Source: Vitrella brassicaformis CCMP3155
Lineage: Eukaryota; Protista; Chromerida
Reading direction: 5' to 3'
Length of the DNA: 64,000 nt
NCBI GenBank assembly: GCA_001179505.1
Contig: CDMY01001036.1
Location: forward strand, 1 to 64,000
Under the pieces are notes generated by a model. That model was given only the letters and a program-made list of their open reading frames with translations, was not told the DNA's origin and ran no database searches. The position numbers and the translations under genes are program-made. Below are positions 1 to 64,000 of this stretch, one piece after another; position 1 is the stretch's first letter; every line of letters starts with the position of its first letter.

Positions 1-2418
1 CATTCTCATCTCTGCTTGTCTGTGTCCTTGTGTGTGTGTGGTGCAGTGACGTTCCTCGCCAACCTCTCCCTCGTCCCCCAGCACACGTGCTGGAAGTGTC
101 CTGCCGACCTCCTGTCCATCGCCATCGAGGGCATCGAGGCCTTCCGTGCACGATGCCAAGAGCATCACAAGAGGACGCGGGATGACCGTATCAAGCGCAA
201 GTCACGCAAGAAGCAGCGCAAGCAGGTCCTCAAGGACAAGGCGGCTGAGCTCAAGGTTCGTTGTCAACACAACTACTGATGGACCTTATCTGGAATGACT
301 CTTCGTGTTGTGTGTGTGTGTGTAGGAGGCCTGCGGCGACGACAAGGAGGCATTCGAGGCCAAGTGGAAGGAGTACCAGGCGGAGAACAAGGCCCTGGTC
401 GAGGAGAGGGTGGCAGGCGAGCAAGAGGCGGCGAAGCAGACGCGCGTTGCCAAGCGTGCGGCTGAGAAGGAGCGGCTGAAGGAGAGCCTCGACAAGGACG
501 ACCACACTCGCCAGCTGCTCGACACGGTGGCCAAGATGTTCGCTGAGCAGCTGGGAAAGGACCTGGAGGCGATGAAGCAGAAGAAGACGGTCAACTACGC
601 TGCGGTAAGACAACACAGCACACCACCAACCCCCTTGCACCGAGGCCCCCCTTCACTCCTGTCATGCTATGCTTGTGCGCTGTCTGTCTGTCTGTCTGTC
701 TGTGCAGAAGTGGGCTCCCTCCCTCAATGGGTATCACGACAACATCACCCAGCTGGCCGGCGCCATCGCAGCCGAGCTCTACGCAGACCGCACCGACCTG
801 ACGCCCCAGCAGAAGAAGGACCTCTACCGCAAGGAGTTCCTCAGCCCCCTGCGGGCCTACACCGACGTCCCTGAGGTCTTCATGTCGGCCAACAAGTGGG
901 ATCAACTGCCCTACGAGCGTGTGCCGTCCCGCTGTATGAAGCTGAACAAGAAGGCGTTCGTCAAGCACGACGGTGAGCGGTTCGCGGCCTTCCTCGAGAA
1001 GGTCGTCAAGGGCGAGAAGAAGATCGCGGCCGGTGCAGTGTTGCCTCACGAGCTGCTCAAGCCCTTCATGAACACCTACTTCAGCCGCCAGGAGGACAAC
1101 CAGTCGGAGGCCGAGAAGCAGACCAACGAGTTGCAGTGGAACAGATTGGTGGCCGACCTCATGGCCAAGGGCGGCGGCTGCCCCCTCAAGAACAACGTGG
1201 CCGTCTGTGACGTCTCGGGGTCGATGACCGGCGAGCCCATGGAGGTCGCCATCGCACTGTAAGCCACCACACACACAGACGACAAGACACAATGCATCAT
1301 GCTCATCAAGTGTGTGTCTTTCCTCTGTGTCTGTCTGTCTCTGGTCGATTGATCAGGTCGCTGATCACTGCCCAAGTCAGTGATGAGCCCTGGGGCAACA
1401 CCATCATCACCTTCAGCCAGAGACCCACGTTCTTCTCCATCGACCCACAGCAGACGCTCGAGCAGAAGGTGCAGGCCATCCAGCGCATGGAGTGGGGCAT
1501 GAACACCGACCTGCAGGCCGTCTTCGACCAGATACTCGCCAGGGCCAAGGAGTTCAGCGTCCAGCCGGACGACATGCCGCAGCAGCTCTTCATCTTCTCC
1601 GACATGGAGTTCGACTGCGCCACCGGTCAGAGTCACGGCCGCAAGAAGACCGACTTCAACCTCATCCAGGACAAGTACGCCGAGGCGGGATACCCCATGC
1701 CGCACATCATCTTCTGTAAGCCCTCCCCTCCCCCCGTCAAACACACACACGACGCCCTTTATCATCCCCTGGCGCTCTCTCTCTCTCTGTCTGTGTGTGC
1801 AGGGAATTTGCGTGCGAGCGGGAGCAAGCCCACTGTGGCGTGCGAGGAGGGCGTGGCGCTGCTTAGCGGCTTCAGCAGCAACCTGCTGACGGCCTTCATG
1901 AGCGGCGAGCTGGAGCAGTTCACGCCTCAGTCAGTCATGATGGACATGCTCAACAAGGACACCTACAACGGCCTCAAGGTCATCGACTAACTCAAGAGGG
2001 CTGGGAGGGCTGGGTGAGAGGGGAGGGAGGGGACATTGCATGTGTGTGTGACATGAGCGGCGTGGGGGACCCAATGACCAGTGAGTGGCCCTCGCGCGTT
2101 TTTCCCGTCAAGTCAAGTGCATTGGTGTGCGCCGTGCCCACGAATTGGGGACGTGACCGACACAGACAGCACAGAGGGAGAGTGGCTGTGGGTTTGTGGG
2201 TGGGTGGGGAAGGGCATAGTGTTGCTACGTAGGTTGTTTGTCCGAGTGTGTGTGTATGCGTGTGTATATGTGAGTGAGTGCTGGGCTGCCCGTCTGCAGG
2301 TGTGACTGTCTGTAACTGAATGCATCCCTAGGTCCGTCAGTCAGTCAGGTGTGAATGTGTCAAGGAAGGTCTGTCTGTGGTGTTGTGTGTGGTTCGTATG
2401 GCCTGCCTATGTAATTTT
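1..2418 (+). repeat. Left arm of a large inverted duplication (partner 13097-15491)
   Basis: Position 1 (cattctcatctctgcttgtc) is the reverse complement of about 15472-15491. Similarity continues through exons, introns and about 430 bp past the stop codon to gcctgcctatgta (about 2400-2413 vs 13103-13115). Confidence 0.95.
47..1990 (+). CDS. DUF2828-type (TROVE-like + vWA) protein, left copy; 5' end lies upstream of the window
   Basis: Exons about 47-255, 326-604, 708-1259, 1358-1715 and 1802-1990 join at GT-AG sites. Motifs: KWAPS, PYERVPSRCM, VCDVSGSMTGEPMEVAIAL (vWA MIDAS-like DxSGS), WGMNTDLQAVFD, LFIFSDMEFD, IIFxNLR, LLSGFS. Confidence 0.85.
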
Positions 2419-2485
2419 GTGTCAATTACTGATGTGATCGATGACTGACTGACTGACTGACATACTGACACCTATGCCAGCCAGG

Positions 2486-2653
2486 TGTGCATGTGTGTAC
2501 CAGCTGGACATGATGAATGACTGATGAATGAATGAATGCAATGTGAGTACGTCAATGTCCCTCTTATGACAGCCCTCGCACACACACACACAGACAGACA
2601 GACAAGGCCCTGCCGACATGGATGCACTCCGCCGTCTTGACCACCGGACATTT
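2486..2653 (+). repeat. Diverged direct repeat, copy 1 (copy 2 at about 6105-6293)
   Basis: Shared blocks gtgcat..gtac.cagctggacat.gatgaat.actga(tgaa)n..tgc and ccctgcc(c)gacatggatgc(a/g)ctccgccgtcttga...ggacatt. Confidence 0.7.
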
Positions 2654-3412
2654 CTTCTTCGGCCTCCTCCTTCGTGCCTCACTTGCTATATGTCGTCGGT
2701 CTTTGTAGGCCGCAGCAGCTTACAGCATTTGCTACGCAGCTACCTCTTCGGCATACCATAGCAACTCTAACATACATGGTCAAAACGCTGCCTACCTGCC
2801 TGTACGTCTGCGTGAGGCCCTAGCCATCACACACACGCAGCCAGGCCAAAGACAGGCAGCCACGCTAGTTGAGGGATGTCTGTTTTGGTGTGGGCTGGGC
2901 TGTTAGGCAGGGAGGCAGGGAGGGAGGGAGGGAGGGAGGAAAGCACGTGTCCGCACGCTTGTTTGGTGACTCCGTGAAGTCGTGAACGTGTTAATGAATG
3001 TGTGTCATGTCGCTCGCTGTATTTGTCGCTTAATGAAGATGTCTGACTCGTATGAACCTAACGCTGTGGAGGTGAGTGAGTGATGCTATCTATTCATCAA
3101 TCATCCATTGCCCAATAAAACGTCCATTACCACGCAAGCGCAAGGCATGCATGCCCCCAACAAGACATGACATATAGTGCGTCGGTTTCCTTCCATGCAG
3201 GCAGACTGGGAGATAAAGGTCTTCATACACCCTGACTGTACATCTATCTACACACCACACATGAAGAAGAATGGATGGATAAAAGAGCGAATCGATCAGG
3301 GCAGAGGCATTGTGTCCCCCTCCGCCGTCACACGTCGAGCTTTCGAAACACCACAGTGCTCCTCTCCCGTTCATCCGTCTGGCAGGCAGGCCTCAGAACC
3401 ATCACCGCTCAC

Positions 3413-5939
3413 TCAGCCGCTGCCAGTCGACTTGCCACCTGAAGCCTGAAACGAGTTGCCTTCATTCATCTGTGTGTGCCAGGCTTCCTCCCGCTGCGCC
3501 CCCCTTTGTCTAATCCAGATAGATATCTGCCTGACCTGCTGCAGCGCGTAGACCTCCATATCCGCACACGTGAGCAAGCGAGCAGCAGCCAAAGTCGCCC
3601 ATCGGTCGTCGGTGAAGCTGCCCACATCCACATATGTCTTGCCGGCGGGCAGCTCGGCCCTCCGCACATACTGATAGCAGCATCGCAGGTCGCCGGCCGG
3701 ACGGCCATCCTGCCCCCCAAACCCCAGCCACAGGCGGCCGTGACCGATGCACACATTGCCGACATTAATGCCGTTGGCGGCCTTGATCGCCCCTTGTGTG
3801 CCGGCGACCTCCACCCGCCGGTGGATGTGCGGCACTGTTATCTCGACGATGCCCCCATCCTCAGCAAATGCGCCAGACACCGAGTACAAGGCAACAGGGC
3901 AGCGAGTCGTCTGCACTCCAGCGGCGTCAGCCGGCTGCTTGAGCGTTCCGTTGATGTGACAGGCGATGACGTGGTTAGCAACGTCCTTGATGACCAGCAG
4001 CAGATTGCTCGCTGTGCCCACCTTGGCCACCATGGTGGGGTACATCCAGCCGTCACGCTCACCCCTGAGACACACACACACGCAAAAGGGAGAAAGAGAG
4101 CGAATCAGTGAGTCGGCCGTCTGTCAGTGGTTTATCCCCACTTGTAGAGCGGCCGCCCCGTGGCAGTAGTATTGCCCGTCATGTTGATGAGCTCCTGCAG
4201 CTGAGCACCAGACAGAATGGGGTCGGCTGCGCGAGTGGTCCACACCTGCACCCAGACAGCCACACAGATACCAAACAGACACATCTCACACACACATTCA
4301 CGTCAGCCCCTCCCGTTGATGTCTGTTCAGACTGACCTGGTACACCTCCAGCCGCTGAGCAGTGAAGGTCTGGCTGCCGGCCAAGGTGGCGTCTCCGTCG
4401 TCGGTGAAGCTGCCCACGTATGTCTTGCCGGTGGGCAGGTCGTCTTTGTTCACCCACTGCCTGCAGCTGCGAATGTCGTCGATTGGACGACCATCCTGCC
4501 CCCAACCCAGCCACAGGCGGCCACCACCAATTGCGACGTAGCCGCCACCGCCCCTTTCACACTTAACCACCCCCTCTGCACCGGTGATCGTCATGTACTG
4601 CCGGTCGTGTGGCACTGCGATTTTGACGATGCCGTCGTCCTCGCTAAACGCACCAGTGATGGAGTAGAAGGTAATGACGCGGCCGGTGAAGACCTCTGCT
4701 GTGGGGTCGGTTGGGGCGATGAGGGGCCCATCAATGTGGCACGCGAAGGCGTGAGGCCGGTCCTCACTAGTCTCACACTCGGGCTGGATGACGAACAGCA
4801 GCCCGCCGTCCGCACCTCCCACCTGCTTGAATAGAGCCTCGTGGTGGGACCCGCCGTGCATAAAATCCCTGACGCACGCAGACACACAGAAGGGAGGGAG
4901 GTTGCCTGTTGTGTGTTCTCATTCTCTCTCCGCTGTGAGGGCTCACCTGAAAAGGCAGCGTATGTGGCTGTGTGATTTGCCGATCATGGAGAGGTACACC
5001 AGCTCCATGAGGTCGTACATCTCGAGTGTCCTCAGCAGCTGCGGCCAGTCGTCGGTGATGGGGAGGGGCGGGACGGCATCGGGCGACAGCCGACGGCGGC
5101 GAACGAAATCCACCACCCTGAAAGAGAACCAAACCAGACCACGTACAGATGTCAAGGGTCGGCCTCACTAGCGTTGCCTTACTTGTCGAAGGTGGTCGTC
5201 GGCACCTGAGTGACGGGCGCCGCATACCTATGGGAGGGAGCGGCAAATCCAGTGATTACTGCGCCATGTCAGTTCTCCTTCTCTGCATGCCATGCCCCAC
5301 TTGGTGAACCGGTCGTTGAATGTCCTGTGGTCGTCCAGCGTGGCGTCGGTGGTGGCCTCGGTGGTGCCATTCACACACACGCTCAGCACCTCACAGCCGC
5401 CCTGCCCACCCGCCGATGACTTGATGAACCCCCCGATGGCCTCCATGAAGCTGTGGAAGGCCTCACTGTCTTCATCTCCCTCATGCGCTTCGATGGTGAG
5501 TGCCGTCTTGGCCATGAATCGTTCGTGGTAGAAGGCGAAGGCGCTGCAGCCAGCATGGATCTCCGCCACGTCGATGTGATTGGTTATCAGGTAACGAAGC
5601 TTCCGAGCCAGCCTTATTCCACACAGACACACACACAGACAGGGAGCACTTAGCACTGATACATACATCGCTGCACATGCATGTTGATCTCTCTCACCAG
5701 ATGAAGTAGAAGGGGTCTGCGTCGATGAAAGTGGCGCCGTCGGTGTCCTTGAGCAGCCACTCATCGAAGCGGTGCAGCAGCACCGCCAGGCGTGTGTCCT
5801 TGAGGCCATCGCGGAGAAGCACTTCACGAGGGAACGGCCTGACGCAGCCGCCAACGTTGAGCTCGAATGGCTTGTCTGCTTGTTTGCTTCTGCTGTTTGC
5901 CGCGCTCGTGGCGGTGACGAACGACATATTAGCGGTCAT
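3413..5939 (-). CDS. BTB/POZ (KCTD T1-like) protein with two tandem TLDc-like domains
   Basis: N-terminal FELNVGG...DT.LA.LL...L.KD.DG..FIDADP.YF matches T1-type BTB. It is followed by a second BTB-like segment and two homologous C-terminal domains (FACHIDG...YSITGAF...IGGGRLWLG...GSFTDDG.ATLAG...LEVYQ, and IACHING...YSVSGAF...IGHGRLWLG...GSFTDDRWATLAA...MEVYA). The spliced junction LYK/GERDG resembles the TLDc LYRxSRDG motif. Confidence 0.75.
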
Positions 5940-6104
5940 CCTGATAGAGATCTGACTGATTGATGACAGCTAATGACAGCCGGTCGGTGCTTGTCTGTAC
6001 TTTGTCTGTCAAGGCTGAGTTGCTCTGCTTCTCTGTCTTCGGGGCGGATCGGGAGAGATGTCGAAGCTCGCAAAGCGACAAAACGTGCAATGGCAGGGGA
6101 GGGG

Positions 6105-6293
6105 GGTGCATATGTACGCAGCTGGACATCTGATGAATTACTGAATGAATGAATGAATGAATGCGATATGAGTCAGTGAATGGCCACACAGACACATACT
6201 CTGACGCTCCTCCCTCCCTCCCTCCCTACAGACCGAGCCGCACCCCTGCCCGACATGGATGCGCTCCGCCGTCTTGAGGCGTCACTGGACATT
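6105..6293 (+). repeat. Diverged direct repeat, copy 2 (copy 1 at about 2486-2653)
   Basis: Same blocks as 2486-2653; encodes the fragment PLPDMDALRRLEASL. Confidence 0.7.
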
Positions 6294-6619
6294 CACGACA
6301 GATACGCACGTCCCAACAAGACAACAAGAGGAGCATGTGTGTGTGTTTGTGTGTGTGTGTGTGTCAAGGAACCGTCCATCACCCACTCAAACAAGACCAT
6401 GTGTGTGCACGGACTGACATTTCATCGCATATCTGTGTCATGTATGTCAAATAGCGACGGCAACGGCCTACAGGTATTCACGACTTATTCACAACTCGCC
6501 ATGCACACAACGGACGAAGAAATCACTATTAACACCCCACTATGAATCAGTGTGTGTCGACCAGTCGTTGGAACTACCGTCGCACACGAAGCCGCATCTC
6601 CACCCAGAGATGTACCCCT

Positions 6620-7330
6620 CTACTTCTCGTGGCTGTCCGGGGAGGATTGGTGTCTGAGAGGACGTCTGGCATGATCAGTATCTTCTGTGTCGGCTGGCTT
6701 GGACTCGTCGGGCTTCTCGCTGGGGAAGACCCCTGATGGTCACACACACCACACACACACATTTGCATATGTCCGTGGCATTGTCGTGTGCAACGTACGT
6801 ACGTACACTTTGATGGTGCCACCAGTCGCTTCACGATGAATGGATCATCCTTCTTCTTCCCCCTACGCGCACACACACGAGCACGCAGACGCACGCAGAC
6901 TCTCGGACGCATACTCACGCTCCCTCCCTCCCTCCCTCCCTCCCTCGTCTGCGTACTCGTTGGCAAACTCTTGTTCGATGAGCTCAGTGGCCGACGCGCC
7001 CTCGTGGCCAATGAAGGTGACATCATCTGGGCTGTTGGCACCCTGCATGAGGCCTCCTTCATAGAGCACCCTCTGCATATCACCAACGCTGCGGAAACTG
7101 CCCGCCTTGATCCACTTGGTCATGTCGAAGCAGAGGGCACCGGTGTTGTGGTCGCCATACCTGAACTGGAAGTAGCGAACGTTGGCCGGGTCGACATGCA
7201 CCTGTCTGGTTTCCCTTCCAGTCATATCGCTCCTGAGGGGAAACCGCTCTGGCGTCAAGCCCTTGATGGTGGACACCGACGAGAGATGAAGCGAAACGGC
7301 AGGGTAAACCGACGCGCGTAGATGCTTCTG
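6620..7330 (-). CDS. Hypothetical protein, at least 3 exons; start not resolved
   Basis: Non-repetitive ORF (STIKGLTPERFPL...IEQEFANE). Donor GA|GTACGC joins in frame to GKKKDDPFIVKRLVAPSK, and a GTACGT donor joins to WVFPSEKPDES...HEK*. Confidence 0.5.
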
Positions 7331-7715
7331 GAGTGGTGGACGTCAGGGCTGAGAGGGCTGCCAGCCTGCCATTGACTACTCTCCGGCGGATCTGCCCATG
7401 CCCATCCGAGAGGTCGCACCGTCCCTGGCCTCCGATCCTGTTTGCGAGCTCGGCTCGCCAGAACCGTTTTACGTGTCCCAATCCCCCTCGCTTTCCGCGT
7501 GCAAAATCCCTCTCCTATCAGCGCCTGCAGAGCTTTCGTGTCGTCCCCTGTTGGCTTTCGTCTTCTGATAATATCGCTCCCAGTAATGTTTATGTTCGGC
7601 AGCTCATCGTCGCCTACCACCACGGCATGCGGTCCCCTCCCGCCCCATGCGCCGCACTGCCGTGCGTCACGGCCAGCAGCCCAACTCGAGCCGCAGTTAC
7701 GCACGCCGCACAGGC

Positions 7716-8222
7716 ATGAGAGCCGCGGCGAGTGCATCGTCAAACAGCGGCATCCCCACCACCAACAGCGCCAGCACGCCCACCACTGCCGCCAGTCCAC
7801 CAGAGGCGCCTAGCAGCCCCGCCGCACCCATCGCCCGGACTCCCGAGCGCCCCGGCACTCCCGAGCCGCGGACACCCGAGGCGCCTCGCCGAAGGCGGCC
7901 TCTCCTCGAGTGTGTGGAGAGCGATGACGAGTCGGATAATGGGGAGGGGGGTGGGAGTGGGGAGCCGCCGAGGAAGCGGCTGAGGGTGTTGTGCGACATC
8001 GTAGAGGGGAGTTTGGTGGCCTGCGTGCATGCGGACGGCGGCTTCGCCCTCATCGAGGAGGAGTGGTGCGGCTTCCAAGATGTCCTGATGTTCCCTGAGG
8101 ACGTGTCTGAGTGGGGGGTGGTGGGCGGGACGGTGCTCGATGAGGAGGGGTATGTGGTGCGGCTGCCCGAGGCCACCCTCAGCCACATGAGGGACCTCTA
8201 CGGCACCGCCATGACGACGTGA
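7716..8222 (+). CDS. Intronless hypothetical protein, 168 aa, with Pro/Ser-rich N-terminus, acidic patch, putative NLS (PPRKRLR) and a short globular C-terminus
   Basis: ATG at 7716 in the frame of track ORF 7647-8222; GC3-rich coding-like composition. Confidence 0.55.
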   Translation: MRAAASASSNSGIPTTNSASTPTTAASPPEAPSSPAAPIARTPERPGTPEPRTPEAPRRRRPLLECVESDDESDNGEGGGSGEPPRKRLRVLCDIVEGSLVACVHADGGFALIEEEWCGFQDVLMFPEDVSEWGVVGGTVLDEEGYVVRLPEATLSHMRDLYGTAMTT

Positions 8223-9349
8223 GTCGACACCGAACGCCGACCGAACACATTGATAGTAAGCACACAGACACAGAGAGAGGGAGGGAGGGTGGGAGGCCAT
8301 GGGAGGGGTGCATTCACCTACTTATTGTGTGTGTGTGTGTGTGTGTGTGGTCGATGTGGGTGCAGGTGCGTTGCACAAGTTCGGTCGGTGGGCGGTGTCG
8401 TCACGTCAGAGTTTGGAGTGACTAGTGGTATTCTGCTGGAGCGAGAGAGCGAGTCGGTCGAGGACATGCCGGCCGCCGAGTGTGTGGCAAGGAAGACACG
8501 ATCATAGAGAAACACACAGACAGACCACTGCAGACAGAGATGGCGTCTGCATCCGCCTATGAGAGAACCCCACACGACGACTGTCCGCCGCGTGTACTGT
8601 CTTGTGGCTGGCTGGATGGCTGTCTGTATTTTTTGTCCACCGTGGGTGGCCTGTCTGTCTGTCTGTCTGTCTGTTGTCATTTGTGGAGTGTACTGCAGTG
8701 CGTCCATCGCACGTTTGGACTGTCCTGCATCCGTTTGTTCTGGCTGGCTGTTTGGCTGCAATGATGACTGACTGCCGGCTGGTGCTGATGAGGTTTGTGT
8801 GTGGCGGCAGAGGGCGAGTGTCGCTGCCGTGGATGCGTAGCGGTGTGTGCATCCCATTTGTGTGTGTGGGTGTGGTCTGGCTGGCGTGGGTCTGTTGTGT
8901 TGTGTTGTGTTGTGTTGTGTGAGAAGGGCCTCGTGTACCATAAGATAATGCGTGCTGCGTAGGTCTGGCCACCGCAAAAAAAAGACAAGAAAAGGAGGGG
9001 CCCATGGCCAGCTGTCTGGCCGTGGTGCCCTTCGAAAAGCTTTGTGTGATGACTGCATGCATGTGTCCCTTTCCCCCTTCAAAGCCTGGCTGATGACGGC
9101 TCTGCCCCTCACACTCACACGTGTCCCCATGGCTGGTGGGTGGGTTTCGTTTTCGCCGTCTGTCCCTCTCATTTCGTTTGCCTGGCCTGTGTGTGTGCAT
9201 CATTGCATTCTTTAGTCATTTTTACTGTCATTTCTGACGTCATTTGGCAGCTAGGGTGCTGGGTCGGGTGCTCTCGGGCTGCCGAGCGGCCAGATCCAAT
9301 AAGGTGGGAGTGTCTTTCTGAGGGCGTCAGCCACCTGTGTGTGTGTCGG

Positions 9350-11130
9350 GGTGAACAGAGAGGACAGCGAATGCCCCCAGAAGAAGGCAAAAAGAGAGCT
9401 CATTAGAAAGCACAGAGAGAGAGAGAGGTCCGGCAGAGGGCCGCCTACAAGAGACGAGCAAAGGCAACAGGCAGTCCACCGAGCCAGCAGGTCAGTCAGC
9501 ACCTCACACCACAGCTAGCACTCCAAAGCTGAATGAGTATCTGTGTGTCTGTGTGTGTGGTTCGTGTGTGCTTCAGGTTGGTTGACTTTGCAGCGCTGAC
9601 TGACCCACATCTCTCGCCGTATCAGGCAGCGGCAGCCCCGCCGCACTGCAGCAGCCTCGCCCTCGCCCTCAAGCACGGGCATGAGCAGCACGCCGAGAAC
9701 AAGGAGAGAGGAGGACATCCTGGGGGCCGTCCTTAACAGACAGATGCGTGTGGCTCCTCATACAACATCTGCCGTTGGTTCGTCTGTCCGTCTCGCCTCG
9801 CACCCCAGCAACAAACCGGCACATGGGCGGGCGGCACTCATCATCTCTAGCGGCTACCTGCGCTCGGCATCGGCTGCCGAGCAGGCCCTCTCCCTCACCC
9901 ACTGGCAGCCGCCCAACGAACGTGCCAGGAGGCGCCTCGCCCACCAACAACGGCAGCTGACACCCGCCGGACGCTTTCCAACAAGCCATCGTTGTCGACT
10001 GTCCACAGGGTGATTGGCTCGCATCGCATCGCAAGGCAGGCGGCTCGTGAGGAATGTCGACCGAAGAGGGTGTTTTCGGCGCTGGAGCGGGGCGACACGG
10101 TCGGCCACTCCGCCCGGTCGGGGCCGATTGACGAGGAGGGGGCGGGGCATGGCATGCTGACGGGGCGTGGTACTGTACGGCCAGAGTGGGGCTGGGCTGC
10201 TGTGTCGCGCGACGAGACGATGCTGTGCCCATCGACGAGGCCCCTGTCTCAGACCTACTTGGACACTTCCTCGGTAAGCCAGCCACCCAAACACACCAAC
10301 CAACCGACACAAAGAGGTGACGTGACTTGATCCTGAATTCCCTTCAGGCTTTTTGTGCCAGGGTCATGACGTGAAGGTGGCCGAGGATGCCCTCCGCATC
10401 GAGCACCTGAGCTCACTCTTCCATTACACCACACTCAGGAGCCTTCGCGCCCTCCTGCTGGCCGGCCTCTGTGCGCCGCGCCGGCCCGCGTGGCGCCACC
10501 TACCAGCCCGACAGTGGCAAGGGCGGGCAAGGCACCCGCTCATTCCCGGAGAGGTGGTCCTCCGACGACCTGGAGCCGCAGGGCATGCAGCTCCCCCACT
10601 CTTGGTCTTTGCCCTACTCGGATTTCGCACACCAACCTTCGTGTGCTTGCTCTGCTGCTCCGGCTGTGGCCGCGTATTCTGTGGCGGTGCGACCCTGGAG
10701 CGGCACTCCCGCCGTCAGGCTTCCCCCCTCCCATCATCCACCATCGGCACTGCCGTCCCAGCGCCGTTTCCCTCGATCCACCCCTCTGCGCCACTGGCCC
10801 CCGCTGCACTGCACACCATCGGCAGGCTCTGATGCTGCCCTTCGTGCGTCGCTCAGAAGGTACATGAGGGAGCACTGGAGGCACCAGGCAATACCCACCG
10901 GTGGGCTTACGTGTGTGTCTCGTGTGTGTGCCTTGGCAGGTGGGCCATGTCAGTCAGTCGTCCGAGCCAGCCCACGATGGGCGGGGGAAGGCCGCTTCGG
11001 CCGTATCCCGTCCATCACGGATGGCTCAGGCGACGTGTGTGGTGTGGGAGGGAGGCGTAGTCGTATCGACGATCGTCTCGCCCACCCACACACACACATG
11101 CCCGCCCTTTGGTTGCCGAGAGTCGTGTGA
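9350..11130 (+). pseudogene. Probable decayed multi-exon gene
   Basis: Exon-like blocks bounded by GT/AG and microsatellite introns (about 9577-10273, 10349-10900, 10940-11130). The protein-like reading switches frame several times, near 9700, 10130 and 10560-10830. Confidence 0.35.
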
Positions 11131-13096
11131 AGCCCGACGCCCAACACAATGGATGTCACACTGGTGAGCTCCTCCAAAGAAACACAGCACCCTCAACACG
11201 CTGGATGTGTGTTGTGTTGTGTTGTGCTGTGCTGTGTTGTGTGTGTTCAGGTGGTTAAGAGTCTCTAGTCCTTCCCCTTTGTGTGAGCGGGGGAGGGAGG
11301 GAGGGAGGGAGGATCAGTGCGCCACACCACTGCCCATAAGGTAACCACACCACACACGAGAGGAAGACGTTCTTCACTCATGGGCTCATCGTGTGGCTTG
11401 TCTGTCTGTCTGTCTGTCTGTCTGTGACTGCAGTTTCGCGCATCAAGGCCGGCCTCTCACTCGGTGTCTGCCCCGCTCTCTCGTCAGTCTGCCCTTCGTC
11501 CGTGTCGCCGACAAACCCAGCCCGCCCAAGCTCTCTCTCTGTCTTGCATTCACTCACTCGCCACTGGCGTCGCGTCCCTCGACAACAGCCGAGTCCTCAA
11601 TGGTTCGTTCAGCCACCCGACCTGACTGAGAGTGGGGGAGAGGGGGGCCTGTGAAGCAGAAGGGGCCGCGCGGCTGTTGTGTCTGCGTCTGAGTGCCACC
11701 ACATGGCAGAGAGAGACAGAGTTGAGGGGGCGGTCCATCGAATCGGATCATGTCCGTCCCGTCAACCGCCCCAACGCCCCTTTGTTTGTGCGGCCAGCCA
11801 CAACTGACTGCATCAATCAATATATGGCAATGTACAGTACCTACCTTTTCAGCAGTGTGGAGAGCTCTCTGTCTGTGTGGGTACGGTTGAGGGTGTATGT
11901 GTGCGTGGGGGGTTTGGGCGTTGGGTGTGTGGGCCGTGATGGGCGAGTTACATACTGAGCCGACCAGTGTGGCCATTTGCCTCCCTCCCTCCCTGTTTTT
12001 CGCAACTCACCTCATCTCATCTCATCTGTACGCTCCCACCACTTGTGTGCCCATGTCTTCTCTGTATCGTGCGTGCACGGGGTCTGACTGACTCGTTCAT
12101 TGATTCATGGCAATGATTGCCTGTACGTGTACGTCAATGAATGACGTTTTTGGTCCCATTTGGCGCAGGTGATTTGACCGGTGCACACCACTGACTGACC
12201 TCTGTAGGTAGGAGGCTGTCGACTCCCACGCACAAACCACTCCATCCACACTGAGACTTGCAGGCAGCAGACAGTGATTGCGCACACCCCCCGCCCCCGT
12301 TTGTGTGTGCCGGGTCCATTTCCCAGTCCATTTCTTCTTTGCGCGTCCGGAAGGCATTGAAGCTGTCAGTTGTGCATGGTGGCCTTGGTAATACTGTGTA
12401 TGAGGGTGGCCTCGAGGACCGTCACGTCGACCTATATCAACCTCTCAGCCGCGCTGCTCGGCGAGTTGGGCCGTTGGCCTCCTGTGTGTGGCGTTTGCGT
12501 ATGTGTGGCTGCGTCAGGAGGTGGCTGTGCGGTTCGGGTTCAAGGGACAGTCAGCTGTGTTTCTGAGCCATCTTATGGATCATACGTACAGCTGTGTGTG
12601 TGTGGATGGTCAGTGCTCAGTGATTGAGGTCAGTGTACACCAGGGGCTTTCCCTGAACATGCACACACATCACACACCCGCACACGACTGTCTGGCTGCG
12701 TGAGGGGACGGACAGGAGTGCTCTCACCCCACAGGTCAGAGCAGCAGCGGCGCGGCTCACGGATCAGAGATGAAGGCGTGTCTCTCGTGTGTGCATGTGC
12801 TGTCCCTCGCCGCACATGGATAGTCCATGCCGTCCGTCACTGTTGTGTGTATCGATGTGCGCGTGTGTTTGTGTGTGGTGACAGTGACGATGCATGTGTG
12901 TGCCGACAAGCAGATGTTGGCTTCATGGAAAGGGTGATTATGGCCAAGAAGGCTATCTTTCGGCAGCAGCAATTCGGCTGCTTGGTCACAGGGCTGTCTT
13001 TTTGGATCAAGAGGCTGTCTTCACAACAAATTGAGCGGTCCTGTACAATTCCCGCTTATGTACACTATGTCTGTGGATGACTGGCTGAGGGCAGCA

Positions 13097-15491
13097 AAAA
13101 CTACATAGGCAGGCCACACAAACCATACACCACACCATGCACGTCGAGACACATTCAGACCTGACTGACGGACCTATGGATGCAATCAGTTACAGACAGT
13201 CACACCTGCAGACGGCCAGCCCAGCACACACACACTCACACACACACACACACTCGGACAAACGACCTACGTAGCAACACTATGCCCTTCCCCACCCACC
13301 CACCCACCCACCCTCCCTCCCTCTCTGCTGTCTGTGTCGGTCACGTCCCCAATTCGTGGGCTCGGCGCACACCAATACGCTCGACTTGACGGAAAAAACA
13401 CGCGGGGGCCACTCACCATTGGGTCCCCCACGCCGCTCATGTCACACACACATGCAATGTCCCCTCCCTCCCCTCTCAGCCCTCCCAGCCCTCTTGAGTT
13501 AGTCGATGACCTTGAGGCTGTTGTAGGTGTCCTTGTTGAGCATGTCCATCATGACTGACTGAGGCGTGAACTGCTCCAGCTCGCCGCTCATGAAGGCCGT
13601 CAGCAGGTTGCTGCTGAAGCCGCTAAGCAGCGCCACGCCCTCCTCGCACGCCACAGTGGGCTTGCTCCCGCTCGCACGCAAATTCCCTGCGCACAGAGAG
13701 AGAGAGAGAGAGAGAGCACCAGGGGATGATAAAGTGCGTCGTGTGTGTGTATGTGATGGGGGGAGGGGAGGGCTTACAGAAGATGATGTGCGGCATGGGG
13801 TATCCCGCCTCGGCGAACTTGTCCTGAATGAGGTTGAAGTCGGTCTTCTTGCGGCCGTGACTCTGACCGGTGGCGCAGTCGAACTCCATGTCGGAGAAGA
13901 TGAAGAGCTGCTGCGGCATGTCGTCCGGCTGGACGCTGAACTCCTTGGCCCTGGCGAGTATCTGGTCGAAGACGGCCTGCAGGTCGGTGTTCGCGCCCCA
14001 CTCCATGCGCTGAATGGCCTGCACCTTCTGCTCGAGCGTCTGCTGTGGGTCGATGGAGAAGAACGTGGGCCTCTGGCTGAAGGTGATGATGGTGTTGCCC
14101 CAGGGCTCATCACTGACTTGGGCAGTGATCAGCGACCTGATCAATCGACCAGACACAGACAGACACACACTTGATGAGCATGATGCATTGTGTCTTGTCG
14201 TCTGTGTGTGTGGTGGCTTACAGTGCGATGGCGACCTCCATGGGCTCGCCGGTCATCGACCCTGAGACGTCACAGACGGCCACGTTGTTCTTGAGGGGGC
14301 AGCCGCCACCCTTGGCCATGAGGTCGGCCACCAGGCGGTTCCACTGCAGCTCGTTGGTCTGCTTCTCGGCCTCCGACTGGTCGTCCTCCTGGCGGCTGAA
14401 GTAGGTGTTCATGAAGGGCTTGAGCAGCTCGTGAGGCAGCACTGCACCGGCAGCGATCTTCTTCTCGCCCTTGACGACCTTCTCGAGGAAGGCCGCGAAC
14501 CGCTCACCGTCGTGCTTGACAAACGCCTTCTTGTTCAGCTTCATGCAGCGGGACGGCACACGCTCATAGGGCAAGAGATCCCACTTGTCGGCCGACATGA
14601 AGACCTCAGGGACGTCGGTGTAGGCCCGCAGGGGGCTGAGGAACTCCTTGCGGTAGAGGTCCTTCTTCTGCTGGAGGGTCAGGTCGGTGCGGTCTGCGTA
14701 GAGCTCGGCCGCGATGGCGCCGGCCAGCTGGGTGATGTTGTCGTGATACCCATTGAGGGAGGGAGCCCACTTCTGCACAGACACACAGACAGACAGACAG
14801 ACAGACAGACAGCACACACGCATAGCATGACAGGAGTGAAGGGGGGCCTCGGTGTAAGGGGGTTGGTGGTGTGCTGTGTTGTCTTACCGCAGCGTAGTTG
14901 ACCGTCTTCTTCTGCTTCATCGCCTCCAGGTCCTTTCCCAGCTGCTCAGCGAACATCTTGGCCACCGTGTCGAGCAGCTGGCGAGTGTGGTCGTCCTTGT
15001 CGAGGCTCTCCTTCAGCCGCTCCTTCTCAGCCGCACGCTTGGCGACGCGCGTCTGCTTTGCCGCCTCTTGCTCGCCCGCCACCCTCTCCTCGACCAGGGC
15101 CTTGTTCTCCGCCTGGTACTCCTTCCACTTGGCCTCGAATGCCTCCTTGTCGTCGCCGCAGGCCTCCTGCACACACACACACACCACGAAGAGTCATTCC
15201 AGATAAGGTCCATCAGTGGTTGTGTTGACAACGAACCTTGAGCTCAGCCGCCTTGTCCTTGAGGACCTGCTTGCGCTGCTTCTTGCGTGACTTGCGCTTG
15301 ATGCGGTCATCCCGCGTCCTCTTGTGATGCTCTTGGCATCGTGCCCGGAAGGCCTCGATGCCCTCGATGGCGATGGACAGGAGGTCGGCAGGACACTTCC
15401 AGCATGTGTGCTGGGCGACGAGGGAGAGGTTGGCGAGGAACGTCACTGCACCACACACACACAAGGACACAGACAAGCAGAGATGAGAATG
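13097..15491 (-). repeat. Right arm of the large inverted duplication (partner 1-2418)
   Basis: Reverse complement of 1-2418, near-identical in exons and introns. Confidence 0.95.
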
Positions 15492-15858
15492 CTGTGGTGG
15501 ACAAGCCGTTCTGTCTACGCACATCCCCTTTCCTCCCCGCTGTGTGCCCCGCCTTACGTGGATGGTGCACTCGCAGCCAGTCGAGCGACTCGTAGAAGTT
15601 GGCTCTATCTGCCTTGCCGTCCTTGACGTTCCCCAGGTGGAAGATGGCACGCAGCGTGAGCTGCGCATCGGCTTCGTAGGCAGCCTTGAGCAGCTCCTGG
15701 AGGGTGTCGGGCGAGCAGCGAGGCACCACCTCGAAGAAGAAGTCCACGACCGCGTTGTGGGTGGTGGAGAAGGTGAAGGCCTTGTTCTCGGTCAGTGCAT
15801 CCGGCTCATGCACCGCCATCTTGCCACCAGCCGAATCAGTCATCGAAACGTCCGCCAT
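13499..15858 (-). CDS. DUF2828-type (TROVE-like + vWA) protein, complete right copy, 6 exons
   Basis: ATG at 15858 (MADVSMTDS...FSTTHNAVVDFFFEVVP...LTLRAIFHLGNVKDGKADRANFY...WL..HP.TFLANL). A K/R-rich coiled-coil insert follows, then KWAPS, DVSGSM, WGANTD and SDMEFD; TAA at 13499. Confidence 0.88.
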
Positions 15859-16178
15859 GTTTGACAAAGAATGAGGAAAAACAGAAAACTGTCGAGTAGT
15901 TCTCCTATTTGTCGACGACAGGAAAGCGGCAGAGTTTGCTGTCTGTCGCGACAGAAACGGAGAGCAGCTCGCATGACGACAAAACGGAGCGATCCGCGCG
16001 CCATTCCGTTTGCATATCGGCTTCGCTGTTTGGTTACCAATACGTATACAAGGCTGTGTGCTTGCTTCTTCTTTCGCTTGCTTCTCCTTTTGCAGTGAAT
16101 CATATCAATATTGCTTCCTCCAGGCTGAGCTTTGTCTGTCGGCAATCGGCACGCTCACCCGGCCCATCAGCAGCTCAC

Positions 16179-16666
16179 GATGACGATGGCGAAGCTTCTG
16201 CTGTGCCCGCTGGCCCTCTGCCTGCTCCTCCCACTGCCGTGCTGCAGCTGCCTGTCGACGTCGGTGGAGGGCTCCCGCGAGAAGCAGCAGATGCGCAAGG
16301 CACTCGCACTCCGCAAATCCATCGTGGCACAGGTGGCGGCTGTGTCTGGCGGAGTGCCCAACGGTGCGCTGGAGGGGACGGTGAGTCAGCTGCGGCACGA
16401 CGTGGACGCCCTCCTCCGACTTGAGGAGTCTCTGTCCGGCCATCTGTCGACTGCACGGGACAGAGTGGCAATCACACCACACGCAGAGGCCGCACAGGCA
16501 AACAACCACACCGGCACACGACACGCACCGTTGGCACACACTCTGTGTCTCTGTGTGTGTGTGTGTCAGGCTGTCATGAAGAGCCCCGCCTACCAGAACG
16601 CCAAACACGTGCATTCACACCACACCAAATCGATCAGTGACCAGCTCTCATGTGTGTCCCTTTCTT

Positions 16667-16702
<36 letters not shown>

Positions 16703-17064
16703 TGTAGATGAAGGAGGCTGCGGAGCGTCAGCACCGTGAGCACATCGAGAGGGAGGCGGACGTCATGGCACAGCACGCGGCCGCACACAGCAGACAAGAG
16801 CAACTCGCAAACAAATCGGCAGCCAAACTCTTCTCAGGTACTCACACACACTGACTGACAGACAGACAGACAGACAGACACATCCATTTGTCCATCCATC
16901 CATCTGTGAGCACAGAGAAGATGCAGGTCCTTCGCGAGGCGGCGGCAGCGAGAGAGGCGGCATGCGCCAAGGCAGGAAAGGGAGGGGCGCCGGCTGCTGC
17001 CCTGCCGACTGAGGCAGACACAGATGAAGAAGAGTGCAATCCATGCACCACTAACGACAACTAA
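16179..17064 (+). CDS. Putative secreted helical protein, 4 exons
   Basis: Signal-peptide-like MTMAKLLLCPLALCLLLPLPCCSC. In-frame joins: EGT|AVMKSPAYQNAKH|MKEAAERQH...KLFS|EKMQVLREAAA...ECNPCTTNDN*. Confidence 0.6.
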
Positions 17065-17465
17065 CTGAAACGACCGACGACCCAGCCAAGCTCATTCAGT
17101 GAAGGAGGTGTGTTGTGTGTGTGGGCGGAGAGGGGAAGAGACGACGCGTGAACTGACAGATGAATGAGTTATCTCCGATGTTCACACGCATTCACGTGAG
17201 TGGAAGCATTGATGTATGTATGTCTTCATGGCCTAAAAACACCGATTGGGTGCATAGCTAGCTAGCTGGGTGGATATGTGGAAAAAACTGAGTAAGTCAA
17301 AGCCGGCCCTCGAGCAGATTGCCCGACGAGCCAAACAACATGCACATTCATGCAGTCAGGCAGTCAGGCAGCTAGTGGTCTCTTCTTGCCTAACCTCCTC
17401 CGCTGAGTGCATTCGCAGCTAGAGGGAGGGAGGGAGGCACATCGAGGGGCAGAGGTGTGGTCTGT

Positions 17466-18721
17466 CTATGGGTATCCGAACAGCAGTGCCCCATCGACCG
17501 GTATGACGTGCCCGTTGATGTATCCTGCATTCTCAGAACTCAGAAAGGCCACCAAATCAGCCACCTGACAAAGAAACAAATATTCACCACAGGTGAACCG
17601 AATCCCCCAGCACACAAGCATCCCTCCCTCTGCTGCCGACTGACTGACTGACCTCTGTAGGTGTGCCCATGCGGCCAGCAGGCACCTGCGCCGTCACCTT
17701 CTCCTAATGCATTCATCAACGACACACATCCAGGATAAACGAAGACCATGGATACGATACTTGATGCGTCCCTCATTGATGAGTGGCTCACTCACCTTGA
17801 CATCATCACTGAGGGCATCGGTCATGTCAGTTGCGATGTATCCGGGCGCCACGGCATTGACAGTCACCCCCCTGCCAGCCATCTCCTTTGCCAGCGCCTT
17901 GGAGAAGCCGATAACCCCCGCCTTGGCGGCGGCGTAGTTGGCCTGCCCGGGGTTGCCGCCCACACCCACCACAGACGACATGTTGATGATCCTGCCGAAC
18001 CGCTGCTTGGCCATCGCGCGGATGACGGGCTTGGTGAAGTAAAACACGGAATTGAGGTTCGTATTGATGACGTCCAGCCAGTCGTCTGCACGCACACACG
18101 TCGAGTCGACAACAAAGAGAGAGATTGACAGCATCTCCTTTCGCCGTCCTATGCACTGACTGACCATCAGACATGCGCATGAAGAGGCCGTCCTTGGTGA
18201 TGCCGGCGTTGTTGACGAGTATGTCGACTCGGCCCTGCTCCTTCAGCACCTTCTCACACAGATCCTTGACAGCAGCGACGTCCGCCACATCGCATCCCTC
18301 GGCCGACGCGCTGCCGCCCTTGGCAGTGATCGCGTCCACCACGTCCTTGCAGCCCTCAGCCGTCCTCGCCACACACACCACGTGTGCCACACCAGTCCCC
18401 CCAAGACGCTCGGCAACGGCACGGCCCAGCCCTCGTGATGCGCCCGTCACGATGGCCACGCGGCCCTCCCCATACTCGAGGAAATTCATGCTGGCGGTCG
18501 CTCTGACGCGGTGGACCTGCACAACACACACTCGCAGCAATGAACAGATGCAAGGCTCCAATCTGTGCAGATCTTGCATATCTCCTTTCGCTCACATCTG
18601 ACGCTGCTCGTGCCCTCAGGCTCCGCAGTGGCATCGGTGCTGCAGTAAAGGCGTTGACCGCAGGGGCTGCTGCCATGAGAAACACCAGCAAGCAAGAGAC
18701 AAGATCTGAGAAGGAGGCCAT
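17466..18721 (-). CDS. fabG: 3-oxoacyl-ACP reductase (FAS II), plastid-targeted
   Basis: [45 protein letters not shown] (YxxxK), [14 protein letters not shown] and terminal [10 protein letters not shown]. The leader is a signal peptide ending ..AVNA followed by F and a basic transit-like segment. Five exons. Confidence 0.93.
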
Positions 18722-18841
18722 TCTGCAGATCGAGCAATGGCTGTCCCCCGCAATAGCGAAGTATGCAGTTTGCCCTCTCTAAGCTCGCAGCTAAGCCGCG
18801 CGAGATACCGCATCTTTCGGGAGAAGGCAGTCACATTTCTC

Positions 18842-20151
18842 ATGTCGTCTGGCCGGCACAGCAACGACCGGTCGAGCCGCGAAGGCTCTGAGAGGCTGCT
18901 GGGCAGTCGCGAAGGCTCCTCGCCCGACACCTCACCCTCAAGCCGTCCCTCTGGGCAGCCCTCGCCCACGTCAGGCTCTAGCTACACCCTGCTGAGCAAC
19001 AGAGGCACCTCATCCCCGTCCATCCCCGACCCCGAGATTCGTGCGGCCATCGAGGGCTCTCCCTATCCCCTCACGCTGCCCACAGCCCCGCAGCCAACCG
19101 GCAACCATCAGCCTGCAGGCCGGCTGTCATTTAATGTGTCATATCCACAGCGCGGGGGGACCCCGGCAAGCAGTCGCCATGGTTCGAATGACAGTCTGGG
19201 CAGCAAGGAGGGCACCCCTCGCAGCACGGCGTCATCGTCGCGGCGCAAGTCCAAGCTGATGTCGACGCGGCAGCCATCGACGGGGTGTAGGGCGTGCTTC
19301 ATCTGTCTGGAGGACGATTCGTCGGAGGAGCTGGTGGGGTGCTGCAGCCAGTGCTACGCCATGGTGCATCGCCGCTGCTGGCGCGAGTGGCGCAGCAACC
19401 AGCGGTTGAACCACATCCGCTCGCGGCTGCTGGGCTATGCGGCCCCGAACCCCTCCCTGTGTACCATATGCAAGACGGGCGTGTCGCGTGTCATTGGCGA
19501 GGAGGAGGGCGGCGCGTGGGACGGGTCGTCGCCCGTAGCTGGCGACAGGCGGTCGGCGGAGGCGGCGCTGCAGGATCAGTTCCTCGAGACGCTCAGCCGA
19601 GTGCTACGCAACAGCGATGATGACGACGACGACCTGGACGAGCCGCCTTTGTGCGCCGGCCCGACGCCCATCTTCGGTGCGGCGCTCATCTTTTTGGTGA
19701 TCGTGTTCGACCTCGTGTTCATATCCATGACCAAGGCGTGGGCAGGTGGGTCGATGGACAGATCGATGGATGACAGACAGACAAAGGGAGCTTGCCTCAT
19801 GTCATCCTCCTTCTGTGTCGAATGAAACACTGATCAGGTGACGTCGTCCTGCTGTCCTTGTTGGCCATCTACGAGTTCTTCGTGATGCAGCTTGTCATCA
19901 TGGCCATCTACCAACGGCGGACAGCCCTGCAGTCGTTCCTCACCTGGCCCATACCCGAGCCGGAACGACGGGCAGACAGGCAGCGTAGACAGCGGTCGCT
20001 GATGCAGTTGTCTGCGCTGCCCGACAGCCCTGGCCGCCGCGGTGGTGATGGTGGTGTGGATGAGAACAGGCGGGCGTTGATGGCCGATGTGGATTTGGAG
20101 AGGGGCGCGGACGAGAGGGAACGGGCATGGGGTGACGAAATCATCTCGTGA
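18842..20151 (+). CDS. C4HC3 zinc-finger membrane protein (MARCH/RING-CH-like E3 architecture)
   Basis: CFIC...CSQCYAMVHRRC...CTIC, followed by two hydrophobic helices (GAALIFLVIVFDLVFI and VVLLSLLAIYEFFVMQLVIMAIY); one intron about 19747-19837. Confidence 0.75.
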
Positions 20152-20440
20152 GAGGCAGGGTGATTGGCGGGGCTGGGCGGGCCGGGATTGCCGATGCTGT
20201 GTTTTTGTGTTGTGTCGCGAGAGGCAGGCAGAGAGGGGGGTCGACTGGACTGGACAGAGACATTAGATATGGATCGGATCGGTCATGTGGCCTACCTACA
20301 TGTCTGCCTGCATCAAACCAAACGGACGCTGCGTGCGTGTGTCGACCAATGTATGTACGTACACAATACACATTTCCCTGCCGCTCTCGTTTGTGTGTGA
20401 ATCTGACCCTCTCGATCGACAACACGCGTTGCAGCCAACC

Positions 20441-20988
20441 ATGTTTGCTCGACTGACATTAATCGTCGCTCTTCTGCTGGCGCTTTGCAATTGGGTGCCG
20501 TCCAGTGCGCTGCTGCCCCTCCGTCCAGTGAGTAACGAGCAGAAACGAGAAGGCACAATGGAAATGACAGCAGACACATGCCGTGGTAAGTGGAGGCTAT
20601 GCCATCAGCAGGCCATTTCTTGATTCATTGCTTGTCTGTCCTTACCGCTCTCACACACAGCCAAGTGCTGTGAATCCGAGGACTGCGACCAAGGACCGAG
20701 AACTGGCAGCGAGTGTGCAGAGGTGAATGTTGCTTGACGGTCTGGTATTCCACCTTCGTTTGACTCGCTCTGCTCAGCTCAACGCTTTCTGCCGGTCTCT
20801 GACTTCCCATTGCTTCGCCAAGTCCGGCCGAAATGCGTGGTCAGTCAGCAGATTCAAAATTCTGTCGTCACTCTGCTAGTCACTCTGTCTGTGTCTCTCT
20901 GCTGATGTGATGTGTGACTGTCAGCTCACGCAACCGAGACTCTTATTGTGCCTCCTGCAGAGAGAAGGCCAGACAGATCTGCTCATAA
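20441..20988 (+). CDS. Small secreted cysteine-rich peptide precursor, 110 aa, 4 exons
   Basis: Exons 20441-20585, 20661-20722, 20778-20839 and 20925-20988 with canonical GT/AG give one open frame: MFARLTLIVALLLALCNWVPSSALLPLRPVSNEQKREGTMEMTADTCRAKCCESEDCDQGPRTGSECAELNAFCRSLTSHCFAKSGRNACSRNRDSYCASCREKARQICS*. Confidence 0.7.
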
Positions 20989-21145
20989 TCATGACAGACA
21001 CAGACAGACGCAATGGATGAGTTTGAGTCCATCGGACGAGACACAGACAAAGAGAGCCAGCAACACACATGATTGAGTGACTGCTGATGAATCAGGCTGC
21101 ACAACACTTCACGGAAATGACCCACATAGCAGACATCTCTTTCTC

Positions 21146-23870
21146 TTATCCTGCCTTGGCGCTGAGGTCGGCATGGCGCCTGCAGCGACACAAGGCGCAA
21201 GAGTGCCGAAGAAAGTGTGTCTCGTCTCGCCAAGCGTACGTACCATGAACAGGTGGTGCAGCGGGGCAGACAATGCACGGCTGAGGAGTCGGTGATGTGG
21301 GGAGGCTCGTTGTTCCCAAAGCGACCGTCTCGTCTCTGTTCTCCGGCTGCTCGGGCGGCCAGTGTCTCGTCAAATATCGCGGGCTGGTGAATCTCCCTTT
21401 CTTGTGCAGCATGGAGCCAAGACGGCTGCCGATGACGGTGCTCTCGTACCTCGGCAGCCGTGAAATGTCACCGTCCGCCCATATGTCAAACACTTTCATG
21501 CGCTCACTTTGGACGTCAGTCCAGTACCAGCCTCGCGATTCCTTCAGTGACTCCCCGTCGCTCTCCGTCGTCGTGCGCTCCTCGATCCCTCTAATGCCTC
21601 TCTGCTGGCTGACGGCCTTCGTGGGGCTTGACGGCGGTGTCGGCCTCTTGATAGCGTCGCCCTTGTCACTCGTTTGGATGGCCTCCTTGGGTGACCCAGG
21701 TCCTCTAGAGGGAGGGGCAGGGGACGAGATTCCGCTCAATGGATGGACAGGTGAATCCCCCGTGTGATCCGTCTCAGTATCCTCCCTGCAGCTGCCGGCG
21801 GCTTTTTTGCACCAAGGGGGCGAAAGAGCCGAGGGGTGGGGTGTGGATGGGGCGCCAGGCCTTTCCAATGCGTCGCAGAGCGCCCTAACGGCATTGCATA
21901 GGGCGGTCACTCTCATCTGGTAGTCTGCATGATCGACGCTCGCGGCTGCAGCGACACGAGGCGCAGTAAGGGCGTCCCGTGGGCTGATGTCGTCATGTTC
22001 TGTGCCATAAGAGTACGTCTCAGCCGCCTCCCGTTGCTGCGCATCGCCATCTTGCCCATCATACGGTGGTGGGTCTGCACAAGGTCTTGTCCGGTGCCTC
22101 AGGAGGGCCTGCTTCAGCGCTGAGGTGTCGAAATCCTCACATCGCAACACCGATCGCATCTCCATGTTGTCGGTCTGTCGTGTCCTCGCCTGTGGAGAGT
22201 CCCCCCAGCCGAACCGTGGCAGTGACGCATCAACAGCGGAAAGGGGAGACGGCCGACCGCGGAATGTGAAGACAGGACTGTCCGTGCGGGACTTTGCATT
22301 GAGCGTGGGGCTCGCTGTTGCTTCGTTGGAGGGCCGTGCAGCAGACTGAGTTGCCAACCTCGCCTTGGTTGCTGGTGTGCGGGCGGTATGATCCGCTCTC
22401 GATGACAGAGTGGTCTTGTTGAGCCTCTTGAGCCGTCTGTTGAGCCGGTCGACAGCAGTGAGTGTCGCAGCCAGCTTGCGAGCCTCAGAAGGGAACACTT
22501 GCTCAGTGAAGCTCTTGCACATCCGCATCGTGTCTCCCAGGATTTTGGCCCGAAGGCTCTTGGCTTCCCTCAGGACGCCCTTGGGAGCTGGTGCCCTCAG
22601 ATACTGACCGCTACTTCTGACGGAGGCGGCTGCTGTTGCACTGTTGGGCCGGATAGTGCTGGCTGTGGACTTTGTCCTGGTCGGCTTCGCCCTTCGTGCC
22701 ACATTGGCTTTGGTCGATGGTAGGCTTGTACGGGACGGCGCAGAAGGCACTGGCACCTGTCCACAGCGACAAAAGGATGCAAAGCGAAGGCCCTCCTTTG
22801 GCAGAGTTCATTTACCTGAGAGAAGAGCGATGCCTTGAGAGGCTCCGCACGATACGGCGGCACCAGCAGCGACGGCATCTTGTACTCTGGAAAGTTCCAC
22901 ATGGACAAGCTGCTCAGCCTCTCAAAGAAGCGATCCTCATCAACAGAACTCATTGGCAGGACGGCAGAAGATGCTGGCACCTCATTGTCTGTCTTGGCTC
23001 CACCCATGACGTCCTCCGGGCTTGAGGGCCGCGACTCAGCAGCCAAACCCATCGGCACCGGCTCTGGAACATTGGTGTCGCCCTTCTTCACCTTGCCCTT
23101 CCTTCTCGCGCCTGCCGAGGCTGACGACGATGGCAAAGGCAGCTTCTTCAGAGCTGCGCCGGCGGGTGGCCTCTGCTGATCGGAGGCAAGTCCTCTGGCG
23201 GTGGGCGCCGATGACCGGCTCCTCCTTCGCATAAGCGTTTCGGGCTCAGTCGTGTCCCCTTTTCTCTCGGTGCTGGCAGTCGATCTGTCGGCAATGGACG
23301 GCCCTGCTGCAGCCGACGTGGGATCCTTCCTTTCAGCCTGTTGTTCCACGGCAAGTGGGCCCGTCGGTGAAGGGAGGAGATCTAGAAGGAGGGGAACAGG
23401 TAGCCTGAGCTGAGAAACTGGTGGGGGCTTCCCAGCTGGTCCACTGACGTCTGCTGTCGACGTCACTCGATGAGGCGGAGCAGAGGGAGACCGGCGGACA
23501 TGCAAACTGAAATCGGGAGAGAGAGAGCCATTGCAGTTGGGTGAAGGGCCTTGTGGCACCCTCACCTTTTGATCGTTGGTTGCGCTGGGGCACCGGGATG
23601 CGGCGGTGGTCTTCGGCCCTTCCTCATTCCTCTGAGACGCGGTGAGACAAACTCCCGGCCCCGACGGGCCTTGCCTTTGCAGATGCGTCGCTAAGTCTAT
23701 ACCAAGCGCCGGCCGTACAAATGAATGCCCGAGGGAAGAAGAAGGAGAGCAAAACTGACGGATCGCTAGTTTAGCTCGCAAGCTTTCCACCGCTGCTGCC
23801 GACGCCAGAGGGGCAGTCAGCGATGGGCAAAGCGAAGAAGAAGAAGGCCAAGACGCACAGGGTGTCCCCA
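21146..23870 (-). CDS. Large low-complexity (Ser/Pro/Ala/Arg-rich) hypothetical protein; start unresolved
   Basis: Two long ORFs (22597-24048 and 21146-22756) are joinable through an intron (SQ|gtaaat...cag|VPVP). No domain recognised. Confidence 0.5.
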
Positions 23871-24466
23871 TACGGCGAAGCTGGAGAGATGAGAGACGAG
23901 GACGACGATATAGTGGTGCGCCTGGACAGGCACTGTCATTCGCACAACACGCCAGCTCTTCCCCCCTGTGTCTGGATGGATGGATGAATGCAGATGTGTG
24001 GTGGCGACACACCCGACGCCACAAACATACGCGGCAAGAAAGAGGCAAGCAGCAGGAAAACCGACAACAGCGTCGCCACCAACCAGCAGGACGCGACGCC
24101 TTCCAAGGAGCCCGACGAGGAACCAGAGAAGAGCGCCAGCCGACGCTCAGTCATCCAGGTGAGAACCACTGGCACCGCCTGGAAACGGTCTCTCAGTCGT
24201 GGATGGCATCTTGTCTGTGTGTGCAGCGTCAGCATCAGGAGTGGAAGGCCATGAAGTCTCAGGTGGCCAAGCTCAAGAAGGAGAAGAAGAAGCTGCGCAA
24301 GCGCGTGGCCAGCGAGAGGGAGCGGAAGAAGACCATCAATAAGAAGATCAAGGAGCTGCTTCAGACGACACGGAAGCGGCATGACAGGGAGCTGGCGGCC
24401 ATGGGTTTGGGACCAGCCAGCCACCCAGAAGAGGACGATGAGCGCATGATGGACGATGACGACTGA
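23823..24466 (+). CDS. Small Lys-rich coiled-coil protein, 3 exons
   Basis: MGKAKKKKAKTHRVSPY..., then an exon ending SVIQ|gtgag, then RQHQEWKAMKSQVAKLKKEKKKL...RKRHDRELAAMG...DDDD*. Confidence 0.65.
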
Positions 24467-24703
24467 CTGATGGGGGCCAAAGGGCAGGAGGATAGCAGGG
24501 TTGTGCAGAGCGGTTGTGGTGTGTCTGTGGTGGGTGAATAAACATCGGACCGATGTGCGTGCTGTGCTGTATCATTTAATGGCATTGCATTGAGAGCGGC
24601 AAATATGTCTGTCTGCTGGTCCGCTTCACTGACATCTCACTCCAGCACAAATTATCAACCAACAGTCATCATCCCACTGGCCACACATCGATGAACCCGT
24701 GTG

Positions 24704-26128
24704 TCAACCCATCTCCCTGGGCCGCCACCTCTTGCCCTTTTCCATCCACTTGCGTGTGTGTGTTTCATCGTCTTCCACCTCGCTCTCCCCCTCCCACCCT
24801 CCCTCCTCCCTCTCAGGCATCTCCTTGAGCTTCCCTCGCTTAAACGCGTCACTCAGCCTCTGCGTGTGGGGCCACAGGTCGGTCGTGCTGTAGTGCACGA
24901 CGTGATGGAACTGCTTCTGAAGGGGCAGGGAGACGCCGTCGGATGCCTCGCCGCTGAAGAGCTCCTCTACAGGCGTCAGCTCGGTGGGCGGCAGCTCGAG
25001 CATCTCGGTGTCGTGATCGATCGACCAGGGAGCCATGATATAGTAGATGCCTCTCTTCAACGACTCCTCTGGTGCGACGGGCAAGGATGAGAATGAGTGT
25101 CACATGCGCTGCGTCGTGTGTGTACCTCCTGTGGCGGCCTTCTTCAGCGTGCCTTTCGCCTTGGCCAGGTGGGGAGCAGACAGGGCAACAAAGTGGGACA
25201 GTGCACACACTGACCGGCCCACGATGACATCGAAACGGGCCCGCTCGTCCAGCTTCTCTATTGACACATTGGTCACCGTGACGTTGGCCAGCCCTGCAGC
25301 ACACACTACACGATAGTGACTGCCTGCCTATGCGTCTTCTCCTCCATCCTTCTTACGCAGGGGATGTATGACTTTGTTGAGCACTTGGGATGCGAAGAGT
25401 GAGGCGTCGATGCAGTGCACTCGAAGCTCAGGATACACTATGGCCAGCGGTATGCCTGGGAAGCCACAGCCACTACCTGCAAACAGCACCCCGGCCATCC
25501 AGGCAGTCAGGCAGACAGGACAGCACGCCAGGACGCCAGGACGCCTTCATCTCACCTACGTCCAATAGAGTGACGGGCGGCTTCCTGCCCACAAACTGCT
25601 GCAAGTTCATGGCTCGTGTCAGGGCCAGCGACAGCAGCAGATGCCGTGTTTCGAGCCTCCTGAGGTCAGCCGGACTCATAGACGGCTTGCCCTGCTCCTT
25701 CAGCTGCGCATTCACCTCCCGCACTCGGCTGCAGAAGAGCTCCAGACGCGGCCAATCCCAGCTGTAGCTCTCACCAACTGACAACAGACAGACAGACACA
25801 GGTCCACTGGTTGTGACAGTGAGGTGTGCGACGTTTCTGCCTCTGTCTGTGGCTCACAGAAGTGACGCACGAAGTCCAGGTGTCGTCTGCTGCTCTCCAG
25901 CGCGTCTGTTGAGGCAACATCCCTTCTCCGCTGCCGTGCTGTCACTGTCTGCCGGAGCCTCTGTCGCCACTCATCGGCATCGACACTGGATCTTGCTGCG
26001 GTGTCGGAGCTGTCAGACGAGCTTGAGGCAGCGAAGCCGCGGCAGCTTGACAGTCGAATGAGGGGATGAGGGATGGCGCCTAGAGATAGAGGCGCCTGGG
26101 CGGGACGAGCACGACGGAGCAATGGCAT
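24704..26128 (-). CDS. rsmG: RsmG/GidB-like 16S rRNA m7G methyltransferase with putative mitochondrial presequence
   Basis: TRHLLLSL, LLDVG|SGCGFPGIPLAIVYP, LANVTV...IE...FDVIVGRSV. The N-terminus MPLLRRARP...RLSSCRGFAASSSS is presequence-like. Five exons. Confidence 0.75.
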
Positions 26129-26613
26129 TCAGGACGACGGCGCATCGGTAACAGAACAAGACGAACAAGCGTTGCTTTCGATAGATCTGCAGATGCGCAT
26201 GGCGCTGCAGTTATCCCTGGGAAGAGCCCCGCGGATGCATACTCCGACAACGTCCATGGCTGCACTCCACAGACCCAGGTGCACTCAATGTATACGGCTC
26301 TATCTCGTTTGTTATGAGCGTGTGTGATGCGTCCCATACCTCCAACGCGCTCCTGAATCGCTCTTTTCTCTTCTTCAATCCTTCGAACGTCTGAGCTCGC
26401 AGCAGATCTCTCTGAGGGCTGCGTGGTCCGTGTATTTGCAACTAGATGCAGACATAGATCTCTCATCGCCTGTGAGTTGTTGGCAGCGATCTCTCTCCTC
26501 CCCTCCCGGTGGCTCTCCACTCGGTTCAACATGACCGCGGCACACTCACTGCCATCGCACGGCCGCGGCCACCGAAGGCTGCCCGCCACTGGATCTGAAC
26601 TCGTCCAATCCCT

Positions 26614-27069
26614 ATGGACAACTTGATGAAGCCGCGTGCTGAGCCAGAAGAGGAAGCTGAGCCGTCAAACCACGAAAAAGTGGATATCCCTCACAAGTTC
26701 ATGACGATGAGCAGCCTGTGGAAGAAGGGCGAGAGCTTCAACTGGCTGTTCTTTCCGACTCGAGTGGGCCTTTTTGGGCCGCCAGACAGCATCCTTCACC
26801 TGCGGCAGAAGGTAGCTCACGGACGCGCACACGCGCACAGGTCACAGGATGCGTACTGTACGTGTGCCTGGCTGCAGCTACTGGCATCTCTCCAGGAGAG
26901 CTTCCCATGGCTTCGCCTCAGCGTTGAGGACCTGATGGTCGATGTGACGAGCGTGGCCGAGTACAATGAGAGGGGAAACGCACCAGACAACCGCATCACC
27001 GTCACGTCGCTCATACGTGGGTGCATCAGGCACAGAGGGAGGGAGGGAGTGGCTGGTCAGTCAAGTGAT

Positions 27070-27104
<35 letters not shown>

Positions 27105-27358
27105 CTGTGTCTGTGTCTGTGTGTGTAGAAGCACCCACAATCGTGGACATCAGAACAGGTGGCCGTTTTGTGTACACAGAGGCATGTTCATGTTCGTCTA
27201 CGGCCTGTTTGTCTGTCTACGGCTGTGTGTGTGCAGAGCGCCTCAGTGCCTCAGTGTCCTCGGCTGTGAGGGATGAAACTGAAGAACACCGACGGCTCGA
27301 TTCAGCCGGAAGGATAGCTCGTGTGCCGAGGAATGGAATGAGCATGGCAGGAGAATGA
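26614..27358 (+). CDS. Hypothetical protein, about 4 exons
   Basis: MDNLMKPRAE...FNWLFFPTRVGLFGPPDSILHLRQK|LLASLQESFPWLRLSVEDLMVDV...; the 3' exon phase is ambiguous. Confidence 0.55.
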
Positions 27359-29472
27359 AGGCCAGTAGTACTGGCGGCGTGTCTTGTCTTCCGTGTGTAA
27401 ATAAGGAGGCATGCGTTTCCTATGTTGATTTCTGTGGCTCTAGAGGGGAGTCGGTGACTTTCGTGGACTCATGATCTAGTGTCTTTGTCTTGGTCCGGAA
27501 GTTAGTTTATTCTGAGAGCATATGATGGATGCCAAGACCAACCACTCAGTCATCAATCAAACATGCCAACCCAGCTGTCTGTCTAGAGAGACATCGTATC
27601 TATCGGCACCCCGCCCTCAATCCATCTATCTATGGATCCGTCCGATCCATGCAGGTAGGCAGGCAGGGGCCAGAGGCTCAGCAGGCATGAGACATCAAAC
27701 GTAGCAGCTATGCTGCTCCCTCACACAGCCAGTTATGCGAACGCTCAAATACACATCGAGAGATCAAACACAAATACAAAAAGAGAGGACACAGTTGACC
27801 AAGAAAACAGATCGGACAGATATGGAGGGGGCGAAGTCTGCCTGGGAGCCACGAGACATTCATGCAGCCCGCAAGCCAGACGTCGGTCAACACAACGATC
27901 CATGCAAAGCTGTAACAGCAGCAAACAGGCAGGCTGTCTTGAATCCATCCATTGTACGATCGATACATACGTTCACGTAGCCGTACGGTGATATGATTCA
28001 AAGCAGCCAGCAAGACTCTCAGCACCCGATGGGGCCAAGAAAAGTGACACGCACACACACACGGGGAGAGAGAGAGAAGAAGATAATGGCTGTATTGGCA
28101 GGTGCAGACAAACATACGGTTCCACAAAGCATGCAGCCAAGGCAGAGGTCGGAAATGAAGCAAGGCAGGACTCAATCAACCATAGGTTCGTGCATGAGTA
28201 TATATGTCCACATGCACAGACACCGACAGACAAAGATCCCTAGCACGGACGAGCCACCGATGCCAACATGACACGCCACGCCCGCTCGCAAACCCATCCA
28301 CCACCCACTCGCCGCACATTTCACATTCACGCAGCCCCCGAGCAATGGCTGTCAGTGCGTCTCAACTTACTGGCTGGCACATCCCACCTTCACGCGGCGA
28401 CCACAGCTTAAAGGCTGTCTGTCGGCTACACACGCGCCCGTGAGGCCGATTCATCAGCCAGCCGCACGGCCCATCCATCAGAGTTCACGCCTGCACCAAA
28501 GGATGGTGAGATGCGCGCCCCCTGACGGCAGACTCATGCACAGACAACACCGCAGCAAAACCCTTGCCCAGAACAACCACACATACATGCGGTAGTCAGT
28601 CGTGGAGAAGAGAAGCCAGCCACGAAGGAAGAAATGAGACATTCATTCACGTCCACTCCACGGCCAGAAACTCGTGTCTCAATCAGTCAGTGTGCCTGGC
28701 TGTACTGACGGTGAGAGGCCCTGCTCACTGTGAGCAGAGGCCTCTGTCAATTCGATATTCATGCACGTGTACGCAAACAAGGAAAAAGATCCCATACACA
28801 GAGACGATCGGGAGAAGATTCGGAGAGCCTAAGCCGGATGGAAAGGGGTTCATTCGCAGCCAGCTATTCCCTCACCCACCCACCTACGCACCCACCCCTC
28901 CCACATTCCCCTCGGAGCGAAGAGCAAGCGAAAGACGTGCCCAAAACGGAAGGAGCACGTTGCAAATTCCATGAGGCCCTAACCACCCACATCAGGCACG
29001 ATGCCGTGCATATACACATGTGTGCACTTTGTGTGTGCAGTGGACCCACGATTGATTGACCATGCCAGAGAGGGAAGGAGACAGAGGGGGGGGGGTGTGT
29101 ACGGACGAGAAGAACTTCTAGATGTAGCAAGACACGATTGACCAAAGAGACAGAGCCTAGCGACGAAGACGAGCCTAACACGGAGTGAGAGGGGTTCATT
29201 CGCAGCCAGCTTTTCACTCACTCACTCACACACCCACACACCCGACAAAGCAGGAAGGAGTCAAGCACTCAGTCGGCCAGTCAGTCAGCCAGAAGATATA
29301 TCACACCCAGTGATAGGTGCAGTGCACCATACCAGCCAAGCCAACCAGAGAGGGACGCACTCGTGAAGGAAGAGGACAGCCCTACATGCACACAGTGAGA
29401 AGGGGACATACACAGAGAGATTTATGATAGGCGCCCATCAAGTTTGGTGCACAAAGAGACATCCACTCCCAC

Positions 29473-30987
29473 CTATGATGTTGCTGTGAGGGAGTCGGAG
29501 CTGCCGCTTGCTGCAGTCGTGTTTGTCTGCTGGTGCTGGAGCTGCGCACATTCATTCACACACACATCACTACACACACACATGACCACACGCATAGCCA
29601 CCTACCGGCGTCGACGGCTTGTTGTTGTCTCGAATGGTTATGGAAATTGACATCTCCCCCTACACAAATACGTGGGAGAGACATATGTATGTGTAAATGA
29701 CTATGTATATGCCTTTCTGTCTATCTCTGTGTCTGTCTGTCTGTTTGTCTGCTCGCTCCCGTACCTTGGCTGTGTTCTGGGTCGCCGAAGCGGTGATGAT
29801 GTTGTCGAGGCCGACTCGCTCGGCCACCGTCGCGACAACTGCGGCCTGCATATTGGAAGGAATGGTTGCAGGATGCCATCGAACGAGCGAATGAATGGTG
29901 TTTTAGTCGTGCTATGTCGATCTGTGCAAGCGTGTATACCAGGTTCTCTTTGGGTGTGAGGTCTATGTCAGTGATGACCTTCTGCAGTTCCTCAAACCAC
30001 TCCAAGGCCTTGGCAGGCCACTGTAGAGAGACAAACAGACGGGCAGGAGGGAGAGAGACAGACAGACAATGAGACAGACAGACAGGCAGTTGGAAATACA
30101 GAAGAATGTGCATGGGCGCTGGCTCTGTGTTTCAATGCTTACGTGATAGCCCCAAGAGGTCTGCAGAGTCTTGAGACGGAACACGGCTGCCTGCAAAAGG
30201 AAACACACACAGAGAGAAGAAGGACAATACATGGACGTGTCTGAGCTTGTCGATATGTATCCGTGCACATAGACAGACAGACAAACAGACCGACAGACAG
30301 TCACGTATACACCCACCAGCTGCTCCTTAATCTGTGTGTAGATCTTGAAGGCTTCCAACATGTCTCCACCCTTACAGGCCGTCTTGAACTGCGACAAATC
30401 GTCCATCCAGAGACATACACATACATCACAACAATCATGAGATCGGATTCATGAAAGTAGCCTTCGCTCCCTCCTCCCCCNNNNNNNNNNNNNNNNNNNN
30501 NNNNNNNNNNNNNNNNNNNNNNNNNNNNNNNNNNNNNNNNNNNNNNNNNNNNNNNNNNNNNNNNNNNNNNNNNNNNNNNNNNNNNNNNNNNNNNNNNNNN
30601 NNNNNNNNNNNNNNNNNNNNNNNNNNNNNNNNNNNNNNNNNNNNNNNNNNNNNNNNNNNNNNNNNNNNNNNNNNNNNNNNNNNNNNNNNNNNNNNNNNNN
30701 NNNNNNNNNNNNNNNNNNNNNNNNNNNNNNNNNNNNNNNNNNNNNNNNNNNNNNNNNNNNNNNNNNNNNNNNNNNNNNNNCCTCCCGCCTTCCTCCCCCC
30801 CGCCCTCCGATCTCCTTACCTCAATCACCAGCGTCTCCAGCTGGCGAAGGGTCTTTCGTCGTGCTCGGGCGGCATGTCGGTGGGAATAACCGTTGAGTGT
30901 CTTCGGCTTTGAAGGAATGGCGGCTCCCGCCAAGAGGCCAAACGACCCGAACACATAGATCCCCAGCATAAGCTCGGGCAGCACCAT
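29473..30987 (-). CDS. Hypothetical protein with N-terminal hydrophobic helix; first intron spans the N gap
   Basis: MVLPELMLGIYVFGSFGLLAGAAIP...LVIE|FKTACKGG...KEQL|AAVFRL...GYH|WPAKALEW...ENL|AAVVAT...TAK|GEMSIS...STP|LQHQ...ATS*; all joins are phase 0. Exons hidden in the gap cannot be excluded. Confidence 0.55.
30481..30780. other. Assembly gap (300 N)
   Basis: Run of n, flanked by purine/pyrimidine-skewed low-complexity sequence. Confidence 0.99.
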
Positions 30988-31052
30988 CTTTTCGATTCTG
31001 GGGGTGCTGGATGCCAGACGGAGGAGGGATAGCCGAGTGGCTGAGCAGGGGC

Positions 31053-31122
31053 GGGCGGACTCCTCGCAGCAGCAAGGGGGGGACGAAGGGCGGACTCTTC
31101 GCAGCAGCAAGGGGGGGACGAA
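31053..31122. repeat. 35-bp tandem repeat, 2 copies with one mismatch, G-rich
   Basis: gggcggactc(c/t)tcgcagcagcaagggggggacgaa at 31053-31087 and 31088-31122. Confidence 0.9.
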
Positions 31123-31414
31123 GGGGTGTCGAGGAAAAGCCTTGCGAGCAAGGGGCGACGAGTTGCGGTGATGAAAGCCGGTAGAATTCCGAGTTCCGAA
31201 GGAAGAATTCGAATGGGGGCACACAGTGGTATGGGGCCCAAAGACTCGTGTGCAATCGTCTGTGAACGACGAACATGAAGCATTAAAAGTCGTTGTCCAT
31301 CCATCCACGGATGCCACCAACACGAGGTGGCACATCTGTCCTGCATGTCCATCTATCTTAATTCATCAAACAGGCGCACAGGCTACGTACCCATCTGGCT
31401 GGCTGGCTGGCTGG

Positions 31415-33030
31415 CTACATGAACTGCTGCCCGCCCATCTGATGCTGGTGCTGCTGGTGCATGCCGCCCCCGCCCATCATGCCGCCACCTGGCCCCATCA
31501 TGCCGCCCATCTGCGGGGGCTGTTGGTGCATCATCCCACCCATGGCCCCTCCCGGCTGCTGCTGCTGCTGTGGCATGCCCATACCCATCCCGGGCTGGCC
31601 ATGCTGTTGCTGCTGCTGCTGCTGGGTGTGTGGTGGCGGCATCCCCACGCCCATGCCCATGCCCGGCTGGCCAACCGGCTGCTGCTGCTGCTGCTGCTGC
31701 GGAGGGGGTGGGGATTGCTGCTGCTGCTGCATACCCATCCCGCCTCCCATGGCGTCCATGGCCCCTGCCTGCTGTTGCTGCTGTGGCTGTGCGGTGTGTT
31801 GTGTGTCGCTGAGGTTGGTGATCAACTCCCACTTGCCCTCGAGGTTCTCCTTGTAGAGCAGCACCTGGTTGTCGCCGCAAGCCACTGCCAGGACGCTGCC
31901 GGTGACGGACCAGTCGACGCGCCACACGGGGCCGTCCAGCTGGATCACCTGCGCCTTCTTCCATGGCTGACCCTCCATCTCCATCTCCTTTAACAACACA
32001 CGGGCAGAAACGGCAGCGTGATTCATTGATTCTTTGTGTGTGTGGGCGTGTGAGCATGTGTCACCTGCGTCCATATGATGACGGTCTTGTCCTCTGAGCA
32101 TGAGGCGATGGTGCTGCTGGGGACCCCCACGTTGGGCCGCCATGCCACGTCCCTGATGACGTCAGTGTGGCCGTTGTTGGCGTCGATGCCCGCACGCTCA
32201 ACCCACTTCTGGGACCGGTCTTCATACTGCCACAACTTCACCTAAACACACACACGAACACACACACACAAATGACACCTCCACAGTGCACCCACACCAA
32301 TGGTCTCCCTTCCCTCTCTGTCCGTCCATTCACCTGGTTGTCAGATCCGCCACTGACGATCCTCATGGGTCCGAGAGAAGGCCCCTGTGTGGCTGGGCCG
32401 CTGGCCAGCACCACGGGCGTGGCTGCCGGAGCCCACGACACGGCATTCACACCGTTGGCGTGGGCGTGGAACTCGGTGCGCAGCCACTGCTGGTCGGCGG
32501 TGCTGTGGTGCAAAATAGCGATCTTGCCGTCAGACGATGCTGCATTGCAACACACACGGAGAGGAGGGAGGAAACACACCTATCATCAGATTTTCCTCTC
32601 TCTGTCAGTCAGTGCAGTGGTAGTTACCTGAAGCCAGATACGGCCCGTACTCCCACGGCGCCCAGGCCACCCCGTTGACGGACGCCCCGTGGTCTTCGCT
32701 CTTGTAGACCATCTGCCAGTTCTCGCCCTGCCCTCCGTGTGCCCCTCCCCCGTGGCCCATGCTCATCTCCTTCCACACGATCACCCTCTTGTCGTAGCCG
32801 CACGACGCCAGGCAGTTGCCGAACTTGGGGTGCGACCAGGTCACCTGCCACACGGGGCCCTCGTGGCCCTTGAGCTCCGCCAAGAAAGACGGACTCTCCG
32901 TCGACACGTCCCAGATCCGGATGGCCTGGTCCGCCGACGCAGTCGCCAGCCGCTTGCCGTAGTAGTCAAGCTGCGCATCGTGGATCGGACCGCTGTGCGC
33001 CGTGTCGAAAGAGGCTATCGTCTGCGCCAT
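31415..33030 (-). CDS. SEC13: COPII/nuclear pore WD40 protein SEC13 with Q/G/M/P-rich C-terminal extension
   Basis: [122 protein letters not shown]. Four exons. Confidence 0.95.
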
Positions 33031-33197
33031 CCTCTCTCACCCTGAGGCCGCCGCCAGACCCACGTGTCAGAGGTGCGTGGAGAAATAGAAGATCTCGCTG
33101 TTCGTGAAGCGCCCTGCCTGCTCTCGTATAGGCGATGGCTCAGTGGCAGCTCACAGGTAGGCGACGTTGACCATGAGAAAAGCTGACGAGGGGTGAC

Positions 33198-33210
33198 AGG
33201 GTTAGGGTTT
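33198..33210. promoter_or_regulatory. Telo-box-like motif (AGGGTTAGGGTTT) in the divergent SEC13/BTB intergenic region
   Basis: Sequence seen directly; regulatory role inferred from plant telo-boxes. Confidence 0.4.
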
Positions 33211-33254
33211 CAGCGATTTACCGAGGAAATCGCATCCTTCGCAAAAACCACAAA

Positions 33255-34692
33255 ATGACGTCAAGAGGCACGCAGACAGACCTCCGTGACGCTCAGACGA
33301 CCGGCACCTCGGTCGCTGACAGTGAGAGCCTCGTCAAGGTATGTTCCCGAGGTGGTGTGACGTCTGAGGTGATTGTGGTTCTGCGGAGCGTGCTGTGCTC
33401 GAGCCCGGTGGTGGAGTACATGCTCAACTCATCGCTGGCCAAGGGGGCGACGCAGACGGTGACCATCAACCACTGCAAAGAGGCGGTGGAGCTGTTCATC
33501 TACCTACTCAACTCCATGAAGCAGGGCGACAAGTGGCTTAAGGTAGGTAGGGACGAGTCACACACGTCACGGTGCTCAAAGGCAAAGAACAAACCACATA
33601 CTTCGTCTGTTTGTTTGTTTGTTTCTTTGTTTGTTTGTTTGTGGGATGGATGGATGGATGGATCAGGCTGCGGTGTCGAGTGTTGTGTGTGAGGATGGTG
33701 GGTTCGAGTTGCCTGAGACCAACCCCCTGTCGGGCCTGGCTCTGCTCGCTATGGCCGAGTACTACCAGGTCGACATGCTCGTCAACACGTGAGCCAATGA
33801 AAGCAAGAAAGATGGACAGATGGACAGATGGCTTTGTGCTGTGTGCAGTCTGCTGTACGAGTTGTTTGCCGCCCCCGATCGCTGGAGCTTCGCTGTGGCG
33901 TGTTTCGTGCTGCGTCTGAAGCCGACGGCCCACACGATGCCCGCGTTCCCCAGCGAGAAGATCATGAGCAAGCTGATGGCCCAGATAGAGGAGGCCACCA
34001 AGCCACACACCGACGTACGCTCGCGTGACGGACATCACAACACATAAATACATCACATTGGTGTGGCGCAGCGTGATGTGTTTTGTTTGTGTGGGTACGT
34101 ATCTCTCTCTCTCTCTCTCTGTGTGTGTGTATGTGTGTGTGTGTGTGTGTTGGTCAGGATGATAGTGATGACGACAGCGACTGGGGCAGCGGCGGGGCGG
34201 GGGCTGCCAACACCACGACCGACACCAACACCACACCCACCTGGAAGCACTACTGCAAACAGCTCCCCTCAGGTCACACACGCAGCACAGCCCGACAGCA
34301 CCAACCGTACACCTCCATATGTGCCCGTGCGTGCGTCTGTGTGAATGGACATATGCACTGTAGATTTCGTCGCTGATTTGTTGGAGTTTGCCGGCAAGAC
34401 CACCCACAGCCTCAAGCAGCAGATCCCCACCCCAGCCGTCGCCGACTCGGAGAGCGACTGGACGGCCCCCCACCACCCCATCACACACCATCCTGCAGGC
34501 AGGCCCAGATATGGGTCGTACCGCCCGTGGGTTACCCCCCCCACGGGGCCGTGGGCTGGCGGCAATGGCGGTTGGGGAAGTGCCTGGGGTGCGGGCGGCA
34601 ATGGCGGTGGGGGGTATGGCTATGGTGGCAGTGCGGCTGCTGGCGGAGGGGGCGGCTGGACGAGACGCAACAGAAGGAACGGCGGACGATAG
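33255..34692 (+). CDS. BTB/POZ protein with Gly/Trp-rich C-terminal tail, 5 exons
   Basis: VLCSSPVVEYMLNSSLAKGATQTVTI...AVELFIYLL and LALLAMAEYYQVDML fit classical BTB. Tail: GPWAGGNGGWGSAWGAGGNGGGGYGYGG...GGWTRR. Confidence 0.7.
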
Positions 34693-35329
34693 ATAAACAC
34701 ATACACATACAGACATACACGACAGACAGCCACACGGGTTCACGGACGTAGCTAGGTGGCTCGGGGCGGGGGTTGAGTGAGCGTCAGATTCATTCTTGTC
34801 TTGCTGGAGAGAGATATCTGTCTTTCTATCTCTCTTGTCTCTCGTTTCGTCTCGCCTATGTATTGTGTGGGTGTGGCGCGTGAGTGCTCTGCTGAGGTAG
34901 CTTTGCGACTGACTGCCTGCCTGCCACCCTCTCCCTCGAGTGTGGCACGGCATGGCATGTCTGCAACGCAACTGATGCATTCACACGCACATAAGCAATG
35001 GCTGACCTGCTCCTTTCCTGTCTGTCTGTCTGACTGTGTGTCTGTCTGTCTGTGTCTGAGAGGAAGACGCGAGGTGAGGCCTTCACTCGCCCCAGAGCCC
35101 GGCCAGCCGTCCATGTGCGAAGGAGGCCGTGTGCGCAGCGATCGATGAGCTTGTCGCGTGTAGGAACATCTCTCTCTCCCCCACGTGTGACGGCTGGTTG
35201 GTGTGCTCGCATTAGCTTACGGATGACCCTCTCTCTGGCTGCCTCTTTCTGCCTGCCTGGATGTTCTCTCTCCGTGCGCATGTGTGGATGGATGGATGGA
35301 CGAGTGGATGTTTTAAGTCGCAAGATCAA

Positions 35330-37975
35330 ATTTTTCTCTCTCTGGCGTATCGACGGCCGCTACTTGGCACACATCGACGATGAAAATGTCGTGAAAATGT
35401 TGTCGAGGTCGGAAAGCTGAGCAACTACATACCTCGCCATTTTCATGGATGGATGGTGAGCTCTGATACAGGTGTGTTCGTGGCGCCCTCGCCAGTTGTA
35501 AACGGAATCGTGGTATGATTGAGGATGGCGGTATTCGTGTGTTTTGAGTCGGATAGAAACGGCGAGGGCTATGCCTCGCCCCTAATGGTGGAGGAACACA
35601 TCGCAAGGCAGTACAACTATCTCAATGCGGTGCGGACTGATGCATCGGAGAGAGATCTCAATGCATATCGGATTCACCGTCGTATGTACTTTGTGCCTTT
35701 CTCTTTCTCTCCTGCAGTTGCTTGACCGTCCTTTGGACCATGATCACGGCACTTCGTCGCGGGAGGACGACAGCAACGACAGCCTGGGAAGCCTCCACGA
35801 CAGGGCGATGACGGTCACAGTCAGACGGCAGGTGGTGAGCCGCGACATTGCCACGGTGGTGCTGCAGCAGCCCCCCGCCATCGTTAAGGCCATGACCAAG
35901 GCCAATACCCTCGATGCGCTGGTCGCCATAGATTTCCTGGATCTGGAGGAAGCCAAGAGGGAGGGCCTCCTCAAGGCCATAGCACGGAAGGCAACAAAGA
36001 TAGCAGACATGGACGAAACCATACGACTGACATCATCTTGTGTGTTGTCTCGTGCTTCAGGTGGTGCGCTGTCGCTGGTGTGAGGACCACCGCTTCGCCG
36101 CTGCACTGCTCGAGAGCATCCATCCCTACACGCTCATCGCCCGCCTCGTCAGCGACCACACCGAGCTGGTGGCTCATCTCGCCCCCTCGCTGCTCCGCGC
36201 ACCGCATGTCGTCAAGAGGCAGTGGGCGCGTGCGTCCGATGCCGTCGAGGCTAACGACACGGCCATGGAGTGTGTGGCGGGGCTGGTTGACGAGCTGACT
36301 CGGCAACTGGGTGGGGGGACTCTGGACGCGAGCAAGGAGGAGCTCGTCGCCTTCCTCACCAACACAACGGGCGCAGCCACGATTGAGAAGGCTGTAGGTA
36401 GGTGAGGTGAAGGATTATGGAATTGGAGGCTGGTGTTGGTTTGATGGTACAGTACTGCTCCCTGCCTGTGTGTGTGTGTTTGATCAGATGACGTGTTTGC
36501 GGATGGCGTGTTCGGTGTGCGTCCTGGAAGGTTCACGGACCATTCCTTCACCGATGAGGAAGGCCCCGTGGCCATCATCTACTGCCAGGAGGGCGGCCTC
36601 AGGATCGAGGCTGCGGCGCTGATCGACAGGGAAGATCAGGAGGAGGGGTATAACATCTATGAGCCTGTGGACATTCTCGACGGTGAAGCCCCCGGCATCG
36701 ACTCAGAGCTCAGGGGTGATGCATCCATTCATCCATCCATCCATCCATCTATCCCTGCATATCTGGGCGGCTGTGCACTTAGATGTGGGTTCCTGGTGGG
36801 TGAGTGCCCGCGCGCAGAGCGACATGCGGCCGCGATGCTACTTCATTGAGGCCACTTTCCAGGTCCGCCACGCCGCCGTAGCTGACGAACCCGAGGAGGA
36901 GGAATGCAAGGGCCAGTCGGCTGACCGCTGCGTCGTCCCCCCGCCCACGACCCTTCACAAGCGCGAGGGCATCGCCATCGAAACTCGCGGCGAGAATGAC
37001 CTCGCCACGTTCGGTGTGGCCCTCCTCGGCGCGAACCTGGGCATGGCATTCTGCGCTCACAATCTCACGCCAGAGCAGCTGACGGCCAATGGCGTGGACG
37101 ACAAGCAGGTGCGTGTGTGTGTGTGTGTGTATGTGTGTCTGTGTCGTCTCTACTGCGTGTCGTCTGTCGTCTGACCTGCAGGTGCGCGACGTGACGGTGA
37201 GCATTCGAGTGACGTCTTACCCGCTGTGCGACATGGCCCTCATGTACCTGGAGAAGTGCATAGTCGGCAGGACCTGGCGGGACGTTGCGGACCTGGCAAG
37301 GTCAGACAGACAGGGAGGGAGCAGACAGACAGACAGCAAGATGGTCCGAATCTTTCTCATGAGCATGCTCTGTGTGTGTCAATGTGCAGGCATCTGCCCC
37401 GCGGCGTGAGTGAGCACCTCATGCTGCACCTGAGCGGCATTACCCTCCAACCGTACGCCGTCATGTCCCACTGGCTGGCCTCTCTCGAGCCCACGCGGCT
37501 CGATGCCTGGACCATCAGCAAGGTCGCCGACAAGATGCTCGTGACACAGAAGATGCAGCAGAGCATCGCCGACCTGCCGCCCTTCATCATGGCCGTCACG
37601 CCACATCTGGACCAGCAACAGACCATCGTACTGAAAGAACGATTCAAAGAGGTCAGCTTGCCTGAAGACAACAGGCTTGCTTTGTGTCTCGGTTCGCAAT
37701 TGGTCTGTTCTCCATTCATTCAGAGCATCTGTGGCCCCGCCCCCGGCCCTGCCCCGCCGGGGATGGGCTTTCACCCCCACCACGAATTGCAGTGGCGCTT
37801 GGAGTACCTCTTCAATGCCTTCACGAGACGCGACGCCCTCATGCTCACACACAGCAGACCGCCGCACGGCAGGAGTGGCAGCGAGGCGTCTGAGGTGCTG
37901 GCAGACGAACGGGGCGGGGGCAACGTGTGTGTCTGTGGGGTGGGTGAGTTTGGCTCAGCGGGGGCTTTAGAATGA
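35330..37975 (+). CDS. Multi-exon hypothetical protein (about 600+ aa); 5' exons unresolved
   Basis: A series of coding-like exons join in frame from LLDRPLDHD (about 35718) to the stop at 37975. No family recognised. Confidence 0.6.
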
Positions 37976-39332
37976 CTAACTCAGTGGTGGGTGGGATGTG
38001 ATCGTAGGACGGATTTCTTCTCTCTGTGAGTGAATGGCCACACCACACATATCGATTCAACTCGGTCCGAGTCACGTGCACACACCAAATCGTCTGCACA
38101 CACAAGGTGTCCGTCAGCCAGACTCCCATACACACATATACACTCACTGCTGCCCCTGATCACCTTCATCCTCGTCTGCCACCTCTTGCTCCTCAACAAC
38201 CACCCCGTAGCAGTGCAGGGCCGTGCTGGCAGCCCACACCTCCCTCCCCACCCACACACAACACCCGTATCGCACATCGTCCCAGTCGCTCGCACGGCGC
38301 ACAGCAGCTACCTCGTTTCTGAGCAAGTCCCACGCCATCATCCCACCACCGTCTGTGCACACAGCCACGCCCTTCTCCGCCCAATTCGCCCGCAGCCGCA
38401 AGACAGGGACGCCACAGGTCTGCTGGCTGATGAGGGGGGACCTGTGGTGTCGAAGGTCGACGTGGGAGAGGTGGCCCTCGAGTGTGGCGGATATGTATGA
38501 GGGCGGCTGGTGGGTGGGTGAGGCGTCGATCGACGTGTACGATGGCGGGATGGCCTGGCGTGTGGGGGAGAGGAGGGTCGTGGGGGTGGGCGACCGGAGG
38601 TCGTACAGGTGGACGCTGCCGTCAGACGAAGACGCCACAAACACCTGCAGGCACCAGCAGTGGAAGGAAATGAGACGACTGTCCTTCCCTTTGATTGATG
38701 GTCATTGTGTTCATTATGTCATCTTACCTGCGCCGCACAGAATGCCATGTCCGTCGGGATGGCCCTCGGCCCGCCATACGGATGCAGCAGCCTGGGAGAT
38801 CCGCCTGTTGCCAACTCATACAAACCAACCTGACACCCATGTGACGTGTCAGTCAACAGACAGATCGATTACATACATCTCCACACACAAGCATTGCATC
38901 CTCCTGGTTGTGCTGTGTCAGTCATCTCACTCACCTGCGCCTGTCCCCCAACGACCGTCTCAGCTGAGATGAACCTGTCGTCATTGTCTGGCGGGAAGGA
39001 CACACACGAGATCAGCTCCAGCTGCTGCTGTTGTTGCTGATACTGCCGTGGCGACCGCGACGTCGTCTCCTCAAAGCCGCTGTGGATGACGGCAAAGGTC
39101 GAGCTACTGCTGTCGGTGTCGGTGTCGGCGTCATGTTTGCGCGAGAGGAGCAGATGGGCGGCGATGCACGCCTCAGGGTCAACCACACCCACCACTAAAT
39201 GGTCGGATGAACGAGCTGCACACACACAGACAGACAGACAGACAGACAGACACAGGCAGACAGAGAGGAAGGATGTCATTCGGCACGAGAGCTGTCTGGG
39301 TGTGAGAGGGCCTTTCGGTGACCTGCATTTTG
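37973..39332 (-). repeat. Partial tandem duplicate of the last three exons of the WD40 gene (partner 40272-41604)
   Basis: Near-identical exons and introns at an offset of about 2.28 kb. Similarity ends at gacctgcattttg (39332/41604). All three duplicated exons keep open frames; stop at 38144. Confidence 0.92.
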
Positions 39333-39747
39333 AGTGTCTGTGTGTCTGTGCAGGAAAGGTGCAGGCCAGAAGCTGAGCGCGTGTGTGTGAGATGAGTTGA
39401 CTTTGGGACATCAGATCTTACCAAGCATCTGGAGGGAGGACGTGTGTGTGGGTCGCGCGGCTTCTGATGGAAACCAAGTTGGGGTAGCCACCCTGGGAAA
39501 GTGCTTTGTAGAACACATGGGGGTCTCTCCAAAAAGCAATCAAATCTCCCTTGAAATGGCACAAAAAGTGTGCTAGAACGCATCACAGCGTGTCCTGGTC
39601 GTGGAGAATGGGCAGCATCTTCCTGAAGACAGGCAGACACAAACAGAGAGAGATCTCAGCTGGGAAGCCTTCTGGCTGCTTCTCGCTTCGTGTGAGGACT
39701 TTCTGTGTTTGCGCCTCTCTGGTGCCTTTGTGGCCGTCGCAGCCTGC

Positions 39748-39859
39748 AAACCCTATACCCCAAACCCTAATGCTTTCGCTTTTGGAGGCTTTTTCCCATT
39801 GCAGGGGGGCCGGGAGGCGGCCACCGTGCTCATCTAAACCCTAATTATGCGTAGGGTTT
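39748..39859. promoter_or_regulatory. Cluster of four telo-box-like motifs, two forming a perfect inverted repeat
   Basis: AAACCCTA at 39748, 39762 and 39836; TAGGGTTT at 39852 (AAACCCTA-attatgcg-TAGGGTTT). Confidence 0.45.
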
Positions 39860-40427
39860 GCGTCTTTGATGAATGCGCGTGTGCAGGAGGGCGCAGCGGA
39901 CAGGCAGACACATTCACACACAGGCTCAGCTCATGTCAATCAACAGGGGATCAGGTCCACATGCAGAGAGGGAGGGGGGAGGCCTGTGTGTGTGTGTGTG
40001 TGTGTGCGTGTGTGTGTGTGTGCGTGTGCGCGTGCGTGTGTGTGTGAGGGTGGGTGTGCGCTCTGGCAGGCAGCGCTCTGCAGCTGACTGAGCCACTCGG
40101 TTGGCTTGACGCCCTCGCCCCATCAATTCCATCCACTTCATTGCTCTACTCCAGTTGCCCGTCCTGTCTGTCTGTCTGTCTGTCTGCTCTCTGCGTGTGT
40201 GTGTGCCCGCCTCGAGGCCTTCATGTGTGTGTCTGTGTGTGTGTCTGTGTGTGTGTCTGTGTGTGTGTGTGATGACTAACTCAGTGGTGAGTGGGATGCT
40301 TTCTTTCTCTCTGTAAGTGAATGGCCACACCACACATATCGATTCAGCTCGGTCCGAGTCACCCACCGCGCACACACGCACAAGGTGTCCGTCAGCTAGA
40401 CTCCCATACACACATACACAGATACAC

Positions 40428-43040
40428 TCACTGCTGCCCCTGATCACCTTCATCCTCGTCTGCCACCTCTTGCTCCTCAACAACCACCCCGTAGCAGTGC
40501 AGGGCCGTGCTGGCAGCCCACACCTCCCTCCCCACCCACACACAACACCCGTACCGCACATCGTCCCAGTCGCTCGCACGGCGCACAGCAGCTACCTCGT
40601 TTCTGAGCAAGTCCCACGCCATCATCCCACCACCGTCTGTGCACACAGCCACGCCCTTCTCCGCCCAATTCGCCCGCAGCCGCAAGACAGGGACGCCACA
40701 GGTCTGCTGGCTGATGAGGGGGGACCTGTGGTGTCGAAGGTCGACGTGGGAGAGGTGGCCCTCGAGTGTGGCGGATATGTATGAGGGCGGCTGGTGGGTG
40801 GGTGAGGCGTCGATCGACGTGTACGATGGCGGGATGGCCTGGCGTGTGGGGGAGAGGAGGGTCGTGGGGGTGGGCGACCGGAGGTCGTACAGGTGGACGC
40901 TGCCGTCAGACGAAGACGCCACAAACACCTGCAGGCACCAGCAGTGGAAGGAAATGAGACGACTGTCCTTCCCTTTGATTGATGGTCATTATGTTCATTG
41001 TGTCATCTTACCTGCGCCGCACAGAATGCCATGTCCGTCGGGATGGCTCTCGGCCCGCCATACGGATGCAGCAGCCTGGGACATCCGCCTGTTGCCAACT
41101 CATACAAACCAACCTGACACCCATGTGACGTGTCAATCAACAGACAGATCGATTACATACATCTCCACACACAAGCATTGCATCTTCCTGGTTGTGTTGT
41201 GTCAGTCATCTCACTCACCTGCGCCTGTCCCCCAACAGTCGTCTCAGCTGAGATGAACCTGTCGCTATTGTGCGGCGGGAAGGACACACACGAGATCAGC
41301 TCCAGCTGCTGCTGTTGTTGCTGATACTGCCGTGGCGACCGCGACGTCGTCTCCTCAAAGCCGCTGTGGATGACGGCAAAGGTCGAGCTACTGCTGTCCG
41401 TGTCGGTGTCGGCGTCATGTTTGCGCGAGAGTAGCAGATGGGAGGCGATGCACGCCTCAGGGTCAACCACACCCACCACTAAATGGTCGGATGAACGACC
41501 TGCACACACACAGACAGACAGACAGACAGGCAGGCAGACAGAGAGGAAGGATGTCATTCGGCACGAGAGCTGTCTGGGTGTGAGCCTTTCGGTGACCTGC
41601 ATTTTGGCTGGGTGAGGCGGCAACAGCGACGGCTTTGGGCTCCCTCAGCCCGCTGGCCGTGATGTGGATTGTCGACCGCACATGGGCGTTTCTCACATCG
41701 ACGTGCTGCAGGCTGCCGTCGCCATACGCCAACACCAACTCATCCAATGCCTGCAGCATGAGAATGGACAAACCAAACCAAACCAAGTCGGATCGGACAA
41801 CACTTCATGTGCATGCATCACACAGCCTGGATCGGATCCTCGTTGCTTGCCCACCTCTGCTGTGGTATCATCGTCCACTCCCCTGGCCACGCACGCCATC
41901 GACAGGATGGGCTTGGGCTCGCCGTCCTCTCCCTCAGACACGTGGAGCGCCTCGCGAGGGTGGATCATGAAACGATGCGATCGATAGGTGGACAGCCCCT
42001 CCTCCCGCTCGTAGGCCATGGCGCTCTCCTCCCTCCTCGTCTCCATGTGGGGGTGGTGCTCCAACGCCGGCACCACCAGCGGACCAGCACCGCCATACGC
42101 GTCATACACAGGGGCATCGAACAAGGCCTCATCCACCTCCCCCTCTCTGTCTCCCTCGTCATCGTTTTCTCCCTCTCCCTCTCCCTGGCTCTCCAGCTGT
42201 CGTCGATACTCGATTGCATGCGGGTAGAGCGTCCTGTGCAGCAGGGGATAGGCGTGGAATACCCACTGCTGGTGGGGCGAAGAGATGAAGGCCATCAAGA
42301 AGGGGAAGTTGATGAACTCGCGGACACATTGCGCGAGGGAGGGCATGGCGTCGAAGATTGAGTTGAGCAGGTGGGCAAGGTGGGGCGAGAGGGGGGTGGG
42401 GAGGTGGGGTGAATCGGGCAGCAACGCCTCAATCACAGCTAGACAGCCTGGGCAGACCATACAGGGAGATGAGAATCAGACACCCACACATCCTACCTGC
42501 CTGCCTGCCTGCCTGCCCATCCTTGTCACCTCTCAAGTCGAACAGCCTCCATCTCAGCATCAGCGCCGCTATCTTTCCAAGCCGCACATCGACAGCGGCC
42601 GCACCACCAGTCGCCCTCTCCGCCAACTGCACCGCCAGCCCCTCAGCAACGCCGCCCCGCAGCCCCTCCCTCACCGACGCGTCCGCCATACTCATAACCT
42701 CCCCGAACAGATCAATTTGCTCACTGCTGACCGAGCCCTCGTCCATCAGCAAAGAAAAGACCGAACACGACGCCTCTGCAATGTCATCAGCTGAGGCGCC
42801 ACTGGTCCGAAGGACGTTTCTCAGCCTGCTGGTCGCCCTGGACACATCGTTTGGGCCTCTGAGGGAACGAAATACGTCGACGATGGGATGAGAAGAGGCC
42901 GGGGATAGCATGCGGGCGCTACGGCTCGTCGGAACGGCTCTCTGGAGGAATGACTGTGCCTCATCTGGATCATCGGCATCGATTGTCACCCTCATCGGTG
43001 GACAGGATGAGCTCCTCTGCACCACCAGCGGTGGATCCAT
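40428..43040 (-). CDS. WD40-repeat protein with helical N-terminal region and acidic linker
   Basis: MDPPLVVQ... exons lead to ELVLAYGDGSLQHVDVR, VGLYELATG, VFVASSSDGSVHLYDLRSP and GGMMAWDL (WD40-like SxDG...xD-R signatures). Confidence 0.65.
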
Positions 43041-43234
43041 GCTATTTCCCCTCTCTTTTCTGCGCGCTGCAGCGGTTTCAGGAGCTGAGAAAAGCGAGCT
43101 CAACCCTTCTGGAGTGTTGGCAGTTTCGACGTTTCATCGCAGATCTTGCCCTCAGCGTGGCTCATACAAGCGCACTGAATCGCAATTGGCTCGTATCAAT
43201 GACCTCAAGGTGACCTTTCGTCCCGTGCGCATCG

Positions 43235-45766
43235 ATGGCGTATCGGTCTGGCGGCCGGCGAGGCGGCCGAGGGCGAGGGGGAGGCGACTTCTATCGCGGG
43301 AGGGGCCGTGGCGGCGGATACCAACAGGACGGCTACTATCAGGATGGGTATGATGACCCACAATATCAGCATCACCAGCCGCCGGTGCTGCAGCCGGCGA
43401 GGGGCGGGAGGGGCGGCCAGTCGTACTACAATGGGCGTGGCGGTGCGTACGAGCCGTTCGGTCGGGGAGGGAGGGGCGGCAAGAGGAATGCGGGTGACAC
43501 CGATGGGATGGCAGACCATGGAGGCGGGCCGAGGAGGCGGGGAGGGCAGGGGGGCGGCAACCCACTTGTCTACTGCAGACACTTCATGGACGGTAGGGAT
43601 GCAAGACAGACAGACAGACAGACACACAGATAGATTGGTGTGAGCGAATGGATTGGATGGTGTGTTTGTGTCCGTGTGGCTGCAGGCACTTGTCAGGCAC
43701 GTTCGTCTCCGTGCGGGTAAGAACGAACATCTGTCCCACTGAGTCTGTATCTCCAACTTGTGTGTGTGTTTGCCTGCCCGTGTAGTTTTAAGCACGGGCT
43801 GTTGAGGCTAGGCGGCATGCCCAAGGCGCATAGCAACGGTCGGTGAGAGAGAACCACTAACATGGCAATCACGGCACAGGAGGGACAGAGAGATGACGGA
43901 GATGATTGCATTCTCTTGCCTGCTTGTGTTTAGGCATCGACGCCATGTTGATTCAAGAGAACCCTGAGGACAGCACCAAGCCGATCCTCTGGACAGGGTC
44001 GAGAGACGGCAAACTCAAGGTGCAATGACCGACCGACCGACTGACTGACTGACCGATCCTTTGCCCACACGGCAAAGCATGGCATCCCTCCATCTGTGTG
44101 CTTGCTGTCTGTGTGTCTGACTGTCTGTCTGTGTGTGTGTGTGCAGATGTGGGAGATGGTTGAGCAGGACGGCAGCCGGCTGCAGTTCAGGGAGAAGCAG
44201 GACACCAACATGCAGGGCTGCAACGTCACGTCGCTGCTCTACGCCGGAGATGGGTACACACACTCACACACATGGCTGGCTGGGCGACGTGACCATATCC
44301 TTCATCCCTCCATGCTCACGTGTGTTTGGGTGGTCAGTGTGTTTGTGGGTCAGTCCAACGGCGTGATCACCTGCTTTCGACTCAACGGGCAGACCTTCAC
44401 ACTCACTGTAGGCAGACAGACACACGGACGTGACGTGCGCTTGATGCTGTGATCACATCCACGTACGTGTATGTGTGTGTCAGGGTCACACGGCGCCTGT
44501 CTACGCCCTGCTGATGCTCGATGACGTCCTCATATCGGGGTCATGGGACGGTACGCAACCGTCGCATAGCCGAACCGCCCGCATCACCATCCGACCGCAC
44601 TCAGATCACACCTGATTGATGGATGCATCTCCTTCTCTGTCTGTCTTTGTGTCTGTCCAGCCACGGTTCGGTTTTGGAAGTTCGATGCCGCCTCACAGCA
44701 GTTCGGCTGTGTCCAGTCAGTGCCGGTGGGCGCACGATGCACATGTAGACACACAGAGGGCAGCGCGCCTTTGCTATCGATGCCATGCCCCATCTCTCTC
44801 TCTCCGTGTTGGTGCCTATGTTGTGTGCAGGTGTGCAGCGGTGTCAAGGCCATCGCAAACCACACAACACAGTAATCACAAAACGGTCGATTGACCCGAA
44901 TGGCAGTGGGTGCGAAGCCCTCACGTGTCGGTCTCTGCGTGTGTGCGCAGGCTGTGGGTTGCGACCATCGAGAAGATCCAAGTGCTGGATCTCTCCAACA
45001 ACGGCACCATCGGCGCTGGATTCGACGTCCCCAAAGTCATGGTACGCCAGCAAACAGACACACAGAGTACATCTGGCGGTGTGTGCGTGCGTGTGTGTGT
45101 GCGTGCGTGTGTGTGTGTAGGATTTGCTCCTGTACAGCGGTCCGAGTGGGAGTTTCATGCTGGCGGTGACCCTGAGCGGCCACATCAAGGCCTTCAACCT
45201 CCAGACGGGCGCGGAGGAATACGACCAACAACACTCAGGACCCCAGCAGAAGATCATGAAACTCGCCGGTACGTACCTGCCCTGCCAAGCCACACACACA
45301 TACAGAGAGACATCATAGCACCAGTGGATGTGTGTGTGTGGGTCAGGTCTGAAGGATCCGTCCGACGGTCAGGATCTGCTGCTGTTCGCCAAGGACAACG
45401 GGTGGATCACGGCGCTCGAACTGCCCACCATGAACGGTATCAGCCCCCCATCCCCCATCCCACACACCCCCAAATGGAATCCTGTCTTACCATTGTGTGT
45501 GTGTGATGGCGATCTGATCAGAGCGTGGGAGTTTTCGGGCGCACAATGAGGTTGAGGTCCGTTCGATGGTCTCCATACCAGCACTTGGGCTCCTCTTCAC
45601 CGCCGGCATGGACGGTAGGTACAGACACGAAGGACCAACACGGTCACACCACCGCAGACGAGGGACTAAACGGTGCTTTTGGTTCTTTTCAGGTTCCGTC
45701 GCTGCCTGGAAGTTCGTGCCGGGTGGGACACCTCCTTGCAAGGCAGGTGGTGCCCCAGCCTGGTGA
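43235..45766 (+). CDS. RGG-box + CCCH zinc finger + WD40 protein (ZFWD-like), many short exons
   Basis: RGG/GRG-rich N-terminus and spliced CRHFMDGTCQARSSPCGFKH (C-x7-C-x6-C-x3-H). WD repeats: LWTGSRDGKLKMWE, GHTAPVYAL...LISGSWD.TVRFW and LFTAGMDGSVAAWKF. Confidence 0.8.
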
Positions 45767-46551
45767 TGGCATTGCCGACCATCCCAGCCGTCGGTGCTCC
45801 TTGCTGCTAGCCTCACCCCTCTGTCTGTCTGTCTCTGCTGCTTCGCTCGCTCGCTCGCTCGCTCGCTCGACCGCTGCCCGGAGCCTTGCCCCACTCGTGT
45901 CGATACGCCAATGAGGCCATCCATCCATCCATCTACACCTCTCTCTCTACACACACACAGCTGCTGTTTTGCTGACAGACTGGGGTGGGACGGGATGTGG
46001 CGGCCTGCGTACGCTTGTGTGTCAGAGAGGGGAGGGGCCGGTTTTCCTTCCAATCGGTGGATGGATCAATTCATGTGGTGGGTGAATCTTGATCTTGCTC
46101 GGCCGGACTGGTGGGACAGCTACCCGCCCAGCCGTGTGTGTGTGTGTGTGTGTCGGTGTGACGGCATGAGAGGACTCGACACAGGCTGGATGACATCAAT
46201 CAATTGACGTGTATATGTGTGTATGAAGAACCGTCTGGCATTGGCCCTCTCCCTCCCCTGTGTGATCGATCCCCCCGTTGTGTTGTCGTCTCTGGATAAA
46301 GAAAGCTCTCTGGGTGTGGTGTGGCGTGTGAGGCCGACAATCCAATCAGCTTTCTTTCACTCATAATAGGCGTGGCCAGTCCATCTTTTTGACGCAGATA
46401 GATGAATGTGTGTTGAGCTCGTGCGCAAAGAAGGGAGCATTCGACACGCAATTGAGACATCTAGAATGTCAGTACGCGGTCCATGCAGTCTACCCCGCCC
46501 GCATCAGCCACGCATGAGAGCGTGCATCCATCGTGACACCTGTCCTCTGTG

Positions 46552-48841
46552 TCACACGTCTAAAGGCTTGAGAGATAGAGCATTCAACCGCCCCCACGAG
46601 ATGTGAAACCGTCCAGGAAGGCCCTCTATGCTATCGCCATTCGTCCGCTCCTCCACCAGCCGCTTGAAGGCAGCGGACGACAGCGGCCGGAAGGTGAGCT
46701 TGATGTCGCGGATCTTGAGCAGCGACTTGACACAGGCGATGCCGAACTCGCCGGCGGCATCGCCATCGCCCAAATCCTCGGGCACTGCTCACACAAGCAG
46801 GCAGCACTCAACACAACCGTGAGCAGGTGGAAAAGAGCTGGGGGAGGTGATTGTTTGAAGCCCACCTTCTACAGTAATAATCACTTCTGCGACGGCCGGC
46901 AGCTGCTCGGCTATGTCCCCCCACGTCAGGCCCCCCTCGCCCACACCCGTCACCCGGCCGGCATCGAAGTGCTCTAAGTGTCTGTCCCCGCCCACCGCCT
47001 GCAGCATCCCCACCACATCCGCCTCTGTCGCCGTCACCGACAGCCGAATGTGTCTAACTGCCGGCATCTCGGCCACCAGCCTCCGGGCAATCGCGAGCCC
47101 ATGTTCGCCGTGGCTCACGAGATGCGATGCGGCGGGGAATGCCTTGTGTGGCATTCTGTCGAGCACAATCGGGTCGGGCTGCTCGGCGTCATCGTCGGGC
47201 GCCCAATCGTCCGGGTCCACCACCTCCACGGTCGTCGCCCTGGAGAAGGTCAGGCGCTGTGCGAGGGCGATGGCAGCGGGGCTGGGTGTGTCGAGAGGGC
47301 CGGGGGTGGTGAGATGGTGGGGGCGGATGGTGAAGCAGGCACTCTCTGATGCGGCGGCCATCTGCTGGATGTGTCTCTGCACGAAGGTGGAGGGGGCGGG
47401 GCGGGTGGGGACCTCACACAGGAGGCCAAGGTCGAAAGGCTCGCGCTCGCTACAGTCTTCCTCGTCGATCTTCATGTCAACGGGGATGTCGGGCCTCTCA
47501 CACAGGGTGCGAATGAAGGTCTCGATGGTCGACAGGGTCTCGAAGATGCGGCTGTCGATGGGCACGTCGCAATCGAAGCTGAGCCTCTTGATGGAGCGAC
47601 ATCCACGGTCGACAAGGACCGTCTGCAGAAAGACATACGGAACCCATGAGCAAGCCACTGGATTCAGTCTCTCGTTTTGTGTGGTTTGTGACGCACCTGA
47701 AGGCGCTGCAGCCCGGCCCGCCACTCTCCAAACCTATAGGGGCCATCCTCGTCCCTGACCCAGAGGGCGATGGTGCCTATGTCCTCCAGCTGCGCCAGAG
47801 GGCCCGTCTGCCCATCCGCTGCCGTGGGGATCTGCGCCAGCGACTCGGCAATGCGGTCCGGGACGCAGCTCACGTGCAGCTCCCTCAGGCGTCTCGACGT
47901 CCGCACCAGCTCCCCCAACAGCTCCGGCACCACAACCCCGTCTATCTGCACCCTCTCGAGTGACGGAACTTGCCAATGGCGCCCGCGGCCGGGACAGGAA
48001 CCCTGATATCTCCCGCGGACGCCTGTGATGGATGTGAGGGATATGAGGGTGGGGGGCGGGTCGAGGGGAGCGGGGAGGGGCGTCGCCAATCGCTGTCTGG
48101 CACGTCTGATATCCCGACGCTCGTCTTCGTCGACGGCTATGGACAGGTCGCCCTTGCTGAACTCGATGGCCTCGAGGGTCCCCCCCGCTGGCTCCGTCTG
48201 GCCTGCTGCTGCCGTGGCTCGGGGCGCATCGCAGTGGCCATCCACTAATGCCGTGACGATCCTATCGGTGACCAGCGGCAAAGTGCGGTAGTCATAATCA
48301 TCGAACGGCCGCGGCCCTGAGGTTCCTCGTGGGATGCGGAGGGCATGGGGGTACTGGACGACGATGGACTTGAGCCGTGTCAGCCGCCGGCCCCACGCGA
48401 AGGCGTCAGCGAATGACAGGCCGCACCAGAAGCGCCGCTCGGCCGTGTCGTGGGTGTCCATGACCAGCTGGGTGATCTGGCAGCTGACGTGGCGCCACAG
48501 CCGCTGGGGCAGCGCCGCCACCAAATGAAGCGATAGAAACGAGAAGACGTAGGCGACGACAACCGGCTGAGTGGACAACACACACCACACAAAAAAGGGA
48601 GCATCTGTGCGTTTGCCAGTGGTTCGTTTGGTGCATCTTACGATTCGGCTGAAGTGCTGAGCAAAGGTCTCCAGATCTATGCCATGTGTGGTGTGCGATG
48701 CCGTGGCCTGCTGCTGCTGCTGGAGCTGGTGCTGGTGCTGGTGCTGGTGCTGCTGGCCGTTGCCAACGTTAGCATCCTCGTTAGCATCCTTCTCTCCCTC
48801 AGCCCGCCTCTGCCGCTTCGGTGCCGCCTCCAATCGCTCAT
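46552..48841 (-). CDS. Lineage-expanded orphan-family protein, copy B; lacks its own in-frame ATG
   Basis: VAYVFSFLSLHLVAALPQRLWRHVSCQITQLVMD...FWCGLSFADAF.WGRRLTRLKS; long exons 47664-48570 and 46850-47625; last exon ends 46552. Confidence 0.65.
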
Positions 48842-49027
48842 TGCTGGCAACTTCAAGAACCGATGGCTTTTTTGGGGTGGTGGTTAACGGTAAGATTGTC
48901 CATGTGTGTCCATGCGCTCGGACTGGCTTTTTTCGGCACGTTTGGTCTTCATTCCAACAGCAAAAGCTGACATGAAAGGGGACAGTGCACACACACACGC
49001 AGAGAGAGGGAGGGAGAGGGCATGTAC

Positions 49028-49786
49028 ATGGGAGGGGGGAGAGCCGCCAACGGCTCCGTCGCAGCTTGGATATCGCGGACCTCGGCATTGTCGACGACTA
49101 TGATCGATTCGCCCTTCCCGATTTCTATGGACTCCAAGGTGGTCCCCGCCTGCTGCCCGGCTGCTGTGGCCGCTGCGGCTCTCCGCCCCTCACTGTGCCC
49201 CTCCACCAATGCCGTGACGATCTTGTCGATCACCGGCGACAGATTGCGGTAGTCATAAGCGTGTGGCCCTCTTGGGATGCGAAGGCTACGGGGATACCGG
49301 ACGACAACGGACTTGAGCCGTGTCAGCCGCCGGCCCCACTCGAAGGCGTCAGCGAATGAGAGGCCGCACCAGAAGCGCCGCTCGGCCGTGTCGTAGATGT
49401 CCATGACCAGCTGGGTGATCTGGCAGCTGACGTGGCGCCACAGCCGCTGGGGCAGCGCCGCCACCAAATGAAGCGACACGAACGAGAAGACGTAGGCGAC
49501 GACAACCGGCTGAGTGCACAACACACACCACACAAAGAAGGGAGCGATGAGCATCTGTGCGTTTGCCAGTGTTTCGTTTGGTGCAGCTTACGATTTGGCT
49601 GAAGTGCTGAGCAAAGGCCTCCAAATCTATGCTGTGCGATGGCGTGGCCTGCTGCTGCTGCTGCTGCTGCTGGTGGTGGTGGTGGTGGTGCTGGCTATCT
49701 GCGTCCACCATGGTCTCCTCGTTGCCCTGCTCCTCTCCCTCTCCCTCGGCCGCCCGCCCCTGCCGCTTCTGTGCCGACTCACTCAT
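49028..49786 (-). CDS. Same orphan family, copy A (N-terminal half only)
   Basis: MSESAQKRQ...HHHHHHQQQQ...IDLEAFAQHFSQI|PVVVAYVFSFVSLHLVAALPQRLWRH...; highly similar to copy B, with similarity fading after LAALPPP. Confidence 0.65.
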
Positions 49787-50116
49787 CGGTGATTATGTTG
49801 CAAACCTGCTGCCGTGAACCTGTGTGTGTGGGCCACCCAGCGCTTTCAGCTACTCCTTCTTCTACGAATGTCAAGCTCGCAAAAAAGCTCGCAGACGAAG
49901 GGGGAGAGAAGAGAAGGAAAGAAAAGGAGCAAAGGATCTCCCCAGGACGACGACAGCATTTGGAGCCATCTCTGTTGAGAGATCCGACAGATCTGCTTGG
50001 TGGATCCCGGCATTGACGCCGGAGCTCAAATCCCGCGCGGCGTCCGGCGTGTCGCTTGACACGAGCCAAGTGCTCGTTCTTGTTGCCAACCCAACAACAG
50101 CAACCGAAGAGAGTTG

Positions 50117-51130
50117 ATGACATCTCGTCGACGCGCCTCCTCCGGCCCGTCGTCCGAGCGAGGCCTGCTGCCCCGTCCCCTTCCCTCCCTCCTGGGCCGC
50201 CCACCATCATCCCTCCAGCCACACCACCAACACCAGCAGCAGCAGGCACCGGCAGTGCTGCCTGAGGACATCCCAGTGCCGGAGGACTCTGACGATGAGA
50301 CCGGATGGATACCGGGGGCCAGCCTGGACCATGACATTGCCGACGCTGTCAAGGAGGAGATTGAAAAGGTCACGGCGGCGGACGGCGAAGGGCCCGTGTT
50401 GTCGTCGAGTGAAAGCGATGACAGCGAGGAGGAGGCGCGCACGGCCCTCTCGCGTGTGGCCGCCACTGCTGACGAGCGGCTGGATTTCTTCTCGGACAAG
50501 TTCGAGCCTCTGCTGGCGCTGCGGCACCCGTCCCTCGCCCCGCCCCTGAAGCCGCAGAAGAACCTCGACACCATCGTGCAGTGCAACCTGCTGCTGCCCT
50601 GGGAGCTCCAGGACCAGCTGGCGCCGCCATACAACCTCTCCCTGCAGCAGGCCCCCGACAGTCAGCAGAAGGACCAGCCGCAGCAGGGGAGGAAGATGGG
50701 CGATCACATGAAGCAGAAGCTCAGCCGGATCCGTGAGCGCGTCAAGGAGACCAAGGAGAGGGCGGCCTGCTGGCTGCGAGGCGAAATCGGCAGCAAGAGC
50801 CAGGGGCCGCTCGGGGCCATCGGGCAGTACGTCAGGAACCAGGAGTACGTCCGTGTGTGGGTGCGGTCCAACGCCCGCGGCAAGGCGGCGGTGAGGTCGA
50901 CGGTGACGGGCCTGCCCGTGGCCTATGACAAGCACTGGTCCCTGCTCCTGAGCAATGTGGTGGAGGTCATCTACCAGCCGGCCACTGCCGATTTGACCCG
51001 GCGTGGTGTGCGTGTGGAGGAGAGGAGGCGCAAGCTGCGGTCGCTGTTTGTGCGGGGCGACAATGTGATGCTCGTGGCGCCAGTCGATGGCATCTCGGAG
51101 GCGGCGAACCGGTTCTGGGGGTACAGATGA
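50117..51130 (+). CDS. LSM11: LSm11-like (U7 snRNP-specific) Sm-like protein, intronless
   Basis: The N-terminal motif RLDFFSDKFEPLLAL resembles the metazoan LSm11 motif (LDxxSxxFDPLLAL, recalled). Sm1: GPLG...VRVWVRS...VTGLPVAYDKHWSLLLSNVVE. Sm2: LRSLFVRGDNVMLV. Confidence 0.8.
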   Translation: MTSRRRASSGPSSERGLLPRPLPSLLGRPPSSLQPHHQHQQQQAPAVLPEDIPVPEDSDDETGWIPGASLDHDIADAVKEEIEKVTAADGEGPVLSSSESDDSEEEARTALSRVAATADERLDFFSDKFEPLLALRHPSLAPPLKPQKNLDTIVQCNLLLPWELQDQLAPPYNLSLQQAPDSQQKDQPQQGRKMGDHMKQKLSRIRERVKETKERAACWLRGEIGSKSQGPLGAIGQYVRNQEYVRVWVRSNARGKAAVRSTVTGLPVAYDKHWSLLLSNVVEVIYQPATADLTRRGVRVEERRRKLRSLFVRGDNVMLVAPVDGISEAANRFWGYR

Positions 51131-52728
51131 TAAGATGCATGCTTGGATGGATGGATGGATGTGTGTTTGGTTAGCTAACCGACCAGTGAGTGAGACCCAA
51201 GGCATTTTTGCGGCCAGTGCTGCGTAGCTTAGGGAGTGAGTGAATGCGGTAAGTTTTAAGCGTTGTCACAGTGTCCATAAATACACCTGACATCACATGA
51301 CATGTCATGACATGCAGTGCAATGCACCTCACACGCACACGCACACATACGTACGTACAGGTACACAGGTAAAGACAGAGTGGTCCCAACCAACCAACTA
51401 TATGTGCAATGCAATCGACACACAAAACACGACATGTGCACACACGCAAGAAACACATGCAGAGAAAGTGATGCGACAGACCGAGCCAAACATGCCCACT
51501 CACCGAGGGAGAAGGCAAAAATGACTCGTGTCGCCTTCACCCACCCTCACAAAACACATACATTACATCATCTCGCCCCTCCCCAACCCCCCAAACACCC
51601 CCCACACACCCCAGACAGGCAGACAAGAAGGCCCTCACACGCACTGCACATGACCCATACATCCATCCATTCAATGCATGCACAAACATGATCAGGAGCC
51701 ACCTCAGTGCTCAACCAATCTGTCCTCACACGTAGGTATGAGCGGTGCGTCAGTCAGTCCGTCACCCACAGGCTCAACGTTTCACAGCAAATAATCGCTC
51801 CCCCCATCCCATCCGTCCGTCCCTCACCCACAGATGCCGCTGCCAGAGCATCGTGCCAAATGCATCCATCCCATACATATCATCGCTCCAAGCTGAAAAC
51901 CCCACACATCCATGCCATGCAAGCACATTCAGTCTCGCTAAGCTAAGGTGCATGGCATGTCTGTAAGGGAAAAAAGCAGATTGACGTACTGACAAAGCTA
52001 GGGAGGGATTCACTCGGAAAAAACCCATCGATCGATCGTTGGTCGGTTGCTCTCTCTGGGGATGGATGGTCGCAGCCGACGCAGATAGATAGACATGTGG
52101 CGAAAACCCACGCGTATGCGCGCAGGAGCAGGCAGACATGTCTGTCCCCTCTCTTATTCTCTCTTTCCTTGCTGGCTGGCTGACTGACAGCAACTCGATT
52201 ACATAACATACACATACATACATCTTTCAAATGACACCCCCTCCCCCCCCCCTCCCTCACTCAGTCACTCGCTGCAGCCAGCCGCCCCACTCGCACAGAC
52301 ATGCAAACATACATACACACATACATACACACACATGCACACATGCACACAGGTAGGGTAGAGGTACGTACAAGCTAGGTACACATACACATACACACAC
52401 ATGAACAAATTCGTCAACCCACCCGTTCGTCCATCCATCCACCAATCCACCGACCAATCCTCTATCTATCGCTCTCTCACCGCCGTCCGTCTCGGTGTGC
52501 CAGCTTTGTGGCCCGCCCCACACGCAAAGGAGTGCATTGCATATGAATGCGGTGTCCGTAAGGTAGCTACTCAACAGCTAGGCGCCTGTCTGTCGGTACG
52601 TGTGTGGTGGGGTGGGGTGGGGTGGGGTGGGGGGGTGAGTAATTGCTGCGTGACCGACCCATTTGGGGATCAAGGTGGCCGCATCATTGCAGGTGGGATG
52701 AGTAGTGAGGCCCGGCCCGCCCTTCGAT

Positions 52729-54942
52729 TTATGCTGCATCGTGTTTGGGCCTCTGTGCTTCGAGCGTCTTGTTGCAGTCGCGCGGGTCCAGCAGGTTGTC
52801 CAGAGGCCACCACGCTAGGTGCGCAAACTGATCAAGGAAGGTACCACACACACATGATGATGAAGGAACATCGCCCTGTCTGTGTTGCCATCCATATTCT
52901 CTCTGTATGTGTGAGTGCTGTCCTCACGTAAAGGAGGATGGGCTCGGGCATGCACCGCGACACCACGTCGATGAAGAACGAAAACCCGCCAGGGGCCGCG
53001 AGGCGTGCACCCTTCATCAGCCGCCGCACACCGAACGCAGCGACCTTCTCGGTCTTCTCCGTCAGCATGTCGTGCGCTGATCGACAGGTCGATGGATGGA
53101 TAGATGCCAAGAACGAAGAGACAGACACACAAATCTGCTAGTGCTGGCGGTGCTGTGGGTGTGTGCTGACTGACCAATGAGGGCGTTTTCCGCCTCGCCG
53201 GCGAAGAGGGACGACTTGGTGCCGGGGGGCTAAACACACACACACACACAGAGGGGAGAGAGAGATGCACGAGAGCACCATATGAGTGGGAGTGCCATCT
53301 GTCGCTGCTCCTTCCTCGCCGTACCGTGAGGCATGTGACGCCCACGCCGTGAGGGCGCAGCTCGTAGCCCACTGACTGGGACAGACTCACCACAAATGCC
53401 TGGGTGAAGGGATGGATGGAGGAGTGTGTGCAAAGGGGGAGAGGATGTAAGGGCGCACGAGACGAGAAGAGGCCTCCCTCGATAGATAGTCGTTACGTAC
53501 GTACCTTGGTAGCATGGTACATGGCGCAGCTTGGACCGGGTAGCCATCCCACCACCGAGGCGTTGTTCAGTATCCTGCCGCACCCACGCCTGCATCCACA
53601 GACACACAGCAGATGAGATGAAGAGGGGATGACCACCGCGTGTGTGCGTGTGTGTGGATGAGCGTGTGTGTAACGCGACGCACTTGGCCATGTCTTCTCC
53701 AAAGAGGCGCATGAGTATGGCGTATGAGATGGAGTTGAGCTGGGTCATCGACATGATGCCACTCAGCTCCTCAGAGAGGTAGGCCGAGCGGTTCAGACGA
53801 CCAGCGTTGTTCACCTGCCATCACGCCATACACAGACCAACATGGCCATCCATGTGCGTCTGCCTCTCTGCACACGGATGTGTGTTTGTCTCTCTGTGCG
53901 TGTGTGTACCAGAATGGCCACGTGGTGGTCGTCTCCCTTTGTCAGCAGCAGGTCGTTCACGTCACGATGAAGCTTCTCAGCGCCACCCGCAACACCTGTC
54001 GTCGACACAAACACACACACACATAATACGCGCGACACACAGAGATGCTCTGGGTGCTCTTCGTCAGCCTACCGAGGTCGGCGGGGAGGGTGAGCACCTT
54101 GACGCTGTACTTCTCGGCGAGAGCCTCGGCAGCCTCAGTCAGCTTGGATTGGTTGCGCGCAGCTGAGCGACCCACACCAGACACAGACACATCGATCGAC
54201 ATGTCATGTGGCAGTTAGTTCGTCTGTGTGTGTTTGCGGACCTAGAATGAGGTTGAACTTCCTCTTGGCGAGCTCCTCCGAGATGGCCCGACCGATGCCG
54301 TGACCGCCGCCCGTCACCAAGGCATACCTACACATCAGACACACCAGGGCGTGTCCCCGGGATACTATCGCAGCCGCTTGTCCGTCCGTACTTTTCGTCG
54401 CTGGGTTTGACTGGGGGCAGCCTCTTGGTGCCGTTTGTGCAGGGCATGATCCAACACAGAGGCATCGTCAGCCACCAAAACAGCTGATGACAGTCACACA
54501 CACACACACACACGCACCGTCAAATCGGAACGTACACCCAGCCACTCATATATCCACATGGTCTGTCTGGTGGGTGAACACACCAGCGTACGTACCTGAT
54601 CGACGAGGAAAGTGACGAGGGCGAGGGGTATCCACACGGTGCCGTAGATGAGCGTCAGGCCAATTCGCCAGAGGGACCACCGCAGCAGCGGGTGAGGCAG
54701 CGACTTCTCGGGGTCGTAGGCATCAAACGAACCTGAATGGTACCACACAGACAGATATCCACAACAGACAGACACGCACGTCAACCACCGCCGAGCGATC
54801 TGCGTCCGTGTGTCTGTGTCTGTGTCTGTGTACGGGGCGTACCGGTGACTGAGGTGGAAGACATCATGGTCTTGTAGTTGTTTGGCGAGGGCGCCACCGC
54901 CAGCCGGGTGGAAGGGGAAGCATGGCTGACCTCGTCAGGCAT
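52729..54942 (-). CDS. Classical short-chain dehydrogenase/reductase with N-terminal membrane segment
   Basis: YALVTGGGHGIGRAISEELAKRKFNLIL, VNNAG, RILNNASVVGWLPGPSCAMYHATKAFVVSLSQSVGYELRPHGVGVT (TGxxxGxG; S..YxxxK); about 10 exons. The start codon is tentative. Confidence 0.85.
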
Positions 54943-55086
54943 CACCGTGGCAAAGCTGAGCCTAGCGGCGGCAGTCAGACAGATCCTGGGTCCTTCCCGT
55001 TCCTTTTTTCTCGGAGAAGCCTTCGCGACCGCTGTGCGTGGTGGAGTAGTGAGGTCTGCGGCCTTGGTGCGTCCTCCGTACAACTT

Positions 55087-55102
55087 AACCCTACAAACCC
55101 TA
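55087..55102. promoter_or_regulatory. Telo-box-like motifs (AACCCTAcAAACCCTA) between divergent SDR and EGF-like genes
   Basis: Sequence seen directly; role inferred. Confidence 0.4.
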
Positions 55103-55418
55103 GCGATTCGAAATCTTGCAGCTGAGCTCGCAGGTGAATGAATGAACAGGAGAGGACGTGTGTGTGACCACGATCTCAAAACAGCACAGCAGCGCTCCTC
55201 CGTGCTGGCTGGCGTCGTAGGCTGGCGTTTGGAAGGGCGTTGTGCTGTGCTACCACTGCCCAGTGCTGTCCTTGCACTGCTGCTTCTGCCTTCGGCCTAT
55301 TCGACCCTGGATTCACGACTGACTTAGTGCCAGCACTCGGCCTCTTCCAAGGCGAGACTGAGTGGCGGTGACTGGCGGTGACTGTCGGTGAGCTCTTGAT
55401 TTGATTTTTTACCGAAGG

Positions 55419-56746
55419 ATGGCCTCGACAGCGCCTCTTCCGCCTGGCTATGCCGCACTGACATGCCAAAACAACTGCTCGTGAGCGATGAAGCATCCGC
55501 ACCGCCTTATTCTGACCAGTGCACTCGTCTCTGTCCATGTGTGTGTGTGTGTGTGTGTGTGCTTTGTGCAGCGGGAGGGGCGTGTGCACGATACAAGGGC
55601 TGTGTCACTGCGACAATCTGTGGGCAGGGTGAGCAATGACCAGCAGAGAGAGAGAGAGAGAGAGCGGGAGGACTGCAGGGGCTGATATGACATTTGGGAA
55701 AATGAATCATGCGTGCAGTCTTGGGTGCGAGACGAGGCTGGAGGACAAAGGGGTGCAGCTCGAGGACGGTGGGATGTCTGCCGGCACATACGGCGGGCTG
55801 CTCTTCCTCGTGTGCTTCGTCTCTCTGCTGCTGCTGGCGATCGCACTCATGCCTCCCAAGTGGAGAGATGTCAGTAGTGACTGACTGACATACTCAAGAC
55901 AGCTTCCTATCTGATCATATGCGACTGTGTGTGCTGTCTTTGCCTCCCTTTAGGCGCTGTGGGGCTACCTGTTGCAGCCCTGCAAAGCCACTGCTACGAT
56001 GACTGACCTTCGAGCTCGAGTAGCTATGATTTGTGTCTACCTACCATCTCTCTCGTCTCTCTCTCTCTCTTGCGCATCTGCAGGTCCCAGTGGCGCAGAC
56101 TGAAGAGGAGCCGTCGCCGGTCGTCGTGGAAGAGAGCATCCCCGCGGTGCCGTCGACCTTCACGCCAGGCGAGCCCAAGGGCGAGCCAGCCGCCCCGCGA
56201 TTGAGAACACGGCCACAGGTGTGCAAACAAACCACACACTCAGCCAGAAACAGGCACTCCCATCCATCTCGACGGGTCCACCATCCATCTGCACTGCAGG
56301 AGGAAGGAGCCTCCCATGAGGTCGCAGAGGAGGGCACACCGATCAGTCCGGGCCGCGTGACCGCCCCTGAAACTACATGGGCGCCTGGACCTCCCCCACC
56401 TGGCCCCCCGACGCTGCTCATGTCTCCACGCCACCGAGCAGCGCCAGCACCGATGATGATCGGCCAGCCAGCCACCCCCGGAGATCTTCCTGAAGAGGCC
56501 ATCCATCCAGAGGGAGCTGACACAGAGGTCATCATCAAAGAGGAGACAGAAGGAGAAGAAGACCAAGAGGGGGTAGACGAGTCTGAGAGTGCTGATGCGG
56601 ACGAGCAGCCGGGCGACGAAGGCGGCACGCGGCTGTTCTCCTCCCCCCCCGCTCTGTCCGCGTCGATGTCTCGCAACTATTATGTGGGGGGTGAGGTGCG
56701 GATTGGGGTCGAGGAGGAGGCAGACGAGGGAGGGCAACGGCCATGA
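55419..56746 (+). CDS. EGF-like-domain single-pass membrane protein with Pro/Glu-rich tail
   Basis: Exons 55419-55480, 55572-55628 and 55719-55869 splice to TCQNNCSGRGVCTIQGLCHCDNLWAGLGCE (six-Cys EGF spacing), then TM GLLFLVCFVSLLLLAIALM, then an acidic Pro-rich tail. The true 5' end or signal peptide may lie upstream. Confidence 0.7.
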
Positions 56747-57000
56747 CGAATCATACGTGTGGGCAGACATATAGACAGACATACAGACAGACAGAATGTA
56801 GACGGAGGGGTGGGTGAGGCCGTGAGGCCACTCGCTCTATGCCATGCGTGAACCGCCCGCAGTCGCCGAAACCTCGATGAGGGACTCAAGAAGCAGAAAG
56901 AAGCGCACGAAGTGCCAATGGTACAACTGAAGGGCCGGTCACATCATGGAAACTCTCTCATCGGCTGGTCATTCACCTTTCCTCTCCTCTGTCTCCCTAA

Positions 57001-58731
57001 TCACTTCTTCTTGCTCTTGGCTCCCGCCCTCCTGGTGCCCTTCCTGTCTTTTCTTTCGTCTCCAAGCTCACTGATGCCATCCACCTGGCCGGCGGGCTCC
57101 GCTTCTGCACCGCAGGCGCTCTGCTCGGCGGGCTGTGTCTCGCTTCCCTTCCTCTCTGGCGCGGTGTCTTGCTGCTGTTCTTCTTGTCCTGGCCATTTAC
57201 TCTTCTTGAGGGCGTCCAGGGCCGAGTGTGATTTGGATGGGCGCAGCTCTTGATCGGGAATGCCCTTGTCTGCCTTAATCTTCAGCTCCTTCCTCATCAA
57301 CTCAGTTCTTCCCTTGAAGCTTGGAATTGGGAAGGGGAATCCTGGAAACAAACAAGCACAATACACGTACGGGTGTCACTGTCTGTGTTTGTTTAGGTAC
57401 CCAGGCCGCTTCGACCGCCTCGGTGTGCGTCCTGCAATGCGCCTCTCAGACCGCGGTAGCCCATCGTGACACACTTCAGCTCGGCTGTCGCCCGCCAGCA
57501 GGTCTTTTCGGTGTAGTTGAGGAGGGTCATGATCCATGGGTCGGCAATCCAGGCGTCAATGAGCCTCTCGAGCTGTGGGTGGAGACGCTTGACGTCCACC
57601 ACCCACTTGAGCATAGCAAATGCAAACTCAGCGTCGTCATTCCGCCGCTGAGACAGAGACATAAATAAATGCGTCATGCGGACTTCCATGTGTGTTCCCC
57701 CACCCCAGGGCCCCGCAGCAGGTACCTACCTGATTGGTTTCCAGCAGCAGGTCAGTCACTGCATACAGGTCGTTCCTCGAGCCCCCACTCGGCAGCCGGA
57801 GCCTCTCCAGCAGCTGCACGGCTTCCCGCCACTCCGCCAGAAATGCGCGGTCGCGGTTGCAACGAGCCATGAAGCCGCTAAGTTTCTTGCAAAAGGCCTC
57901 CTCGACGCTGTGGCCTTCCGTGTTGATAATCAAGGGGTCCTCGGCCTTGGTGACGACGTAAACAGGGCCAAATGACGGGGAGAGCTTCTCCGAGGGATCG
58001 GTGAGAAGTTTCCCCTGTGTGAGGTTGAATATTCGCTGTGTTCTGAACGAGATGTTGTGGCGCTGCTCCAGCAGCGGCCGGAGGATCCAGACCGACATCT
58101 GGTTGCAGCAGTGGACTCTGATCGTGTCCTTGCCCTTCGTGTTGCTGACGTTGTGCACGACCTGCGAGAGCGAATGTAATGTTGCAGAACACTCACATAT
58201 GATGGTATGGTGCACATACTTACATACCTGATGAAAAGAGCCTTCCGTATTCCGCAGCGCATAGACCAGCGCCACTCTCGCCTCATAGAGGTCCATCAGG
58301 GCCGCCTCGTGCAGCGCTTCCACGAATGTCAGGTTGTCGTCGGCCGATCGGTTGATGAGCCCCAGAAGGGTCCTCATGAGCTCTTTCTTGCCGTCTCCCT
58401 GAGGGCACCGCGATTTTGGCTGGTCGCCAAGCTGCACCGCTCTTTCCCACAGCACCGAGACGGCCCCTTCCTTATCAATCCACGCCTTGTAAAACCGCGC
58501 GAAGGCGAGGTAGCCCTTGAGCTCCGTCAAAGGGCCGCCGGCGTTGTCTGCGAACACACACAGATGAATGAATGCACTGATTGACAATGAGTGCACCGGT
58601 GTCTTCTCCCCTCCCTCGTGACACTCACCCCACAGCCGCATGTAGAATGGGTTGCGATGCAGCTGATGATCAAAGAGCAGCCATGCAATCGCACGTATCA
58701 GCTTGCGTGTGTGCCTCGCATCACGTTTCAT
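57001..58731 (-). CDS. Hypothetical globular protein with charged C-terminal tail, about 5 exons
   Basis: Long non-repetitive coding exons joined at GT-AG (e.g. ETNQ|RRNDDAEF; GL|GFPFP). No family recognised. Confidence 0.65.
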
Positions 58732-59164
58732 GCGGTGCGGTGCGTACCTCTCTCACGCTCTCGTATTGAGCGCCGTCCGCCTCCGTCTGAATCATTCCTT
58801 TCCTGAAACTCCTGACCTCCTCTCTGTTCATCGTCCGCTTCTCCCTTTTGGGCTTTGTGTTGGTTGTGGCCTTCGTGTGGGACTCGTAGATCAGGTGTCT
58901 GGTCGTCCCCCTTTCATTTCAACGCTCCCTTTTGGGCCCCACCGGCTCGCACATGTAGGGCGCTCCCTGAAACCGCTACCCCCTACAAGGAAGAGAAGAG
59001 AATTGGAGGAAGAAGGAAGAGAAGAAAGGAATGGCATGATATTGATGCTCAGCGTTCGCATTTGACGTCATATATTTGGTGGCCTTCAAGCCGAGTAGTT
59101 GGAGCTGAGCCGGCATTCGGACACAGAAGGAGGCTGATAGCTCACGCTACACGACAACAGACCA

Positions 59165-61302
59165 ATGGTACGACAGTCAGGGAGTGACGTTTTCCTGCCA
59201 TTCTCTGTCACTGTGTTCGTCTCTGCTTTCGTCTCACTGGTTGTTACAGTTTTCAGCCAACAGGCTGGTATCGACGCTGTCATGGTGTCCGGTGCTGTTC
59301 ATCGTGGCCATTTTTGTCGGAGAAGCCTTCAGCTATCTTTGTAGGCCCACAGAACAGACACTCGCACATAACGCGGAAACACATCCTCTGTCTGTTCTGT
59401 GGTGTGTGGCTGTGTGCGGTGCAGTCATCTTCTGCTACAAGATCTTATGGCTGTACTACGCCAGGGTAAGACGCGCGCACCTGTACCTCCTTGCCTTGGT
59501 TCGTTCATTCAAATGTGCTGGCTGCTGTCTGTGCGTCCGTCCTTTGAAGGAGTGGCAGTCGATAGTGGCCGGCGTCTTCTTCGCCCTTCTGTGGACGCTC
59601 GCTTTCTGGAGCTACATCGCCGCCGCATTCACACGTGTGTACGCACTCACGCAGATATCTATCTGGCAGATGGGTCTCTGTCCGTCTGTCTGTCTGTCTG
59701 TCTGCAGCCCCCGGGTTTCCCCCCGAGGCATGGACGTACTGGGCGCGATTGCGGCAGGAGGAGGCGCAGAAGCCGATGCGGTCGTGGGCACCGGGGCACA
59801 TGGGGTGGTGCCATAAGTGTACAGATGTGCGGCCCGAACGGGCGCACCACTGCTCGGTAGGGAGGGAGGGATAATCACACAGCAGAGGAGAGAGAGTATC
59901 GATATATTGGTTGGCATACAAATGAAGGATATGCATTCATTCATGTGCGTTTGTCGGTCGTGCAGGTGTGTGGTCGGTGTGTTATGCGAATGGACCATCA
60001 CTGTGTGTGAGGGGGGCGGGAAAGAAGAACCACTCATGGAAAAGAGAGGGAGCCCACGGTGTTTGTCGGCCCCGTGTGTGTGTATGATCCGCGTGTAGGT
60101 CCATGGATCGGCAACTGCGTGGGGTTTACCAACCACAAGTAGGTAGCCATGCGTCCGTCACACAGATCTTTTTCATGAATGCAATGCTTTGTGCTGTGTG
60201 TGTGTGTGAGGTTCTTCCTGCTGCTGGGTCTGTGGGGCTCGTTGGTGTGTATATATGTGGTGGCCACCAGCCTGTCGACGTTCCTCGTGGCATTCTCAGA
60301 CATCGGCCTGCTCATCAAAAAAGCGGTAACACGCACACACAGGCAGACAGGCAGACAGGAAGGCGCATGCACACGCGTCTACCGTGTGTGTGTGTGTGTG
60401 TGTCTGCATTCCTCATTGCTGCATCCAGGGTGTTGGGTTGCTGTGGTGGAGTGGCTTCATGCTCGGTGGGCAATCGTGTGACATAGTGCTCTTCTTTCTT
60501 AAGAGCCACACATCAGTTCATGTGTGTGGTGTTGTGTCGCATTGGTCAGCATGCATCTTTGCCGCTGCCTTCGGCATCGCTCTATTCATTGTAAGGCTAT
60601 CGCATCATCGCACCACACACAGACTGATCCATCCAAAGGAGAAGAATCGTCACCATTTCCCTTGGTCGCCTGGCCTGTGTGCAGCTGTTCGTGGGCCATG
60701 TGATCATGGTGCTACAGAACTTTACATCCATCGAAGCGGGCTATCCCGGAAAAGTACACAACAGACACACGCAGAGGCACTGGCCGATTGACTCATCAGC
60801 TGTCTCAACTCAACACCACCTGTCTGTCCTCTTCTTTCTTTCTGCGTTTCAGAATCCCTATAACGTCGGTTGGCGTCAGAACCTCGAGCAGCTGTTCGGC
60901 TCACCTGGTTTTGATTGGCTCGTCCCCATCCGGCCACGACGCCCACTCAGCGACGGCACGTCCTTCCCCACCAACAGCAGATCCCACCCCACATCGCCCA
61001 ACGCCATGCAGATCCATCCACACCCACACCCACACGCCAATGCACACCAAGGTGATGATGAGCGGCCACATGCGGCCGACACGGTCATCCCCATGCCGAC
61101 GAGCGAGGCGTGGTGCGACGGCAGCCTCAGCAGCAGCAAGGGTGACAGGGATGGGTCGCCGCATGCGCGGTTGGGTCCAGGTGTGGATTATGCCGAGAGG
61201 GAGACGGTGGATGGGTCGCCGGTTGGGGCGTCGAGCGAGGAGGGAGGGGTGGGGGTGGAGGGGAGGCGGGAGGTCAACGGGAGGACCATATGCGTGAGAT
61301 AG
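59165..61302 (+). CDS. DHHC palmitoyltransferase
   Basis: Spliced CHKCTDVRPERAHHCS|VCGRCVMRMDHHC|PWIGNCVGFTNHK|FF, TM helices, QNFTSIE, NPYNVGWRQNLEQLFG and WLVP. Confidence 0.93.
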
Positions 61303-61474
61303 ATAGCCGCAGTGGCGGCGATGGCGCTGTTTTTGGAGGGAGGCTTCTTGTCTTTGCGCGCGTGTCTGTATGGGTGTAGACATCTGAATATCCACGCATG
61401 GCAGCACTGTTGGTCGGTGAAGTGTAGATGAGATGGGTCTTATCGTCAGTAAATGCCATCCATCCATTTATCCA

Positions 61475-63560
61475 TCAGGTGGCCGATTGCCAGGACTCAT
61501 TCATCTGCTGCTTCTGCACAAACCACTCGCACACCTCCCGGCAGGTCTCCGCCCACCCGGGCTCATTCAGCAGATCTGCACCCGACCCGATATATCAGCA
61601 GCACCAAGCATAGCATACACACATGACATGCCCCACTGGACTGGACATGGTCAATGTGTTGTGTGTGCACTGCACCTACCATGGTATCCGTCAGGTACGA
61701 TGTGGAGGTTTTTGTCTCGGCTGCCGCACGCACCGTAGAGCAGGTGTGACCCCGCTGGCTGGGTGATGCGGTCCGCCTCGCCATGTAGAAACAACACAGG
61801 ACACCGCACATCCTACACAGACAGACAGACACACAGCAGCGTCAGATCGATGCGTGCGTGTTGCGCCTCCATTTGTCTGTGTGGGTGTGTGTGGTGGCGC
61901 ACGCACCTTTGCCACATCGATTGCCGCATCCGACGCCCGGAGGAACTCATAAGTCGTCCTGTCCAAACAAGACGCAGCGGCATGGTCTATGTGCCGACCA
62001 CGATGGGTCCTTTCTTCACCTGAGCGGCACTGGCCCCAGTTCCACCAACGGGTCTTCGATGTACTGCTCCAAGGCGCAGGGAGTGTGGCACAACGTCGAC
62101 AGATCTAAGCACTTGACACCCAACTGAAACACACACACACAAACCACAGAGACACCAACACGGACACACACACGGCTAATCTGAGTTGCCCTCTCCCCAT
62201 CCATCCATCCATCCATCTCACTGAGGGTGCGATTGTGTGCAGCACGGCTGCAAAAGGGCCCAGCAGGGGGTGCATGGGCTTCCGCAGCATCTCCAGCTCA
62301 GCAGGCCCACGAATTAGGGACCCGATCAGCACAGCAGACGAAAATGCTTCCGGCTCCTGCTCAGAACACAAAGCAAATATTTCGACTCTCACGCACGCGC
62401 CAGCATACACACACGTGACATGCCCTAAATCTCACTTTCGCAAGCACATGTATGCCGATGAGTCCGCCCATGGAGTGAGCCAGCAGGTGGAATGGGGGCA
62501 CATTTGCCCGCGGCTGCAGCTTGGCTGCACCGCTGTCACCATCACCAGAGGCCTCGGGAGGGACCACTCCCGGGCACCGGGATACATACCGGCTGCGGAC
62601 TGCACACACGGGAAAGAAGGCAATCGATCTGAAGTGTGTCAGGCGGGACTGCGGTATGTTTACATACCTGTGTGGACGAGCAGCAGTACGTCCTCTACAA
62701 GCCACTCATAGTTCCATAAGAGCCCCCGCCGGCCCCACGCACTGTCGGACTGCCCATGACCCATGTGGTCCTGCCATACAGCCATCCAGCCATCCAGCCA
62801 TGGGCGGACGGACGGACACCAACCAACCATAGGTGAGGTGAATGACAGTGTGTAGACAGACGTGAGTGAGTGCCCCTTGATTGGATTGAGCCCGGTGGTT
62901 TCGGTCTTTCTTTGCCAGCTCGCCCACCCACCAGTGCAAACACGTCGAGTCCCTGCTGCGTGAGAGCCGTAGCAACGTGCTCGTATCGCCCGCAGTGCTC
63001 AGCTACATACACACACAGACATGACACACACGCACACACACACACGCGCAATTAACGATGCAACCCCTGTCTTACTGCCAGCCTGCCAGCCTGCCTCACT
63101 CAGTACCGTATCCATGTATAATGAAGACGACGCCCTTGGCGAACCCATCCGACTCACCCACCACCCCCTGGGCTGGCCAGAACCTCGTGTGCAGCCACAA
63201 TCCCCTGGGTCGGGAGCCAGCCAAAGAAAGAAGCATTCAGTCGTGACAGAAAAGAGGTAGAGGTAGGTGCCCATCACACGTACTCTCTACGCTTCGGTGG
63301 GCCATTTACCTGCTGTTGACGATGAAGTGAGGCAACATCGTTCCCGGCACCGTTTGCCGTGATGACACCTGCCGGTGTTTCCTTCGCTTCCTCCACGCCG
63401 CAAACAGCCTCAGGAGCCGCCACACGCCCACAGATGCGCTGAGTACGATGAGTAGTTTGCGCCATAGCGGCCGCCTCGTCGGATGGATGAGTGCGACTTC
63501 AGATCTCGGACGTCTGGCTGCAGGGAGCGGATGGGTCAGGCCGTGTGATGCTTCTATCAT
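61475..63560 (-). CDS. Alpha/beta hydrolase, monoacylglycerol lipase/lysophospholipase-like, with N-terminal membrane anchor
   Basis: NSRGLWLHTRFW, KGVVFIIHG, EHCGRY, DHMGHGQS, AHSMGG (Ser), HGEADRIT (Asp) and GYH|DLLNEP (His) give a complete triad. The start codon is tentative. Confidence 0.88.
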
Positions 63561-64000
63561 TGGTTTTGGTCGCTTCCTGCATGGTGAGCTCGCAGCCAAG
63601 CTCGCATTGAAGAGGACCTCCTTTCCACATCTGGCTCAGCTGCTACGGGCGCTGTTGGTGCTTGCTGCAGTCGTTTTATTGAAGACCGCGTCAGCTGCGA
63701 TGGAGCGTCCCGTTCCCCTCCTCTCAGACGGCTCAGTTAGTGCCACAGCTTGACCGAGTGGGTGCTCCCATACTGCCTTGTGTCCTAGAATGCATGGAGC
63801 GAATGACCACCAGACGACATGGCCATGATCTGCATGTATGCGGCCGTCGTTCGCAGCGCATTGCATATCCTCCTCTCTGCTGCATCTGCCCTCTGCGTGC
63901 TGCGTGTTGCGTGTCCGGGTTGCATGTTAGGGTGCCTGTTTCATGTTGGACAGACCGACAGGGGACTTGGCCGTCAGGCCACCTAGGATGCTGCCTGAAA

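Follow-up and report, generated by a model that had tools for sequence, protein, structure and literature searches.

The intronless gene at positions 50117 to 51130 of this stretch of Vitrella brassicaformis DNA very probably encodes an orthologue of LSm11, an Sm protein derived from SmD2, as judged from its sequence relationships. By analogy with the animal system, a U7-type function in histone processing is the role that we somewhat favor for it. The whole reading, an LSm11 orthologue acting in U7-type cleavage of histone pre-mRNA, has in our estimation a probability of about 60%. U7-dependent histone mRNA processing was long regarded as an animal speciality, and recent surveys move the protein parts of the U7 pathway back towards the root of the eukaryotes. 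To our knowledge, experiments have yet to confirm a U7 RNA in any organism other than animals. Vitrella is a free-living alga that can be cultured, and it is closely related to the apicomplexan parasites. The observations below come from the window, by which we mean the whole 64-kb stretch of DNA that was analysed, and from genome-wide searches that covered the 72.7-Mb assembly of 1,064 contigs.

The gene is a single open reading frame on the plus strand (50114 to 51130) whose first ATG lies at 50117, so that the coding sequence, 50117 to 51130, comprises 337 amino acids and a stop codon in one exon. A database protein (P0001) matches the product at 100% from end to end, and this identity over the full length means that the public gene model is likewise a single-exon coding sequence. 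The initial annotation had described an intronless gene in an intron-dense genome, and this description held: the coding sequence has no intron, whereas four introns interrupt the 107 codons of Vitrella SmD2 and introns also occur in the Vitrella histone genes. Head-to-head with the LSm11 gene is a divergently oriented upstream ORF on the minus strand (49349 to 49786). The spacer of about 330 bp between the two (49787 to 50116) is presumed, from the ORF layout and the sequence, to be a bidirectional promoter together with the 5' UTR. One sequencing run, guessed to be RNA, contains 44% of the words sampled from the LSm11 gene. Within the 64-kb window, we found neither a histone hairpin nor an snRNA promoter element, and nothing reached the gathering score of an Rfam family, in agreement with the earlier remark that it holds neither a U7-like RNA nor a histone gene.

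The protein had been described as carrying three motifs in a set order, an N-terminal motif followed by Sm1 and Sm2, after a long N-terminal extension, and all of these were indeed found in the single 337-codon frame. This three-motif arrangement is far beyond chance. Some 115 weakly conserved residues lie upstream of the motifs. The extension (residues 1 to 119; 50117 to 50473, plus strand) is of low complexity, acidic and rich in Gln and His, and it is not conserved, being unaligned in the 32-member family alignment. It is predicted to be mostly disordered in the AF2 model, with block-mean pLDDT values of 41 to 48 over residues 1 to 70 and 91 to 100 and of 60 to 68 over residues 71 to 90 and 101 to 120, and it includes two low-confidence helices at residues 71 to 86 and 103 to 116. 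The LSM11_N block follows (residues 120 to 161; 50474 to 50599, plus strand), as placed by alignment to residues ~30 to 56 of human LSm11, where the human N-terminal domain that binds the FLASH dimer starts, and contains the motif RLDFFSDKFEPLLAL at residues 121 to 135 (50477 to 50521). Among the 32 relatives, F129 and L135 of this block are invariant and S126, A134, L160 and P161 are nearly so, and residues 121 to 140 are modelled with a block-mean pLDDT of 91 to 93. A long basic helix in the AF2 model (residues 190 to 224; 50684 to 50788, plus strand) bridges the N block and the Sm fold; over residues 191 to 210 its block-mean pLDDT is 85 to 91. A charged helical spacer is found across the LSm11-type family in the 32-member alignment, and we infer, by analogy only, that the Vitrella helix could correspond to the one through which human LSm11 contacts CPSF73. 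The Sm fold itself (residues 229 to 322; 50801 to 51082, plus strand), delimited by the Pfam LSM domain and the AF2 model, consists of an N-terminal helix and five strands. Its Sm1 motif spans residues 245 to 286 (50849 to 50974, plus strand) and its Sm2 motif residues 307 to 322 (51035 to 51082, plus strand), and the insert between them is short, at about 20 residues. Block-mean pLDDT is 84 to 96 over most of the fold and 75 at the insert, and the Sm core reads YDKHWSLLLS.

The initial annotation had called the protein LSm11-like, and a search of the PDB, profile comparisons, a tree and stored Pfam tags all placed it with LSm11 over SmD2. A Pfam-A search reported only the generic LSM domain, above the cut-off with an E value of 3.4e-7. 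The stored Pfam 38.1 tags of the protein are PF28412 (LSM11_N) and PF01423 (LSM), the first of which is given in an Atlas look-up as "U7 snRNA-associated Sm-like protein LSM11 N-terminal domain"; Atlas clusters with this pair of domains come chiefly from Chlorophyta, Arthropoda and Chordata. When phmmer was run against all PDB sequences, human LSm11 ranked first with an E value of 7e-10, compared with 7e-5 for SmD2. The human match fell into two stretches, with the N motif aligned against RLDVSSDSFDPLLAL and the Sm fold aligned separately. HMMER, run exhaustively over 1.84 billion representatives, recovered 143 relatives, most of them aligned from residue ~115 to residue ~322. An alignment of 32 relatives revealed a shared architecture of N block, charged helical spacer, Sm1, variable insert and Sm2, with an N block consensus of LDFFS..FDP..AL ... 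PLDN..C..LLP. The profile built from these 32 members matched human LSm11 with an E value of 1.2e-39 in one stretch running from the N block to Sm2, and it matched SmD2 with an E value of 5e-21 over the Sm part only. Structurally, the best Foldseek match of the AF2 model was the LSm11 chain of the human U7 ring (9n96_D; TM 0.87, rmsd 1.8 A), with SmD2 and LSm3 ranking just below it. By sequence, by profile and by structure alike, human LSm11 matches best. In a maximum-likelihood tree of Sm domains, whose branches are long, whose SmD2 sequences are mostly from parabasalids and which includes no LSm11 of animals, the LSm11-type and SmD2 groups were split with a support of 100/99, and the Vitrella protein was sister to Cvel_16280 of Chromera velia with a support of 98/90. 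The link to animal LSm11 is drawn from the PDB profile match and the Pfam LSM11_N domain. A word-based protein search with the single Vitrella sequence returned only itself, and one with the family profile returned 2 matches and was swamped; neither says anything about distribution.

Comparison with the human protein (6v4x_D, 9n96_D) shows the same LSM11_N block, reading RLDVSSDSFDPLLAL in human and RLDFFSDKFEPLLAL in Vitrella, the same charged spacer and the same SmD2-like Sm fold with its GPL, FDK/YDK and RGD/RGE motifs. The Vitrella protein differs in having about 115 extra, non-conserved N-terminal residues, in its gap of about 20 residues between Sm1 and Sm2, which is far longer in the human chains (full-length, 360 to 371 amino acids), and in having a serine at the Sm1 asparagine position. 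The homolog closest in the tree, Cvel_16280 (P0010, "LSM domain-containing protein"), shares its N block and Sm motifs with the Vitrella protein. Unlike the latter, it is 496 amino acids long, has a very long insert between Sm1 and Sm2 and keeps the Sm1 asparagine. SmD2 belongs to the same Sm subfamily, sharing the GPL helix, an Sm1 of the FD+H+N type and an RGD Sm2. It differs in its length of about 107 amino acids, in lacking the LSM11_N block and in its core, which is almost always FDRHCNMVLE, and the 100/99 branch sets it apart in the tree.

The serine at residue 275 is encoded by TCC (50939 to 50941, plus strand) and was placed by the family alignment at the asparagine position of the Sm1 loop, which we take to be the residue that contacts a bound uridine of the Sm-site RNA. 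Asparagine occupies this position in 31 of the 31 other family members, and serine is found only in Vitrella; the TCC codon is two changes away from an asparagine codon. All other family-invariant residues are retained, and R313-G314-D315 of Sm2 is intact. The serine may mean that the Sm site recognised by this protein has a different nucleotide, or that RNA binding has been relaxed.

A six-frame LSM scan of the genome gave 19 matches, from which 15 Sm genes besides LSm11 were assigned by reading exons: SmB, D1, D3, E, F and G, LSm1 to LSm8, and an NAA38-like gene. The ring proteins that would be shared, SmB, D3, E, F and G, are all present in the genome, and SmD2 was not among the 15. A canonical SmD2 was located with a degenerate DNA pattern back-translated from the SmD2 core motif and then reconstructed on contig C636, where five small exons separated by GT-AG introns encode 106 amino acids. 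The idea that the LSm11 gene is the only SmD2 of the genome, which a parabasalid SmD2 probe (P0095) had suggested, was rejected on account of the C636 gene. LSm10 was not among the 19 six-frame LSM matches, and an SmD1 exon used as a query found only itself. This negative result for LSm10 is weak, because the genuine SmD2 escaped these searches as well.

Two genes, on contigs C310 and C376, contain the RNA-binding domain of SLBP (PF15247) above the cut-off, each split by an intron. For the 3' stem-loops that the initial annotation had proposed looking for, along with SLBP, a single conserved hairpin was found to follow each of the four core histone genes. The hairpin reads U-GGUGCC-ACUG-GGCRCC-A, with CCAYGUGAC next to it on the 3' side, and its 7-bp stem has a folding energy of -12 kcal/mol. 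Its copies are on the coding strand, behind H2A and H2B, which form a divergent pair on C531, and behind H3 (C599) and H4 (C47); a plain hairpin scan showed the structure behind an H3 and an H2A gene. Genome-wide, the pattern has 22 matches at no more than 3 mismatches and 16 at no more than 2, and reversed-pattern controls gave 0 and 3 matches at no more than 3 mismatches. The sole variation in the stem, G to A, turns a U.G pair into U-A, and pairing is kept. The hairpin also retains a G-C second pair and a U at loop position 3, features that a 2026 preprint regards as diagnostic and as kept in all lineages (10.64898/2026.10.14.759114). Contigs with H3 variants, a CenH3-like gene, H2A.Z-like genes and a multi-copy H2A-like family are without any copy of it. 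Rfam Histone3 (RF00032) gave nothing across the whole genome, with 75 candidates scored, and it was also unmatched at an E value of 10 or less on 14 histone loci, because the hairpin is too divergent. The hairpin is located about 330 to 490 nt beyond the stop codons of H2A, H2B, H3 and H4. This distance is unusually long, and we counted it against a U7-type function.

The guide RNA itself was sought in the whole genome. Rfam U7 (RF00066) matched nothing, with 65 of 4202 candidates scored. A pattern combining an anti-HDE with a U7-type Sm site (AAGTCAC, 1 to 25 nt, AATTTKT), in which AAGTCAC is the complement of the shared motif that follows the hairpin, gave 2 matches against 1 in the control, which is the level of chance. 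The more promising of the two, with a U7-like layout (C499:261156-261191, minus strand; z of -2.9), was rejected, as it is antisense to a glycoside-hydrolase-like coding exon. The pathway context fits LSm11 in part: SLBP genes and the hairpin are present, and neither a U7 RNA nor LSm10 was found in the searches described.

The animal U7 system served as the template for a possible mechanism (PMC5636114, PMC12774660, PMC7026596). In animals, LSm11 stands in the place of SmD2 in the U7 ring (PMC7026596), and the N-terminal domain of human LSm11 (residues 23 to 130) binds FLASH (PMC5636114). By analogy, the Vitrella protein would occupy the SmD2 position of a heptameric ring assembled on a U7-like small RNA; the other six places would go to SmB, D3, E, F, G and an LSm10-type protein. 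The conserved LSM11_N block would dock a dimeric FLASH-like coiled-coil adaptor, and LSm11 and the adaptor together would bring a cleavage module of CPSF73, CPSF100 and symplekin to histone pre-mRNAs. These targets would carry the SLBP-bound hairpin GGUGCC-ACUG-GGCRCC followed by ACCA, and CPSF73 would cut just 3' of it. A bolder version, which we put forward only tentatively, is that chromerids possess a complete, working U7 system in which a guide RNA too divergent for the Rfam U7 model is transcribed from one of ten orphan copies of a lineage-specific snRNA promoter element, its Sm site has co-evolved with the unique change from asparagine to serine in LSm11, and the cut falls 330 to 490 nt into the 3' UTRs.

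Two alternatives concern the identity and origin of the gene. It might be an SmD2 paralogue that has diverged, bears an extension at its N-terminus and works in spliceosomal snRNPs, and the SmD2 query P0095 does select the LSm11 gene as its best six-frame match in the genome, with SmD2 and LSm3 also close below LSm11 in Foldseek. A comparison of LSm11 and SmD2 profiles, suggested by the initial annotation, bears directly on this point, and each profile preferred its own Vitrella protein. An LSm11-type HMM built without the Vitrella sequence scored Vitrella LSm11 at 144 bits and Vitrella SmD2 at 71; the gap is narrow for the Sm part only, which scored 78 against 71. In the other direction, the SmD2 HMM favored the C636 gene with 85 bits, against 41 to 44 bits for LSm11. 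Given also the canonical SmD2 gene on C636, the tree split of 100/99 and the lack of an LSM11_N block in SmD2, the paralogue explanation is largely refuted and is the least probable of those considered. We likewise find it very improbable that the gene is a recently acquired, retroposed or non-functional intronless copy. Its coding sequence without introns, in a genome where SmD2 and the histone genes have them, would suit such an origin, as would expression support that amounts to 44% of sampled words in one run guessed to be RNA. However, the 337-codon frame is intact, the invariant residues are kept except N275, and the gene shares a compact head-to-head promoter region with the neighboring ORF. 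A poly(A) tract and a target-site duplication were looked for 3' of the gene and neither was present, and the closest relative is the sister homolog in Chromera velia, so the earlier suggestion of retroposition or transfer was not borne out. Transfer has no support, an old retroposition may have occurred, and the gene would have been inherited vertically within the chromerids.

A further alternative accepts LSm11 by descent and differs on function. The protein could be repurposed or a relic that has kept its fold and N block and needs no U7 guide RNA. It might, for instance, serve the CPSF73 module as an adaptor or belong to another Sm ring, with histone mRNAs mainly cleaved and polyadenylated in the usual way. 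The negative searches for a U7 RNA and LSm10 point this way, as do the change at Ser275 in the putative RNA-binding pocket and the 330 to 490 nt that separate the hairpin from the stop codons, and there are lineages with SLBP and stem-loops yet sparse U7 machinery (10.64898/2026.10.14.759114). Against it, the N block and Sm motifs are constrained across more than 30 distant lineages, the Chromera sister included, SLBP is retained, the hairpin stands behind all four core histones, and the negative searches had low power, having missed SmD2 too. We regard this alternative as doubtful, and an LSm11 that acts in U7-type histone pre-mRNA cleavage remains the explanation that we prefer.

An LSm11 outside Metazoa, to which the initial annotation had pointed, is not a novelty. 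Physarum was shown in 2021 to have both LSm10 and LSm11 (PMC8600027), and a preprint of October 2026 reports the pair from green and red algae, land plants, stramenopiles, holozoans and amoebozoans (10.64898/2026.10.14.759114). These reports also name early fungi, and in them a bona fide U7 RNA was not identified (PMC8600027; 10.64898/2026.10.14.759114). Pfam LSM11_N, moreover, already tags the Vitrella protein, which is an expected and sound member of the known LSm11 family. As in Vitrella, PpLSm11 of Physarum polycephalum and the homologs of the preprint are non-metazoan LSm11 proteins found alongside SLBP and histone stem-loops. LSm10 partners were found for them, whereas the Vitrella searches were negative, though these missed SmD2 as well. 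We found no literature naming chromerids or other alveolates for LSm11, and the Chromera and algal homologs are labelled by their sources only as "Sm/LSM domain-containing." If a chromerid U7 system is real, the alveolates, to which the malaria parasites belong, would gain their first U7 snRNP open to experiment.

A promoter element of snRNA genes narrows the search for the missing U7 RNA to ten loci. The genome has three U2-U1-U5-U4 clusters, and all twelve of their snRNA genes carry the element TCAGCCATCACCGACTGCAGATCT at -59 to -36. Genome-wide there are 22 copies, with 0 in the control, and 10 of the 22 have no known snRNA adjoining them. With LSm11, two SLBP genes, a shared hairpin and these ten promoter loci, Vitrella makes the question of a U7 RNA outside animals testable in one organism, and interest in the gene would rise if any of the sites yielded a U7-like RNA. 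The orphan snRNA-type promoter sites, which are the obvious places for one, were located by the TCAGCCATCACCGACTGCAGATCT search on the plus strand at C176:161114-161136, C294:82603-82625, C611:40058-40080, C784:4489-4511 and C917:1122-1144, and on the minus strand at C318:64551-64573, C929:20148-20170, C241:73059-73081, C687:4228-4250 and C707:19070-19092.

The lineage-specific proximal promoter element of the snRNA genes (AGCCATCACCGA....AGATCT), located at -59 to -36 of twelve U1, U2, U4, and U5 genes, has ten further copies in the Vitrella brassicaformis genome (G000) apart from those genes, and a control pattern gave 0 matches. On the minus strand, these orphan copies lie at C318:64551-64573, C929:20148-20170, C241:73059-73081, C687:4228-4250, and C707:19070-19092, and on the plus strand at C176:161114-161136, C294:82603-82625, C611:40058-40080, C784:4489-4511, and C917:1122-1144. 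At these ten sites, Pol II small-RNA genes that have escaped annotation are to be expected, for example, those for U7, the expected partner RNA of LSm11, for minor-spliceosome snRNAs, or for U3. A U7-like layout was also encountered within 63 nt on the minus strand of locus L076 (1478-1540; G000:C499:261156-261191 region), comprising, in order, AAGUCAC, a 22-nt spacer, AAUUUGUAG, and an 8-bp hairpin, with a fold z-score of -2.9. This stretch was rejected as a U7 RNA and judged a chance look-alike, because it is antisense to a glycoside-hydrolase-family-3-like coding exon.

The histone-type hairpin occurs beyond the histone genes. Its GGCACC variant terminates an approximately 900-nt repeat, whose family numbers at least 11 copies in the genome, single on contigs C302, C397, C421, C501, C391, C666, and C734 and two each on C602 and C627 (loci L054-L057, L059-L061, L063-L065, and L071, with the hairpin at about position 1500 in each). 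An upstream block, GTCGCTGAGCC...GAGTCTCGCGACC, is common to the family and the H3 3' region, a TATAAA-like box lies approximately 400 nt upstream, and no convincing open reading frame (ORF) was found in the repeats. They could be a noncoding gene family or a mobile element exploiting the histone 3' signal. Another hairpin copy, with the tail ACCCU (L062, G000:C405:88899-88919, plus strand), sits 3' of a non-histone ORF with abundant charged, coiled-coil-like sequence, which may be a further gene with the same 3' signal as histones. Intron-containing H2A-like genes (…AGLQFPVARIARYLKKGRYAKR…) form a multicopy family (L039-L044, on contigs C530, C497, C370 [twice], and C723) with an additional C-terminal exon rich in lysine and alanine, and no histone hairpin was found within 1.5 kb of them.

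The canonical SmD2 gene (L049, G000:C636, minus strand) has five exons of 19 to 135 nt (1911-1929, 1771-1832, 1612-1674, 1503-1544, and 1260-1394). The whole gene escaped a six-frame Pfam LSM scan, which calls for caution over absence claims in this intron-dense genome. A divergent neighboring ORF (window 49349-49786, minus strand) begins upstream of the LSm11 gene, approximately 330 bp from that gene's start codon, and encodes a run of six histidines followed by ten glutamines.
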